A DNA stretch of 63,996 nucleotides, counting the filler, from a bacterium (GTDB lineage Bacteria > JAMORN01): the NCBI GenBank assembly GCA_027063545.1. It is 16 parts of 16 records of this genome, joined end to end, with 100 filler letters (N's around TTAATTAATTAA, not from the genome) between each part and the next. Parts side by side here need not be neighbours in the genome. Positions count along the whole stretch, not along the records: positions 36,945 to 40,850 come from JAMORN010000245.1; 15 more parts are not named here. The stretch is one strand, 5' to 3'. The translations under genes and the position numbers were made by a program. Below are positions 1-63,996 of the stretch, piece by piece (positions within the stretch are counted from its first letter, which is position 1; the number at the start of each line of letters is the position of its first letter). The notes below the pieces were generated by a model. It ran no database searches. It was not told the origin of the DNA and saw only the letters and a list, made by a program, of their open reading frames with translations.

Positions 1-815
1 TAACTATTGAGAAAAAAGAAATTTATAATATACTAAAAGAATTAAAATTGCAATATAAGTTAGATAAAACAAATTTTGAGACTATATATAATAGAAACAA
101 AATTCGCAATATAATTATACCATCTATAGAGAGTAATTTCCCTTTTTTTAAAGATAATATATATAAAACCTCAGAAATAGCAAGGGAGCTCCATAAATTT
201 CTAAAAGATAATTATAATTTAGATATTGATAAAGATTTTTGGGGTCTTGAATATATAAAAAGAGAAAAATTAATACCAAATATTGCAATACTTTACTATC
301 AAATATCTGATATTTTAAAAAATTGGGGATTAGAGGAGGATAATATAGGTATATATAGGACTATTTTTTTTGCTTTAAAGAAAGAAAAAAATACAAAAAT
401 AACAATAGATAATAATATATTACTTTTTTTAGATTATGATGGTATAAGAAAATACGAAAATTATTCTAAATATGTAGTAGAAATTAAGGCTAATAAAAAT
501 TTTTTTACAAAATTAAAAGTTTTTTATAAAAATTTAGAGATTAAAATTTTATTTTACAATGATAAATGGTTTTTAGAAGCTTATATGGATAATTATAGGA
601 CATTAATAGAATTAAAAGAAGATTTATTCCCGTACTATATAAAAACTAGAGAAGAGGGGATGAGATTTTATAATAAGAATAAAAAATTAAAGGAGTTTTT
701 TATAGACTATAAAATACCCAGAATACACAGGGAATTTATGCCTATTTTAGTGGATAAAAATAACAGGGTACATAGTATTTTATTTTTTAAAGAATATAAA
801 AAATCTTTAATTTAA
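1..815 (+). CDS. tilS: tRNA(Ile)-lysidine synthetase, 5'-truncated
   Basis: Frame open from window start ([11 protein letters not shown]...DKTN...[12 protein letters not shown]). C-terminal TilS_C-like motif [23 protein letters not shown]. Directly upstream of ftsH. Confidence 0.85.
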
Positions 816-826
816 AGGAGTTTAAT

Positions 827-2797
827 ATGGCAGAAAAGAAAGCGACAAATGTTATATTTTACCTATTTTTATTTTTAGTATTTTTAATAATTTTGCAAAG
901 TATTAATTATATGAATACTAAAGAGATAGAGATAACTTATAGCGAATTTGAGGAAATATTGAATAAAAATACCTTAAATGGACAGCCTATTCCTAAAATA
1001 AAAAAAGCAATAATACTAAAAAAAGATATAAATACATATGAATTTATAGGATATTTAGAAAAAAATGCAAGTATAAGTTTAACTCCAAATTTAAATACAG
1101 AAGATAATAAGATGGCCTTAATAAAACCGTCACAAATAAAATTTAGAAAATTTAAGGTCATTTTACCAATGATTGATTCAGAGATGTTAGAAAAATGGAA
1201 TAAATATGGATTCCAGTATAGATTTAAAGAGAAAGGTTTAGATTGGGTTAGTGTATTTATTTCTTTTCTTCCATGGCTATTTTTTATAGGATTATGGGTT
1301 TTAATGATGCGTCAGATTAATGGAGGGGGTGGAAAAGGAGTTTTTAATTTTGGTAAGAGTAGAGCAAAGTTGATAACAGAAGCTGATACAAAGGTGACAT
1401 TTAATGATGTAGCAGGTTGCGATGAGGCTAAAGAAGAATTAAAGGAAGTTGTTGAATTTTTAAAGGATCCGGGAAAGTTTCAAAGATTAGGAGGAAAACT
1501 ACCCAAAGGTGTATTACTTGTTGGCCCTCCAGGTACAGGAAAAACTCTTTTGGCAAAGGCTGTTGCAGGAGAAGCAGGAGTACCATTTTTTGCTATTTCA
1601 GGATCTGATTTTGTAGAAATGTTTGTTGGTGTTGGAGCAGCTAGAGTAAGAGATTTATTTGATAAAGGAAGAAAATATGCTCCATGTATATTATTTATTG
1701 ACGAAATTGATGCTGTAGCAAGACAAAGGGGGGCTGGCTTAGGAGGAGGACACGATGAAAGAGAGCAGACTTTAAATCAGCTTCTTGTTGAAATGGATGG
1801 AATGGATACAAAGGATGGAATAATTGTTATAGCAGCAACCAATAGGCCGGATATCTTAGATCCAGCTATCTTACGTCCAGGAAGATTTGATAGACAGATT
1901 GTTATAGATAGACCTGATATGAGAGGAAGAGAGGGTATTTTAAAGGTTCATATTAGAAAACAGAATATACCTATTGCTGATGATGTTGATTTAGAAGTAA
2001 TAGCAAAAACAACTCCTGGACTTAGTGGTGCAGAGTTGGCAAATATAGTTAATGAAGCAGCTTTATTGGCAGCAAGAGAGAATGTAAATAAAGTATATAT
2101 GAGACATTTTGAGCAGGCTAGGGATAAAGTGATGTTGGGATTAGAAAGAAAATCAAGAAAGATTTCAGAAAAAGAAAGAAAAATAACAGCGTATCATGAG
2201 GCAGGCCATGCCCTATGTGCTTATTATATTCCTGAAGCAGATAAGGTGCATAAAGTTTCTATTATACCTAGAGGGATGGCATTAGGTATAACCCATACAT
2301 TACCAGAAGATGATAAATATACATATTCAAAGTCGTATTTACTTGCAGAAATAGCAGTGTTATTGGGCGGTAGAGCTGCTGAGTTATTAATATTTAATGA
2401 AGAAACAACAGGGGCAGGGAATGATATAAAAAGAGCAACAGAAATTGCTAGAAAAATGGTATGTGAGTGGGGAATGAGTGATAGAATAGGCCCAATAGCG
2501 TTAGAAGAAAAAAAGGAATTAGTATTTTTAGGTAGAGAAATAGAAAAAACAAAGGAATATTCAGAGAAAGTAGCAGAAATAATAGATGAAGAGGTTAAGA
2601 GAATAATATATGAGAGAATGGAGTTTGTTTTAAAACTATTAAATGAGCATAAACAGGAGCTTATAAGAATAGGAGAAGCTTTACTAAAATATGAAACAAT
2701 TAATTATAAGCAGATGGAAAATTTAATAAAATGTGTAAGTATTGAATGTGGTAGTGTTGGAGGAGATAGTAGTGATGAAAATAATGGGCATAGTTAA
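827..2797 (+). CDS. ftsH: ATP-dependent zinc metalloprotease FtsH
   Basis: Two N-terminal TM segments, Walker A GPPGTGKT, Walker B IDEID, SRH RPGRFDR, zinc motif HEAGH. SD AAGGAG. Confidence 0.98.
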
Positions 2798-3575
2798 TGT
2801 TACTCCAGATTCTTTTTCAGATGGTGGAGAGGTTTTTGGAAGTGTAGATAAGGCTATTGAAAAAGCAATGGATTTGTATAAACTGGGTGCTTCTTATATA
2901 GACATAGGAGGAGAGTCAACAAGACCCGGTTCAGATCCTATAGATGTTGAAGAGGAGTTAAATAGAGTTATTCCTGTTATTGAAAAATTAAAAGGCAAGA
3001 TACCAAATATTTCAGTTGATACATATAAATCTAAGGTTGCAGAAAAAGCTATTTTAAGTGGTGCTACTATGGTAAATGATATTTCGGGACTTAGATTTGA
3101 TCCTAATATGGTTGATGTTGTAGCAAGTTATGATGTAGAAGTTGTTATTATGCACATAAAGGGTACACCTAAAGATATGCAGAAAAATCCATTCTATGAA
3201 GATGTTATTGATGAATTATTAAAATATTTTGATGAAAGGGTTAATTTTGCTATAAAAAGGGGAATTAAAGAGCATAAAATATGGATAGACCCGGGAATAG
3301 GATTTGGAAAAAGACTAGAGGATAATATAAAAATAATGAATAATATTGATAAATTTAAAAAATTTGGTTTAAAAATATTAATGGGTACATCAAGAAAATC
3401 TTTTATAGATATGTTATTGGAATATAATACACAACCTAAGGAAAGAGATTTTGGAACAATAGCAACAACTTTATATTTTTATGATAAGGGAATTGATATG
3501 GTTAGGGTCCATAATGTAGAGGCAAATATACAAGCTTTAAAGGTTTATAAAGCAATAAAGGAAGGTATATATTAA
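2775..3575 (+). CDS. folP: Dihydropteroate synthase
   Basis: [48 protein letters not shown] at 2775 follows a GGAGGA SD, so it is preferred over the ORF-track start at 2742. Confidence 0.96.
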
Positions 3576-3576
3576 T

Positions 3577-4063
3577 ATGGTTTTATACCAATGGGAGTTT
3601 TTAAAGTTCACAATAAAAGACTTCTTTGATATTTTATTTGTTGCTTTAGTTCTTTATCTATTTATTAATATCATAAAAGGCACCCGTGTTGTTTCAATGT
3701 CTTTTGGAGTTTTATTTATTGTATTAATATGGCTTTTATCAGATTGGTTTAATCTGTCAACTTTAAATTGGATGTTTTCTAATGTAATAAAAGTAGGGGT
3801 TATTGCATTATTAGTTGTTTTTCAACCTGAGTTAAGAACAGCTTTAATAAAACTGGGGGATTTTACTTTAATAGATCTATTTATAGATAAAACAGAAGAA
3901 AATACCATTGAAGAGATAATAGAAGCTATTAAGGAACTGCAGGAGTTAAAATTTGGAGCTATTATAGTTATAGAAAGGAATATAAATGTATCAGATAATG
4001 TACAACAAAGGGGTGTTTTTATTAATGCAGATGTTAAGAAGGATTTATTAGTAACTATCTTTT
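3577..4063 (+). CDS. cdaA: Diadenylate cyclase CdaA/DacA (3 TM + DAC domain), 3'-truncated
   Basis: DILFVA...GTR...VVFQPELRTAL...GAIIVIER pattern, downstream of folP. The contig ends before the catalytic DGA motif. Confidence 0.9.
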
Positions 4064-4163
4064 NNNNNNNNNNNNNNNNNNNNNNNNNNNNNNNNNNNNN
4101 NNNNNNNTTAATTAATTAANNNNNNNNNNNNNNNNNNNNNNNNNNNNNNNNNNNNNNNNNNNN
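4064..4163. other. Artificial contig linker N44-TTAATTAATTAA-N44 (first of 15)
   Basis: Identical 100-bp linkers at 4064-4163, 8216-8315, 12362-12461, 16497-16596, 20598-20697, 24683-24782, 28761-28860, 32837-32936, 36845-36944, 40851-40950, 44849-44948, 48841-48940, 52817-52916, 56789-56888 and 60752-60851. The core gives stops in all six frames, and contig lengths decrease monotonically. Confidence 0.99.
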
Positions 4164-4195
4164 TATAAATTTTTTTATTTTTTTTTTCTCTGCTA

Positions 4196-4837
4196 TTAAT
4201 TAACAATATGTAAAAAATAAAATATCAATCCTAAACTTAAAACATCAATAAACCACTGAAAAAACAAATTTTTTGTGGCTTTTATTTTTAATATATTAAA
4301 TCTTTTATCTAAAAAAGGATAAAAAACTTCAACTCCTCTATATGAAAACATATCCTCAATTATATGAAACAACACTCCTAAAAAAATAGGGAAAAATAAA
4401 AAATTATAATGAGATAAAACACCTAAAAATACAAGAAAAAGTAAAGAATGAGTAACACCTCTATGCTTTAATATTTTAATTATTAAACCCAAAACTTTTA
4501 TATCAAAAATCAAAAATAGAACAAAAAAGAAAAATATTAAACCTAAAATTAAAAATAAATAACTAAAATTCTTAATATCAGGAAAGTTATAAAGATAAAC
4601 ATAGATCCTCAAAAACATTAAACTAACAATAAATAAAAAAATACTTACCCAAGATGCTTTTTTCTTCTTTTCTCTTACTTTATTGGTTATTCTTATATCA
4701 ATATCTGGTAAAAAAGCAAAAAAACCTGTTAATATACTATAAATAAAAACATAAAAAATACTCTCAACGCCTAAAATAAACCTATAAACATATAAAGATA
4801 AACTAAAACTTAAGAAAAAATGATTCCTACTTATCAC
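4196..4837 (-). CDS. Membrane metal-dependent hydrolase (YdjM/LexA-binding inner membrane family)
   Basis: Multi-TM protein with LPDID, HRGVTHS and HIIEDMFS..G motifs. GTG start overlaps the coaD end. Confidence 0.85.
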   Translation of the reverse strand: MISRNHFFLSFSLSLYVYRFILGVESIFYVFIYSILTGFFAFLPDIDIRITNKVREKKKKASWVSIFLFIVSLMFLRIYVYLYNFPDIKNFSYLFLILGLIFFFFVLFLIFDIKVLGLIIKILKHRGVTHSLLFLVFLGVLSHYNFLFFPIFLGVLFHIIEDMFSYRGVEVFYPFLDKRFNILKIKATKNLFFQWFIDVLSLGLIFYFLHIVN

Positions 4838-5345
4838 TTTTTGATAATTCTTTTATTATATTAATATTTTTATCCTTATATTTAAGTCTTAAAGCCTTGT
4901 CTACAATCTCTGGGACAAATTCTTTAATACACCCTCCAAAAGAAGCTATCTGTTTTACCATTGTAGAATTAATAAAAGAATACTTAGAACTTGTCATTAA
5001 AAATATTGTTTCTATATCTCTATTAAGTTTATGATTAAAATGAGCCATTTGAAGTTCATATTCAAAATCAGAAATTACCCTAAGCCCTCTTATTATTATC
5101 CTAATATTATTCTTTTTTAAAAAATCAACAATCAAACCCTCATGAAAATGAAACTCTACATTCTCTAAATGCTTTAAAGATTCCTTTACTAAAAAAAGCC
5201 TTTCATCAGGGGTAAATAAAAAATTCTTATTTGGATTTATAGCAACAACCACATGAAGTCTTTCAAAAATTCTAGAAGACCTCTCAATTAAATCTACATG
5301 ACCCAATGTGATAGGATCAAAAGAACCTGGGTATATAGCCTCCAT
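4827..5345 (-). CDS. coaD: Phosphopantetheine adenylyltransferase
   Basis: AIYPGSFDPITLGH, IRGLR..SDFEYELQMA, INSTMVKQIA. Confidence 0.97.
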   Translation of the reverse strand: MEAIYPGSFDPITLGHVDLIERSSRIFERLHVVVAINPNKNFLFTPDERLFLVKESLKHLENVEFHFHEGLIVDFLKKNNIRIIIRGLRVISDFEYELQMAHFNHKLNRDIETIFLMTSSKYSFINSTMVKQIASFGGCIKEFVPEIVDKALRLKYKDKNINIIKELSKSDK

Positions 5346-5353
5346 AAAATCCT

Positions 5354-5902
5354 CTATCTTTTTATTACTATATAAAGTTTTGTTTTACCATAAAAGCGAG
5401 TCTGTAAAATATATTCCTCTCTATCATCAAATAAAACCTCATCTTTAGCCCTTGTCTCCATAAATAGTACCCCATCTTCTCTTAAAAAATCCAACAGTTT
5501 TATAATTAAATCCTCTCCTGGCAGATTATCATAAGGTGGATCAACAAAAATGAAATCAAAACTTTTATTTGGGGTTAGATTATTTACAAAATTATATATA
5601 TCATCTTGAATAACTGTTGCCTTATCTGTAAACCCTGAAATTTCCAAATTTTCATTTATTAATTTAATAGCTGCAGAATCTTTATCAACCAAAACTGCAC
5701 TCTCAGCTCCTCTTGATAGTGCCTCAATACTTAATGCCCCTGTCCCAGAATATAAATCTAATATATCTGCACCTATTATCTCAGGGCCTATTAAGTCAAA
5801 AATTGCCTTTTTCAACAACTTCATTGTTGGTCTTATCTTATCATAATCCTTTGGGGCTTTTAACTTCATTCTTTTTTTAGAACCCCCAATAATCCTTAGC
5901 AT
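5354..5902 (-). CDS. rsmD: 16S rRNA m2G966 methyltransferase
   Basis: LRIIGG, IRPT, LDLYSGTGALSIEALSRGA, FVDPPY. Canonical rsmD-coaD pair. Confidence 0.95.
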   Translation of the reverse strand: MLRIIGGSKKRMKLKAPKDYDKIRPTMKLLKKAIFDLIGPEIIGADILDLYSGTGALSIEALSRGAESAVLVDKDSAAIKLINENLEISGFTDKATVIQDDIYNFVNNLTPNKSFDFIFVDPPYDNLPGEDLIIKLLDFLREDGVLFMETRAKDEVLFDDREEYILQTRFYGKTKLYIVIKR

Positions 5903-5920
5903 ATTTCCACCCTCTTTTTT

Positions 5921-6931
5921 TTAATCTTTATAATAAAGATTTAATAACATTGTAACAGAATAACTTCCATCGTTATTCTTCCATATAACTACATTAGAAA
6001 AACCTAAAGAACTAAACTCTTTTGAAACTTTACTAATAAATTCCTGTAATTTTGTTTTTGAAATTCTTCTATTTTTTATAACAAATACTTTTGCTCTTAT
6101 ACGAGAATTTATTTTTAGATTAATATTTTTATATATGGAAAAATTATATTTTTTAAAAACTCTTCTTAATTTCTTAACTTTTGTTCCTAATACATTTCTT
6201 TTATATATTTGAAAATTTTTTTGTTCTATTTTTGGATAGAAAATATCATAAAAATATATACCATTTGAATAACTCTCTGTAAAACTATAATCTTTCAATA
6301 AGTCTCTTATATCATTTTTTGTATAAACACTAATTGATAGTGGGGAAGATTTAATAATTCTTTGTAATCCCTTATTAATTAACTTATTAAAAAACTCTTT
6401 AAAAAATAAAGTCAACGTAGTATTCTCTGATAATATAAATTCTCTTAACGTTAAATTCTCTAAAACTTTTTCTTTTAACTCTTTAGTATTTTTCAAATCT
6501 TCTTTAGATGTTATATTTTTACTTATATCTTGAGTCTCTAATTCTTCTACCTCAACATTTGTCTCCACTACTCTATTTTTATCAACCTTCTTTGAAAGAT
6601 CAACTAATTTTTTATTTTTCTTTTTTATCTTTATAGATGGCTCTGGTAATAAATTCTCTTCATAAGATTGAACTTTATTTTCTTTTAAACTTCCTGCTGT
6701 TATCTCCTGCTCTATAGTTTCAACTCCTTTTTTATAATACAAAAATAAAATAACCCCTATAATAAAAATAGAAAATACCCCTACAATACTTATAAGAACT
6801 AAAACTTTTCTCTTATTGCCTGATTCATTTTGTATAGCAACTTTATTCTCTTGAGAATAAGCTTTACTCTTAAACTTACTCTCTTGAAGTTCTTTTAATT
6901 CATCTACAAAAAGATTCAAATTTATACCCAT
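5921..6931 (-). CDS. Bitopic membrane protein of unknown function (PilN/PilO-like position)
   Basis: One TM segment (aa ~43-66), Lys/Glu-rich linker, C-terminal alpha/beta region. Follows the PilM-like gene. Confidence 0.45.
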   Translation of the reverse strand: MGINLNLFVDELKELQESKFKSKAYSQENKVAIQNESGNKRKVLVLISIVGVFSIFIIGVILFLYYKKGVETIEQEITAGSLKENKVQSYEENLLPEPSIKIKKKNKKLVDLSKKVDKNRVVETNVEVEELETQDISKNITSKEDLKNTKELKEKVLENLTLREFILSENTTLTLFFKEFFNKLINKGLQRIIKSSPLSISVYTKNDIRDLLKDYSFTESYSNGIYFYDIFYPKIEQKNFQIYKRNVLGTKVKKLRRVFKKYNFSIYKNINLKINSRIRAKVFVIKNRRISKTKLQEFISKVSKEFSSLGFSNVVIWKNNDGSYSVTMLLNLYYKD

Positions 6932-6949
6932 AATATATCTCCCTCTATA

Positions 6950-7753
6950 TTACAACTCTATATATTTCAAAGCAAAACCTAAACTAATAACATATCTAAT
7001 AGGATCATTATCATCAAGTATTTCCATTGTTATATTTCCAAAATTAAATTTTTCATAATCACTATTACTATTTATTAAATCTTCAACCAAATTATTTTCT
7101 CCTGCCACTATTATATTGTTCAATTGAGATATTTTATCTTTAACTAAAGAAATAAATAAAGAAAAATTATTTATATAATCTTGGGTATATGGCTCTATTT
7201 TATAATCTATAAAATCATTTTCCCCTATAAATAAATAATAACAGAAACTACTATCAAAAAAACCTAATACAACATTATTTAACTCTAAATAACTAAATTG
7301 AAAAGCATTAAAAAGCCCCAAAATGCCCATGTCTATTCCATCAACTTTAAAATCAATTTTCTGAATAAAATCTTTTGCCTTTTTCTTTTTTATTGCCCCT
7401 AAAAGAAGACTATCCTTATACTTTACAAAGTTATAATAAAAATCCTCTTTATTTGGTAAGAAATTCTCTATTTCCCATTCTACAATCTTCTCATCATCTA
7501 AAATGCCATCTTCAAAAGGCACTATTCTAAGTAAATCAGGATTTGGAATATTTATATTCACCACAGCATTTTCAAAAAATTCCTTATCTTCTTGATATAT
7601 TTTATTTAAAAGAGAAATCACCTCTTCCTCATTATCAGCCTTTTCACTACGTAAATAATAAGTTAAAACAGCATCTCCTTCATTAACAAGCCCTGATAAA
7701 TAAATATTATCACCTGAAATAAATATTCCTAAATAGCGTTTATTTTTATCCAT
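6950..7753 (-). CDS. Divergent PilM/FtsA actin-like protein
   Basis: N-terminal YLGIFISGDNIYL strand, WEIENFLP...FYYNF, IDMGILGLFNAF, IIVAGE, C-terminal ISLGFAL, all in PilM order. Confidence 0.6.
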   Translation of the reverse strand: MDKNKRYLGIFISGDNIYLSGLVNEGDAVLTYYLRSEKADNEEEVISLLNKIYQEDKEFFENAVVNINIPNPDLLRIVPFEDGILDDEKIVEWEIENFLPNKEDFYYNFVKYKDSLLLGAIKKKKAKDFIQKIDFKVDGIDMGILGLFNAFQFSYLELNNVVLGFFDSSFCYYLFIGENDFIDYKIEPYTQDYINNFSLFISLVKDKISQLNNIIVAGENNLVEDLINSNSDYEKFNFGNITMEILDDNDPIRYVISLGFALKYIEL

Positions 7754-7767
7754 AATAAAATCCTCTT

Positions 7768-8115
7768 TTAATTTTTATATAAAATCCCATTTTTTATGAT
7801 AAGATGATGATGAGGACATTCTATTGTAAAACTAGTATCTGTACTTTTATATATATATCTTTTTCCTGTTAGAGGACAATTATAATAAAAATGGTCTTTT
7901 CCGTTATCTAATTCTTCTAATGTTTTTGTATATCTATGATACTTCTGAAAAAATAGTTTTTCCTGTAAAGCCAATTTATTCAGCCTCATCATACATGCTT
8001 GTTCTTCATATGTGGGTTGGGTATGAAAAATTTTATATATAATAATTCCAAATATTATTAAAAAAACACTTGATACTAAAAAAATATTTATAGATTTAAG
8101 TTTTTCTCTATTCAT
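7768..8115 (-). CDS. Small pilin/pseudopilin-like protein
   Basis: N-terminal hydrophobic helix, C..RL..L...E..F......Y...LEEL helix and CP...Y.Y....F.I.CP.H head. No canonical G|FxxxE cleavage site. Confidence 0.5.
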   Translation of the reverse strand: MNREKLKSINIFLVSSVFLIIFGIIIYKIFHTQPTYEEQACMMRLNKLALQEKLFFQKYHRYTKTLEELDNGKDHFYYNCPLTGKRYIYKSTDTSFTIECPHHHLIIKNGILYKN

Positions 8116-8315
8116 CTTTTATTTTATAAAAATAAATAATTTAAACCTATAAAAATATTATTTGCATTAAAACTATTATCTGTAAAGTTTAATATATAAA
8201 ATTTATACATAACAGNNNNNNNNNNNNNNNNNNNNNNNNNNNNNNNNNNNNNNNNNNNNTTAATTAATTAANNNNNNNNNNNNNNNNNNNNNNNNNNNNN
8301 NNNNNNNNNNNNNNN

Positions 8316-8705
8316 GTATTGAACAAGTTTTAAAATTCTAAAAACTCTTAAAACTCTCAATGTTCTTATAACAAGCATATAATGACTTGAGGCAAATATA
8401 TAGGTTAGGTAGGTCGGAAGAATAGACAAAAGATCAACAATTCCATAAAAGCTTTTCATATATTTGATTCTATTAGGGGAAATCCAGATTCTTAAAACAT
8501 ATTCTATAGTAAAAAAAAATGTAAAAAACCACTCTAATATAGAAAAAATATTCCCATACTTTTGTGAAAAATTACTTATAGAGTTTAACATTACAACAAT
8601 AACACTCATTACTATAACTATAATAAGAATAATATCAAATAATTTTCCAGCAGAAGTATCCGCCTCAAAGATTATTTTATACAATTTCTTTTTTAGATTA
8701 TCCAT
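8316..8705 (-). CDS. Voltage-gated K+ channel-type ion transporter, 3'-truncated
   Basis: IIFEADTSAGKLFD, FTIEYVLR, VDLLSILP, and an S4 Arg repeat RTLRVLRVFRILK. Confidence 0.9.
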
Positions 8706-8795
8706 TTTTTTATGTATTTTTATTTAAGATTTAGATCAAAAAATCCGAATTTATTGAAAAGATAGAAAATAATATAAATAAATTCAATAGAGTAT

Positions 8796-9824
8796 ATGGC
8801 AAATAAAGAGGAAGTTTTAAAAAATCTTAATAGATGGTATATAAATTTTAATTATAAAAGAGAGTTAGAAAATTTTAGAAAAAGACATAGCCTAGATAAT
8901 CCTATAGTAAAAAGGGTTCAACTTGAGGTCACTCAGAAGTGTAATTTCAATTGTTTGATGTGTCCAAGAAATCTTGTTGATACATCAAGAGATATGAGTT
9001 TTGAAGAGTTTAAAATCATAGTTAATAAACTTCCCCAGAGTGTTGAAACAATAATATTTCATGGATTAGGAGAAAATGCTCTTCATCCAAATTTTTACGA
9101 TATGCTTTTTTATTTAAAAGAAAAAGATTATATCATAGAACACTTTTCAAATCTTTCAGTTTTAAAAAAAGATGCTTTAGATTTTATTGATATTCTATAT
9201 ATATCCCTAGATGATGTAGATCCATCTTCTTTAAAAAAACTAAGAGGAAATATAAATCCCAGTTTAACTTTTGAGAAACTTTTTCTTTTTAGAGAAGAAA
9301 CAAAAAAAAGGAATAAGCCTTTAAATATTAGTATATCTTTGAGTTATATTAACTATAAACATTTAAAGGAAATATATGATTTTTTAGATAAATTTAACAT
9401 AGATTTAGTTCAGATTCAGCCAATAACAAATAATTTTCCCTATAATTCTAAAGAATTCTGGACTTTTGAAAAATTTATTGAAAAGAATTTTGAAAAAGTT
9501 GATTGGAAAAGGGTAGCAGAGATCTACTTAGAGAATGATTATAATTTTAATCTATTAATCTGGTATCCAAGAAAATATATGAAAGGACTGTGTGTTTGGG
9601 GTTTTGATCATGTTTATATTAATAAAGATGGTGATATAATATCTTGTTGCAGAAAGGTAGTTAGAACAATTAAATTTGGAAATCTATTAGAAAAAAGTTT
9701 TGAGGAGATTTTTTATTCTACTAAATATAATGCTTTTAGAAAGGCTCATCTTGAGGGTAAAAAACTTGGATTTTGTGATTATTGCACACAAGGATGGCCT
9801 TTAAAATATGTGAAGAAAAGTTAG
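8796..9824 (+). CDS. Radical SAM / SPASM-twitch domain protein
   Basis: CxxxCxxC (CNFNCLMC), HGLGE, and C-terminal C...G.IISCC...FGN...CDYC. Confidence 0.9.
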   Translation: MANKEEVLKNLNRWYINFNYKRELENFRKRHSLDNPIVKRVQLEVTQKCNFNCLMCPRNLVDTSRDMSFEEFKIIVNKLPQSVETIIFHGLGENALHPNFYDMLFYLKEKDYIIEHFSNLSVLKKDALDFIDILYISLDDVDPSSLKKLRGNINPSLTFEKLFLFREETKKRNKPLNISISLSYINYKHLKEIYDFLDKFNIDLVQIQPITNNFPYNSKEFWTFEKFIEKNFEKVDWKRVAEIYLENDYNFNLLIWYPRKYMKGLCVWGFDHVYINKDGDIISCCRKVVRTIKFGNLLEKSFEEIFYSTKYNAFRKAHLEGKKLGFCDYCTQGWPLKYVKKS

Positions 9825-9828
9825 AATA

Positions 9829-11004
9829 ATGAATAATAAAAAAGTTTTGTTTGCTATTCATACCTATGATAGGTTTGCAGGTGGGATAGATAACGCCTTT
9901 TCAAGGCTTGAGAATAATCTTCCAGATTATATAAAACACGATATACTTGTTTTTAAAAATATAGTCAATCTTCCCCACAAAGCAGAAAAAATTTATTTTC
10001 TCTCTACAGTTAAACTTCCATCATTTATTTTAAGACACAAAAAAAGATTAAAGTTTTTAGTGGTTTTTATAGGCTTTTATATTTTACTATATAGGATCAT
10101 AAAGTTTTATAACTTTCTAAAGAAAAATGGAGAAAACTATAAAAAAATCGTTGTTTTTGATGATTATTTTTCAGTAATAGTTTTAATGTCAACCTATTTA
10201 TACAATAAAAAATATAAAAAAAATATTAAAGTAATCCCATCAGTAAGAAACTCTCCAAGAAATATTTATTCCTATGGAAATTTAATTCATCTTTTGCCAG
10301 ATTTTTTTTATCTAAAAATAGCATTTCCCATAATAATAAAAAAGCTTTCCTACCTTGTTCATGGAGTAGCAGAGGGGTTAAAAACTGAGTTAAAAGAGAA
10401 GTTTAATATAAATAATGTTGTAATAATTCATAATTTATATGATTTCTCAAAGATAGAAGAATTGGCAAATGAGGATATAGAGTTTAAGTTTGATTATCTT
10501 CTAAATGTGGGACATATTAATTTTGCCAAAAATCAAAAGGATTTAATAAAAGCATTTTTTGTTCTAAAAAAAGAGTATAAGATAAAAGAAAAACTTTTAA
10601 TAATAGGAAAAGGCCCTTTAAAAGAGGAGTTAATATCCTTAGTGAATAGCCTAAATTTAAAAAATGAGGTTATTTTTTTAGAACCACTCTCAAATCCTTA
10701 TAAATATATGAAAAGAGCAAATGTATTTGTGTTAACCTCATTATATGAAGGGTTTCCAAATGTTTTAGTTGAAGCAGGTTATTTAAAAACACCTATTGTT
10801 TCATATAAAATTGAACATGGCGTTTCTGAGATAGTAAAAAATCCAGTAGAAAAAGGGGATATTAAATCTCTTTCTTTTGAAATTTATAGAATTTTAACCG
10901 ATAAAAATTATAGAGAAGAATGTATTTTTTATACATCAAATAGAATTGAAAATATTTTTAACAAAGAAAGGATAATAAAAAAATGGGAAGAGCTACTCAA
11001 ATAA
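9829..11004 (+). CDS. Glycosyltransferase family 4
   Basis: GG near N-terminus, VGHINFAKNQKDLI, NPYKYM, S.YEGFPNVLVEA (EX7E). Confidence 0.92.
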   Translation: MNNKKVLFAIHTYDRFAGGIDNAFSRLENNLPDYIKHDILVFKNIVNLPHKAEKIYFLSTVKLPSFILRHKKRLKFLVVFIGFYILLYRIIKFYNFLKKNGENYKKIVVFDDYFSVIVLMSTYLYNKKYKKNIKVIPSVRNSPRNIYSYGNLIHLLPDFFYLKIAFPIIIKKLSYLVHGVAEGLKTELKEKFNINNVVIIHNLYDFSKIEELANEDIEFKFDYLLNVGHINFAKNQKDLIKAFFVLKKEYKIKEKLLIIGKGPLKEELISLVNSLNLKNEVIFLEPLSNPYKYMKRANVFVLTSLYEGFPNVLVEAGYLKTPIVSYKIEHGVSEIVKNPVEKGDIKSLSFEIYRILTDKNYREECIFYTSNRIENIFNKERIIKKWEELLK

Positions 11005-12062
11005 TTACAACTTTAACTGACAAAGAAAAAGAACTTTTTGATAAGATATATAATATTGAAGATATAAATTTTATGGTAACTCTGTTCTGTCCTGGAAGGT
11101 GTAAGTATTGCTCTATATGGAAAAAATCAAAAGAGGAGATAACAAAAGGAGAGATTGATATTAAATATTTTGAAAAAATTTTAACCTCTTATGCTTTAAG
11201 AAATACAAATTATTTTGATTTAACAGGAGGCGAGGTTCATTTATCCCCCAAATACACAGAAGTAGTTAAATTAATAGGGAAATACAAACCAGAAGCATTT
11301 ATTCATACAAATATTAGTGGTTGGTATCCAGAAGTTCATGAGAGGGTAGTAAAAGAGGTGTTAAAGTATATTTCAAAGGAGAATTATAGGATAGATATAT
11401 CCTTAGATGGAAGCAAAGTTAATTATGAGAAAATAAGATTAGTTCCAAATGGGTATGAGAAGGCAATAGAAACAGCAAAAAGGTTAAAAAAGTATGGAAT
11501 TCATCTAAGGTTTATAATGACTATATATAAAGAAAACTATAAGGATATAGAGTATTTAGTAGAGTTGGCAAATGAGTTAGGAATAGGGTATTATTTTGGT
11601 TATGCAAGGGAATCTGCCAATTATTTGGAGAGTGAAGAGAAGGTTGGTTATTTTACAGATGAAGAGATTGAATATATAGAAGAAACACTTCTTAAGGTTG
11701 GTTGGCTTGAAGATGAAAGGCGCGTTCCAAATTGGCTATGGGCTAAGTATTCATATCAGGGTTTTGTACCTTATTTTGAGTGTTATATGGGAAGAATGAG
11801 TTTAGTAATAGATCCTTATGGAAATATCTATCCATGCAATGAACTTCATGATTTTCTTTTTATGGGGTCTTTAAAAGAATATAAAGGAGATATAGATAAA
11901 CTTTTAATCTCACAAGAGGCAATAGATGCTTTAAAAAGGATAGAAAGAAAGGAATGTCAGCCTTGTTCAATGCTATGTGCCCATAAAATAGAGTTTATTT
12001 GGGGAAAACAAACGGGGTTATATGGAAGAGAAGTTAATATGTCCTCTTTGTTTGAACTCTAA
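10983..12062 (+). CDS. Radical SAM / SPASM domain protein
   Basis: CPGRCKYC, LTGGE, ISLDG, and SPASM cysteines CYMG...DPYGNIYPC...CQPCSMLC. Confidence 0.9.
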   Translation: MGRATQIITTLTDKEKELFDKIYNIEDINFMVTLFCPGRCKYCSIWKKSKEEITKGEIDIKYFEKILTSYALRNTNYFDLTGGEVHLSPKYTEVVKLIGKYKPEAFIHTNISGWYPEVHERVVKEVLKYISKENYRIDISLDGSKVNYEKIRLVPNGYEKAIETAKRLKKYGIHLRFIMTIYKENYKDIEYLVELANELGIGYYFGYARESANYLESEEKVGYFTDEEIEYIEETLLKVGWLEDERRVPNWLWAKYSYQGFVPYFECYMGRMSLVIDPYGNIYPCNELHDFLFMGSLKEYKGDIDKLLISQEAIDALKRIERKECQPCSMLCAHKIEFIWGKQTGLYGREVNMSSLFEL

Positions 12063-12361
12063 TTTATTAGAGGCTTACAGAAGGGAAAATACTTTTTTTA
12101 GTATAAATCTAACTCCTTTAGAAAGGAGTTATAATCTTATTATCTATTATTGTAATAAATGTGGATTTGTTTTTCAAGGCTATTCTTATTTTAATAAAGA
12201 GAATTATTTAAAGATAATAAAAAAAGTATATACTCAAAGCTATAATCTTTCTTCCTCAGGGGATTTAGAATTTTCCTATAATTTTATAAAAGAAGAGATA
12301 AATAAAGCAGAAAGAATATTAGAAATAGGTTCATTAAAAGGTGATTTTATTAAATTTTTAG
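12022..12361 (+). CDS. SAM-dependent methyltransferase with N-terminal Zn-binding CxxC..CxxC, 3'-truncated
   Basis: CPLC...CNKCGFVFQ and ILEIGS..G.F motif, as in NDP-sugar C/O-methyltransferases. Confidence 0.75.
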
Positions 12362-12461
12362 NNNNNNNNNNNNNNNNNNNNNNNNNNNNNNNNNNNNNNN
12401 NNNNNTTAATTAATTAANNNNNNNNNNNNNNNNNNNNNNNNNNNNNNNNNNNNNNNNNNNN

Positions 12462-12515
12462 ATAATATTTTTCTATATTTCTCATGGAAGATAAATTTAC
12501 TATAGGTGCTCTCAT
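12462..12515 (-). CDS. N-terminal stub of the next gene (MRAPIVNLSSMRNIEKYY), possibly NnrE/YjeF_N
   Basis: ATG overlaps the wzc-like TGA (ATGA) and the frame is open to the contig end. Resembles the V...MR.ID start of NAD(P)HX epimerases, but is only 18 aa. Confidence 0.35.
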
Positions 12516-14239
12516 ACTATATACTCCCATATAAAATCAGTGGAAGATATCTCTATATCATAGACCAAAAATATGATTTCCTTATTTTTTAATTTTTCAA
12601 TTATCTTATTTAAATATTGTTTTTCTATCTGATTATATTTTAAAGGAATGATTATTATTTTATAATCTTCTATTACAGGATAATTTATCTCCAAATTTCC
12701 TATTATTTTCTCTATTCCATAACTTATAAATATATCTTTTATAGTTTCCTCAACTTTATAGAAAAAGGCTACTATAGTGTGGTTTTTATCTATATCTATT
12801 AGTTCTTTGCTTATCCTATCCTTCATATCTTCTGACTTTGTGATTGTTATAATCTTACTATCCCATGGTAAATCAAATATACTGGTTATATATTCATGGG
12901 TAAATCTTTTATATAGTAAAAAGAATATTCCCAACATAAATCCCATAAAAGAAAATACTATTAAAGTCTTTAATCTTCTAGGTTTTGTTCTTAAATAAGG
13001 GAACTGAGGAGATTGAATTATCCATCTAGAACCTATCTCCTGAAGTTTAGCAATCTTAGTTTGTTCTAATTGAACCAGGAGTCCTCCATATACCCTTTGT
13101 TTGGCCTCTAAAGCTGTTTTTAAACTTAAATATTCTCCTAAAGAGTTAGGATATTTCTCATATATTCTATCTTTTAGTTGTTGTATTTCTTTATCTAGAC
13201 TTGATATTTGGGTCAATATTGCTTTTCTTTTAAAACTATTAGTTGTATAATTTGAATAAAACCTATATTTCATCTCTAACTCTAACTTTGCCTTTATTAA
13301 ATCTCCAAGCATCTGTATTAGCACTGGCATTTCCTCTTCAGGAGAAATAATCTTATTCTTTTTAGAAAACTCTGAAAAAGCCCTATTTAAACTATCAAGT
13401 TCTTGATTGATAGAATCTATAGAATGTTTTATAATTATAAGAACATGATCTTTATCTTTTTCTATTCTATAATATCTCTCCTCAATATACTTTTCTAAAT
13501 AAAAATTTAAAAATTCTGTTACCATTACAGGATCACTATAAGAAAAGTAAAGTATCATTACATTAGTATATTCAATTCCTCCAACAGACAATAAAGAAAA
13601 TAGTTTTTCATATACTGCTCTTGGATATTTATATCCTATTTCAATTTTATAAACTTTTCCTTTTTTCAAAAAAGGCTTTGTTAATATGAAACTAAATCCT
13701 CCTAAATCTACTAACTCTCCAACAGAATACTCTCCGATATATCTATATTTTTTTATACCTATAGTAGAAAGTACTTTAGATAGTACATTATCATCTTTAT
13801 AACTTAGATATACTTTAAATTTATTATCTGATATAACTTTAAGCTTTATTGTCTTAGGATAACAATCTAAAGATATAGGAGAAAAAGCAATATATCTTCT
13901 AATATCCTTATCTATTTTATACCATTTTATCTTCATTGCCCACTCATAAAAAGCCTTCTTTTTAATATCATCAGAAACTATAAACTCTGTTTCATCAAAA
14001 ATAGAACCTCCACCAACTCCTCCCAAAAATGAAGATAGAGAAAAACCTCCAATAGATGGTAGATTTCCTATCATTGACCTTGTTAATAAAATCTTACTCT
14101 TTGAATCAAATTGTGGGGTTAGAATAAAAGTGTAAAGAAGAGAAAATAAACTAAATATAAAGGTAAAAAATATTATATAAATCTTTTCTCGCCATAAGTA
14201 AAAAAAAATACTTTGAAAAAATCTTATCAACTTCATCAT
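12512..14239 (-). CDS. Polysaccharide co-polymerase (Wzz/Wzc, GumC-like)
   Basis: N-terminal TM followed by TPQFDSKS, coiled-coil periplasmic region, P.....KPRR followed by TM2, then a short cytoplasmic tail. Confidence 0.85.
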   Translation of the reverse strand: MMKLIRFFQSIFFYLWREKIYIIFFTFIFSLFSLLYTFILTPQFDSKSKILLTRSMIGNLPSIGGFSLSSFLGGVGGGSIFDETEFIVSDDIKKKAFYEWAMKIKWYKIDKDIRRYIAFSPISLDCYPKTIKLKVISDNKFKVYLSYKDDNVLSKVLSTIGIKKYRYIGEYSVGELVDLGGFSFILTKPFLKKGKVYKIEIGYKYPRAVYEKLFSLLSVGGIEYTNVMILYFSYSDPVMVTEFLNFYLEKYIEERYYRIEKDKDHVLIIIKHSIDSINQELDSLNRAFSEFSKKNKIISPEEEMPVLIQMLGDLIKAKLELEMKYRFYSNYTTNSFKRKAILTQISSLDKEIQQLKDRIYEKYPNSLGEYLSLKTALEAKQRVYGGLLVQLEQTKIAKLQEIGSRWIIQSPQFPYLRTKPRRLKTLIVFSFMGFMLGIFFLLYKRFTHEYITSIFDLPWDSKIITITKSEDMKDRISKELIDIDKNHTIVAFFYKVEETIKDIFISYGIEKIIGNLEINYPVIEDYKIIIIPLKYNQIEKQYLNKIIEKLKNKEIIFLVYDIEISSTDFIWEYIV

Positions 14240-14246
14240 AACATAA

Positions 14247-15818
14247 TTACTTCTCTTCTAGTTTATCTTTTATGTTTATATATGCAATTATAATGGTAGC
14301 TGCAGAAGCCGCAACAGCTAATACATCTTTTACAAGCTCCCATGAAGGTCGATTAGTATATGATACAAACTCTGGTACATATATCACATCACCTGGATAT
14401 AAAGGGGTTCGAGAATAAAGTTTTTCTATTTTACCATTTCTAGATCTTATAACCCTAATTAAACCATTATAAGCAAATCTATTTTTTCCTCCTGCTAAAT
14501 TTAGATAATAAGTTCCTTTTTTACCTTCTATCCATTTATAACATCCTGGCTTTCCAACCCATCCAAATACACAAACAACTTCACTTTTAGCTGGAACAAA
14601 AACCGTATCTCCATCTTTTAATTTTATATGCAAATCAAGATTTTTATTCTTATAATCTGAAAATCTAATCATATTTAAAAATCTAAAATTTTTAAAAGGC
14701 CCTATATTAATGTAATGATTTCTTTTTATGTATATACCATAAAGATTAGCATCTTTAGTTAACCCAACTTTTTCTAACAATGAATCTAATGTTAAGCTAT
14801 CAAAAAATCCATATATACCAGGTCTTATTACTTCTCCTTTTATTTCAACCTCTTTAATCCTTGCAAACTTCCAGTTGAATGCTACATAAACATGCATATA
14901 AGGCTCTATTTTTAACTTTTTAAGTTGTGATAAAGTATATATCTTTGTCTCTTTTTCCAGTGGATAAACAACTTGAATATATGAAGTATCTGCATATAAA
15001 GTAACACCGCCTGCTAGTTTTATAAAATCATAAACATTTTTCTCTTCATTGGTTATCTCATAAACATCCGGAAAATTTACCGCACCTTTTATATAAACAA
15101 CCTTATCTTTAAAATTAAACTTTATTACATCTCCATCATTTAATACAGGATTATATCTTAAATCTCCTGTTACCAAGAATTTTCTTAAATCTCCTCTTAT
15201 TATAGTATCGTTTCTTATAATTTTTATATTTCTTAAAGATACTTTCTTAGGAAATCTAGGAATATATACAGAATATCTATAATACTCTGGCTTAGCTGTC
15301 AAAAATTTTGAACTAACTTCCTCTGTTTTATCTGTAAAACTCTCATTCCTAGATAAATTTATTAAAGCATCCTGCTCACCTATTTCATAAGATCTCAAAT
15401 TAAAATCTTTAAATCTATATCCTTTATAATTTATAGATTTTAATATTGTTGATAATCTTGACCCCGAGGGTAAAAGCAATTCTCCAGGATATTCTATTGC
15501 CCCAACCAAAGTAATCTTTATTGTTCCTGGTCCAACTTTGTACACTGAAAATTTTATATATTTTAATTTTTTCTCTAGTATTTTTTCTAATTTATTTTGT
15601 AGTTCAGATTCTGTGTAATTTTTAACTGTTATTGTTGAATCTAAATAAGGTAAATAAATCTTTCCACTTTTATCTACTACTACATATCTTGAATAACTAT
15701 AGTCAGGCCATGATTCTATATATAATATATCTCCAGGAGATATATAAGAGCCATAAAGATTTGAAATTAATAAAAAAATTATACTACTTAAAATTATGTA
15801 CAATTTCTGTAAATTCAT
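14247..15818 (-). CDS. Polysaccharide export protein with Poly_export and multiple SLBB domains (Wza/KpsD-like)
   Basis: YISPGDILYI...VDKSGKIYLPY and repeated V.G.V..PG.Y / L.DGD.I SLBB motifs. A signal peptide follows the ATG at 15818. Confidence 0.88.
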   Translation of the reverse strand: MNLQKLYIILSSIIFLLISNLYGSYISPGDILYIESWPDYSYSRYVVVDKSGKIYLPYLDSTITVKNYTESELQNKLEKILEKKLKYIKFSVYKVGPGTIKITLVGAIEYPGELLLPSGSRLSTILKSINYKGYRFKDFNLRSYEIGEQDALINLSRNESFTDKTEEVSSKFLTAKPEYYRYSVYIPRFPKKVSLRNIKIIRNDTIIRGDLRKFLVTGDLRYNPVLNDGDVIKFNFKDKVVYIKGAVNFPDVYEITNEEKNVYDFIKLAGGVTLYADTSYIQVVYPLEKETKIYTLSQLKKLKIEPYMHVYVAFNWKFARIKEVEIKGEVIRPGIYGFFDSLTLDSLLEKVGLTKDANLYGIYIKRNHYINIGPFKNFRFLNMIRFSDYKNKNLDLHIKLKDGDTVFVPAKSEVVCVFGWVGKPGCYKWIEGKKGTYYLNLAGGKNRFAYNGLIRVIRSRNGKIEKLYSRTPLYPGDVIYVPEFVSYTNRPSWELVKDVLAVAASAATIIIAYINIKDKLEEK

Positions 15819-16496
15819 GTAATTGTTCCCATTTATCTCTATCTTCAAAATAATTTCCAATTACTATAAAATCAGCTCCCGCTTCTAACTTGGCTTTTAT
15901 TGTCTGTTTATCCCTAATTCCTCCACCTACCATTAAAGGAATATCCTTTAATACCATACTTACCTTTTTTATCATTTCCTCTGGTACTGAATACTTTGCT
16001 CCAGAACCAGCCTCAAGATATATCATTTTCATCCCTAAATAATAAGCAGCCAAAGCATGAGCTACAGCTAAATCACTCTTTTCTCTTGGAATTGGCCTTG
16101 TGTTAGACATAAACTCTACAGTTGTTGAAATTCCAGACTCTACTAAGATATAAGCTGTTGGTATAACTGGGAAATTATTTTTAAATATTAAAGGAGCTGC
16201 TATAACATGCTCTCCAATTAAATATTGAGGATTTCTTCCAGACACTAAAGATAAAAATAGCATACCATCAGCTTCAAAACAAATTTGACTTACTCCTCCT
16301 GGGAATAGAATTAATGGTATATTCAAATGATTTTTTAATTTTTTTACTAATTCTTTTGTTGTTTTATTTACCAATATTGAAGAACCTATTAATATAAAAT
16401 CAATATCTGCTTTTTGGATATTATTAATTAAATTATCAATTAAAGATAAGTTAACTTTATCCGGATCTAATAAAAGGCCAAAACCTTTTTTATTCT
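15784..16496 (-). CDS. Geranylgeranylglyceryl/heptaprenylglyceryl phosphate synthase (group II type), 5'-truncated
   Basis: Frame open to the contig end (LLLDPDK...FILIGSS). PLILFPG, SLVSGRNPQYLIG, YLEAGSGA, VGGGIR, GADFIVIGN. Confidence 0.92.
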
Positions 16497-16596
16497 NNNN
16501 NNNNNNNNNNNNNNNNNNNNNNNNNNNNNNNNNNNNNNNNTTAATTAATTAANNNNNNNNNNNNNNNNNNNNNNNNNNNNNNNNNNNNNNNNNNNN

Positions 16597-17096
16597 TAAT
16601 CTCTAGCCTATATTTATCAACTCATATGAATCCCCAAAATCTTGGAGTATTTGTATTAAAACTTTTTATAATGATAATAGTTCCGTTTTCTTTTTCCTTT
16701 ATTGTAAAAAAAATATTTAAAAATTTATCCAACTATAAAAAAATTATATCAAAAATTAATGTGACTTCTTTAATGTATATTATCTTTATCGCAAGCAATC
16801 TTGCTTTTTATAAACTAAAAACTACCAATAATATCAATTATATATATATCTTTTCACCTATACTAATAGGTATGATTAATTATTTTATAGGCACAAAACT
16901 TTCTAGAAATCCTTTAATAAAAGCAAATACCTCTATTATTATTGGATACAGAAACACATCTCTAACTATCTGGATTGCAATTTCGTTTTTTGACTATATA
17001 GACTCTATACCTGCTGTTGTTTATATAATAGTCCAACACACTCTTAATATCTTTACGCTTTCAATCTTACATATAAAAGATTCAAAAAGAAAATAA
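16597..17096 (+). CDS. Bile acid:sodium symporter (BASS) family membrane protein, 5'-truncated
   Basis: Multi-TM protein with GYRNTSLTIWIA...PAVVYIIVQH C-terminal motif. Confidence 0.65.
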
Positions 17097-17132
17097 AAAA
17101 AGCCTGTGCTTTTAAATTAGCACAGGCCTTTT
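17095..17132. terminator. Bidirectional intrinsic terminator
   Basis: Stem GCCTGTGCT / AGCACAGGC with an A-tract before and TTTT after, between convergent genes. Confidence 0.85.
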
Positions 17133-17165
17133 GATAGGTTATAAAAAATTTATAAAAGAAAAATA

Positions 17166-18041
17166 TTATTCTACACCTTGAGCCTTTTGGGCTTTCGCTT
17201 TTCTAACAATTACAGGATCATACCAAATACCTTTAACAAATTTCTTTGCTTCTTTCTCAAACTCATCAAAATGTTGACTACTTACAGATAACTTATCTAA
17301 ATATTCTTTTTCTATTTTATCTATTCTATTATAATTTTTTCTTGTAATTGTAGCCTTTCCTATAACCTTTTTCCTAACACATACCTTTTTCCCATCTTTT
17401 CCCTCATATTTAACACAAACATAAGCATACTCTTTAAATACCTTTATTTGTGGAAATTTATCAAAAATTGCACCAGCCAAATCACCTGTCGGAAATCCTA
17501 ATACAGTTCTTTTTAAATACTCATAAAATGTTTTCCAATCCTTAATTCTTTTTGTTTCATTATAATAATCTGTCATATCTGTCCAATTTATAACAGTATG
17601 GCCTCTAACCTCAACCTTCATTGTATCACCAATATAGTATGGATTATCCTTTATTTGAAAATTCCATACAAAATTTTGAACTTGAACCTGAAGCGGATCA
17701 TCTGGATTTACTGGTTTTGGTTGATATTTAGGCTTTGGAGGATTTTTCTTTGCTACTATTTCATTAATTTTTGCTATTGTTTTTATAGCCATATTTCTTT
17801 CTGCAGGATTCTTGGCTGAATTTGCATACTCTTCAATATAAGGTATTGCTTCCTTAGATCCTAACTTCCCTAAATAAAATAAAGCCATTTTTCTTACTTC
17901 TAAATCTGGATCCTTTAAATATTCTGCTATTTTAGGTATACTGCTGGGACCTTGATTGTATAGTTTTTCAAGTTCCTCTTTTTTATTTGAACATGCTATT
18001 GTTAAAAAAACAATCAGTAATAATACTAAAATTTTTTTCAT
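17166..18041 (-). CDS. HEAT-repeat lipoprotein
   Basis: Lipobox LTIAC; HEAT-like YLKDPDLEVRKMALFYLGKLG..EAIP; Pro-rich linker; unknown C-terminal domain. SD AAGGAGG. Confidence 0.7.
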   Translation of the reverse strand: MKKILVLLLIVFLTIACSNKKEELEKLYNQGPSSIPKIAEYLKDPDLEVRKMALFYLGKLGSKEAIPYIEEYANSAKNPAERNMAIKTIAKINEIVAKKNPPKPKYQPKPVNPDDPLQVQVQNFVWNFQIKDNPYYIGDTMKVEVRGHTVINWTDMTDYYNETKRIKDWKTFYEYLKRTVLGFPTGDLAGAIFDKFPQIKVFKEYAYVCVKYEGKDGKKVCVRKKVIGKATITRKNYNRIDKIEKEYLDKLSVSSQHFDEFEKEAKKFVKGIWYDPVIVRKAKAQKAQGVE

Positions 18042-18078
18042 TTATACCTCCTTAGATTTAATTTTTTCTTCTTTTTTT

Positions 18079-18107
18079 AAAATAAAAAAATCTCTTTTCT
18101 TTTACAA
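18079..18107 (-). promoter_or_regulatory. Sigma-70-type promoter TTGTAA-N17-TATTTT
   Basis: Exact 17-nt spacing, upstream of the HEAT lipoprotein gene. Confidence 0.55.
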
Positions 18108-18128
18108 AAACTTTATTTAAGCGTTTTA

Positions 18129-19595
18129 TTATTCTCTATACCATTTAGTTCCTTCAGGTGTATCTACTAAAACTATCCCTTTTGATTTCAAATAGTCTCT
18201 AATCTCGTCTGCCTTTTTAAAGTTTTTCTCTTTTCTATATCTACTTCTTTCCTGGATAAGCTTATTTATTTCTTCCTCTGAAATTTCTAAGTTATCTTTA
18301 GAAGATTTATCTTCTTTCCAAAAAATAAAGCCTAAAATCCTGTCCATTTTTCTTAATATTTCTATTATATAATCCTTTTCTTGTTTTGAGATCTTATCCT
18401 TTTGATTATAATATTTTATTATATTAAAAAGATAAGATATAGCCTTTGAAATATTTAGATCATCTCTTATACTATCTTCAAAGCCCTCAAGCATTTCATC
18501 TAAAAACTTCTTATCAAATTCTTTTATTTTATCGTCTACCTTTAATTCTAAAAATTTTAGGAAATTATCAATTCTCTCTAAAGATGATTCTGCTGACTTT
18601 AAAGCATCAAATGTAAAATTAAGTTTTTGTCTATAATGTTTTGTTATTAAAACATATCTTATTACCCTTGGAGAATATCCCATTTTAAGTAAATCCCTTA
18701 AAGTATAAAAATTTCCTAAAGATTTTGACATCTTTTTACCATCAACAAGAAGATGTTCACAATGACTCCATACATTAACAAAAGGTTTATTAACAACAGG
18801 TTCTGCCTGAGCAATCTCATTTTCATGATGAGGGAATATATTATCAACTCCTCCACAATGAATATCTATAGTTCTAAATTTTTCAGGATGATATTCGCCA
18901 TTCTCAAAAACCCCTCCTAGATGTTTAAAATTCATAACTGTACATTCTATATGCCAACCTGGTCTTCCCTTACCTAGTTCAGTTTCCCAATAAACCTTTC
19001 CATCCTTCTCATCCCACGCCTTCCATAATGCAAAATCACCAAAATACTCTTTTGTATATTCATCTTGGTTAATCCTAACCCCTTTTTTTAGTTTATCTTT
19101 ATCTACTTCAAATAATTGTCCATAATCCTTAAATTTATTTACAGAATAATAAATAGACCCATCTTCCCCCCTATAAGCATAACCTTTATCCATTAAATCC
19201 TTAATTACCTCAACAATTTCTTTGATATGTTCTGTTGCTCTTGGATATACATCTGCTCTTTCTATGTTTAAAGTATCTATATCCTCTAAGAATGCTTTTG
19301 TATATTTTTCTGTATATTCTTTTAAATCTTCTCCTGTTTCATTAACAGCCTTAATAATCTTATCCTCCACATCTGTTATATTCATAACATGCTTAACTTT
19401 ATACCCAAAATATTTTAAAGTTCTTTTAAGAAGATCTTCAAACATATATGCCCTTAAGTTTCCTATATGAGCATAATTATAAACTGTAGGACCGCAAGTA
19501 TATAGAGTAATTAACTCATCTTTAGACCTATTAAACTTCTCTTTTTTCTTTGTTTTTGTATTATATAAATAAATCTTTTTTTCTTCAGGATTCAT
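18129..19595 (-). CDS. cysS: Cysteine--tRNA ligase
   Basis: CGPTVY..AHIGN, GRPGWHIEC, DIHCGGVD..FPHHENE, KMSKS. Confidence 0.98.
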   Translation of the reverse strand: MNPEEKKIYLYNTKTKKKEKFNRSKDELITLYTCGPTVYNYAHIGNLRAYMFEDLLKRTLKYFGYKVKHVMNITDVEDKIIKAVNETGEDLKEYTEKYTKAFLEDIDTLNIERADVYPRATEHIKEIVEVIKDLMDKGYAYRGEDGSIYYSVNKFKDYGQLFEVDKDKLKKGVRINQDEYTKEYFGDFALWKAWDEKDGKVYWETELGKGRPGWHIECTVMNFKHLGGVFENGEYHPEKFRTIDIHCGGVDNIFPHHENEIAQAEPVVNKPFVNVWSHCEHLLVDGKKMSKSLGNFYTLRDLLKMGYSPRVIRYVLITKHYRQKLNFTFDALKSAESSLERIDNFLKFLELKVDDKIKEFDKKFLDEMLEGFEDSIRDDLNISKAISYLFNIIKYYNQKDKISKQEKDYIIEILRKMDRILGFIFWKEDKSSKDNLEISEEEINKLIQERSRYRKEKNFKKADEIRDYLKSKGIVLVDTPEGTKWYRE

Positions 19596-19642
19596 TTCTC
19601 CTCTCCCTTATATAATTTTTTGATTACTTATAAAAGTATAAA

Positions 19643-20185
19643 TTACAGACTATATACTTTTATATTATTATTAGTATAAATACAAATTGAAGCTGCTATT
19701 TTTAGAGACTCCTCAACTATCTTTTCGAGTTTCATTTTTTTTGCACTCATTAAAAATGCCTTTGCTGCAGCTAAGGCATAAGGCCCTCCTGAACCAATAG
19801 CAACTATTCCATCTTCAGGTTCAATTATATCACCACTTCCAGATATAATTAAAGCTTTTTTCTCATCAAGTACAGCAAGCATTGCTTCTAGTTTCATTAA
19901 ATACTTATCAGATCTCCATTTTTTTGCAAGTTCAACTGCTGCTCTTTCAATATTTCCATTATATTCATTTAATTTCCCTTCAAACTCATCTAATAATATT
20001 AAAGCATCTGCTGTTGCGCCTGCAAAACCTACTAAGACACTATCTTCATATAATTTTCTTATTTTAGTAGTATTATTCTTTAAAATAGTATCTCCCAAAG
20101 TAATCTGTCCATCTCCACCTATAACTGCTCTATTATCCTTTACTATTCCTAAAATTGTTGTCCCATGAATTTTTAACTGACTCAT
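19643..20185 (-). CDS. hslV: ATP-dependent protease peptidase subunit HslV
   Basis: HG|TTI N-terminal Thr nucleophile, GDGQITLG, GFAGATADA, AIGSGG.YA, ICIYTN. Confidence 0.96.
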   Translation of the reverse strand: MSQLKIHGTTILGIVKDNRAVIGGDGQITLGDTILKNNTTKIRKLYEDSVLVGFAGATADALILLDEFEGKLNEYNGNIERAAVELAKKWRSDKYLMKLEAMLAVLDEKKALIISGSGDIIEPEDGIVAIGSGGPYALAAAKAFLMSAKKMKLEKIVEESLKIAASICIYTNNNIKVYSL

Positions 20186-20190
20186 ATCTT

Positions 20191-20597
20191 TTACTCCTTG
20201 TTATTCTCAAGAGGATGTGCTTTTTTATATATTTCTTTTAGTTTTTTATAATTTAAATGGGTATAAATCTGAGTTGTTGATAGACTTGAATGTCCTAAAA
20301 ATTCTTTTACAATCCTTATATCTGCTCCCTCATTTAAAATATGTGTAGCAAAGGTATGTCGCAATGCATGGGGATGATTCTTCTTTCTAAATAGTCTTTT
20401 ATTTATGTATCTATCAACAACCAGTTCAATACCTCTTTGAGTAATAGGTTTAAACCTTTGATTATAAAAAATAAAATTTTTTAAGTCAATCTCTTTATTT
20501 TTGATTTTTGCTTCCTCTTTTAGTTTATTTAAATAAATTTTTAAAACTTTTAAACTTTCATCTGATATTGGTATTATTCTTTCCTTTGCTCCTTTCC
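20191..20597 (-). CDS. xerC: Tyrosine recombinase XerC, 5'-truncated (missed by the ORF track)
   Basis: Manual translation KGAKERIIPI...HPHALRHTFATHILNEGADIRIVKEFLGHSSLSTTQIYTH...KAHPLENNKE*, upstream of hslV. Confidence 0.9.
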
Positions 20598-20697
20598 NNN
20601 NNNNNNNNNNNNNNNNNNNNNNNNNNNNNNNNNNNNNNNNNTTAATTAATTAANNNNNNNNNNNNNNNNNNNNNNNNNNNNNNNNNNNNNNNNNNNN

Positions 20698-20789
20698 TTA
20701 ACATTAGTATTTAAAAGTTCAAAAAACTCCTTTATAGTTTCTAACATTTGTTTATCATCATCAACAAATAAAACCCTATAACCCTTCAA
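20698..20789 (-). CDS. Response-regulator receiver domain protein, N-terminal stub
   Basis: TTG start overlapping the upstream TGA, SD GGAGG. MKGYRVLFVDDDKQMLETIKEFF carries the receiver VDD motif. Confidence 0.7.
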
Positions 20790-22543
20790 TTTTTTAACCT
20801 CCAGTTTAACCCCCATTCAAATGTTAAAGGATTAACAATATCCATAAAATTATTATAGACTACTTCATTTGTTATATTCTTAATATTATAATATAAATTA
20901 AAATCTCTTAGAATTAAAGTGCTATATAAATTAAAAATATTTCTATTTTGTTGATATATTAATCCATCTCCTAGATAAGATAAAATATATCTATCCGATA
21001 AGTACCGATAATTAAATATAATATCACCTATTAATCTATTAGATAAAATATAAAATCGTTTTTTTAAACTGATATTGATTTTATATGGATAATCGTCTAT
21101 AGGATAATAGAAATTTATCTTGCTATTATCTATATACGGATACAAATCAGTTTTTAAAGATAAAAGAACTGAAAATCCATGTGTTAATGATTGGATTAAA
21201 CTAATATTAGAATAAATATAGTTTAAATTCCTATCTATATTTTTATATTTTATCCAATAGAAATTTTCTAGACTATCATCTAAAAATATACTATAATATA
21301 TAGGATTATTTTGGCTTTCAAAAGTAAACAAAAGATAGATTATACTAGTTCTGTTTTTTTTATACTTGTATTCTATATATAATTTTTTATTTAAATATGG
21401 CTTTAAAAAAGGATTATCAACAAAAGAAAGTCTATCTGTTATTATATATTTATAAAATGGGTTATAATTTGTTGTATAATAGTCAAATCCTATTTTATAA
21501 TAAAAAGTTGTATCATTATTCTCTATACCTATACCTATATTACTATAAAATAATGAACTATCAATCATATCATACTCTGGAAAAAATTTTATGAAAAAAA
21601 CTTTATTTTTTAGTTTTATTGCTGTATTTAATCTTTTGACATAATAAAATTGTATAGAATCTTTTGATAATGATTTATAATTAAATTCAAATATAGTATA
21701 AATAATATCTTTATATTTAGTTTTAAAAAGAATTTTTCTCTCAAAAACAAAACCTCCAAAAATAGGAGAATAATTAGTCTGAGTTATATTAAAATCTAAA
21801 TTATTTAAATAATTATAATTTATACCAAATATATTCCTTTTACTAATACTAATATTATATAACATAGAATAATCTCTATAAAAAAGAAAATCTGTATTTA
21901 AAGAATGAAAGTATCTACTATAAAATAAAATGATATTCCCCCAATTATATAATCTAAATCCCCAATTAAAATCTAAGTTTAATCTCTTATCTCCATATAC
22001 ATAATAACTGCTGTCACTATTTCTATATGAAAACCAATAACCTTTTTCCCCTAAATCTGTTTTCCCTCCAAATAATCTTATATCAAAAAAGCTATTATTT
22101 GATATATTTCTATATAAATATAAGCCTAGTATATAAGTATTAAAATCTCCATAATGATATTCAAAATCATAATAACTTATACTGTCTTTAGCTATAAAAG
22201 CCCTGTCTAAAATATTAATATACTCTCTGCTGAAAATATCACTAACATCCAATATTATATTTGATCTTTTTATTCCTATTAAATTTAAATCTATAGGATT
22301 ATAGGCGATTAAATTATCTAAAATTCTATAATTATACTCTATAAGATTAAAGCCTCTAGCTCCTTTATAAGAAACGGATGAATTAAATGGAAGTAATGAA
22401 AAAAAAGAAAAAAAGTTATTATAGTTTAATAATACTCTATCATTATTTATGTTAGAAAAATATTCTACATTATAAACGATACAAAAAATATTAGAGTATA
22501 AAATTGTAAAAATAAGTAAAATAATTGAATATATAATCCTCAA
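20786..22543 (-). CDS. Putative outer-membrane beta-barrel protein
   Basis: Signal peptide, Tyr/Phe-rich amphipathic strands, C-terminal NLYYNIKNIT...FEWGLNWRLKN. Confidence 0.6.
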   Translation of the reverse strand: MRIIYSIILLIFTILYSNIFCIVYNVEYFSNINNDRVLLNYNNFFSFFSLLPFNSSVSYKGARGFNLIEYNYRILDNLIAYNPIDLNLIGIKRSNIILDVSDIFSREYINILDRAFIAKDSISYYDFEYHYGDFNTYILGLYLYRNISNNSFFDIRLFGGKTDLGEKGYWFSYRNSDSSYYVYGDKRLNLDFNWGFRLYNWGNIILFYSRYFHSLNTDFLFYRDYSMLYNISISKRNIFGINYNYLNNLDFNITQTNYSPIFGGFVFERKILFKTKYKDIIYTIFEFNYKSLSKDSIQFYYVKRLNTAIKLKNKVFFIKFFPEYDMIDSSLFYSNIGIGIENNDTTFYYKIGFDYYTTNYNPFYKYIITDRLSFVDNPFLKPYLNKKLYIEYKYKKNRTSIIYLLFTFESQNNPIYYSIFLDDSLENFYWIKYKNIDRNLNYIYSNISLIQSLTHGFSVLLSLKTDLYPYIDNSKINFYYPIDDYPYKINISLKKRFYILSNRLIGDIIFNYRYLSDRYILSYLGDGLIYQQNRNIFNLYSTLILRDFNLYYNIKNITNEVVYNNFMDIVNPLTFEWGLNWRLKN

Positions 22544-22551
22544 TAAATATA

Positions 22552-22851
22552 TTAACCCCCTTTAATTTTACTTGTTGCATATTGAATAAAAGATTTTGAG
22601 GCTTTAAATACAGGTGCTACCCTTTTACCAACTTCTATTTTTTCCCCTGTTCTAGGATTTCTTTTGACCGCAGGTTCCTTATATTTCAATTTAAATCTTC
22701 CAAAATCTCTTATTTCAATTGGTCTGCCTTCTTTTAAAGCATCCTTTATGGCATCAAAAAAATAATTTACAATATATTTACTTTGAGTATAAGTTAAGCC
22801 TGTTTTTAAAGATAAAGCTTCTACTAAATCCTTCTTTATAATATTTCCCAT
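22552..22851 (-). CDS. HU/IHF family DNA-binding protein
   Basis: KKDLVEAL...IEIRDFGRF...RNPRTGE...PVFKAS. Confidence 0.95.
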   Translation of the reverse strand: MGNIIKKDLVEALSLKTGLTYTQSKYIVNYFFDAIKDALKEGRPIEIRDFGRFKLKYKEPAVKRNPRTGEKIEVGKRVAPVFKASKSFIQYATSKIKGG

Positions 22852-22888
22852 ATTAAAAATCCTCCTTATTTTGTAAAGGTTGAATAAA

Positions 22889-22917
22889 AAAATAAAAAAA
22901 TAATACTAGTTTTTCAA
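22889..22917 (-). promoter_or_regulatory. Sigma-70-type promoter TTGAAA-N17-TATTTT
   Basis: Exact 17-nt spacing, upstream of the HU/IHF gene. Confidence 0.55.
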
Positions 22918-24288
22918 ACTATCATTGAGATTATTATAATATTTAGAGTATTTAAAGATCTGGCCTGTATATCTCTCATATAAGTCTAACGCCTCATTAT
23001 TCGTTGGATCTACTAAACAAGCCTCTATAACAAGATCTACCGCTTTATTTCTATATGAGTTAGGATCTATATGCATATAACTTTCAGCTAAAAGCAATAA
23101 AATCTTAACATCATTTTTTGAATATTTTCCTTTTATTTTTTTAATTATATCAATACTTTTTTCTAACACTAAAACAGCCTTTTTATACCTTCCATATTTA
23201 TAATAAATCTGTCCTATTCTATAAAGAGCTTTATAATTATTTTGATTAAACATGTAGGCTTTTTTTAATGCATCAAAAGCCAAAGAATCACGTTTCAAAT
23301 ATAAGTATATCTGGGCAATATTATACCATGTATTATAATCATATGGATAAATAGATAAAGCTATCTTAAATTCCTTTAAAGCATTATCTAAATCTTCCAT
23401 ATGATAATAGGATATTCCCATATATGAATGAATGATATTATTAAATGGGTAATACTCCAACGCCTTTTTGTATGCTTGTATTGCACTTTGATACTCTTTC
23501 TTTCTATGGAAAAATTGACCTTCTAATAAGTATACTTTATAATCCTTTTCTATATTTGAACTCATAGCTTTAGATAAATAGCTTAAAAATAAGCTGTCAT
23601 CTCCACCTGCATAAAAGATAAACTCAGCCATTGTTAAATTATAAAGATAACTTTTGTAAAAAGATTTTGAATAGTTTTTATCTTTCATAAAATCTTCTAA
23701 AATATATAAAAGGGAATCTTCATTATCCTTCATCAACTCTCTATAAAATCTTATTCTATATTTTATAATCTTTTTAAGGTCTAAGTCTCCTCTATAATTT
23801 TCTATCATATCCATAGCTTTATTAAACTCATTGAAATATATGTATACATTAGATAACATATAAAATAGAGTATCTAATGTTATCTCATCAAATGGAAGAG
23901 TAATTGCCTTTTCTAAAAATTGCTTAGCTTCTTTATAATTACCTCTTTTATAATAATAAAAACTTACTATATAAACTGCTCTTATACATGTACTATCAAT
24001 ACTACTCCCACTAATTCCTTCATAGTAATTATTCCCATTACCATCGACCATATTACTATCTGTACTTGTACTATCTAATAAATTATCTTTATTGTTATTG
24101 TTCTTTGACTTATATTCCTTAGATTCTGTTTTACTTTTAGAAGCTGCACTCTGAATCTTCTGCTGTCTTATTGTAAGTCCTACAAAAAATAATATTAGCA
24201 AAAATAAAAAGATAAAAATTCCAACAATTACAGGAAAAAATCTACTATTTCTTAGTTCTAATAATTTATCTTTCATACTCATTTTCAT
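22906..24288 (-). CDS. Membrane-anchored tetratricopeptide repeat protein
   Basis: N-terminal TM, Ser/Asn linker, repeated G..Y......A...YKKAL...P TPR motifs. Confidence 0.8.
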   Translation of the reverse strand: MKMSMKDKLLELRNSRFFPVIVGIFIFLFLLILFFVGLTIRQQKIQSAASKSKTESKEYKSKNNNNKDNLLDSTSTDSNMVDGNGNNYYEGISGSSIDSTCIRAVYIVSFYYYKRGNYKEAKQFLEKAITLPFDEITLDTLFYMLSNVYIYFNEFNKAMDMIENYRGDLDLKKIIKYRIRFYRELMKDNEDSLLYILEDFMKDKNYSKSFYKSYLYNLTMAEFIFYAGGDDSLFLSYLSKAMSSNIEKDYKVYLLEGQFFHRKKEYQSAIQAYKKALEYYPFNNIIHSYMGISYYHMEDLDNALKEFKIALSIYPYDYNTWYNIAQIYLYLKRDSLAFDALKKAYMFNQNNYKALYRIGQIYYKYGRYKKAVLVLEKSIDIIKKIKGKYSKNDVKILLLLAESYMHIDPNSYRNKAVDLVIEACLVDPTNNEALDLYERYTGQIFKYSKYYNNLNDSLKN

Positions 24289-24682
24289 ACTTTTCTATTA
24301 TATATTCTATAGCATCCTTTAATGGAAAACCTTCTTTATAGCCTTGATGCTCCAATAAAATCTTTCCATCTTTATTCAATATTATTAATGTTGGTACTAC
24401 ATTTACATTAAATAACTTTGCTGGTGCCTTTGAATTATTCAATGGACTCCATAAAATAATAATAGGAGATAAATCTCCAAAATTTGAATTAATAAAATTA
24501 ATCGCATCTGTTTTTGTTTTATCCATTGAGATTAAAACCACTTGAATATCGTCCCTTTCCGATAAAATTTTCTTTTGAAACTCTAAAAGCTCTGGGATTT
24601 CCTTTCTACATGGCTTACAATAAGAGGCAAAAAAAGAAATTACCAAATATTTTCTTGGGTCCTTTCCATATAAATCATATTT
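24266..24682 (-). CDS. TlpA/ResA-type thiol-disulfide oxidoreductase, 5'-truncated
   Basis: ISFFASYCKPCRKEIP (CxxC) and VPTLIILNKDGKI. Frame open to the contig end. Confidence 0.88.
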   Translation of the reverse strand, partial: KYDLYGKDPRKYLVISFFASYCKPCRKEIPELLEFQKKILSERDDIQVVLISMDKTKTDAINFINSNFGDLSPIIILWSPLNNSKAPAKLFNVNVVPTLIILNKDGKILLEHQGYKEGFPLKDAIEYIIEKYENEYER

Positions 24683-24782
24683 NNNNNNNNNNNNNNNNNN
24701 NNNNNNNNNNNNNNNNNNNNNNNNNNTTAATTAATTAANNNNNNNNNNNNNNNNNNNNNNNNNNNNNNNNNNNNNNNNNNNN

Positions 24783-24877
24783 ATAACCTCATCTAATTCT
24801 TTTTGTGTTGCCTTTTTATTTATTTCCAAAAACTCTTTTTCCTGATTTTTTAAAGAAGAGATTCTATCTACAAACAT
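24783..24877 (-). CDS. N-terminal stub after thiG (possibly ThiH)
   Basis: ATG with AGGTG SD, MFVDRISSLKNQEKEFLEINKK..., open to the contig end. Identity is inferred only from position. Confidence 0.35.
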
Positions 24878-24884
24878 ACTTCAC

Positions 24885-25706
24885 CTATTCTAAAAATTTT
24901 AATAATCCCTCTGTAGGACTTGATGCAGAGGCTCTTTTTTTCTGAGATGGTAACCCTGATAAATATCCTAACCTTCCACTTAGTACTGCCATTTTCATAC
25001 TCAAAGCAAACTCTTTAGGATTTTGTGCTACTGCAAAGGCAGTATTTACCAAAACAGCATCCGCTCCCATCTCCATTGCTTCTGCTGCATGAGATGGCCT
25101 TCCAATACCAGCATCTATAACAACAGGCACATTTGCCCTTTCTATTATAATCTCAAGTTGATCTTTATTTGATATACCTCTGTTTGTTCCTATTAAAGAC
25201 CCGAGGGGCATAACCGCAACCACACCTATATCCTCTAATTTTTTTGCTAAAATTGGATCTGTGTTTATATAAGGAAGAACTACCCAACCATCTCTTACAA
25301 GCATTTCTGCTGCTTTTAGGGTTTCTGTTGGGTCAGGAAGAAGTGTTTTTGGATCCGGTGTGATTTCTATTTTAACCCATTTAGGAAGGCCTGCTTTTTC
25401 TGCTATTTTTGCTATTTTAAAAGCCTCTTCCGCTGTTTTTGCTCCTGAGGTATTTACCATTACAATAGTATTTTCCATTAGATAATCTAAAGCTTGGCCC
25501 ATTCCGGGAAGATCTGGATTTAATCTTCTTACTGCTACAGTAACAATATCAGGCTCAACAACTTTAACTACATTAAGTAGAGTTTCAACAGAGTCAAACT
25601 TTCCTGTCCCAACAAATAATCTATTTTTTATTTCTCTTCCTGCAATGATTAATTTATCTTCTTTTAGGGTATTCTCTAAAATTTCTATATTTTCTTTTGA
25701 AATCAT
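24885..25706 (-). CDS. thiG: Thiazole synthase
   Basis: RLFVGTGKF, VTVAVRR, NTSGAKTAEEA, WVKIE, TLLPD, VMPLGSLIGT, DAGIG.PS.A..AMEMGADAVLVNTA. Confidence 0.97.
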   Translation of the reverse strand: MISKENIEILENTLKEDKLIIAGREIKNRLFVGTGKFDSVETLLNVVKVVEPDIVTVAVRRLNPDLPGMGQALDYLMENTIVMVNTSGAKTAEEAFKIAKIAEKAGLPKWVKIEITPDPKTLLPDPTETLKAAEMLVRDGWVVLPYINTDPILAKKLEDIGVVAVMPLGSLIGTNRGISNKDQLEIIIERANVPVVIDAGIGRPSHAAEAMEMGADAVLVNTAFAVAQNPKEFALSMKMAVLSGRLGYLSGLPSQKKRASASSPTEGLLKFLE

Positions 25707-25807
25707 ATATTATAACCTCTTCTTTTTAAAAGAAAAATAAAAAAAATACTGAAAAAAAACTATTTTTTTATTAAATTTAGAGATAAGTTATAACAAGGAG
25801 GCTCTTT

Positions 25808-26773
25808 ATGAATATGGGAGTTATCATATTCTTCTCAACAATTCTTGTTTTAACTATTGGACTATTTATTTTCTCATTTTTTTATACTATCTATTCATTA
25901 GAACATTATAAACCAAAAACAATAGAAGAAATAAAAAAATCCAAAGAACTTCAAGAGCACTTTGAAGTAGAAGAAAACAAATACTATTTAGAAGATTATG
26001 GATTAAAAACAAAAAAATTTTTTATAAAATTAAATAATCTAGAATTATTTTCAGAAATTTCATTACCTGAAAAACCTTCAAAAAGATGTTTAGTTTTTGT
26101 GCATGGCAGAGAATCAAATCATGTTAGGGTATTAAAATATGTAAATATATTAAAACAATGTAACTTTCATAAAGAGAATTATATTGCTGTATTAGATTTA
26201 AGAAACTCTGGAGAATCTACTCCTTCAAAAGTTACCTTTGGATATAACGAATATAAAGATCTAGAAACTATTTTAGAATATTTACACAAAACCTACTTTA
26301 TAGATGAATTTATTCTTTGGGGTTTTTCAATGGGTGCGATGGTAATTGGTAGATTTCTAAAAAAATCATATCCTAAATATAAAAATGATTTTAAAATCTC
26401 AAAAATAATCCTAGATAGTCCTTTAAGTAACACTAAAAAAACTATAGAGTTTATTTTAAATAAAAAATTCAAAATCCCTGAAATTGGAAATTTTTATACA
26501 TATTTATATAATAAAATAAGAAAAAATTATTTAGATGGCTTAAGACTCTCTGTATTATATAAAAACTTTGATGGAGATGTATACATAATAGCCTCAGAAG
26601 AAGATAATGTTACCCCTTTTAAATATCTAAAGGAAGAACTTGATATTCTAGACGATAAAAAACATTTTCATTTGTACGTATTTTCAAAAGGTGCTCATGT
26701 GAAAATTTATTCTGAAAATAAAAAAGAGTATACTAACTTAATAAAGGATATACTATGTTCAAATGTAAAATAA
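25808..26773 (+). CDS. Membrane-anchored alpha/beta hydrolase
   Basis: N-terminal TM, FVHG, DLRNSGES, GFSMG nucleophile elbow, D and H of the triad (EEDNV, GAH). Confidence 0.85.
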   Translation: MNMGVIIFFSTILVLTIGLFIFSFFYTIYSLEHYKPKTIEEIKKSKELQEHFEVEENKYYLEDYGLKTKKFFIKLNNLELFSEISLPEKPSKRCLVFVHGRESNHVRVLKYVNILKQCNFHKENYIAVLDLRNSGESTPSKVTFGYNEYKDLETILEYLHKTYFIDEFILWGFSMGAMVIGRFLKKSYPKYKNDFKISKIILDSPLSNTKKTIEFILNKKFKIPEIGNFYTYLYNKIRKNYLDGLRLSVLYKNFDGDVYIIASEEDNVTPFKYLKEELDILDDKKHFHLYVFSKGAHVKIYSENKKEYTNLIKDILCSNVK

Positions 26774-27591
26774 AGATTCCCCAAGAAATTGAAGAAGTTT
26801 TTGACTCTATTTTTATTGAAATGTTTGGTGGTTTTGAAGAGAATTTTGAAGAAGATAATAAAATATATGTCCTATATTTTGAAGAACCTAAATTTATTGA
26901 GGAATTAAAAAGTTTTGAAATATACTTTTTAGACATAAAAATAGAATTTATTGGTGATGAGTGGAAAGAAAAATGGAAAAAATATGTAAAACCTGTTGAG
27001 TATAAAAATTTTTTTATTCATCCCTCTTTTATAGAGGATAAAAAGGATAAGATTAATATTATAATAGAACCTTCTTTTGCGTTTGGGACTGGCGAGCATG
27101 AGACAACAAGAATATGTATAGAAACTATTATTGATTTATTTGAAGAAAAAAAGGATAATGATAAGATTAAATTTTTAGATGTTGGTACTGGCAGTGGAAT
27201 ACTATCAATAATTGCTTATAAACTAGGAGTAAGAGACATAATAAGTTTTGATATAGATCCTTTGGCAGTAAAAAAAGCAAAGGAACATTTTGAAATAAAT
27301 AATATTGAGGTTAATAGCAAAAATGGAATAAAACTATTTACTGGTGGGATTGAAGGATTAAAAGATGATATTAAATTTGATTTTATTGTAGCAAATATAA
27401 TCTCTTCTGTGTTAAAACAAATCACTCCTAAATTAAAACTTCATCTAAAAGAAAACTCCCTTGTTTTATTTTCAGGGATTTTAAAATCTGAGATAGAAGA
27501 TTTTATTAGATTTTTGGAAAATGAAGGGTTTAGTATTGAGAGAATAATAGAAAAAGAAAAGTGGGCAGGGGTTATAGGATGTTTATCCTAA
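26755..27591 (+). CDS. prmA: Ribosomal protein L11 methyltransferase
   Basis: W.E.WKKY, EPSFAFGTGEHETT, LDVGTGSGILSI, VANI, FSGIL. Confidence 0.95.
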   Translation: MFKCKIKIPQEIEEVFDSIFIEMFGGFEENFEEDNKIYVLYFEEPKFIEELKSFEIYFLDIKIEFIGDEWKEKWKKYVKPVEYKNFFIHPSFIEDKKDKINIIIEPSFAFGTGEHETTRICIETIIDLFEEKKDNDKIKFLDVGTGSGILSIIAYKLGVRDIISFDIDPLAVKKAKEHFEINNIEVNSKNGIKLFTGGIEGLKDDIKFDFIVANIISSVLKQITPKLKLHLKENSLVLFSGILKSEIEDFIRFLENEGFSIERIIEKEKWAGVIGCLS

Positions 27592-27757
27592 TTTTTTTAA
27601 GATACTAGTCTTTATAATAAAAATATATATGCTCGATTTTCTCATTTTTTTCTACAATAACTTATTGATTTTGTTTTAATTAATCTATTGGCACCCTTAT
27701 TGTTTTTGTATTAATTAGTTAAGTTAAAATTTTCTACTTACTTAAAAAATTATAATT

Positions 27758-27786
27758 TTGACGTATATATATATATTATATATATT
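27758..27786 (+). promoter_or_regulatory. Sigma-70-type promoter TTGACG-N17-TATATT with a (TA)n spacer
   Basis: Exact 17-nt spacer TATATATATATATTATA, about 70 nt upstream of the YkvA-like gene. Confidence 0.55.
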
Positions 27787-27856
27787 ACAAACAGAGGGAT
27801 TCATAACATATATAAAAAATTATAAACATAAAATAAACTAAGAAAAGGGGGTTAAA

Positions 27857-28234
27857 ATGAGCAATAATAATGAAATCGAAAAATATGAAAAAGAATTAAA
27901 CGAAAGAGTAAAAAATGTAAAAGAAGAAGATATTACAGAAATTGATAATAAAATAGATACCTTTTTAAATATAAGTGCTTTAAAAAAGATAAAAGATAAA
28001 ATAAAAACATTATATAATATTATAAAAGATTCTGAGACCCCTTGGGAATACAAAGCTGTTGCTATTGCAGCTCTAATTTATTTAATATCTCCTATAGATT
28101 TAATACCTGATGCTTTCCCAATAATTGGATTCTTAGATGACATAAGTATAATTATGATAGCATACAATAAAATTATGGAGGCAGCTAATACTTTAGAAGA
28201 TAAACCTATACAAAATGAAGAAAATGATAATTAA
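27857..28234 (+). CDS. YkvA / DUF1232 family protein
   Basis: TPWEYKAVAIAALIYLISPIDLIPDAFPIIGFLDD signature. Confidence 0.92.
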   Translation: MSNNNEIEKYEKELNERVKNVKEEDITEIDNKIDTFLNISALKKIKDKIKTLYNIIKDSETPWEYKAVAIAALIYLISPIDLIPDAFPIIGFLDDISIIMIAYNKIMEAANTLEDKPIQNEENDN

Positions 28235-28253
28235 TAAACATAGGAAGGATAAT

Positions 28254-28760
28254 ATGAAATTTGAAAAAAAATTACTAAATACAATAAAAGCAAAAATTAA
28301 CATTATTCAAATTATAAGCTTTGAAACATTAAGAATACATGGAGCTTTAGCTTATGTTGCCAGTAAATTAGAAAGAACTTTATATGTATGGAATAGAATA
28401 GAAGGATTAAAAAAATGGGACTTTGAAAACCGAAAATTTACTATAGAAGACGAAGATATAACAACTGCTAGTGATATTTTAGAAAAATTTATAGATGACT
28501 TAGAAAAATCAATTTTACTATTAGAAGATTTTCATCCTGATTTAGCAGAACATCAAATACATAATATTAAAAGAATTAGAAATATTGCTATATCTAATTT
28601 AGAAAATAAAACATTAGTTTTAAATCAACCATTCCATTTTTTGCCTAAAGAGTTAGAAAAAGATGTTGAAGTTTTAGAAATAGATTATCCTAATTTTGAA
28701 GATATTAAAGTTATATATAAAAAAGTATGCAATACATTTAATATTGAATATAAAGAACCT
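28254..28760 (+). CDS. AAA+ ATPase of the Ycf46-like type (N-terminal degenerate domain), 3'-truncated
   Basis: IKA...IQIISFE..R, YVW....GL, LLLEDFH, LPKELEK...IDYP....I pattern. SD AGGAAGGA before the ATG at 28254. The Walker motifs would lie beyond the contig end. Confidence 0.65.
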
Positions 28761-28860
28761 NNNNNNNNNNNNNNNNNNNNNNNNNNNNNNNNNNNNNNNN
28801 NNNNTTAATTAATTAANNNNNNNNNNNNNNNNNNNNNNNNNNNNNNNNNNNNNNNNNNNN

Positions 28861-30225
28861 CATTTTGAAATTAAAGAAAAGTTAATAGAGGAATATCCTG
28901 AAGAAGAGAAGTTAATAGAAAGATACATTAAAGAAGTAGATAAAAAAGCGGTTAGGGATTTAATCTTTAAAGAAAAGAAAAGACCTGATGGAAGGGCTTT
29001 TGATGAGATAAGGCCTATAAGTTGTGAGGTAGGAGTTTTAGCTAGGACTCATGGTTCTGCATTATTTACGAGAGGAGAGACCCAGGCTTTGGTAGTAACA
29101 ACATTAGGAACAAAGTTTGATGAGCAATTAGATATAAACTTAGAAGGAGATACTCCAAAAAGATATATGTTCCATTATAATTTTCCTCCTTTTTCTACAG
29201 GTGATCCAAGACCAGATAAGGGATTATCAAGAAGAGAAATAGGACATGGAAATTTAGCTGAAAGAGCCTTAAAACCAATAATACCTTCAGAAGATGAATT
29301 CCCTTATACTATAAGAATAGTCTCAGATATTCTAGAGTCTAATGGCTCCTCTTCTATGGCCTCTGTATGTGGTGGTTCTTTATCATTATATGATGCAGGG
29401 GTTCCAGTGAAGAAGCATATTGCAGGAATTGCTATGGGGTTAATGAAAGAGGGTGATGAGTATGTAGTTCTTACAGATATTGCTGGTATGGAAGATCATT
29501 TAGGGGATATGGATTTTAAAGTTGCTGGTTCTAGAGATGGAATTACTGCCATTCAAATGGATATAAAAATAAAAGGATTAAGTTATGATATTTTAGAGAA
29601 GGCATTAAAACAAGCTAGAGAAGCTCGTTTTAAAATATTAAATTTAATGGAAAATACAATATCAAAACCGAAAGAATTATCCCAATATGCTCCTAAGATT
29701 GTTATACTTGAAGTTGATCCAAATAAACTAAGATTTGTTATAGGTCCTGGTGGTAAGAATTTAAAAGAAATTCAAGAAAAAACTGAGACTACACTTATAA
29801 TAGATCCTTTAGGAAGTGTTCAAGTAGTTGGTTATAATAAGGAATCTATTGATAAAGCTATTTCTATGATTCATGATTTAACCCAGGATCCAGAGATAGA
29901 TAAAATATATGAAGGTAAGGTTACTAATATATTAGACTTTGGGGTAATTGTAGAGTTTTTAAATGGAAGAATTGGTATGGTTCATATTTCAGAGTTGGCG
30001 GATGCATATATTAAAAATATAAGAGAAATCGTAAAAATTGGTGATAAAATGCCTGTTAAGGTAATTGATATAGAAGAAGATACAGGAAAAATTAAACTTT
30101 CAAGAAAGCAGGCAGTTGAAGAATTGGGTATAAAGGATGAGTTGAAGCAAAAAATAGAATCTTTATGGTCACAGCCAAATAGAATCACCAATACCAAAAG
30201 AGTGGATGATAATAAAAAATTATAA
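28861..30225 (+). CDS. pnp: Polyribonucleotide nucleotidyltransferase, 5'-truncated
   Basis: RPDGR...THGSALFTRGETQ, HYNFPPFS, RREIGHG, ESNGSSSMASVC, GDMDFKVAG, KH (IGPGGK) and S1 domains. Confidence 0.97.
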   Translation, partial: HFEIKEKLIEEYPEEEKLIERYIKEVDKKAVRDLIFKEKKRPDGRAFDEIRPISCEVGVLARTHGSALFTRGETQALVVTTLGTKFDEQLDINLEGDTPKRYMFHYNFPPFSTGDPRPDKGLSRREIGHGNLAERALKPIIPSEDEFPYTIRIVSDILESNGSSSMASVCGGSLSLYDAGVPVKKHIAGIAMGLMKEGDEYVVLTDIAGMEDHLGDMDFKVAGSRDGITAIQMDIKIKGLSYDILEKALKQAREARFKILNLMENTISKPKELSQYAPKIVILEVDPNKLRFVIGPGGKNLKEIQEKTETTLIIDPLGSVQVVGYNKESIDKAISMIHDLTQDPEIDKIYEGKVTNILDFGVIVEFLNGRIGMVHISELADAYIKNIREIVKIGDKMPVKVIDIEEDTGKIKLSRKQAVEELGIKDELKQKIESLWSQPNRITNTKRVDDNKKL

Positions 30226-30228
30226 ATT

Positions 30229-31422
30229 ATGGAATATATTATTATTGATCCAATAGATCATATCAGATCTTTATCAATAGGATTAGTTATAAATTTTGGG
30301 GCTAGCCTCGAAAGTAAAGGTAAAGAGGGGTTAGCCCATTTTCTAGAACACTTAATTTTCAGAATAAAAGATAAAGAAGGGAATTATATTTCCAGAATTG
30401 TAGAGGAAAATGGGGGTATATTTAATGGATATACAACTTATGAGTATATTTTAATTTATGCGAGAATACCCTATTATTCATTTTATAAGGTTATAGAGGC
30501 TTTTAAATTTATGATAGATAAATTTGATATTACTATAGATGAATTAGAGACAGAAAAAGGAGTTGTTATAGAAGAGATAAGATCTTCTTTAGATGATCCG
30601 GAAGAGGTTATTTTTGAAAGATATAATAGATTAAGATATGAAGGTACAGGATTTTCCCATTCTATATTGGGAAATGAAGATACTATTAAAAATATTACAT
30701 TAGAATCTATATTAAAGGATAGAAATTTGATTTTTAAAAAATATCCTAGATTCATTTCAATTTCGGGGTATTTCAAGGAAAATTTTTTATCTTATTTATC
30801 GCCTTTAGTGAATGAGATAGAATATCAGTATAATAAAGTAGATGTAAAAAAGTTAAGAAGTTTTAAAAAAATAGATAATAGTGACAAATTTAATCAAAGT
30901 CATTTTGTACTAGGGTTTGATTTTAATTATAATGATATAATGAAGGATCATTATAGTGTTTTATTTTTTAATGCTATTATGTTAGATACTTTATCCTCAA
31001 GATTATTTAAAAAATTAAGGGATGATAAAGGATTGGTATATGTAATATATCCTTCAATAGAGTTTTATAAAGAATTTGGAAGTTATAGTATTTACTTTTC
31101 AACATCTAAGGAAAAATATAAGGAAGTATTAGATATAATAGAGAGGGAAATATATGATATTATTAAAAAAGGTTTTTCTAAATCAGAGATAAATTTTGCT
31201 AAGAATTATCTAAAGGGTCAGATAATAATGAGTGATGAAAGTCCAAGTAGGAGAATGATAAATATTTTTAAACATCAATTATTTTATAATAAAATTTTAT
31301 CTATAGATGAAAGAATAAATTTTATAGAAAATTTTGATATAGATTATCTAAATTACTTTATCCAAACAACATTTAAAGACTTTTCATTATATGGGTTAAT
31401 AGGAGAAGCAAAAAATGGATAA
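30229..31422 (+). CDS. M16B zinc peptidase (pitrilysin family)
   Basis: Inverted zinc motif HFLEH, NGYT, EKGVVIEE, SSRLFKKLR..KGLVY. Classic pnp-M16-dut order. Confidence 0.9.
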   Translation: MEYIIIDPIDHIRSLSIGLVINFGASLESKGKEGLAHFLEHLIFRIKDKEGNYISRIVEENGGIFNGYTTYEYILIYARIPYYSFYKVIEAFKFMIDKFDITIDELETEKGVVIEEIRSSLDDPEEVIFERYNRLRYEGTGFSHSILGNEDTIKNITLESILKDRNLIFKKYPRFISISGYFKENFLSYLSPLVNEIEYQYNKVDVKKLRSFKKIDNSDKFNQSHFVLGFDFNYNDIMKDHYSVLFFNAIMLDTLSSRLFKKLRDDKGLVYVIYPSIEFYKEFGSYSIYFSTSKEKYKEVLDIIEREIYDIIKKGFSKSEINFAKNYLKGQIIMSDESPSRRMINIFKHQLFYNKILSIDERINFIENFDIDYLNYFIQTTFKDFSLYGLIGEAKNG

Positions 31423-31864
31423 GGTTAAGGTAAAAATAAAGTTTCAACCAAAGAATAAAAATATAAAAATACCTGAATATAAAACAATAAATTCAGCAGG
31501 AGCAGATATATATGCAGATTTAATGGAGCCTGTAGTAATTCATCCTAAATCAATAGAACTTATTCCAACCGGTATATATGTTGAAATACCTGAAGGTTAT
31601 GAAATTCAAATAAGACCTAGGTCTGGATTGGCATTAAAGCATGGGATAATACTGCCTAATTCTCCCGGGACAATAGATAGTGATTATAGAGGGGAGATAA
31701 AAATTATATTAATGAATCTATCAGATGAGGATTTTGTTATTAATCCTGGAGATAGAATTGCCCAAATGGTACTCTCTAAAGTATATAAAATAGAATGGGA
31801 ATTGTCTGATAACCTTACAGATACCCAAAGAGGCGATGGTGGATTTGGTCATACAGGAATATAA
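31415..31864 (+). CDS. dut: dUTP pyrophosphatase
   Basis: SAGAD, RPRSGLA, PGTIDSDYRGE, GDRIAQ, RGDGGFGHTG. Confidence 0.97.
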   Translation: MDKVKVKIKFQPKNKNIKIPEYKTINSAGADIYADLMEPVVIHPKSIELIPTGIYVEIPEGYEIQIRPRSGLALKHGIILPNSPGTIDSDYRGEIKIILMNLSDEDFVINPGDRIAQMVLSKVYKIEWELSDNLTDTQRGDGGFGHTGI

Positions 31865-31871
31865 AAATCCA

Positions 31872-31900
31872 TTGACAAAGAAAATATAGCTATCTATTTT
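31872..31900 (+). promoter_or_regulatory. Sigma-70-type promoter TTGACA-N17-TATTTT
   Basis: Perfect -35 and 17-nt spacer, 29 nt upstream of the ATG at 31930. Confidence 0.65.
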
Positions 31901-31929
31901 ATAAAAAAAACTATTAACAAGGGGTTGCT

Positions 31930-32836
31930 ATGAAAAAAACTTTGTATTTTATTATAACTTATATTATTATATTTAATATTTCAATAAAAAATTTAGTATA
32001 TACTCAAGAGATCCCAGCTAAAAATTTTACAGCAACTAATATAAAAGATGAAGGTATTAAGGAGGAAGGGAAATATCAAAAGAAAGCGGTATCATACCTA
32101 GATGCTGTTTTGGTTTTAAGGGGTAGGTATAATGTAAATATAAACAAGGCGTATCCAATAATAATAAAACTTATTCATAATAATTTACATATGGGACGTT
32201 TTGATTATGTCCCTTTACCAGAAAACTTAGTGAGAGATTTTATTATACAGGCGAATTCTATGGAAGGTAGACTTACACCAGAGAGTTTGGTAGATTTAAT
32301 AGAGACGGTGTTATTACCAAAGATAAAAGAAGTATTAGAACAAACTGCTGATATAAGAGCAAAAAATAATATTCCAGAAGCTCAATTACAAACAATGATA
32401 GCTGTAAAAGCAAAAGAATTAGGATTAACAGAAAAACAACTTATAGATTTAATGAATTCTGCTTATATTTATATCCCAACATTAACAGAATTATATAGGG
32501 TAGTTGATAGAAAAAATAAAACAATTACTTATTATGCTAATTTAGGAGTAATTTGGTATAGGGTTAAAGCAGCTGATGGTAAAGTAGAATTAGTGAAAAA
32601 GATATTTCCTACCCATACTTTTGCAATAGCTAATTTAAATAAGATTTATCCAGGTTATGGAGGACCTGATAGTTATGCTTTATATAGTGCTTTAAGTGCA
32701 GCTGTAAAAAATTTAGTAGTGAAGACAAAAGATATGTATGATTTTAGATTATCTGGACAGATTATAGAAAGAGATGGAACTAATGTTAAATTTGATTTAG
32801 GCAAGAAAGAGGGTATAGAATTAGATGATAAATTTG
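31930..32836 (+). CDS. Exported protein of unknown function, 3'-truncated
   Basis: Signal peptide; C-terminal V.FDLGKKEGIELDDKF resembles the FlgT-C-like small barrel. Confidence 0.5.
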
Positions 32837-32936
32837 NNNNNNNNNNNNNNNNNNNNNNNNNNNNNNNNNNNNNNNNNNNNTTAATTAATTAANNNNNNNN
32901 NNNNNNNNNNNNNNNNNNNNNNNNNNNNNNNNNNNN

Positions 32937-34224
32937 TTACAATTAAAATCTTCTCTTTTTTTGGAGAGTTTTTATATTTCTCAATAAACTCCTCTTTTTT
33001 ATCCTTAGGAATCTTTAAAAAATAAATCTTATCGGTTGGGGGTGTTGAATTAACAAGAAGTTCTGGATTGTAATCCCTCATTTCTTTATATGAAAGACCT
33101 ATTAATCTTCCTAAATATGAAACTAAAAGCCCGCCTTCAACCTCAACTGTAGTATAATCAATAGGATTTTGATATGAAATACTATCAAGTCCCAACACCT
33201 CTTTATTATGATCAATTAAAATCACAGCAACAAAACTAGAAACATATAATCTTGTTTCTTTTGGAAGAAAATAGTAAAGCTCCCAGATATTATTTGTTTT
33301 ATACTTATTAATAAGCCTTCTAACTCCATAATAACCCCAATTGTAAGCTGCTAAAACTAAAAACCAATCACCTAGTTTTGAATACAAATATGAAAGATGT
33401 TTGGCTGCTGCTATTGTTGATTTTACATAATCCCTTCTTTCATCTACCCAATAATTTATTAAAAGACCATTTAACCTAGCAGTTTTGGGCATAAACTGCC
33501 AAAGCCCAACAGCTCCTTTAGTACTTCTTGCAAATGGAGAATAACCTGATTCTATCATTGGAAGATAAACAAACTCCTCTGGAATATTATACTCCAGTAA
33601 TATTGCTCTAATTATTTTTTCATATTTAGGTTTTCTTGAAATCCATTTCCTAATAACCCTTTTGCCTTTTGTATCAAAAAAATATATCATATTAAGAACC
33701 TGATAGTTTAAAGGTAGTGGAATATCACCTTTATAAGGCTTTAGAAGAGTTTTATATCTATTTACTAAGGAACTATCTGAATCGTATATAAGGTTATAAA
33801 AATTAGAAAAATAAAGGTTATCATCAATTGTATCAATCCTAGTTATTGCATAGTTATACTCTTTTATTACATTGGAATAGAGGCTTTTAAACATTTGATA
33901 ATCAAAGTATAATGTATCCTCAACCTGAAGTATCTCAAAATACTTATCAAAAAAACTCTGAGATGTTTCAATTGCCTTGTTATATAATCCAATTTTGTTA
34001 AAATACCTAATATTTTTATATATTTCATTAAGATAAAAATAACCATCATAAGGGGATTTTATAAATTCAAAAACTGCTGTATCAAGAAGAATAGAGTTTT
34101 TTAAATAGAAACCACTTATCTGGGTTGTATCGAGCCTTTGAGTATAATCATTATCTTTTATAACCTTTTTAGAACATCCCAAAATAAAGATTAGTATTAT
34201 AAAAAAAGATATAAATACCCTCAT
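32937..34224 (-). CDS. Lytic transglycosylase lipoprotein (MltD-like), 3'-truncated
   Basis: Lipobox ILGC, YLPMIESG, GAVGLWQFM, AAYNWG, LPKETRLYV. Confidence 0.9.
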
Positions 34225-35090
34225 TTATCTTTATAATAAACCACATTAGAAAATTTTTCAACCTTTAAATCCTCAGCCACTACATCACACTTTACCTTTA
34301 AAAAAAATAAAATATTTCCCCTATTCACATCACTTAAACCCTCATAATTGCCCTGTCCTTTTAATATAATAAGATCACTAACATAAAACTCTTTAATAAA
34401 CTCTTCTGAACTTGTCTTTAAAACCACACCCGGAGCATTATCACCAGTTGTTATTATCTTATTTACCACCTTATCTATTCCAATCTCTTTAACCTCTTTT
34501 AAAGTTACATCATTTATAATGTTCTCGCCCCTTACAACGAATATAACCTTTTCCTTGGGTAAAAACCTCTTTATAAAAAAATAATCTAAAATAACTTCTC
34601 CACAATTATCTGCCAAATAAAGAATATTTTCTGCATTGTATATTTTTTCTTTTAAACTACTATAATCAATACCTATAAATGTTATATCCTCTTCAACTAT
34701 TTTTTTTAGATTCTTTTCCACCTCTTTATGATCTATATTTAAGCTGGAAATACCAAAATCTATATAATTTCCTTCTATAATCAACTTCAACATTGACAAA
34801 AAACTATCGTTAGATGAGGATAAAATATGATCTATATCCTCTTCTATGGATAAAATTAAATTATTATAAAATTCCTTTTCCTCTTTATATATATCAAAAC
34901 CTTTATATTCCTCTATTAATTTATGAATATATCTTCCCATATGGGGAGGCGGCATTCTATAATCATAGTTGTTTAATATAGAAATTATTCTTTGAATATA
35001 CTCATATCCTTCTTGTTCATCTAAAAACCTTTTTGCCAATTTAACTGCTTGAGTTATAAAACAATTGTAACAATCTAGATATGTTTTCAT
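34221..35090 (-). CDS. Damage-control phosphatase ARMT1 / DUF89 family
   Basis: DCYNC N-terminus, GNYIDFG, LADNCGE..LD, IINDVT, KGQGNYE.L, LKVKC. Confidence 0.92.
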   Translation of the reverse strand: MKTYLDCYNCFITQAVKLAKRFLDEQEGYEYIQRIISILNNYDYRMPPPHMGRYIHKLIEEYKGFDIYKEEKEFYNNLILSIEEDIDHILSSSNDSFLSMLKLIIEGNYIDFGISSLNIDHKEVEKNLKKIVEEDITFIGIDYSSLKEKIYNAENILYLADNCGEVILDYFFIKRFLPKEKVIFVVRGENIINDVTLKEVKEIGIDKVVNKIITTGDNAPGVVLKTSSEEFIKEFYVSDLIILKGQGNYEGLSDVNRGNILFFLKVKCDVVAEDLKVEKFSNVVYYKDK

Positions 35091-35203
35091 AAAATTTTTC
35101 CTTTTTATTAAATTTTTTTTTTATTATTTTTATTTTCAAGTTATTAGTTTTCTATTAATTATTGATTATATATAAATTTTAATTTAATAAATATAAAATT
35201 GTT

Positions 35204-36844
35204 ATGGAAAAAAAGAAAATTTTAATAGTTGGACTTAACAAAATTACCAACAATATCTTCAATAAATTATCAAAATATAAAGAATTTGATGTATATATAC
35301 TAGATAGAAAAAGGGTTGAAGATCTTCCTTATGAGAAACTTTTTGTGGGAAATATTACTCTTGAAGAAACATATAAAAATATTGATATAAACTCTTTCAA
35401 TATAGCTGTTGTTGCAACAGAAAACGAAGATATTAATCTATTTATCTCATTGATAATTGCCAGTTTAAATAGAAATATAAAAGTTATAACAACTATAAAT
35501 GAAGAAAAAATTGCTAAAGAGTTATATTTGATTTTCCCGAATATTTTAGTAATCTCTCCTAAAAAGACTATTAGTCCATTATTTTTTGCTTTAACCATAG
35601 ACAAAGATAGTGTTGGATTTTATACCTACAAAAATGAATTTTATATTGTGAAGAAAAAAGAAGCTACGCATGTCTATTACATAAATAATCTTGTTCCTGA
35701 ACAGAAAATTAAAGAAAATAGATTTGTTTTATTTAAAAAGAAATTATTTGGTATAATTCAATCTGTTATTACAGAGGAAAAAATAGCTGTTTATGCGTTT
35801 TTTACGTTAATATTTTATATATTTGGCATATCCTTTTTCTTTTTTGCCAATAAAATAACTTCTTCTTTACTTGATGCCGTATATCTATCAACAGCTATAG
35901 TAACCACTATTGGATTTGGGGATTTAAATCTATTAAATACTGCTGGAATGGTGAGAATTATAGGTATAATTTTTATGTTTATAGGTACTATATTTATGGG
36001 AATCTTTAATGCTACTATAGTAAATTTATTTATTACTCAAAGAATAAAAAATATTCAGGGAATATTTGACCTACCTAAAAAAGACCATATAGTTATAATA
36101 GGGCTTGGAGTTATTGGAAGAGAAGTTTTAAATCTTATAAAAAAATTTATTCCTAACAATAAGGTTATAGCTATTGATCCCCATGTTCAAGAGGCTTTAT
36201 CAAGGGAATTAGAAACACCAATAATTATTGCTTCAGGTGAGGATGAGGAAGTACTAAAAAAAGTTAATATTACAGAGGCTAGATCAATTTTAATTGTAAC
36301 AAATAATGATGTGGTAAACCTACATATTTTACTTCTTCTTATATCAATGGGAATTACTAATACAAAAATAATATATAGAATAAATGAACTCTTGATAAAA
36401 AAATACGCTTTAAAAAACATAAAAGGACATTTTGTTGATGTGAATCTTCTTATGGAATATTTAATTATAATTAATATTATAAATTTATCTAGACAAAATA
36501 GAATTATAGGACTTTTATATGAGGAGAGCAATATTAATTTTATTGTAAATATAAATGTTATTGATTTTCCATTTTTAAGAGAAAAAACGTTTATTGAAAT
36601 AGAAAAGGATTATGATATAAAACTTATTCCCCAAGAACATCAACTCATTCAACCTTATGATCTATTTGGAAATTATATGAGTTTAGTTTTTAGAGGCTCT
36701 TTAGAAAGTATAGTGTCCTTATCAAAGAAAAAATTAACAAAACTTTCTTATAAATTACATATTAAATCTATAGAAGGTATGACAAAAAATAAAGATGCTA
36801 TTGACATATTAGAGAAAAAATTTGAAATTGAGATTAAAGAAAAT
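35204..36844 (+). CDS. RCK-regulated potassium channel (RCK_N - 2TM pore - RCK_N), 3'-truncated
   Basis: N-terminal ILIVGL Rossmann fold, pore TTIGFGD, then HIVIIGLGVIG second RCK domain. Confidence 0.85.
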
Positions 36845-36944
36845 NNNNNNNNNNNNNNNNNNNNNNNNNNNNNNNNNNNNNNNNNNNNTTAATTAATTAA
36901 NNNNNNNNNNNNNNNNNNNNNNNNNNNNNNNNNNNNNNNNNNNN

Positions 36945-37277
36945 AGTAAAAATAACAAGAGGATATATTATCCAAAATTTATCTTTTTTGTAATAAAAAT
37001 ATCCTCCTATTATATAATTTATACCATAAAATATAGAGATCAAAACTTCAACATTACCTGTTAACACAAATCTAAATATATTAAATGCTATAAAAAATAA
37101 TGCTAACATACTATATATTAATACATTATAACCTGAAAATAGTAAAAAAAATACTACAGGCATTAATATATCTTCATATAAAAGAGCTAAACTATCAATC
37201 CTATAGTAAATAGATAATAAATATATTATAGTAAATCCAATTAAACTATAATTAAAAATATCTAACTTTCCACGCAT
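36945..37277 (-). CDS. Membrane protein, probably YybS/DUF2232-like, 3'-truncated
   Basis: Highly hydrophobic; overlaps the end of the S6-S18 gene, the position DUF2232 usually occupies between rpsR and rplI. Confidence 0.5.
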
Positions 37278-37774
37278 TGTGCAGAGAAAGGTAAAAATCC
37301 AACAATTCTAGCTATTTTTATTTCCTTAGCTATTCTTTTTTGGTATTTTTGAGATAATCCAGTATTTTTTCTTGGTAAAATTTTTTGATATTCTGATAAA
37401 AATCTCTTTAAAATATCAATTTTTTTATAATCTACATCAACTTTTTTACCATCAATTGTCAAAATAACCGGTTTTCTTAAATCTAAATTTCTAATAAAAT
37501 ATCTTAATAAAGCTTCATTATGATATAACTTCTTCTCTAACTCTTCTTTTACCCAAGAAGCTGGAGCTTTGAAATAATAAACTACATAATAACCAAATCT
37601 TTTCTTTTTAATTGGATAAGCGAACTCTCTTTTTCCTAATTCTTCCTTTTTAAAATCTTCAACATTTTCTTTTAAATAAGATTCTAACTTTTCAACCTCT
37701 GTTGCCAAATCTGAATCAGCATAGTTGAGATCAAAAACTACTAATAATTCATAATTTCTCTTTCTTTCTGCCAT
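37262..37774 (-). CDS. rpsF-rpsR: Fused 30S ribosomal protein bS6-bS18 (rpsF::rpsR)
   Basis: aa 1-98 are S6 (RNYELLVVF, LGKREFAYPIKK...GYY...F.AP, LLRY). aa ~99-170 are S18 (VDYKKIDILKRFLSE..KILPRKNTG.SQKYQKRIAKEIK.AR..GFLPF). No stop or ATG lies between them. SD AAAGGAGG. Confidence 0.92.
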   Translation of the reverse strand: MAERKRNYELLVVFDLNYADSDLATEVEKLESYLKENVEDFKKEELGKREFAYPIKKKRFGYYVVYYFKAPASWVKEELEKKLYHNEALLRYFIRNLDLRKPVILTIDGKKVDVDYKKIDILKRFLSEYQKILPRKNTGLSQKYQKRIAKEIKIARIVGFLPFSAQCVES

Positions 37775-37780
37775 CTTATA

Positions 37781-37826
37781 CCTCCTTTGGCCTTACGCTG
37801 TCCCTTCTAAAGGGACAGAGAAGGTT
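37781..37826 (-). ncRNA. S6:S18 (rpsF leader)-type cis-regulatory RNA
   Basis: Transcript reads CCTT-CT-CTGTCCCTT-TAG-AAGGGACAG-CGT-AAGG-CC-AAAGGAGG-TATAAG-ATG: a 9-bp hairpin, then CC next to the SD, with a 5' CCTTCT able to pair with the SD. Confidence 0.65.
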
Positions 37827-37901
37827 TATAATTGTTTAGTTTATATGTTGTTAGTTGTTTTAAGTTAAATATAAATTTTTTATACAAATTATTCTAAAAA
37901 A

Positions 37902-38990
37902 TTATACATTAAATCTTATAACTAAAATATCACCATCTTTTACAATATAATCTTTGCCTTCTAATCTGATAAGTCCTAATTCCTTAGCTTTAGCGTAACC
38001 TCCAACTTTTATAAAATCCTCATATGAAATAACTTCTGCTGCTATAAATCCTTTAGCCATATCTGAATGAATCTTTCCTGCTGCCTCAACTGCTGTAGAA
38101 CCTTTTTTTATGGTCCAAGCATGAATCTCTTTTTCTCCAACTGTAAAAAATGTTTCCAATCCTAATAAATCATAACTCTCACGAATCAATTGCTTTAATC
38201 CAGATTCCTTTATTCCTAATTCTTTTAAAAACTCTTCTTTTTCTTCTGGTGATAAGTCTCTTAATTCTAATTCTATCTTTGGACATATAGCTATTATTTT
38301 AGCCCCTTTCTTCTCAACATATTCTTTTAATTTAAGATAGTACTCACTACCTTCTGGATTTGCAATATCATCCTCACTTAAATTTGCAGCATAAATAACT
38401 GGCTTTAAAGATAAGAAATTATAATTCTTTATATTTTTTAAATCTTCTTCTGTTAATATAGATTTATCCTCTTCTTGACTTATAACTTTCTCTACCTTTA
38501 ATAAAGATTCATAAATTTTCATTGCTTCCTTATCTTTGGCTTTAGCTTTTTTCTCTAACTTAGATTTACTTCTTTCTATTATCTCAAGATCTGCTAAAGC
38601 AAGCTCTGTTTCTATTACCTCTACGTCTCTTATTGGATCTACACTACCATCTACATGAACAACATTAGGATCATCAAAACATCTTACAACATGAACTATA
38701 GCATCTACTTCCCTTATATTTGATAAAAATTGATTTCCTAAACCTTCACCCTTTGATGCCCCTTTTACAAGACCTGCTATATCAACAAACTCTATTATTG
38801 CAGGGACCTTTTTTTTAGTATGAACAATTTTATCTAATTCTTCAATTCTAGAATCCGGTACCTCTACAACACCAATATTAGGTTCAATAGTACAAAAAGG
38901 ATAATTACCCACATCTGCATTATAATTAGTCAAAGCACTAAATAGGGTTGATTTTCCTACATTTGGGAGTCCTACAATTCCCAACTTCAT
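37902..38990 (-). CDS. ychF: Redox-regulated ATPase YchF
   Basis: [54 protein letters not shown]. Confidence 0.98.
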
Positions 38991-39010
38991 ATAACTCTCC
39001 TATTTTTATA

Positions 39011-39051
39011 AATAAAAAATTCCCGCCCATCAAACTTAAAGAGCGGGAATT
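39011..39051 (-). terminator. Intrinsic terminator after hppA
   Basis: Stem AATTCCCGC / GCGGGAATT followed by TTTTATTT on the minus strand. Confidence 0.75.
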
Positions 39052-39084
39052 AATATTATTAACACTATTACGATTAAACTTAAA

Positions 39085-40850
39085 CTATTTCTTTAAATTT
39101 ATAGTATCAATTTTCGCTTTTGTTAAAGAGTTGTTTTGCTGTATATTTTTTACACTTATTTCTTTCTTTGTTGTATCTTCTAAAGACTTAGTATTTATAT
39201 TAAAAGAAACTAACATAGGTGCTATTATAAGAGATATAACAGAAATTAACTTTATCAATATATTCAATGAAGGTCCTGATGTATCCTTAAAAGGATCACC
39301 TACTGTATCTCCTACTACAGCAGCCTTATGAGCTTCACTACCCTTTCCTCCAAAATGTCCTTCTTCAATAAACTTCTTAGCATTATCCCAAGCTCCTCCA
39401 GAATTAGCCTGAAATAAAGCTAATAATACTCCTGTTACTGTAGCTCCAGCTAGTAAACCACCTAACATTGCTGGTCCACCCAAAAATCCAACTAAAACCG
39501 GTGTAATAATAGCAATTAAAGCTGGAACCATCATCTTCTTAATTGCTGCATTTGTTGAAATTTCTACACATCTGGCATAATCAGCTTTCGCCTTTCCCTC
39601 CAGTAATCCCTCAATTTCTCTAAATTGTCTTCTAACCTCTTCTATCATATCTTGTGCTGCATCGCCAACAGCTTCCATCGCTAAAGAAGTAAATAAAAAT
39701 GGTAAAACACCTCCTAAAAATAGTCCTGCCATTACTAATGGATCTGCAACATTTATACTATCAAGTCCCACTGTTTTCATATATGATGTAAAAAAAGCTA
39801 AAGCAGTTAAAGCAGCAGAGCCTATAGCAAAACCTTTACCTATAGCTGCTGTTGTATTACCTACAGCATCTAACTTATCTGTTCTTTCTCTAACTTGAGA
39901 TTCCAATTCACTCATTTCAGCAATACCACCTGCATTATCTGCAATTGGACCATAAGCATCTACAGCCAATTGTATTCCTGTTGTAGCTAACATCCCTAAA
40001 GCAGCAATTGCTATACCATAAACACCTGCTAACATATAAGCTCCCACTATAGCAATAGCGATTACTATAACAGGATAAGTTGTTGAATACATACCCACAG
40101 CTAATCCTTTTATAATATTAGTAGCTGGTCCCATTTGAGAAGCCTCAGCAATCTCTTGAGCTGGCTTTTTATCTTTTGCTGTAAAATATTCAGTTAACAT
40201 TCCTATGGCTACACCTGATGCCAATCCCAAAACTGTTGCTCCAAAAATCTTATTTGCTATAACAACATCTGTAGAAAAATATCTTATTATAAAATAAGAA
40301 GCTATAGCTGTAACAAAAGCAGCTGTAAATGTTCCTTTATTTAAAGCAGCCTGTGGATTCCCATCTTCTGTTGTTCTAACTAAAAAAGTAGATAATATTG
40401 AAACAACAATACCTACCACAGCTATCCATAATGGTATAAGTAAATAATTTACATCTCCAAAAGCAGCTATTCCTAGAATCATAGAAGATAATATAGATCC
40501 CACATAAGATTCATATAAATCAGCTCCCATTCCCGCTACATCTCCAACATTATCCCCCACATTATCTGCTATTGTTGCAGGATTTCTAGGATCATCTTCT
40601 GGTATTCCTGCCTCAACCTTTCCTACTAAATCTGCACCAACATCCGCAGCTTTTGTATATATACCACCTCCTACTCTAGCGAATAATGCTATAGAAGATG
40701 CCCCTAAAGAAAAACCAGAAAGTATAGGCAATACAACTTCCTTCAATATTTTAGGGTCTGTTCCAAACATTTTTGTATATAGAATATAAAGAAGAGATAA
40801 TCCTAAAAGTCCCAACCCTACAACATTCATTCCCATAACAGAACCACCAC
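39085..40850 (-). CDS. hppA: Membrane-integral K+-stimulated (probably Na+-translocating) pyrophosphatase, 5'-truncated
   Basis: [55 protein letters not shown] (Ala variant), [14 protein letters not shown]. Confidence 0.96.
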
Positions 40851-40950
40851 NNNNNNNNNNNNNNNNNNNNNNNNNNNNNNNNNNNNNNNNNNNNTTAATT
40901 AATTAANNNNNNNNNNNNNNNNNNNNNNNNNNNNNNNNNNNNNNNNNNNN

Positions 40951-42844
40951 ATATTTACCAGAAGATGCTTATTTAATTAGACTTAATATCTCACCATGGG
41001 GATATGGAAAAGCAATATATTTTCAAGGAAAATCTGGTTATATATATGTATTTGGTCATTGTAGTGATTTTATACCTCTTATTGATACCCTTATAATGAA
41101 AGAACAAATAAAAAGAAAAAGATATAGAGTTAATTTTTTTATAAAAAGGAAATTAAAATTCTCTAAAAATACGTTAATAGGTTATACTGGAGAGACTGGA
41201 ATAGGTTATCCCCATCTTCATTTTGAAATAAGAGATAAAAATAATAGACCTTTAAATCCTTTTAATTTAGGTTATAGTATTGTTGATAGTATCCCTCCTA
41301 ATATATTAAAAGTGTATATAATTCCTTTAAATGATACAAGTTTGGTAAATAATAAAGAGTTTATTTTTAGCATGATAAAAGACTCTTCTAATAAAGATAC
41401 CGTAGATATAAAAGGAGTTATTGGGATTTCTATTTTAGGTTATGATAAAATATTAAAAAGTTATAAAGGTTATCTTTATCCATATAAATTTGAGTTATTT
41501 CTTGATGATTCTTTAATATTTAGACATTCTAATGACTATTTTTCATATTCAGAGGTTTTTTATAGTTTATACGATAGATTGTATTATGTAAGAACAGGTT
41601 TTAAATATTTAAAACCTAAGAATCTTTTTATTTTAAAAAATAATAATGCTACATTTTATAAAAAACCTTTTAATAAATATCCTGCAGGTATAATTTTTAC
41701 AAATAGTTTAGACAACAATATCCATAAAATTAAAATAAAGATATATGATTATAACCAAAATTATGATAGTTTGTTGTTTTTTATAAGAAAACAAAAGGTA
41801 GAATTTAATTATACCCTTTTTAGACCTAATAAAAAGCATACTTTTAATTGGGTTCATAATAAGATATTATCAGATTATTTAAAGAATAAAATAGAACTCT
41901 ATAATATATTTTTAGATACTCTTTATTATCCTTTATTAAAAGGCAATAATTTTTATTATATTACATTTCATTATAATGGGATTTCCTTAGATGTGAATAA
42001 GAATAGTCTTATAAAAAAGATAATAATGAAAAATAAAAAAGGAGTATTTGTTTCAAAAGAGATAGAAAAAAATAGATTCTTTTTTCCATATCATACACTT
42101 TCAAAAGAAAATATTTTTTTTATTATAGATTCAATATTTTCTGGATTTAAGGTTAAAGGCTATACAAAAGAGATTATATATAAATATATACCTGATTCTA
42201 CAATTATTGTTTATAATGATTCTATTATCCAAATAAAAGCTTCAAAATACTTATCCCCAGAAACAACTTATTTTAAAATAGAAATAGAAAAGCCTAAAAT
42301 TAAACCTAGAAATGATATAAAACTTCAAAACGAATTGCCTGTTGTTAAAATAAGAGGGAAATGGGTGCCCTCTAAAGGGAATTTTATTGTTTATTATAGA
42401 ATTAAAAAGAAAAAGCTTCTTAATAAAAAGTATGGATTTTATACTTATGGAAAATATCCAAAGTTTTTAGGGAAAAAAATAAAGCAAGATTCTATAATAT
42501 TTGTTCGCGCATGGATAAACTCTTCTATTGCTTATTATAAAGATGAGATTAAACCAAAAATTTATGATATTTCTGTACAAGATAAAAAACTTTATAAAAC
42601 TAAACCAATCTTAACTTTTAAAATAGATGAAAAAGGTTCTGGAATATGGAGTGATAAACAAATTAAAACTTTTGTAAATGGTAAATTTACAATAAATGAA
42701 TATAATCCTGAAAGAAAAAGTGTTAAGGTTTTATATCCTGATTATATAAAAGAAGGTAAGAATGTTTTTAAAATTATAGTAAAAGATAATGCTGGTAATA
42801 TTGATAAAAAAGAGATTATTTTTTATTATAAGAAAAGAGAATAG
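40951..42844 (+). CDS. M23 family metallopeptidase with long C-terminal extension, 5'-truncated
   Basis: Upstream frame GYGKAIY...YVFGHC, then IGYTGETG...PHLHFEIRD...NP. C-terminal Ig-like D..SGI...D.AGN. Confidence 0.85.
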
Positions 42845-42867
42845 ATTTTTAATTGGAGGATAGAATA

Positions 42868-44319
42868 ATGAAAAAAATATACTTTTTTTTATTTATATCT
42901 TGGCTAATTTTATTTAACAGTTTGGATATTTATGCTCAAAATGAAGATGATAATAGATTAAAATTAAACCCTGGATATGGATTTTTTGGTTTTAATGTAG
43001 CAACAAGTTATCAAATGTTTAAATATCCTTGGGATTATCCTATAGATTATCCAATGATAGAGGTTAATACTTCTCTTCCTGTTAGAATAAATAGATGGAA
43101 TCCTGACCTTTCTGGGATATTACCAGAAGATTATTTTGGTATAAATCCTGAGTATTCTCCAATTTTTGATTTAGGTTTTATGCCTTCCACTTCTGTTCAG
43201 GTTTCTATGCCTTATATGTGGGATAAAATAGAAAAAAATTTAGGTATAAAAGGAGCGATTAGTGCAGGTTATTCTAAGAATTTAGATTTTTCAGTTGATT
43301 TTAGGGTATATAACTTTGTAATTGATAAGTATCCTGCAAATTATGAAGATGTTCCTTTAAGATTTAGAGTTATTATGAATGCTCCTCTTTTTTATTATAT
43401 GAGATGGAATTCATTTTATGTAAATTATACAATAGCACCTTCTGACAATGTAAGACTTGCTTTTCAATTCTCAAGAAATACCTTCCAACTTAAAACAAAT
43501 TCTGTGATAACAATGGATTTTTCTGGTTATGCAGAAGTTAATAATTCTATAGTTCCAATAGCTTATAACCTTCCTGATAGAGAAGGAGATGAGGTTTATG
43601 CTTATGCTAAGGGAGATTATGTAGGTACAAAATGGATGACTGTAATGGGTATTAAGGCTTCTTTTATATCTTGGATTTTAAGAATGGGGACTACTGTAAA
43701 ACTTGAAGGTTTATACGAAATGGGATATTCTCTCCCATTTTTTATAATACCGGATAGTTTATGGGGAGCTGTTACAGGAGAATTATCAAGTTATGATGAT
43801 TCTAATTTTATTGATTGGGATGCTTTAACTTCAGAACCTGCTAGAATAGGAAATGGAGAGGTTGTGTCAAGAGGTTATTATACAACAGATCCGGCTTATG
43901 GTATTGTACCAACAAATTTTACTTTAGGTGTTGATATAATACCTGGCTATTTAGAGTTTTCTTGGACTCATTTTACAGGGCCTTTTGTTCTTAAACATAT
44001 AGATCATAATAATACTTTCTTTTCTATGAATGGTTATGATACACTAGCAACTTATGGCAGACAGAATTTCTATTTATATGTAAAAATAGATGATATATTT
44101 TTGATAAGAAGTAATTTAAAGTATTATAATATTAAATTAGGGCTTATGAATATGCATATAAAATTTCAAGAAGGACAATCTGATGATTATTTTTTACCTA
44201 TAATTCCAATTTTAGGAGCAGGTGTTGAGACAAAAAGTAAATATGAATTATTTTTGAATGGTTTTATACTGCCAATTCCTTCTATAAGGGGAGGAGTTAG
44301 GATTTATTTAGAAAAGTAA
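42868..44319 (+). CDS. Putative outer-membrane beta-barrel protein
   Basis: SD GGAGG, signal peptide, aromatic alternating strands, C-terminal RGGVRIYL. Confidence 0.55.
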   Translation: MKKIYFFLFISWLILFNSLDIYAQNEDDNRLKLNPGYGFFGFNVATSYQMFKYPWDYPIDYPMIEVNTSLPVRINRWNPDLSGILPEDYFGINPEYSPIFDLGFMPSTSVQVSMPYMWDKIEKNLGIKGAISAGYSKNLDFSVDFRVYNFVIDKYPANYEDVPLRFRVIMNAPLFYYMRWNSFYVNYTIAPSDNVRLAFQFSRNTFQLKTNSVITMDFSGYAEVNNSIVPIAYNLPDREGDEVYAYAKGDYVGTKWMTVMGIKASFISWILRMGTTVKLEGLYEMGYSLPFFIIPDSLWGAVTGELSSYDDSNFIDWDALTSEPARIGNGEVVSRGYYTTDPAYGIVPTNFTLGVDIIPGYLEFSWTHFTGPFVLKHIDHNNTFFSMNGYDTLATYGRQNFYLYVKIDDIFLIRSNLKYYNIKLGLMNMHIKFQEGQSDDYFLPIIPILGAGVETKSKYELFLNGFILPIPSIRGGVRIYLEK

Positions 44320-44336
44320 ATAAAAGGAGTAAATAA

Positions 44337-44848
44337 ATGAGAAGATTACAATATTTTATAATATTATTGATAATTTTAGGATTGAATATAAATATTAGTG
44401 CAACCTTTACGAAAAAAACTATATTAATGAAATCTTTTCCTTTAACATCAGTAAAGAGTGATTCAAATATATATTTCTCATGGTATCCAATAATAAACGA
44501 TAATGGTGATACTCTAGATGCTAATGTTGTATTTGCTTTTGGGAGAAATCCAGGAGCAGAAATTCCTCAAAACTATACTTATAAAATAGGAAGTGATTAT
44601 TTTACCTATGTAAATGGTTATCCTTCTATAAGTTTTATACCTGAAACTATTACAGACGAAAATGGTAATTATATAATGCAAGCAGGTGTTTTTTATTATA
44701 CATTATATGTATATGACATAAATGGTTCAGATACAACACTTTATACCTCTCCAGAAACTCAACTTATAGTTGAATCTAAATACCCAGTGAAAATGTTATA
44801 TCCTATATCATCAGGAGATAACCCTATAGAAGAATCAGCACCTGTTTT
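44337..44848 (+). CDS. Secreted beta-rich protein, 3'-truncated
   Basis: SD AAGGAG, signal peptide, Tyr/Ser/Thr-rich Ig-like sequence. Confidence 0.5.
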
Positions 44849-44948
44849 NNNNNNNNNNNNNNNNNNNNNNNNNNNNNNNNNNNNNNNNNNNNTTAATTAA
44901 TTAANNNNNNNNNNNNNNNNNNNNNNNNNNNNNNNNNNNNNNNNNNNN

Positions 44949-45233
44949 TTTTATATTCTTATCTTTGGCTTTATTATAAGCATCTTTAAAGAAATTATAA
45001 GCTTTTTTAAAACTTTTGGTACTATAATTTGCAATACCTCTATAATTACTTACTACATCATTTTTTTTATGGATTTGTGATAATACAGAATCTGCTTTAT
45101 TGTAATTTTTCTGTTGTAATAGTTTTTCTCCTTTTTTAAATAAAAAATAATCCTTTAAATCCCTTAATTGAGAATAACTATAATGAAATGAGATAAAAAA
45201 GATAAAAATTATGTAAAAAATTTTAGCTATCAT
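44949..45233 (-). CDS. BatC-like TPR protein, 3'-truncated
   Basis: Signal peptide followed by KGEKLLQQKNYNKA...Y.GIANY TPR, downstream of batB. Confidence 0.65.
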
Positions 45234-45237
45234 AATT

Positions 45238-46257
45238 TTATTCTATTTTCTTATATTTAGGATAAAAATAAATACTTAAATATAATATAAAAAATATAAC
45301 ACTGATAAGTAAAAATATTTGATATTGATCTTCTTTTTGAGAAAAACTTTCCCTACTATTGTATTTATTTTTTTCTAAAGAATATATATAATCATAAATC
45401 TTATTTACATTAAACATATTATTTTTAACATTAATAAAAAGTCCATCTGTACTATTTGCTAATTCTTTTAAAAATTTATCATTTAACCGGGTATATACTA
45501 TATTTCCTTTATTATCCTTAAGATAATAAACACTACCATCTGTATTCTTCATAATTATAGGAGTAGGTTGGGAAGTACCTACAGCTATAGATATAACTTT
45601 TATTTTATGTCTTTTTAACATTTCTATTATCTCCTTTTCATGCCCACTATGATCCTCACCATCTGAAATAATAACAAGAAGTTTTGTTTTATAGTTATCT
45701 TTAAATAGATTAATACTTCTTTTTACTAAATTAAAAAAGTTAGTTCCACCGCTTATTGTGATATCCCTATCTATATAAGAAAGATATAAAAGTATTATAT
45801 CCTTATCATCCGTTATAGGAGAAACAACCAAAGCATCTGTTGAAAAAACAATAAATCCGAATCTGATATCCTTTAAATTATTTACTAGTTCTTTAGCTAA
45901 ATTAACCCCCATTTCCAGTCTAGAAGGATATATATCCTGAGCTAACATACTTCGAGAAATATCTAATGCAATTATACAATCATAGCCTATTTTTCTTACA
46001 ATAACATCTTTTTCTCCAAATTTAGGTCTTGCTATTGCCAGGACTAAAAAAACAAAAGAAATTGAAAAAAATAGGATTTTTAGCACTTTAAAAAAATAAG
46101 AAGTTTCACCTACATATAAACTACCATACGAAATATTTTTTAAATATAGATAAGAAATGAGTTTTTTATATCTTATATAGGAATATAGTGATATAAAGAT
46201 AAAAAATACTCCTAAAATAACTCCTATATAAAGTGCTATTTTATATTCAAAAAACAT
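45238..46257 (-). CDS. batB: BatB-like vWA domain membrane protein
   Basis: LAIARPKFG, DISRSM.AQDI.PSRL, P.T.D, ISDGEDH, LKELA..TDG. Confidence 0.85.
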   Translation of the reverse strand: MFFEYKIALYIGVILGVFFIFISLYSYIRYKKLISYLYLKNISYGSLYVGETSYFFKVLKILFFSISFVFLVLAIARPKFGEKDVIVRKIGYDCIIALDISRSMLAQDIYPSRLEMGVNLAKELVNNLKDIRFGFIVFSTDALVVSPITDDKDIILLYLSYIDRDITISGGTNFFNLVKRSINLFKDNYKTKLLVIISDGEDHSGHEKEIIEMLKRHKIKVISIAVGTSQPTPIIMKNTDGSVYYLKDNKGNIVYTRLNDKFLKELANSTDGLFINVKNNMFNVNKIYDYIYSLEKNKYNSRESFSQKEDQYQIFLLISVIFFILYLSIYFYPKYKKIE

Positions 46258-46262
46258 ATATT

Positions 46263-47258
46263 CTATCCTATTTTTATAATAAACTTATCAATTAAAAATC
46301 CAAATAAAAATAAAATAAAACCTACTAATAACGGTATATAAAATTTTTCCTCATAAGTTTTATACATCTTTTGTTCTATTTTAGATTTTTCTAATTGATC
46401 AATCTTTTTATAAATCTCTTCCAATTCTTTGGAAGAAGTTGCTCTAAAATAAAGTCCTCCTGTTATATCTGCTATCTTTATCAATAGTTTCTCATCTACT
46501 TCTCCCACATTATAGTAGGTAATACCAAAAGGTGTCTTTACCGGTACAATCCCTCCACCTCTTTTCCCTACACCTATTGTATATATCTTTATTCCTTTTT
46601 CTTTTGCTAATTTTGCGGCTGTTATAGGATCCACCATACCACTATTATTTACCCCATCTGTTACTAAAATTATAACCTTACTTTTTGCTTTACTATTTTC
46701 CAATCTCTTTATACTAACAGCAATACCATCTCCTATTGCTGTACCATCATCTAATATTCCTATTTTTATATCATCAACCATCTTTAATAACACATCTTTG
46801 TCGGTCGTTAAAGGACATTTTGTATATGCCTCTCTAGAAAAAACTACAATACCTATTCTATCATTTTTCCGCTTTTTAATAAAATCTTTTATAACCTTCT
46901 TTGCTACATAAAATCTATTTTTAGGTTTAAAATCTATAGCTTTCATTGAACTAGAAGCATCCAGAGCAATTATTATATCAACACCATAAGTAATTACCTC
47001 TTTTTCTATATTTACACTTCGCGGTCTAGCCAAAGCAATAATAAAAAAAATTAAACTTATTAAATATAGAATAAATGGAGTATAATAAAAAAATGCTTGA
47101 AAAAGTTTTATTTTAGTAATTTTTGTTATTTGAAAAAACTCTAAAAAGCCATTAAAACTTCTTTTCTCATAATAGAAATTAATTAAAATAATTAATAAAA
47201 CAAAAAGAAGTAAAAAAAAGTAATAAGGGTCTTTAAACTCCATATCTAATACATTCAT
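46263..47258 (-). CDS. batA: BatA-like vWA domain membrane protein
   Basis: IALARP, MIDAS DASSSM.A.DFKP.NR, DRIGIVVF, PLTTD, GTAIGDG, VTDGVNNSG. Confidence 0.9.
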   Translation of the reverse strand: MNVLDMEFKDPYYFFLLLFVLLIILINFYYEKRSFNGFLEFFQITKITKIKLFQAFFYYTPFILYLISLIFFIIALARPRSVNIEKEVITYGVDIIIALDASSSMKAIDFKPKNRFYVAKKVIKDFIKKRKNDRIGIVVFSREAYTKCPLTTDKDVLLKMVDDIKIGILDDGTAIGDGIAVSIKRLENSKAKSKVIILVTDGVNNSGMVDPITAAKLAKEKGIKIYTIGVGKRGGGIVPVKTPFGITYYNVGEVDEKLLIKIADITGGLYFRATSSKELEEIYKKIDQLEKSKIEQKMYKTYEEKFYIPLLVGFILFLFGFLIDKFIIKIG

Positions 47259-47267
47259 ACTAATTGT

Positions 47268-48840
47268 TTATCTGTCCTTTAAATATTTAATTCTACTTTT
47301 TAATAAATACCTCTTGATTTTACGAGTAGATGTTTTTGGTAATTCTTCATACAATATTTCAAAACCTCTTATTCTCTTATATTCTAATAAAGTATCATTA
47401 ACCTTTTTAATATATTCTGAGATTAATTTATTTAAAAACTCCTCTGTTACCTCGTTTGGTTTTTTATTAAAATGATACTCTATTTCATCAAAATTTGGAA
47501 CAATAAATGCATAAGGATATTCACCTTTATCATCCTTTGATATAGGAATACCCAAAACAACACATTCTAATATAAATGGACTAGAACACAATTTTTCTTC
47601 TAATTCTTCTGGAAATACATTTTTACCTCCCGGTGTAACTATTATATTTTTTACTCTACCAGTTATATATAAATAACCATTTTTATCTATATAGCCTGAA
47701 TCTCCTGTATACAACCATCCATCTTTTAAAACTTTTTCTGTTTCCTCTGGCTTTTTATAATAACCTATCATTATATTATCGCCTCTTGCAATAATCTCTC
47801 CAATTCCATTTTCATCAGGATTGTTTATTTTTATTTCAACCCCTGGTATTGCTGGACCAACAGAAAAATTATCTATTTTATTTATGTCCTCTGGCTTTAA
47901 ATATCTATTTACTGCTAAAACAGGTGAAGATTCTGTAAGGCCATACCCTTGAAGGATAACAAATCCATATTCTTCCATTCCTTTTGCTACATACTCTTGT
48001 AAAGGAGCTGCTCCTGAAACAAAAAATTCTATAGAATCAAGACCTGCTTTTCTTCTCAAAAATTTAAATATTTTTATATAATAAATTTTATTATTGGTAA
48101 GTTTTACGATAAATCTCGCTAAATACTTTAAAGAAGATATTAGTAATTTTGTAATAAATTTTCTATTTATTTCCCTTTCTATATTATCATAAATTTTTTG
48201 TAATATCAATGGCACAACAACCATCTTTGTTATTCTCTCTTCCTTAATAATATCAACCATCACCCTTGGAGTTATAAGCTCTATATATACTATCTCTACC
48301 CCTTTAGATAAGGGTAAAAGAAATCCTGCTGTTGTTTCATAAGTATGATGAAGTGGTAAAATTGACAGCATTTTATCGTTACTATTTATATCAACAATAT
48401 TTTGTAAAGATTTAATCTCAAATACTAAATTTTTATGGGATAATATTACACCTTTAGAAGTACCTGTTGTACCAGATGTATATATCACCTCAGCCCAATC
48501 TTCAGGCTTTATATTTTCTTCTCCTTTATAATTTTCTATCTCTTTATCTTCATATTTCTCTATAAGTTTCTTTAAACTTATAATATTATCATAACTATCT
48601 TCAATAAACTCTCCATCAAATACTATAAATTTCTTTATTTTATAATAATAATTTATACTATCAGCAATTTTTTCATATAAAGATAAAGACACAAAAAGGT
48701 ATCTTACCTCTGTATCACTTAAAACATAATCTATTTCACTTTCACTAAATCTGGCATCAATAGGAACAACTACGCCTCCTGAATATAAGATCCCATAATA
48801 AGCAAAACCCCATTCCGGTCTATTTTCTGATAGAAGAGCA
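47268..48840 (-). CDS. Long-chain fatty acid--CoA ligase (AMP-binding), 5'-truncated
   Basis: SENRPEW upstream, YTSGTTGTSKG, LPLHHTYE, GYGLTE, GWLYTGD, GRVKNIIV..GKNVFPEE. Confidence 0.92.
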
Positions 48841-48940
48841 NNNNNNNNNNNNNNNNNNNNNNNNNNNNNNNNNNNNNNNNNNNNTTAATTAATTAANNNN
48901 NNNNNNNNNNNNNNNNNNNNNNNNNNNNNNNNNNNNNNNN

Positions 48941-49259
48941 TAAAAACCCTCCCTGAAAGTAGATGTAAGTGTATATGAAACACAGTTTGTCCAGCATCTT
49001 CACCATTGTTTATTACAAGTCTATAGTCCTTTAAGTTTAATTTTTGAGCAACCTTATTTGCCACAACAAAAAGTCCTCCAATAAGTTCTTGATCATCTTC
49101 TGTGATTTCTGAAATTTTAGAAATATGTTTTTTTGGTATTATTAATATATGATAAGGAGCCTGAGGATTGATATCTTTAAAAGCAAGATATTTATCATCT
49201 TCATAAACAATCTCACTAGGCAACTCTTTATTTACTATCTTACAAAAAATACAATCCAT
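48941..49259 (-). CDS. Histidine triad nucleotide-binding protein, last few codons truncated
   Basis: DCIFCKI, DINPQAP.H, GQTVFHIHLH. Confidence 0.95.
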
Positions 49260-49291
49260 ATCTCCGCTCCTTTTTTCTTTATATCTTTCTT

Positions 49292-50008
49292 TTATATAAA
49301 ATATAATTTATGAGTAATCTTTTTCAAATATTTATCTGACTTTTTATATTCAGGAAAGTATCTATATACTATTGCCCAAAATTTCTTTGAATGGGATTTT
49401 TCTATTAAATGGGTAAGTTCATGAACCACAACACTATCTATAATAAAAATAGGCATCATAACAAGTCGCCAGTGAAATCTTAAATTTCTAGTTATACAAT
49501 TACAACTACCCCATTTATAAAAAGATTCTATTAAATAAAATTTATTGTACTTTAACCCCATCTTTTTAGAATAATAGTCAAGTCTTTCCTTTAAAATCTT
49601 TTTAAATTCTCTTTTATACCATCTTATAATAGCTTTTTTCAATTTTTCTTCATCATTTTTGTATTTCTCTGGAATAAATAATGTATTTTCTTCTAATTTA
49701 AATGTTTTTCTTTTATAAAAACAAATTTTTATATCTTCTCCTAAAAATGGAATCTTTTTGTATATAGAATATTCATATCTTATACTTCTATAATACTTTA
49801 ATCTATCCTTTATCCAAGATAAATTTGTTGAAATCGCTGAAATTACTCCTTTTTGAGTAAAATAAAAGGGTACATAAATTACAACATCAAGATTAGGGAA
49901 TACTCGGATAGTATAAGAAGAACGTCTATATATACTTCTTCTTACTTTTATCTCTATATTATGAGTTTTTTTTAAAGTTTCTATGAATTTTTTTAGTTTT
50001 TCTGCCAT
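49292..50008 (-). CDS. YgjP / DUF45 (SprT-like) zinc metallopeptidase/hydrolase
   Basis: KWGSC, VVVHELTHL...HSKKFW. Confidence 0.88.
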   Translation of the reverse strand: MAEKLKKFIETLKKTHNIEIKVRRSIYRRSSYTIRVFPNLDVVIYVPFYFTQKGVISAISTNLSWIKDRLKYYRSIRYEYSIYKKIPFLGEDIKICFYKRKTFKLEENTLFIPEKYKNDEEKLKKAIIRWYKREFKKILKERLDYYSKKMGLKYNKFYLIESFYKWGSCNCITRNLRFHWRLVMMPIFIIDSVVVHELTHLIEKSHSKKFWAIVYRYFPEYKKSDKYLKKITHKLYFI

Positions 50009-50032
50009 ATCTTTTAATTAAAATAAAAATTA

Positions 50033-50059
50033 TAAATCCAAATTTAAAATTTCCGATAA
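50033..50059 (+). promoter_or_regulatory. Sigma-28 (FliA/WhiG)-type promoter TAAA-N15-TCCGATAA
   Basis: TAAA at 50033-50036, 15-nt spacer, TCCGATAA at 50052-50059 (7/8 match to GCCGATAA). Confidence 0.65.
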
Positions 50060-50086
50060 TCTATAATGTACAAAAGGATATAAGCT

Positions 50087-50266
50087 ATGAAAAGGAAAAA
50101 GCAAATATCCATTGATAACTTGCAAAAATTAAAGCAAATTACTGATCAAAATAAAAGAATAAAAGAAGCAAAAAAACGTCTTCGTCAAGGATATTACTCT
50201 ACTGATAATGAAATCTTTGATGAGATTATTGATAAATTCATAGATTCTCTATTAGATTATCTATAA
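50087..50266 (+). CDS. Small FlgM-like anti-sigma-28 protein (59 aa; missed by the ORF track)
   Basis: SD AAAGGA. MKRKKQISIDNLQKLKQITDQNKRIKEAKKRLRQGYYSTDNEIFDEIIDKFIDSLLDYL has the FlgM C-terminal pattern R(I/V)..(I/A)K..(I/L)..G.Y..D...I..K. Confidence 0.6.
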   Translation: MKRKKQISIDNLQKLKQITDQNKRIKEAKKRLRQGYYSTDNEIFDEIIDKFIDSLLDYL

Positions 50267-50273
50267 AATTTTT

Positions 50274-51074
50274 TTAGTAAAAAAGTTTTAAAAATCCAAT
50301 TTCTCTCTCTAGAGAATAATCTCCTAACCCTGATTTTTCAATAGTTGATAATATATCCTTTAAAATAAATCTGATCTGAAAATCTTCACTGATAATAAAA
50401 TTAAATCCTAAATTTAAAAACCCATTCCATGGATTTTTATAAACATCTGGATTTTCCCAATCTGGTGTTGTAAGACCTAAAGAGTAATCTATTGTGGCAA
50501 AAAACTTATTTGTTATATATATATTATAGCCTAAAAAAACATCAAGATTATCAAGAATACCATTTAAAGAAAATTTTAAACTATCATTATCAAAAGAGTA
50601 ATTTACACCAAAATTAAAAGTTATAGGAACTATCTTAAATAAATAATAACCCTTTCCAAAAACAAAAAAAAGCCCTTTCGAAGGATATAAAAATTTATCA
50701 TTATCTAAGATAACACCTCTTCCCTGATTATCAAAACCTATCACTAATGCAGGGAATTTTTTTGACTCTTCTATTAATCTAACTCTTAAGTCAACCCCTA
50801 CCTTTGCACCATAAAACTTCAATGTATCTGAACCTATTAAATTTTCTGCTCCATAAGCTAAACCTATATTTATTCTTGATAAAGGAGCATAATAAGCTCT
50901 AACTTGTAATGCATTTGGAGAGTATATATTAAAATCTAAAAGGGATTCTTTAGAATTTAGCATTCCTGCTGTTGGATTGTCTATCATAAAAAGATTTTGA
51001 AAAGAAAAAAGCTGAGAATGAGTTAATAATAAAAAATATATTATAAAAAAAAAATTTTTTTCTCTTCTGGCCAT
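50274..51074 (-). CDS. YjbH-like outer-membrane protein
   Basis: Signal peptide, IDNPTAGML, RVRLIEES..FPALVIGFDNQG. ATG at 51074 has an AGGAG SD (alternative start 51092). Confidence 0.6.
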   Translation of the reverse strand: MARREKNFFFIIYFLLLTHSQLFSFQNLFMIDNPTAGMLNSKESLLDFNIYSPNALQVRAYYAPLSRINIGLAYGAENLIGSDTLKFYGAKVGVDLRVRLIEESKKFPALVIGFDNQGRGVILDNDKFLYPSKGLFFVFGKGYYLFKIVPITFNFGVNYSFDNDSLKFSLNGILDNLDVFLGYNIYITNKFFATIDYSLGLTTPDWENPDVYKNPWNGFLNLGFNFIISEDFQIRFILKDILSTIEKSGLGDYSLEREIGFLKLFY

Positions 51075-51110
51075 TTTAGCTCCTATTTTCATATAATTCC
51101 TGTTAGAAGT

Positions 51111-51139
51111 AAAATAAATAAAAACAGTTGCCTTTTCAA
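51111..51139 (-). promoter_or_regulatory. Sigma-70-type promoter TTGAAA-N17-TATTTT
   Basis: Exact 17-nt spacing; overlaps a divergent TTGCCT-N17-TAAATT (51128-51156, + strand). Confidence 0.55.
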
Positions 51140-51165
51140 TACTATTTAATTAAATTCATAAAAGT

Positions 51166-51612
51166 ATGAAACCAATACTGGCAATAGATTACGGAGATAA
51201 GAGAACTGGCTTTGCTAAAAGTGATGAACTTCTACTTATTGCAACACCTCTTGAAGTATTTCCGACTCAACCTGTAGATAAACTTATTAATCATATAATT
51301 GACTTAATTGCAGAATATGATATAGGATTAATTCTTCTTGGGGTTCCTTATGGAACTAAAACTCGAATTACACCTCAAACTGAAAAGGTATTGAAATTTA
51401 AAGAAATATTAGAAAAAAAGATTAATATCCCAATAATTGAATTTGATGAAGTTTATTCTACTAAATCTGCTATTGATAAGATTCATCAGATTGGGAAAAA
51501 GTATCATCAAATAAAAAATAAAATTGATTCTTATGCTGCTGCTACTTTTCTTCAAGAATTTCTTGATTTTCATGTAAATGATCAAATAAAAGATTTATTG
51601 AAAGAAGAATAA
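51166..51612 (+). CDS. ruvX: Pre-16S rRNA nuclease YqgF/RuvX
   Basis: ILAIDYGDKRTGFAKSD, LGVP, DEVYST..A, IDSYAA..FLQ. Confidence 0.93.
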   Translation: MKPILAIDYGDKRTGFAKSDELLLIATPLEVFPTQPVDKLINHIIDLIAEYDIGLILLGVPYGTKTRITPQTEKVLKFKEILEKKINIPIIEFDEVYSTKSAIDKIHQIGKKYHQIKNKIDSYAAATFLQEFLDFHVNDQIKDLLKEE

Positions 51613-51688
51613 TTTCTTATTGTTTTCTGTTACTGATTATATTATTATTTATTAATATAGTAAACAATACTAACAAGGAGGGAATCAA

Positions 51689-52816
51689 ATGTTAAAAATT
51701 AAAAAATTATTTATTTTTTCTTTGATTATTATAGAAAGTTTTTTATTCCAACAAAAAAATATTATGGCGAATATTATTATAAGTAATTTTGATGATATTG
51801 GAACTGTAAGTGATTGGGAAGATAAAGGTGGATCAAGTGGAATTACTGATATCTCTTTGTATAACTTTAATGGTAATAATGTACTCAAGGTTACAGCTTC
51901 AAATATTCCTTCATCTGAGTGTATTGTTGGGACATACAATCTTCCTACAGAAGCTAAAAATTGGAATAATGTTAAATACATAAAAGCAAAAATATTTATA
52001 CCTTCATCATCTATACCTGATTACTATAATGAATCCGCAGCTCTACAAGCAAGATTTTATATAAAAACAGGTTCATCTTGGCAATGGGCTGCTATGAAAG
52101 GGAAAGGTGAGGCTGGAATGATTGCTCTTGCTCCCAATAAATGGACTACTATTGTTGGATTTCCATGGGAGTTTAAAAAGACTGATGGATCTACACCTAA
52201 CTTTTCTGATGTTAGAGAGATAGGTATTCAAATATACGCATATAACACTAATTATAGCGGAGATATATATATTGATGATATCGAAATAATTACTGAACCT
52301 TATAGCTATTCTAATGTGCAGAATGCTGTAGGATTCAAAATAAAGGGTACTACTATTCTAGATTATAATAATAGTCCATTCTTGATAAGAGGTGTAAATA
52401 ATCCACATATTTGGTTTCAAGAAGCCGATAATGCTTTATATGAAATAAAAAAAACCAATGCTAATGCAGTAAGAATTGTATGGGGAACAGCAGATAATCC
52501 GTATGATGTAAATAGATTAAAACTAGCAAAGGTGGAAAGACTTGATTCTATTATTAGTAAAACCCTAGCCTTAAAAATGATTCCAATTGTTGAATGGCAT
52601 GATATTACCTATTTATATTCACCTGGTGCTGATATATATAAAATAACTGATGCTGCAAATTATTGGGTAAGTGATTCAGTTTTTCCTATTATAAAAAAAT
52701 ATGAAAAATATTTAATATTAAATATAGCTAATGAAGCAGGAAACTGGAAAACCACACCAGAAGAATGGGCAGATAATTACAAACAGGCCATTGATATAAT
52801 AAGAAGCGCTGGATTT
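51689..52816 (+). CDS. Secreted GH5 (subfamily 8-like) beta-mannanase with an N-terminal carbohydrate-binding module, 3'-truncated
   Basis: Signal peptide; jelly-roll CBM-like region (FYIKTGSSWQW, VREIGIQ, IYIDDI); GFKIKGTTILD...RGVNNPHIWF, NAVRIV, EWHD, acid/base NIANE. Confidence 0.85.
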
Positions 52817-52916
52817 NNNNNNNNNNNNNNNNNNNNNNNNNNNNNNNNNNNNNNNNNNNNTTAATTAATTAANNNNNNNNNNNNNNNNNNNNNNNNNNNN
52901 NNNNNNNNNNNNNNNN

Positions 52917-53148
52917 CAGCCCCATTTACATGACAGGCAGTCCCTTTACATACTTTTATATGATTTTTTCCTGGTGCACCTAATTTGAAATACTTATAAA
53001 AGGTTAAAATTCCTATAATATCAGATTTTGAAAGACTAAATTTCTCTTGTCCTTTTTTAATATCATACTCATCAATATAACCTTTTTTGTTTTGAATCCC
53101 TTCGAAAAATCCTAGAATCTCTTTTCTACTGTATGCGTTTTTTTCCAT
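52917..53148 (-). CDS. NuoE/HydC-like [2Fe-2S] subunit of an NADH-dependent oxidoreductase or hydrogenase, 3'-truncated
   Basis: IQNKKGYI...GILTFY..F...PGKNHIKVCKGTACHVNGA. Confidence 0.85.
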
Positions 53149-53178
53149 AATAGAAAAAAATATAACTTTTTTTTATAT

Positions 53179-53218
53179 AAAAAAAAAGCCCCTCTCCCAA
53201 GTATTTGGAAGAGAGGCT
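53179..53218 (-). terminator. Intrinsic terminator after the outer-membrane protein gene
   Basis: Minus strand AGCCTCTCTTCCAA-ATAC-TTGGGAGAGGGGCT followed by a long T tract. Confidence 0.85.
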
Positions 53219-53249
53219 GTTAAATCTATATCAGTAACTTCTTATTTAA

Positions 53250-54446
53250 CTAAAAAAATAGTGTGGAAGAAATTCTTGATTGTATGTGATGTAAACTTCC
53301 AGAAAAAATCTTTCCAAATGTATATGGAACATCTTCAGCAATTACACCATCAAATTTAAGTTTGTCTTCAACATTTAAACCAACTCCAAATCCTACAGCA
53401 TCTTCTGGGAATTTATTACTATTTGGATTTGTAAAGAATTCACTTACAGTATATGAACCAATTCGTTCAGAGTGTTTTCCTATTGTTTTATTACCACCAA
53501 CTCTCATTACAAACCAATCCCACCATACATTTCTTTCAATCCCGAATGATAAAGAAGCATATATATTTTTTGTGTATGCATAAAGAGATGTTGAATCATC
53601 TAGTTGCTTTAACTCTTCCTTAATTCCTTGCACACCTAGCCATAAAAATCCTCTATCAATTAATATATTAGATCCTATTCCACCATACATTTTCTTAGAA
53701 TACTCATATACATTATATTCTATGTTTTGATAGCCCCCAGCTAAAACTAAATCTGAAGCATCATTTAAATCAGTAAAAATTCTTGCATCTACTATTTCCC
53801 CTTTATATACTGAAATTTCATCCCTTCCTGTTTTTGTATCTAAATCTATTCTTGTCATTGTTCCCCCAACACCGATTTCATAATCAATTTTATCATTTAC
53901 ACTTCCAGAGATTCCTAATATAGCAAGTAAATAATTAGCTTCTATTTTTGATGTTAAATTTCCAGCAAAATCTTCTTTTTCATATCTATTACCAGACCAA
54001 TGTAGTCTTAAACCAAGAGTATATTTTTTTAAAGTATAACCTAAAAAGATATCAAGGGGCATAAGTGGCTTTAAATTAATAGAATCAAGTGAATAATCAT
54101 GTAATGTGTCAAATGTATCCCATTTATTTACTATTACTCCTAAACTAAACATTCCTTCTTTATTTTCTCCTTTACCACCAAAACCAATAATCCCACCATA
54201 CCATGGATTTACTGGATCACTATTTTGTAAATAGAAAGATGTACTCTTTGTTGAATCCATGTATGTCCCAAGCTCTCCTATTAACATATTACTATAGTAT
54301 CTTAAATTACCTGGGAATCTGAAAATACTCACTTCATCCATAAAAAATACATCAGTCTTACCCATTGAAATTATTCTTGCTGGGTTAGCCATTACATAAA
54401 CACTTAATATTGCAACAAAAAACCCTGTTAATAATAATTTTTTCAT
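53250..54446 (-). CDS. Putative outer-membrane beta-barrel protein
   Basis: Signal peptide, ARIISMG...D..SIF.FP (FadL-like N-terminal hatch), amphipathic strands, terminal Phe. SD AAAGGAGG. Confidence 0.7.
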   Translation of the reverse strand: MKKLLLTGFFVAILSVYVMANPARIISMGKTDVFFMDEVSIFRFPGNLRYYSNMLIGELGTYMDSTKSTSFYLQNSDPVNPWYGGIIGFGGKGENKEGMFSLGVIVNKWDTFDTLHDYSLDSINLKPLMPLDIFLGYTLKKYTLGLRLHWSGNRYEKEDFAGNLTSKIEANYLLAILGISGSVNDKIDYEIGVGGTMTRIDLDTKTGRDEISVYKGEIVDARIFTDLNDASDLVLAGGYQNIEYNVYEYSKKMYGGIGSNILIDRGFLWLGVQGIKEELKQLDDSTSLYAYTKNIYASLSFGIERNVWWDWFVMRVGGNKTIGKHSERIGSYTVSEFFTNPNSNKFPEDAVGFGVGLNVEDKLKFDGVIAEDVPYTFGKIFSGSLHHIQSRISSTLFF

Positions 54447-54466
54447 ATTTTATCCTCCTTTTTATT

Positions 54467-55093
54467 TTACTTAAATATTTTATTTATAAGTTTTGTTGAT
54501 TTCTCATCCATTATCTCAATTATTCTCTCTGATTGAGCAATTAAAAATCCATGTGTAAATAAAACTGGTACTGCAATAATAAGACCAAATGCCGTAGTTA
54601 CCATTGCTATTGAAATACCATTTGCTAAAGCTTCCGCTCTTTTAGCTGCTTCTACGTTTGCTACAGCATCAAAAGCAATAATGAGACCTATTATTGTCCC
54701 CAAAAGTCCTAAAAGTGTTGCGATATTTGCTATCACATTTAAAAACATGATATTTCTATTTATTTTTGGTAATTCTGTTAAAAATACGATATTTACTTTC
54801 CTTTTTACATAATCCACTCCATAATCTTTATATTTCAATATTGTTCTCAGTATATTCTTTATAGGATTATTTCCTTTTAAAACCTGAAAAGCCTTTTCTT
54901 CATCACCATTTTCTATATGTTTTAAAACTTCATTATATAATTTATTTCCTTTAATACCTGTTTTAATAAACAAATAATATAATCTCTCTAAAACTATTCC
55001 AAAACCAATACCTGCTACAATCATAATTGCCCACATAAATACTCCACCCTGATCCTGAAATGCTTGAACAGTAACCTTAATAAATACTCCCAT
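54467..55093 (-). CDS. MotA/TolQ/ExbB proton-channel protein (AglR-like)
   Basis: GG.FM..I...ERL, IANIATLLGLLGTI.GLI.AF, LANGISIAMVTTAFGLIIAVP. Confidence 0.92.
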   Translation of the reverse strand: MGVFIKVTVQAFQDQGGVFMWAIMIVAGIGFGIVLERLYYLFIKTGIKGNKLYNEVLKHIENGDEEKAFQVLKGNNPIKNILRTILKYKDYGVDYVKRKVNIVFLTELPKINRNIMFLNVIANIATLLGLLGTIIGLIIAFDAVANVEAAKRAEALANGISIAMVTTAFGLIIAVPVLFTHGFLIAQSERIIEIMDEKSTKLINKIFK

Positions 55094-55114
55094 GTTTTTA
55101 ACCTCCCTTCTTTC

Positions 55115-55570
55115 TTACCAATTAATATAGTTTGTAAATTCTCTTTCCATTTGTTCTTTATCTACATTTGCTTTCATTTCATCTTTAAATGATCTTTCTA
55201 TTTTAACACCTTTTAATTTATTATCTTCGTCTTCAAAGATAATAACAGGTTCAATATCTCCTAATTCTCCTAAAACCTGTTCTCCTGTAAATGCCATTGT
55301 TTTACCTATATCTTTTGCCTTTCTAAGAAGTCTTTTCTCAACCCATCCTTTAACTCCAGAATAATGTTTTACATAATACTTATCCCCAGAAGATTTTAAA
55401 ACCTCTACCACTTCCCCTGCTCTTAACTCATAAATAGGCTTTTCATTAAGTTTTCTTGTTTTGTTTTTATAAATTCTAACCCCATCTTTTACTGCTTCAG
55501 CAGCCCATCCAAACACCATATTAATAGTAATAAAAGTTATTAAAATCATAAATGCTAATACCCTTTTCAT
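55115..55570 (-). CDS. Secreted SH3b-domain protein with GltF/CglF-like C-terminus (paralogue 2)
   Basis: Signal peptide; L.AGEVVEVL...YYV....VKGWV SH3; tail F.GEQVLGEL.DIEPVIIFED...IERSF. Confidence 0.6.
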   Translation of the reverse strand: MKRVLAFMILITFITINMVFGWAAEAVKDGVRIYKNKTRKLNEKPIYELRAGEVVEVLKSSGDKYYVKHYSGVKGWVEKRLLRKAKDIGKTMAFTGEQVLGELGDIEPVIIFEDEDNKLKGVKIERSFKDEMKANVDKEQMEREFTNYINW

Positions 55571-55579
55571 CCTTTCCTC

Positions 55580-56050
55580 CTATTTCTTCCTTAAATAAGT
55601 ATAATAAATTTCTATGTATTTTTCAAAACTTTCTTTATCTATATTACAAACGAATTCTGAGGTCATAAAACTTCTTTTAATATATTTATAATATTTTTTA
55701 CCTGTTTCATAATCTTCAAAAATTAAAATAGGTTCTATATCTTTTAATTCAGATATCACCTCTAGTTCATTCATTATCATATTTCTAATATCTGACATCT
55801 TTCTTATTTTCTTTAAACTAATCCATCCTTCTTTGTTTTTAAATCTAATTTTTGCTCTACCATCTACTTTTTTTAGTACTAGAATTACATCACCTTTAGA
55901 TAATGTAAAAGCAGGTAAAGGATTCTTTTTATAATTATACTCTTTATAAACATTCGCTTTTTCAGTAACTTCATAATATAATTTATCTTCTGCTCTTATA
56001 TTTGTAACCATTATTATTCCTACCATAATAATAAAAATTATCCTTTTCAT
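55580..56050 (-). CDS. Secreted SH3b-domain protein with GltF/CglF-like C-terminus (paralogue 1)
   Basis: Signal peptide; LSKGDVILVL...KIRF.NKEGWI SH3; tail EVISELKDIEPILIFED...IKRSF...NIDKE shared with the neighbouring gene. Confidence 0.6.
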   Translation of the reverse strand: MKRIIFIIMVGIIMVTNIRAEDKLYYEVTEKANVYKEYNYKKNPLPAFTLSKGDVILVLKKVDGRAKIRFKNKEGWISLKKIRKMSDIRNMIMNELEVISELKDIEPILIFEDYETGKKYYKYIKRSFMTSEFVCNIDKESFEKYIEIYYTYLRKK

Positions 56051-56061
56051 ATTTATCCTCC

Positions 56062-56104
56062 TAGTAGGGGTTTATTATTATAATTTATAGGCCAACCCCT
56101 ACTA
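56062..56104 (-). promoter_or_regulatory. Intergenic 11-bp inverted repeat abutting the SD
   Basis: TAGTAGGGGTT (56062-56072) / AACCCCTACTA (56094-56104). On the minus strand it is followed directly by GGAGGATAAATATG. Confidence 0.55.
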
Positions 56105-56127
56105 TTTATTATAATCAATAAATGCAA

Positions 56128-56788
56128 CTATTTCAATTCTTCTTCTAATTGTTGCAATTCTTTTAACTGCTCTTCTTGTTTTTGCTGCTCTTGTTTTTGT
56201 TTCTTAATTAATTCTTCTTTTTTCTTTTGTTGTAATCTTGTTAAAGCATTTGCTTTAGCAAATTCTGCCTCTCTAATTATTTTATCTCTACTCTTTAAAA
56301 ACTTCTTAATATTTTCTATCTCAATCTTATATAACATATAATCCTTTATCTTACTATCAAATTCATCATATTGAGATTTTAAATCCAACTTTTTCTGTTC
56401 AATATTAGGAGTTAACCTCTTTAAAGCTACTTCTTTAAGTTCATCTTGAAAATCCATAAACTTATCCATTAATTCTTTAAACTCTAATTCTTTCTGCTTT
56501 ACCTCTTCCTCATCAATCTTCATACTATTTGCTAAATTTATAGCATTTTCGTACTCTTTAACAGCTTCTTGCACATTATCATCCAAATGATCAGCATAAC
56601 CCTTTATAAGCCAAGCTTCAGGAACAAAACGGGACTTAGGATATTTATTAATAATCAAATCAGCGTAAGTCTTAGCTTCTTTTGTTCTCTTATATTTTAA
56701 AAATCCCCATGCCAATCCTAAGAGAGCCTCATCATAGAATGGACAATCCTCTGTAACAAGTAAATACTGTGCTAAAGCTTCTTTAACC
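56128..56788 (-). CDS. TPR / coiled-coil protein, 5'-truncated
   Basis: Frame open to the contig end (FYDEALLGLAWGF...YPKSRFVPEAWLIKGY), followed by a long Glu/Gln/Lys coiled coil. Confidence 0.7.
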
Positions 56789-56888
56789 NNNNNNNNNNNN
56801 NNNNNNNNNNNNNNNNNNNNNNNNNNNNNNNNTTAATTAATTAANNNNNNNNNNNNNNNNNNNNNNNNNNNNNNNNNNNNNNNNNNNN

Positions 56889-57545
56889 GATATGATGGAT
56901 ATTGCTGAGAGATTGATCACTTATGTGGCAGAAAAAGTACTAGGGACTTTAAAAATTAAATATAGAAATAAAGAAATAGATTTAACACCTCCATGGAAAA
57001 AAATAACAATGTATAATGCTTTAAAAGAATATGCAAATATTGATGTTGAGAATATGTCTATAGAAGAGTTAAAGGATAAGGTGGAATCATTAGGTATAGA
57101 AGTAAAAGCTTATATGGAAAGGGGAGAGTTAATAACTATATTATTTGAAGAATTAGTTGAGGAAAAACTAATAAATCCTACTTTTATTTTAGACTATCCA
57201 ATAGAAATATCTCCACTCACAAAAACTCATAGAAAAAAACAGGAGCTTGTTGAGAGATTTGAGCTTTATATAAATGGTTGGGAGATTGGAAATGCTTATA
57301 GTGAGTTGAACGATCCAGAAGAGCAATATAAAAGGTTTTTAAAACAATTAGAAAGAAGAGAAAAGGGAGATGATGAAGCTGAAATGTTGGATAAAGATTT
57401 TATAATGGCTTTAGAATATGGAATGCCACCAACAGGGGGTCTTGGAATAGGAATTGATAGATTAATAATGATATTATTAAATCAATATTCTATTAGAGAT
57501 GTTATTTTATTCCCTCAAATGAGACCAAAAAAGGAAGAGGATTAG
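56889..57545 (+). CDS. lysS: Lysine--tRNA ligase (class II), 5'-truncated
   Basis: YPIEISPL, ERFELYING.EIGNAYSELNDP, LEYGMPPTGGLGIGIDRL, IRDVILFP. Confidence 0.97.
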   Translation, partial: DMMDIAERLITYVAEKVLGTLKIKYRNKEIDLTPPWKKITMYNALKEYANIDVENMSIEELKDKVESLGIEVKAYMERGELITILFEELVEEKLINPTFILDYPIEISPLTKTHRKKQELVERFELYINGWEIGNAYSELNDPEEQYKRFLKQLERREKGDDEAEMLDKDFIMALEYGMPPTGGLGIGIDRLIMILLNQYSIRDVILFPQMRPKKEED

Positions 57546-57551
57546 ATTTAG

Positions 57552-58811
57552 ATGATAGGGCAGAATATAGAAAATTTTATTGCTAAAAGATACTTTTCAT
57601 TAAAGAAAAAGGATAGTATAATAAGTTTAATTATAAATGTTTCTATTGCAGGGGTTATTTTAGGAGTTGCGGCTTTAATTATAGTATTATCTGTTATGAA
57701 TGGTTTTGAAAAAGAGGTTAGAGAGAGGATACTAGGGATAACAGGGCATATTACAATAAAGAATTATAGGTCATTTTATATAGAAAATTTTGATTCTTTG
57801 ATGAAGGTTTTGAGAAGTAATTTTAATAATGATATTATAGGTATAAGTCCATACATATTTTCTAAAGCTGGAATTGCTGCAAGGGGAATACAGGATGGTA
57901 TAATTGTAAAGGGGATAATCTTAAAGTATGATCAAGATGTGGGAGAGTGGCAAAAGTATATAGTTAGAGGATCTTATTCTTTGAGTGATACCCTCTCTAA
58001 TAATGGGAAGTTACTCCCCGGGATAATATTGGGAAAAGGAGTTGCTGACAGACTAGGTGTATTTGTTGGTGATGAGATAGTTTTAATAAGTTTTTCAAGT
58101 AATACAAATTTTTTTGATAATCCTATGCCTATTTTAAAAAAATTTGTTGTTAGGGGTATTTTTGAAAGTGGAATGTATGATTATGATGGAGCTTATGTTT
58201 TTATTAATCTTTTTGAAGCTCAAAAATTGTTTGGGTTGAATAAAAATGAGTGTAGTGGGCTTGAATTGAGAATAAAGGACTATAATAGGGCTGATGAGGT
58301 GGCTCAAAAAATTTCAGATTTTTTTAGATATCCATATTATGCAATTAGTTGGATGACAATACATAAAACTATATTTAAGTGGATGAAAATTGAAAAATGG
58401 GTTATGTTTTTATCATTAAGTTTAATTATTTTAGTGGCAGCTTTTAACATTGTTTCTTCATTAACAATGTTAGTTATGGAGAAGACTAGAGATATAGGAA
58501 TATTAAAAACAATAGGAGTTACAAAAAGACAAATTTATAGAATATTTTTACTTAATGGTTTATTTATAGGAATAATTGGAAGTTTTATAGGAACAATTAT
58601 AGGTGTTTTAATTGTTTATGGCCAAGAGAAATATAGATGGTTATCTTTACCGGGAGACGTTTATTTTTTGACAACTTTACCTGTAGATATAGAAATTACA
58701 GATATCATTTTGGTTAATATTGCAGCTATTATTTTATGTTTAATTGCAAGTATTTATCCTGCAAAGAAAGCATCAGATTTAAATCCTATAGAGGCTATTA
58801 GATATGAGTAG
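57552..58811 (+). CDS. Lipoprotein-releasing ABC transporter permease LolC/E
   Basis: FIAKRY, GVAALIIVLSVMNGF, VAAFNIVSSL.M.V.EK..DIGIL, YPA..A..L.P.EAIRYE. Confidence 0.93.
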   Translation: MIGQNIENFIAKRYFSLKKKDSIISLIINVSIAGVILGVAALIIVLSVMNGFEKEVRERILGITGHITIKNYRSFYIENFDSLMKVLRSNFNNDIIGISPYIFSKAGIAARGIQDGIIVKGIILKYDQDVGEWQKYIVRGSYSLSDTLSNNGKLLPGIILGKGVADRLGVFVGDEIVLISFSSNTNFFDNPMPILKKFVVRGIFESGMYDYDGAYVFINLFEAQKLFGLNKNECSGLELRIKDYNRADEVAQKISDFFRYPYYAISWMTIHKTIFKWMKIEKWVMFLSLSLIILVAAFNIVSSLTMLVMEKTRDIGILKTIGVTKRQIYRIFLLNGLFIGIIGSFIGTIIGVLIVYGQEKYRWLSLPGDVYFLTTLPVDIEITDIILVNIAAIILCLIASIYPAKKASDLNPIEAIRYE

Positions 58812-59484
58812 TAGTATAATAGAAGCAAAAGAAATTTATAAAGCTTTTAATATAAAAGATAAGAAAATAGAAGTATTAAAAGGTATTTCTTTTACTATAA
58901 AGGAAGGAAATTTTGTTTCTATTATGGGGCCATCAGGTGCTGGAAAGTCTACTTTACTTCATATATTGGCAGGGTTAGAAAGTTTAGATAAAGGAAATGT
59001 TATTTATTACAAAAATATCTCTATAGTAGATAAATCACAGGATTTTTTAAGTAAATTTAGATTAGAAAATATAGGGTTTGTTTTTCAGAATCATTTACTT
59101 TTGCCAGAGTTTTCTGCTTATGAAAATATAATAATTCCAGCAATAGCAAAAGGAATAGATGAATATGAATATAAAGATAGAGCTTTATATCTTATGGAAA
59201 GATTAAATATTATAGATAGAAAAAATCATTTTCCATCAGAATTATCAGGGGGAGAAAGACAGAGAGTTGCTATTGCAAGAGCTTTGATTAATAATCCTAA
59301 AATAATATTTGCAGATGAGCCGACAGGTAATTTAGATAGAAAGAATTCATTTGAATTGATGGATTTATTTAAAGATATTTCAGAAAGTTTTAATTTAACA
59401 GTTGTATATGTTACTCATGATGAAGAAATCTCTAAATTTGCTGAAGAAGTATATTATCTTATAGATGGGGTAATAAGAAATTAA
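58804..59484 (+). CDS. lolD: Lipoprotein-releasing ABC transporter ATPase
   Basis: GPSGAGKST, GFVFQ.H.LLPEF, LSGGERQRVAIARAL, ADEPTGNLD. Confidence 0.93.
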   Translation: MSSSIIEAKEIYKAFNIKDKKIEVLKGISFTIKEGNFVSIMGPSGAGKSTLLHILAGLESLDKGNVIYYKNISIVDKSQDFLSKFRLENIGFVFQNHLLLPEFSAYENIIIPAIAKGIDEYEYKDRALYLMERLNIIDRKNHFPSELSGGERQRVAIARALINNPKIIFADEPTGNLDRKNSFELMDLFKDISESFNLTVVYVTHDEEISKFAEEVYYLIDGVIRN

Positions 59485-59498
59485 AAAAGGAGTGGAAT

Positions 59499-60751
59499 AT
59501 GAATGGAATGTATACAGATAGAGTAAAAAAAGTATTAAAATATGCAAAGGAAAAAGCTAAGGAATTTAAAAGTGATTACATAGGTACAGAACATATTCTT
59601 TTAGCTTTATTAGAAGAGAATTCTGGTATAGCAATAAAAGCATTAAAGAGAATAGGGGTTGATATAAATTTAATGAAAGAAGAGGTTATCAATAAAATAA
59701 TTGAAATTAATAATCTTATGCCATCCTCAAGTAGTTATTCTTCCGATAATGATCTTTTGCCTTTTACTGCTAGAGCTAAAAAACTTCTTGAAAATGCTGC
59801 TCTTATAGCTAGGAAAATGGAATTAAATTATGTGGGAACAGAACATTTACTTCTTGCAATAGCCAAAGACGAAGATAGTCCTGCAGGAGAGGTGTTAAAA
59901 AGTATGGGAGTTACATATGATATTCTAGAAGATACAATTAATGAAATAAAAGTATCTGATACAGATTCAACAAATTTTTATACAGCAAAGAAAGAATTAA
60001 GTCCTATTTTGGCAAATTATGGTAGAGATTTAACTGCTTTAGCGGCACAAAATAAATTAGATCCTGTTATTGGAAGAGAAAAGGAGATAGAAAGGGTTAT
60101 TCAGGTTCTTTCAAGGAGAAAGAAAAATAATCCTGTACTTATAGGAGAGCCTGGTGTTGGTAAAACAGCTATTGTTGAAGGATTAGCACAGAAAATAGTA
60201 AAAAAAGAGATACCAGAAGTATTAGAAAATAAAAGAATATTAATGCTTGATATGGCTAGTATTGTAGCAGGGACAAAGTATAGAGGACAATTTGAAGAAA
60301 GATTGAAGGCTATAGTTAATGAATTACAAAGAGATAAATCTATTATTATTTTTATCGATGAGCTTCATACAATAGTAGGGGCAGGGGGATCAGAGGGGAG
60401 TCTTGATGCTTCTAATATTTTTAAACCAGCTCTTTCTAGAGGAGAAATTCAATGTATAGGAGCAACTACATTTAATGAATATAGACAATATATAGAAAAA
60501 GATGGGGCTTTAGAGAGAAGATTTCAACCTATAATTGTAAATCCTCCTTCTATAGAAGAGACTATAGAAATTTTAAAAGGTTTACAGAAAGAATATGAAC
60601 AACATCATAAGGTTCAATATACTCCAGAAGCAATAGAGGCTGCTGCTAGACTTTCAGAAATTTATATTCAGGGAAGAGCCTTACCAGATAAGGCAATTGA
60701 TGTATTAGACGAAGCAGGTGCTAGGGTTCGTCTTGAAGCAAGAAAATTACC
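59499..60751 (+). CDS. clpC: ATP-dependent Clp protease ATP-binding subunit ClpC, 3'-truncated
   Basis: Two Clp-N repeats (GTEH), LDPVIGR, RRKKNNP, GEPGVGKT, IDELH, LPDKAID. Confidence 0.93.
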
Positions 60752-60851
60752 NNNNNNNNNNNNNNNNNNNNNNNNNNNNNNNNNNNNNNNNNNNNTTAAT
60801 TAATTAANNNNNNNNNNNNNNNNNNNNNNNNNNNNNNNNNNNNNNNNNNNN

Positions 60852-62633
60852 ACAACTATATTAATAATTATAATAGCATATCTAAGTACCAATATGACAA
60901 TAAAATTTCAAATAACAATAATGATTATTATAATTCTATCTCTAATATCATTCTATTTAACACCTAGCAATTTTTTAGAAATAAATAAAGTAAATCTATG
61001 GAGTTCTCCAGAAGAAGGATATACCTTTTGGAAAGTATATTCTATATTCTTTCCTGCTGTTACAGGTATTTTAGCAGGGGCTAGTTTATCTGGAGATTTA
61101 AAAAACCCTAGAGAAAATATACCTAAAGGAACATTATGGGCTATAGGAATTACCTTTATTATATATGTATCTCTTGCTGTTATGTTTGCATTTACTTCTA
61201 CAAGAGAAGAATTACTAACAAATACAACAATTATTATAGATAAAGCAAGAATTCCTGCTTTAGTTATAGCTGGTATAATGGGAGCAACAATCTCTTCTGC
61301 AATCGGTAGTATTCTAAGTGCTCCTAGGGTCTTACAAGCAATGGCTGAAGATAAAATTATACCTTTTTCAAATTTCTTTTCAAATAAAAGTAAAAGTGGA
61401 GAACCTAGAAATGCTATAGTTTTCACAGGTCTTATTGTTATTATTACTTTAATCTTAGGAAAATTAAATTCTATAGCTACAATTATAACAATGTTTTTTC
61501 TTATTACCTATGGTATGTTAAATATAATTGTTTTTATAGAAGAATATTTAGATTTAATCACATACAGGCCTTCAATAAAAGTACCTAAATATATTTCTTT
61601 ATTTGGTGCTATAGCTTGTTTTTCAACAATGTTTTTAATTAATAATATATTTAGTATTATTGCTTTAATTTCCATTATTGTTATATATATATACCTTCTA
61701 AAAAAAGAAAAAAGGCTTATGGATACTGATATAAGAAGCGGTATTATACATGCCCTAGCAGAAAAATCATCACAATTGGCAAAAAATATAGAAAAAACAA
61801 AAGTAGTATGGACACCTAATGTTTTAATTGTCGGTGACCATGAATATTTTAAAAATTGCATTGATAAAGATAGAAGAATACTTGTTGATATATTTGGGGG
61901 AAAAAAAACTAATATATTTATGTTTGATTTTAATGAAAAAAAAGATGATAAAATAGTAAATGATTTAAAAAATTATTTTCCAGAATTTAATATAATCCCA
62001 TATGGATGTTCTCTAAACTCTTCTCTTGAATTTGGTACTGAAACTGTTTTAACAATATTAGATTCCATTTTATATAAACCTAACATACTATTTATTAACT
62101 TATGTGATAATAAAAAAGAAAAAATAGAAAAATGGAATAATATAATAAAGATAACAAAACATCATAAATTAGGAATTGTAATATATAAAAAATATGATTT
62201 ATCAAATAAAGAAAAAGTTGAAAATAACAATTACAATATGGAAGATAACAACATAAACTTATGGCTTAGAGACAGAACTCCAAATAAACATTTAGCTATA
62301 TTATTATCTATAATGATTGTTGAATCTAAGCTTAATAAACAAGATAAACTACAATTAAATCTAATAACTGTGGAAGAAAAAGAAGAAGATTTTGATAAAG
62401 GAGAAGAGTTTTTAAATTCTTTAATAGAAGAAGCCAGATTACCTTCTTCTACAACAAAAAGAGTTATTATTGGTAACTTTAAAGAAGCTTTAGAAAAAGC
62501 ACCACCTGCTAAATTTAATATTTTTGGATTAAACTCATATAAAATAGATGATATAATATTTAAAATATCTGACATTGTAAAAACAGATGTATTATTCATG
62601 AAAGATTCTGGTCAAGAAGATGCATTCATTTAA
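60852..62633 (+). CDS. Prokaryotic cation-chloride cotransporter (SLC12-like APC transporter), 5'-truncated
   Basis: FFPAVTGILAG...SGDLKNP...IP.GTL.AI, APRVLQAMA.D, TMFFLITYG..N, W.PN.L, and a large cytoplasmic C-terminal domain. Confidence 0.88.
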   Translation, partial: TTILIIIIAYLSTNMTIKFQITIMIIIILSLISFYLTPSNFLEINKVNLWSSPEEGYTFWKVYSIFFPAVTGILAGASLSGDLKNPRENIPKGTLWAIGITFIIYVSLAVMFAFTSTREELLTNTTIIIDKARIPALVIAGIMGATISSAIGSILSAPRVLQAMAEDKIIPFSNFFSNKSKSGEPRNAIVFTGLIVIITLILGKLNSIATIITMFFLITYGMLNIIVFIEEYLDLITYRPSIKVPKYISLFGAIACFSTMFLINNIFSIIALISIIVIYIYLLKKEKRLMDTDIRSGIIHALAEKSSQLAKNIEKTKVVWTPNVLIVGDHEYFKNCIDKDRRILVDIFGGKKTNIFMFDFNEKKDDKIVNDLKNYFPEFNIIPYGCSLNSSLEFGTETVLTILDSILYKPNILFINLCDNKKEKIEKWNNIIKITKHHKLGIVIYKKYDLSNKEKVENNNYNMEDNNINLWLRDRTPNKHLAILLSIMIVESKLNKQDKLQLNLITVEEKEEDFDKGEEFLNSLIEEARLPSSTTKRVIIGNFKEALEKAPPAKFNIFGLNSYKIDDIIFKISDIVKTDVLFMKDSGQEDAFI

Positions 62634-62663
62634 TCTACTTATTTTAATTTATAAATAAAAAAT

Positions 62664-62737
62664 TGGGCGGTACAGGATTCGAACCTGTGACCTCTTCCCT
62701 GTCAAGAAAGCGCTCTTACCAACTGAGCTAACCGCCC
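62664..62737 (-). tRNA. tRNA-Val (GAC)
   Basis: GGGCGGT-TA-GCTC-AGTTGGTAA-GAGC-G-CTTTC-TT-GAC-AG-GGAAG-AGGTC-ACAGG-TTCGAAT-CCTGT-ACCGCCC-A. CCA is not encoded. Confidence 0.96.
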
Positions 62738-62742
62738 AAAAA

Positions 62743-63552
62743 CTACTTAAATTCTTTAATATATCTAATTACTCCTCTTTCTGAAGAAAGAATAAAATCT
62801 GAAATAAGTTGAGCGTATTTGTTATTTTTATATTTCTCTTTTATGATCTCTGCTGCTTTTCTTAAAGGAACCTTTAAATCAACATAAAGTTCATCATACA
62901 ACTTTGAAATAAAATGAATATCCTCTTTACTAAAATTTAGTCTTCTAAGCTTCTCTATATTTATATGATGAAATACTAAAGGATCATCTGCTGCCAACGC
63001 AAAAGGCGGAATATCTTTATTAACCTTACTACCTCCCTGAATAAAAGAATAGGCTCCTATTTTAGAAAATTGATGAACTATTACAAATCCTGATAAAGTA
63101 GCATGATCCCCTACTTTACAATGTCCTGCTAAGGTTGCATTATTTGACATTATAACATAATCACCTAAAACACAATCATGGGCAATATGAACATATTCTA
63201 ACAAAAGACAATTTTTACCTATGATTGTTTTAATATTTTCAGAAGTCCCTCTATTTATTGTAACAAATTCTCTTATAATAGTATTATCTCCTATTTCTAA
63301 ATAAGTCTCCTCTCCCCTATATTTTAAATCTTGAGGATCAGTTCCCAAAACTGCAAATGGAAAAATCTTTACATTATTTCCTATTTTAGTATTTCTCTCT
63401 ATATATACATGATGACCTATTTTTACATTATCCCCTATTTCAACATTATTACCTATTATAGAATAAGCTCCTATTGATACATTTTTGCCTATCTTTACAT
63501 TTTCTGATATTACTGCTGTAGGGTGAATTCCTTTTTCAACTACAGGTTCCAT
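62743..63552 (-). CDS. lpxA: Acyl-ACP--UDP-N-acetylglucosamine O-acyltransferase
   Basis: IHPTAVI, hexapeptide repeats, PQDLKY.GE, IREFVTINRGT, HIAHDC, LAGH, VHQF. Confidence 0.97.
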   Translation of the reverse strand: MEPVVEKGIHPTAVISENVKIGKNVSIGAYSIIGNNVEIGDNVKIGHHVYIERNTKIGNNVKIFPFAVLGTDPQDLKYRGEETYLEIGDNTIIREFVTINRGTSENIKTIIGKNCLLLEYVHIAHDCVLGDYVIMSNNATLAGHCKVGDHATLSGFVIVHQFSKIGAYSFIQGGSKVNKDIPPFALAADDPLVFHHINIEKLRRLNFSKEDIHFISKLYDELYVDLKVPLRKAAEIIKEKYKNNKYAQLISDFILSSERGVIRYIKEFK

Positions 63553-63573
63553 AAACTACTCCAATATATAAAA

Positions 63574-63996
63574 CTATTTTTTTCTAAAAGTAGCCATCAT
63601 TTCTGCTTCTGCAACCAATTCACCATCAACAAATGCTCTTCCTTTTGTTTTAGCAATAAGACCTTTAACCTTTTCAACTTCTATTTCATAAATTAAAGTA
63701 TCACCAGGGATAACAGGTTTTCTCCATTTTACTTTATCTACACTCATAAAATATATCACATAATCTTCTATATTATCAACTAAACTTGCAAGTAATACTC
63801 CTGAAGCTTGTGCCATCCCCTCTACTATTAAAACACCAGGCATAATAGGATGTCCTGGAAAATGCCCTTGAAAAAATGGTTCATTAATTGTAACATTTTT
63901 TAATGCCTTAATATACTTTCCTTCTTCCATCTCAAGTACTCTATCAACCAATAAAAATGGATATCTATGAGGTAAATGATTCATTATTTCAATTAT
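63574..63996 (-). CDS. fabZ: 3-hydroxyacyl-ACP dehydratase FabZ (start outside window; may be the C-terminal half of an LpxC-FabZ fusion)
   Basis: [38 protein letters not shown]. Frame open to the window end (IIEIMNH). Confidence 0.95.

Follow-up and report, generated by a model that had tools for sequence, protein, structure and literature searches.

Ribosomal proteins S6 and S18 must pair before they bind rRNA. In the canonical bS6:bS18 heterodimer (1g1x, 1fjg, 4ybb; T. thermophilus, E. coli) the partners are two chains made from separate genes, rpsF and rpsR, whereas a short contig from a metagenomic bin carries the same two protein families in a single chain (P0001), encoded by a single reading frame. 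The locus raises the questions of whether the two genes are truly joined, whether such a join is peculiar to this organism, and how one chain could do the work of the pair. We conclude that P0001 is a genuine single-chain S6-S18 protein, of a kind that is recurrent and, in the literature searched, little described. The stretch 37262..37774 should accordingly be annotated as a fused rpsF/rpsR gene and not as a misassembly.

The fused gene and its contig

The window, by which we mean the whole stretch of DNA analysed (positions 1-63996), is a concatenated bin and not a single molecule. It is made up of 16 contigs sorted by decreasing length, from 4063 down to 3145 bp, with a GC content of 23-31% per piece. 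The contigs are separated by spacers of the form N44-TTAATTAATTAA-N44, which lie at 4064-4163, at 8216-8315 and then at every ~4 kb. Because of these spacers, any ORF or gene neighbourhood that runs across one is unreal, and several ORFs end in X runs. In fact the seemingly adjacent K+ channel and DUF89 genes sit on contigs other than that of the fused gene. The host is an AT-rich uncultured bacterium of hydrothermal-vent metagenomes; the CysRS encoded on another of the contigs had ESM Atlas matches of mixed phyla. The contig with the fused gene is 100% identical to a JGI metagenome contig (L002) over 3906 bp. Its features are as follows.

36945..40850: contig with the fused gene, 3906 bp
37262..37774, minus strand: fused rpsF-rpsR gene (P0001), 170 aa, ATG start, TAG stop
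37481..37774, minus strand: S6 half, aa 1-98, from PF01250 and solved S6 chains
37265..37480, minus strand: S18 half, aa 99-170, from PF01084, TIGR00165 and solved S18 chains
37478..37483, minus strand: junction codons D98/L99, where the S6 core ends and S18 starts, from the codon table
37781..37787, minus strand: Shine-Dalgarno (SD) sequence AAGGAGG, 6 nt before the ATG, read from the sequence
37902..38990, minus strand: ychF (ribosome-binding ATPase), upstream of the fused gene; YchF-GTPase_C 1.1e-36, MMR_HSR1 8e-23
39085-40836, minus strand: H+-pyrophosphatase gene, 5'-cut, on the same contig
36945..37277, minus strand: ORF, 3'-cut at the contig end (36945), matching 0 Pfam families

The sole complete true neighbour of the fused gene on this contig is ychF. 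The cut ORF on the other side encodes a hydrophobic product; its first 16 nt overlap the 3' end of the fused gene, with which it may be co-transcribed. A promoter/terminator scan found 7 signals against 8.1 expected from shuffled sequences, and no terminator.

A preliminary description of this DNA had read the 170-aa ORF as an in-frame fusion of S6 and S18, and profile searches bear this out, both Pfam and both NCBIfam models scoring above their curated cut-offs. Ribosomal_S6 (PF01250) matches aa 7-94 over profile positions 1-88 of 90 (E 1.1e-17; 64.4 bits, cut-off 27), and Ribosomal_S18 (PF01084) matches aa 110-161 over the entire profile, positions 1-52 of 52 (E 1.8e-17; 63.6 bits, cut-off 21). 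Of the NCBIfam equivalogs, TIGR00166 (S6) scores 55.2 bits (cut-off 42.9) and TIGR00165 (S18) scores 67.1 bits (cut-off 38.75), the S18 match beginning at model position 14 of 70. Solved S18 chains align to the protein from aa 96-115 to aa 163-168 (best E 1.4e-14); since this S18 homology reaches back to aa 96-100, there is no linker after the S6 core.

The junction itself reads as had been claimed, with neither a stop codon nor a Met; the one other possible start codon in its vicinity is the TTG at L105, which has no SD-like sequence ahead of it. The coding parts for S6 and S18 have no ssb or priB between them, in contrast to ordinary rpsF/rpsR loci. The acidic C-terminal tail of S6 is missing from P0001, and so is the free basic N-terminal arm of S18, the residues that precede the S18 match belonging to the S6 core. 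The Pfam and NCBIfam match ranges agree with the earlier reading that both ends are gone: the long S6 tail is lacking, and the S18 match leaves out the first ~13 model positions. In both respects P0001 differs from canonical bS6:bS18. The observation that the S18 half lacks N-terminal cysteines was likewise correct: aa 99-166 are Cys-free, and the first Cys of this half is C167. The Zn-binding (Cys-rich) form of S18 is recognized by its N-terminal cysteines, which P0001 does not have, while stand-alone S18 relatives such as P0003 carry C-x-x-C in this part of the protein. The preliminary description called the Zn-ligand cysteines usual for S18, but S18 without cysteines is probably common. The S18 half had further been called divergent, and its motif SEYQKILPRK does depart from the consensus ExGKIxPRR of the fusion alignment described below (A3), but its score is three times the Pfam cut-off.

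For comparison with an ordinary locus we used the one hit of a genome-contig search with P0001, a Patescibacteria MAG (L001) with the ordinary order rpsF-ssb-rpsR. The preliminary description had suggested looking through the rest of the bin for separate genes; when the SSB, S6 and S18 proteins of L001 were used as phmmer queries, the fused ORF was the only match on all 16 contigs, with no second S6 or S18 on the 15 others. The SSB query had no match in any of the window's 381 stop-to-stop frames, and neither an SSB nor an L9 family was present among the 40 window ORFs scanned against Pfam. The window being a set of contigs, the SSB result says little about the genome, and ssb can be called absent from between the S6 and S18 coding parts, though not from the genome as a whole.

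Relatives and assemblies across the junction

P0001 was used as the query of an exhaustive phmmer search against 1.84 billion representatives. The top match, P0013, is a protein of 168 aa on a 96-kb contig, 54-55% identical and aligned over 6-169. A second relative, P0162 (169 aa), is 79% identical to P0001. Both align with P0001 without a gap at the junction, in agreement with the earlier argument that the fusion is not a one-base error. Around the junction, residues I94, R95, D98, R100, K101, L105 and G109 are identical in P0001 and P0013, and C167, encoded at about 37274-37276 and lying four residues before the C-terminus, is identical in all three proteins.

The second phmmer match, P0002, is an S6-only protein of 95 aa on a 763-bp contig, 78% identical to the S6 half, and might be taken as an argument against a lineage-wide fusion. 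That argument is countered on two grounds. The 90%-identity cluster of P0002 includes the full fusion P0162, and when a single T is removed in silico from the run of T at codons 92-94 of the window DNA, the resulting tail is P0002-like with one residue different, a mismatch compatible with a synonymous Arg codon in the P0002 strain. From these sequences we infer that P0002 is a frameshifted copy. The fusion is fixed in the vent lineage to which P0001, P0162 and P0013 belong.

We also compared assembled contigs from three runs labelled hydrothermal vent metagenome (X1, X2 and X3), a comparison made at the level of contigs and not of raw reads. In X1, which is possibly the source sample, one contig of 3909 bp spans the whole stretch compared, with 0 differences. 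In X2, a second sample, a 412-bp contig lies over 37141-37552, also with 0 differences, so that the junction is bridged in another sample. Coverage from X3 was of 37594-37940. The contigs of X1-X3 list no variant or indel within the fused ORF. A check of the junction in sequence data had been proposed in the preliminary description, and at contig level it favours the fusion, the X1 and X2 contigs both crossing the junction unchanged.

Distribution of S6-S18 fusions

The fusion had been presented as if it were unique, and this does not hold. S6-S18 fusions recur across many bacterial lineages, and P0001 is not a first. Among the best 150 phmmer representatives, 46 match both halves, with S6 followed by S18 in every case; since fusions score on both halves and rise in such a list, the share of 46 in 150 should not be read as a frequency. 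Forty-four of these 46 representatives (without P0039 and P0087), together with P0001 and P0162, form alignment A3 (n = 46), all of whose members match both Pfam families. The linker between the halves varies across the 46 fusions from ~0 to 152 residues, most having 13-75 and one 152. By phmmer envelopes it is 0-2 residues in P0001, P0162 and P0013, and other short-linker fusions are P0023, P0075 and P0122. Because linker lengths differ, the fusions appear to be independent of each other. Outside its own small lineage, P0001 is 25-36% identical to the aligned fusions.

Clusters in the ESM Atlas that combine S6 and S18 have 88, 90, 56 and 55 members, of which those with labels are mostly Pseudomonadota or Gemmatimonadota; one such cluster is auto-named 'Multifunctional fusion protein'. 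Fusions are found too in Patescibacteria, where at least 15 of 301 sampled genomes have a stop-free fused gene, in 16 places (best 150 of 574 matches), a fusion being counted where a stop-free match ran from model position <=3 to >=179. In 14 of these 15 genomes nothing but the fused gene matches S6 or S18 among the best 150 of 574 matches, and such fusions can therefore be the sole source of both proteins. In three other genomes (G200, G128 and G215) the match spans both halves with 1-3 TAA codons inside, again among the best 150 of 574 matches. Six Patescibacteria loci were fetched, and in five of them one ORF of 197-205 aa encodes both halves with a linker of ~40 residues. The sixth (L086:1441-2193, from G200) has rpsF and rpsR adjacent and in the same frame, 24 nt apart with stops, an arrangement that is plausibly a pre-fusion state, one step from fusion. 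The other natural fusions compared (P0014-P0018, the Atlas clusters, and those of G108, G185, G276 and G168) have the same S6-S18 order as P0001, whose lineage stands at the compact extreme, without the S6 tail or the S18 N-terminal arm.

One Patescibacteria genome (G232) has two fused S6-S18 genes, on contigs C21 and C89, which could reflect two copies, two strains or contamination.

Metagenomes give a measure of the other side. A scan with alignment A2 had no matches, and one with alignment A4, based on the S18 motifs of the vent lineage, yielded 147 relatives. In the best 80 of these, 79 loci are stand-alone S18 and only L002, the contig identical to ours, is fused, which makes fusion the minority state overall. 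A search of openly available literature, by titles and the starts of abstracts, found no description of a natural S6-S18 fusion; in one candidate, PMC10817156, the passages compared were irrelevant to such fusions. The value of these observations is in the recurrent pattern with its differing linkers, more than in P0001 alone.

Structure, possible regulation and proposed origin of the single chain

AlphaFold2, supplied with the 46-fusion alignment, models P0001 as one compact body (mean pLDDT 96.0, pTM 0.89) with no segment below 50, and the 10-residue blocks around the junction have pLDDT values of 96-98. The S6 half is modelled with strands at 5-15, 39-55, 58-71 and 89-96 and helices at 20-37 and 72-84, which is the ferredoxin-like S6 fold, and the S18 half with an N-terminal hairpin (strands 104-107 and 110-113). 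In fold searches with this model, which included Foldseek, solved S6 chains match residues 5 to ~100 with Z of 14-15 and rmsd of 1.5-2.7 Å over 91-97 residues. The T. thermophilus S6 chain aligns through model residue 107, indicating that the natural C-terminus of S6 runs where the fused chain enters S18. The structural match lists are filled by S6 chains, so that support for the S18 half comes from sequence. A solved chain spanning both halves was found neither among the best 60 of 120 solved-structure sequence matches nor among the 50 best-ranked rows of each fold search. The ESM Atlas model of its own has a pTM of 0.80, and it resembles a 206-aa fusion cluster labelled Gemmatimonadota with TM 0.83 over 160 residues. 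That the two halves are arranged as in the S6:S18 heterodimer is a prediction, taken from the confidence of the model.

The residues that would be needed for this arrangement can be proposed from published work on the pair. In the part of Babina et al. 2015 (PMC4647458) that we drew on, the S6:S18 interface comprises S6 residues 44-49 (RQLAYP) and R85 with Y23/K24 of S18, and the S18:RNA interface comprises K60, R61 and R63 of S18 (E. coli numbering). Mapped by motif onto that part of the study, the putative counterparts in P0001 are REFAYP at aa 49-54 for the S6 interface loop, Y116/K117 in the DYK motif at 115-117 for S18 Y23/K24, and K153-I-A-R156 for the RNA-contact block, which reads AIKRAR in the consensus of the 46 fusions. 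R156 never varies across the 46 aligned fusions, and K153, Y53 and R91 hardly vary. Kept residues of this kind fit a protein under selection for the normal S6/S18 job, as far as sequence comparison can suggest. Very probably, then, P0001 is a genuine and functional rpsF-rpsR fusion, in which the S6 core is followed directly by the S18 core and the halves are packed in a heterodimer-like way.

It is extremely improbable that an assembly or sequencing error has joined two adjacent genes here. Coverage is low (word depth ~8 in X1 and 5.6 in X2), the comparison is of contigs, and X1 may be the source sample itself, but the ORF holds no leftover spacer, stop or second start, the same junction recurs in P0162 and P0013, which are diverged and come from other data sets, and the second-sample contig from X2 is identical in sequence. 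A gene that is truly fused might still yield two proteins, either by cutting of the chain or by production of S18 from an internal start as well. We regard this as very unlikely: the TTG codon at L105 near the junction might conceivably serve as such a start, yet neither a Met nor an SD-like sequence comes before L105, the junction residues are conserved, and the junction is modelled as well packed, at the pLDDT of 96-98 given above, and not as an exposed linker.

The organism could, on the other hand, have separate rpsF and rpsR genes as well, in which case the fused gene would be a redundant paralogue or a recent fusion resembling a pseudogene. The existence of the truncated variant P0002 is what one might expect of an extra or decaying copy. 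Against this, the junction and the functional residues are kept down to 54% identity, a strong SD precedes the fused gene, the other 15 contigs of the window hold no second S6 or S18, and fusions were the sole match in 14 of the 15 fusion-bearing Patescibacteria genomes (best 150 of 574 matches). An extra copy is thus unlikely.

Expression of the fused gene might be controlled by its own product. The spacer between ychF and the fused gene is 127 nt, and part of it is predicted to fold.

37780..37825, minus strand: predicted leader structure, 46 nt, from fold prediction

In the predicted leader the SD is base-paired within a 7-bp outer helix that encloses a 9-bp inner hairpin, and two adjacent cytosines lie in an 11-nt internal loop on the 3' side. 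This layout is similar to that of the rpsF leader as given in the part of PMC4647458 used here, with an H1 that includes the SD, an H2 and two conserved cytosines. The z-score of the fold is only -1.55, and the 46-nt stretch in isolation folds differently. Rfam gathering-level matches in the window comprised one tRNA and no leader family, and at E values of up to 10 the region 37700-37960 gave three unrelated weak matches only. We consider 37780..37825 a candidate autoregulatory site, to be used as a lead.

As to origin, rpsF and rpsR may first have become adjacent without ssb, the stop codon and the spacer between them being lost afterwards; the Patescibacteria locus with the two genes 24 nt apart shows such a state. 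The single deletion of ssb proposed in the preliminary description is equally plausible. Fusion would have cost S6 its flexible tail and S18 its basic N-terminal arm. The resulting single chain could bind the central-domain platform of 16S rRNA as one unit after S15, its built-in 1:1 complex replacing the bimolecular step in which S6 and S18 pair. A fuller reading is that the linker-less fusion is the only S6/S18 source in the vent lineage and acts as an armless single-chain platform module, which represses its own mRNA through a leader hairpin that sequesters the SD. This we put forward tentatively, as a possibility that falls a little short of an even chance. If it is true, the lineage has a ready-made minimal module for platform assembly and for S6:S18 autoregulation that does without a dimerization step. 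A natural fusion of the two proteins indicates that evolution can hard-wire the S6:S18 pairing step, and that some lineages can do without the S6 tail and the S18 N-terminal arm.

Two minor observations were made along the way. A 189-aa metagenome protein (P0019) has two near-identical tandem S6 repeats and no S18, which may reflect either a duplication or an error of assembly. Elsewhere in the window, at 15784-16374 on the minus strand of a different contig, a gene of the PcrB family (E 1e-33; prenyl-glyceryl-phosphate synthase type) is truncated where the contig ends; it might aid in placing the bin taxonomically.
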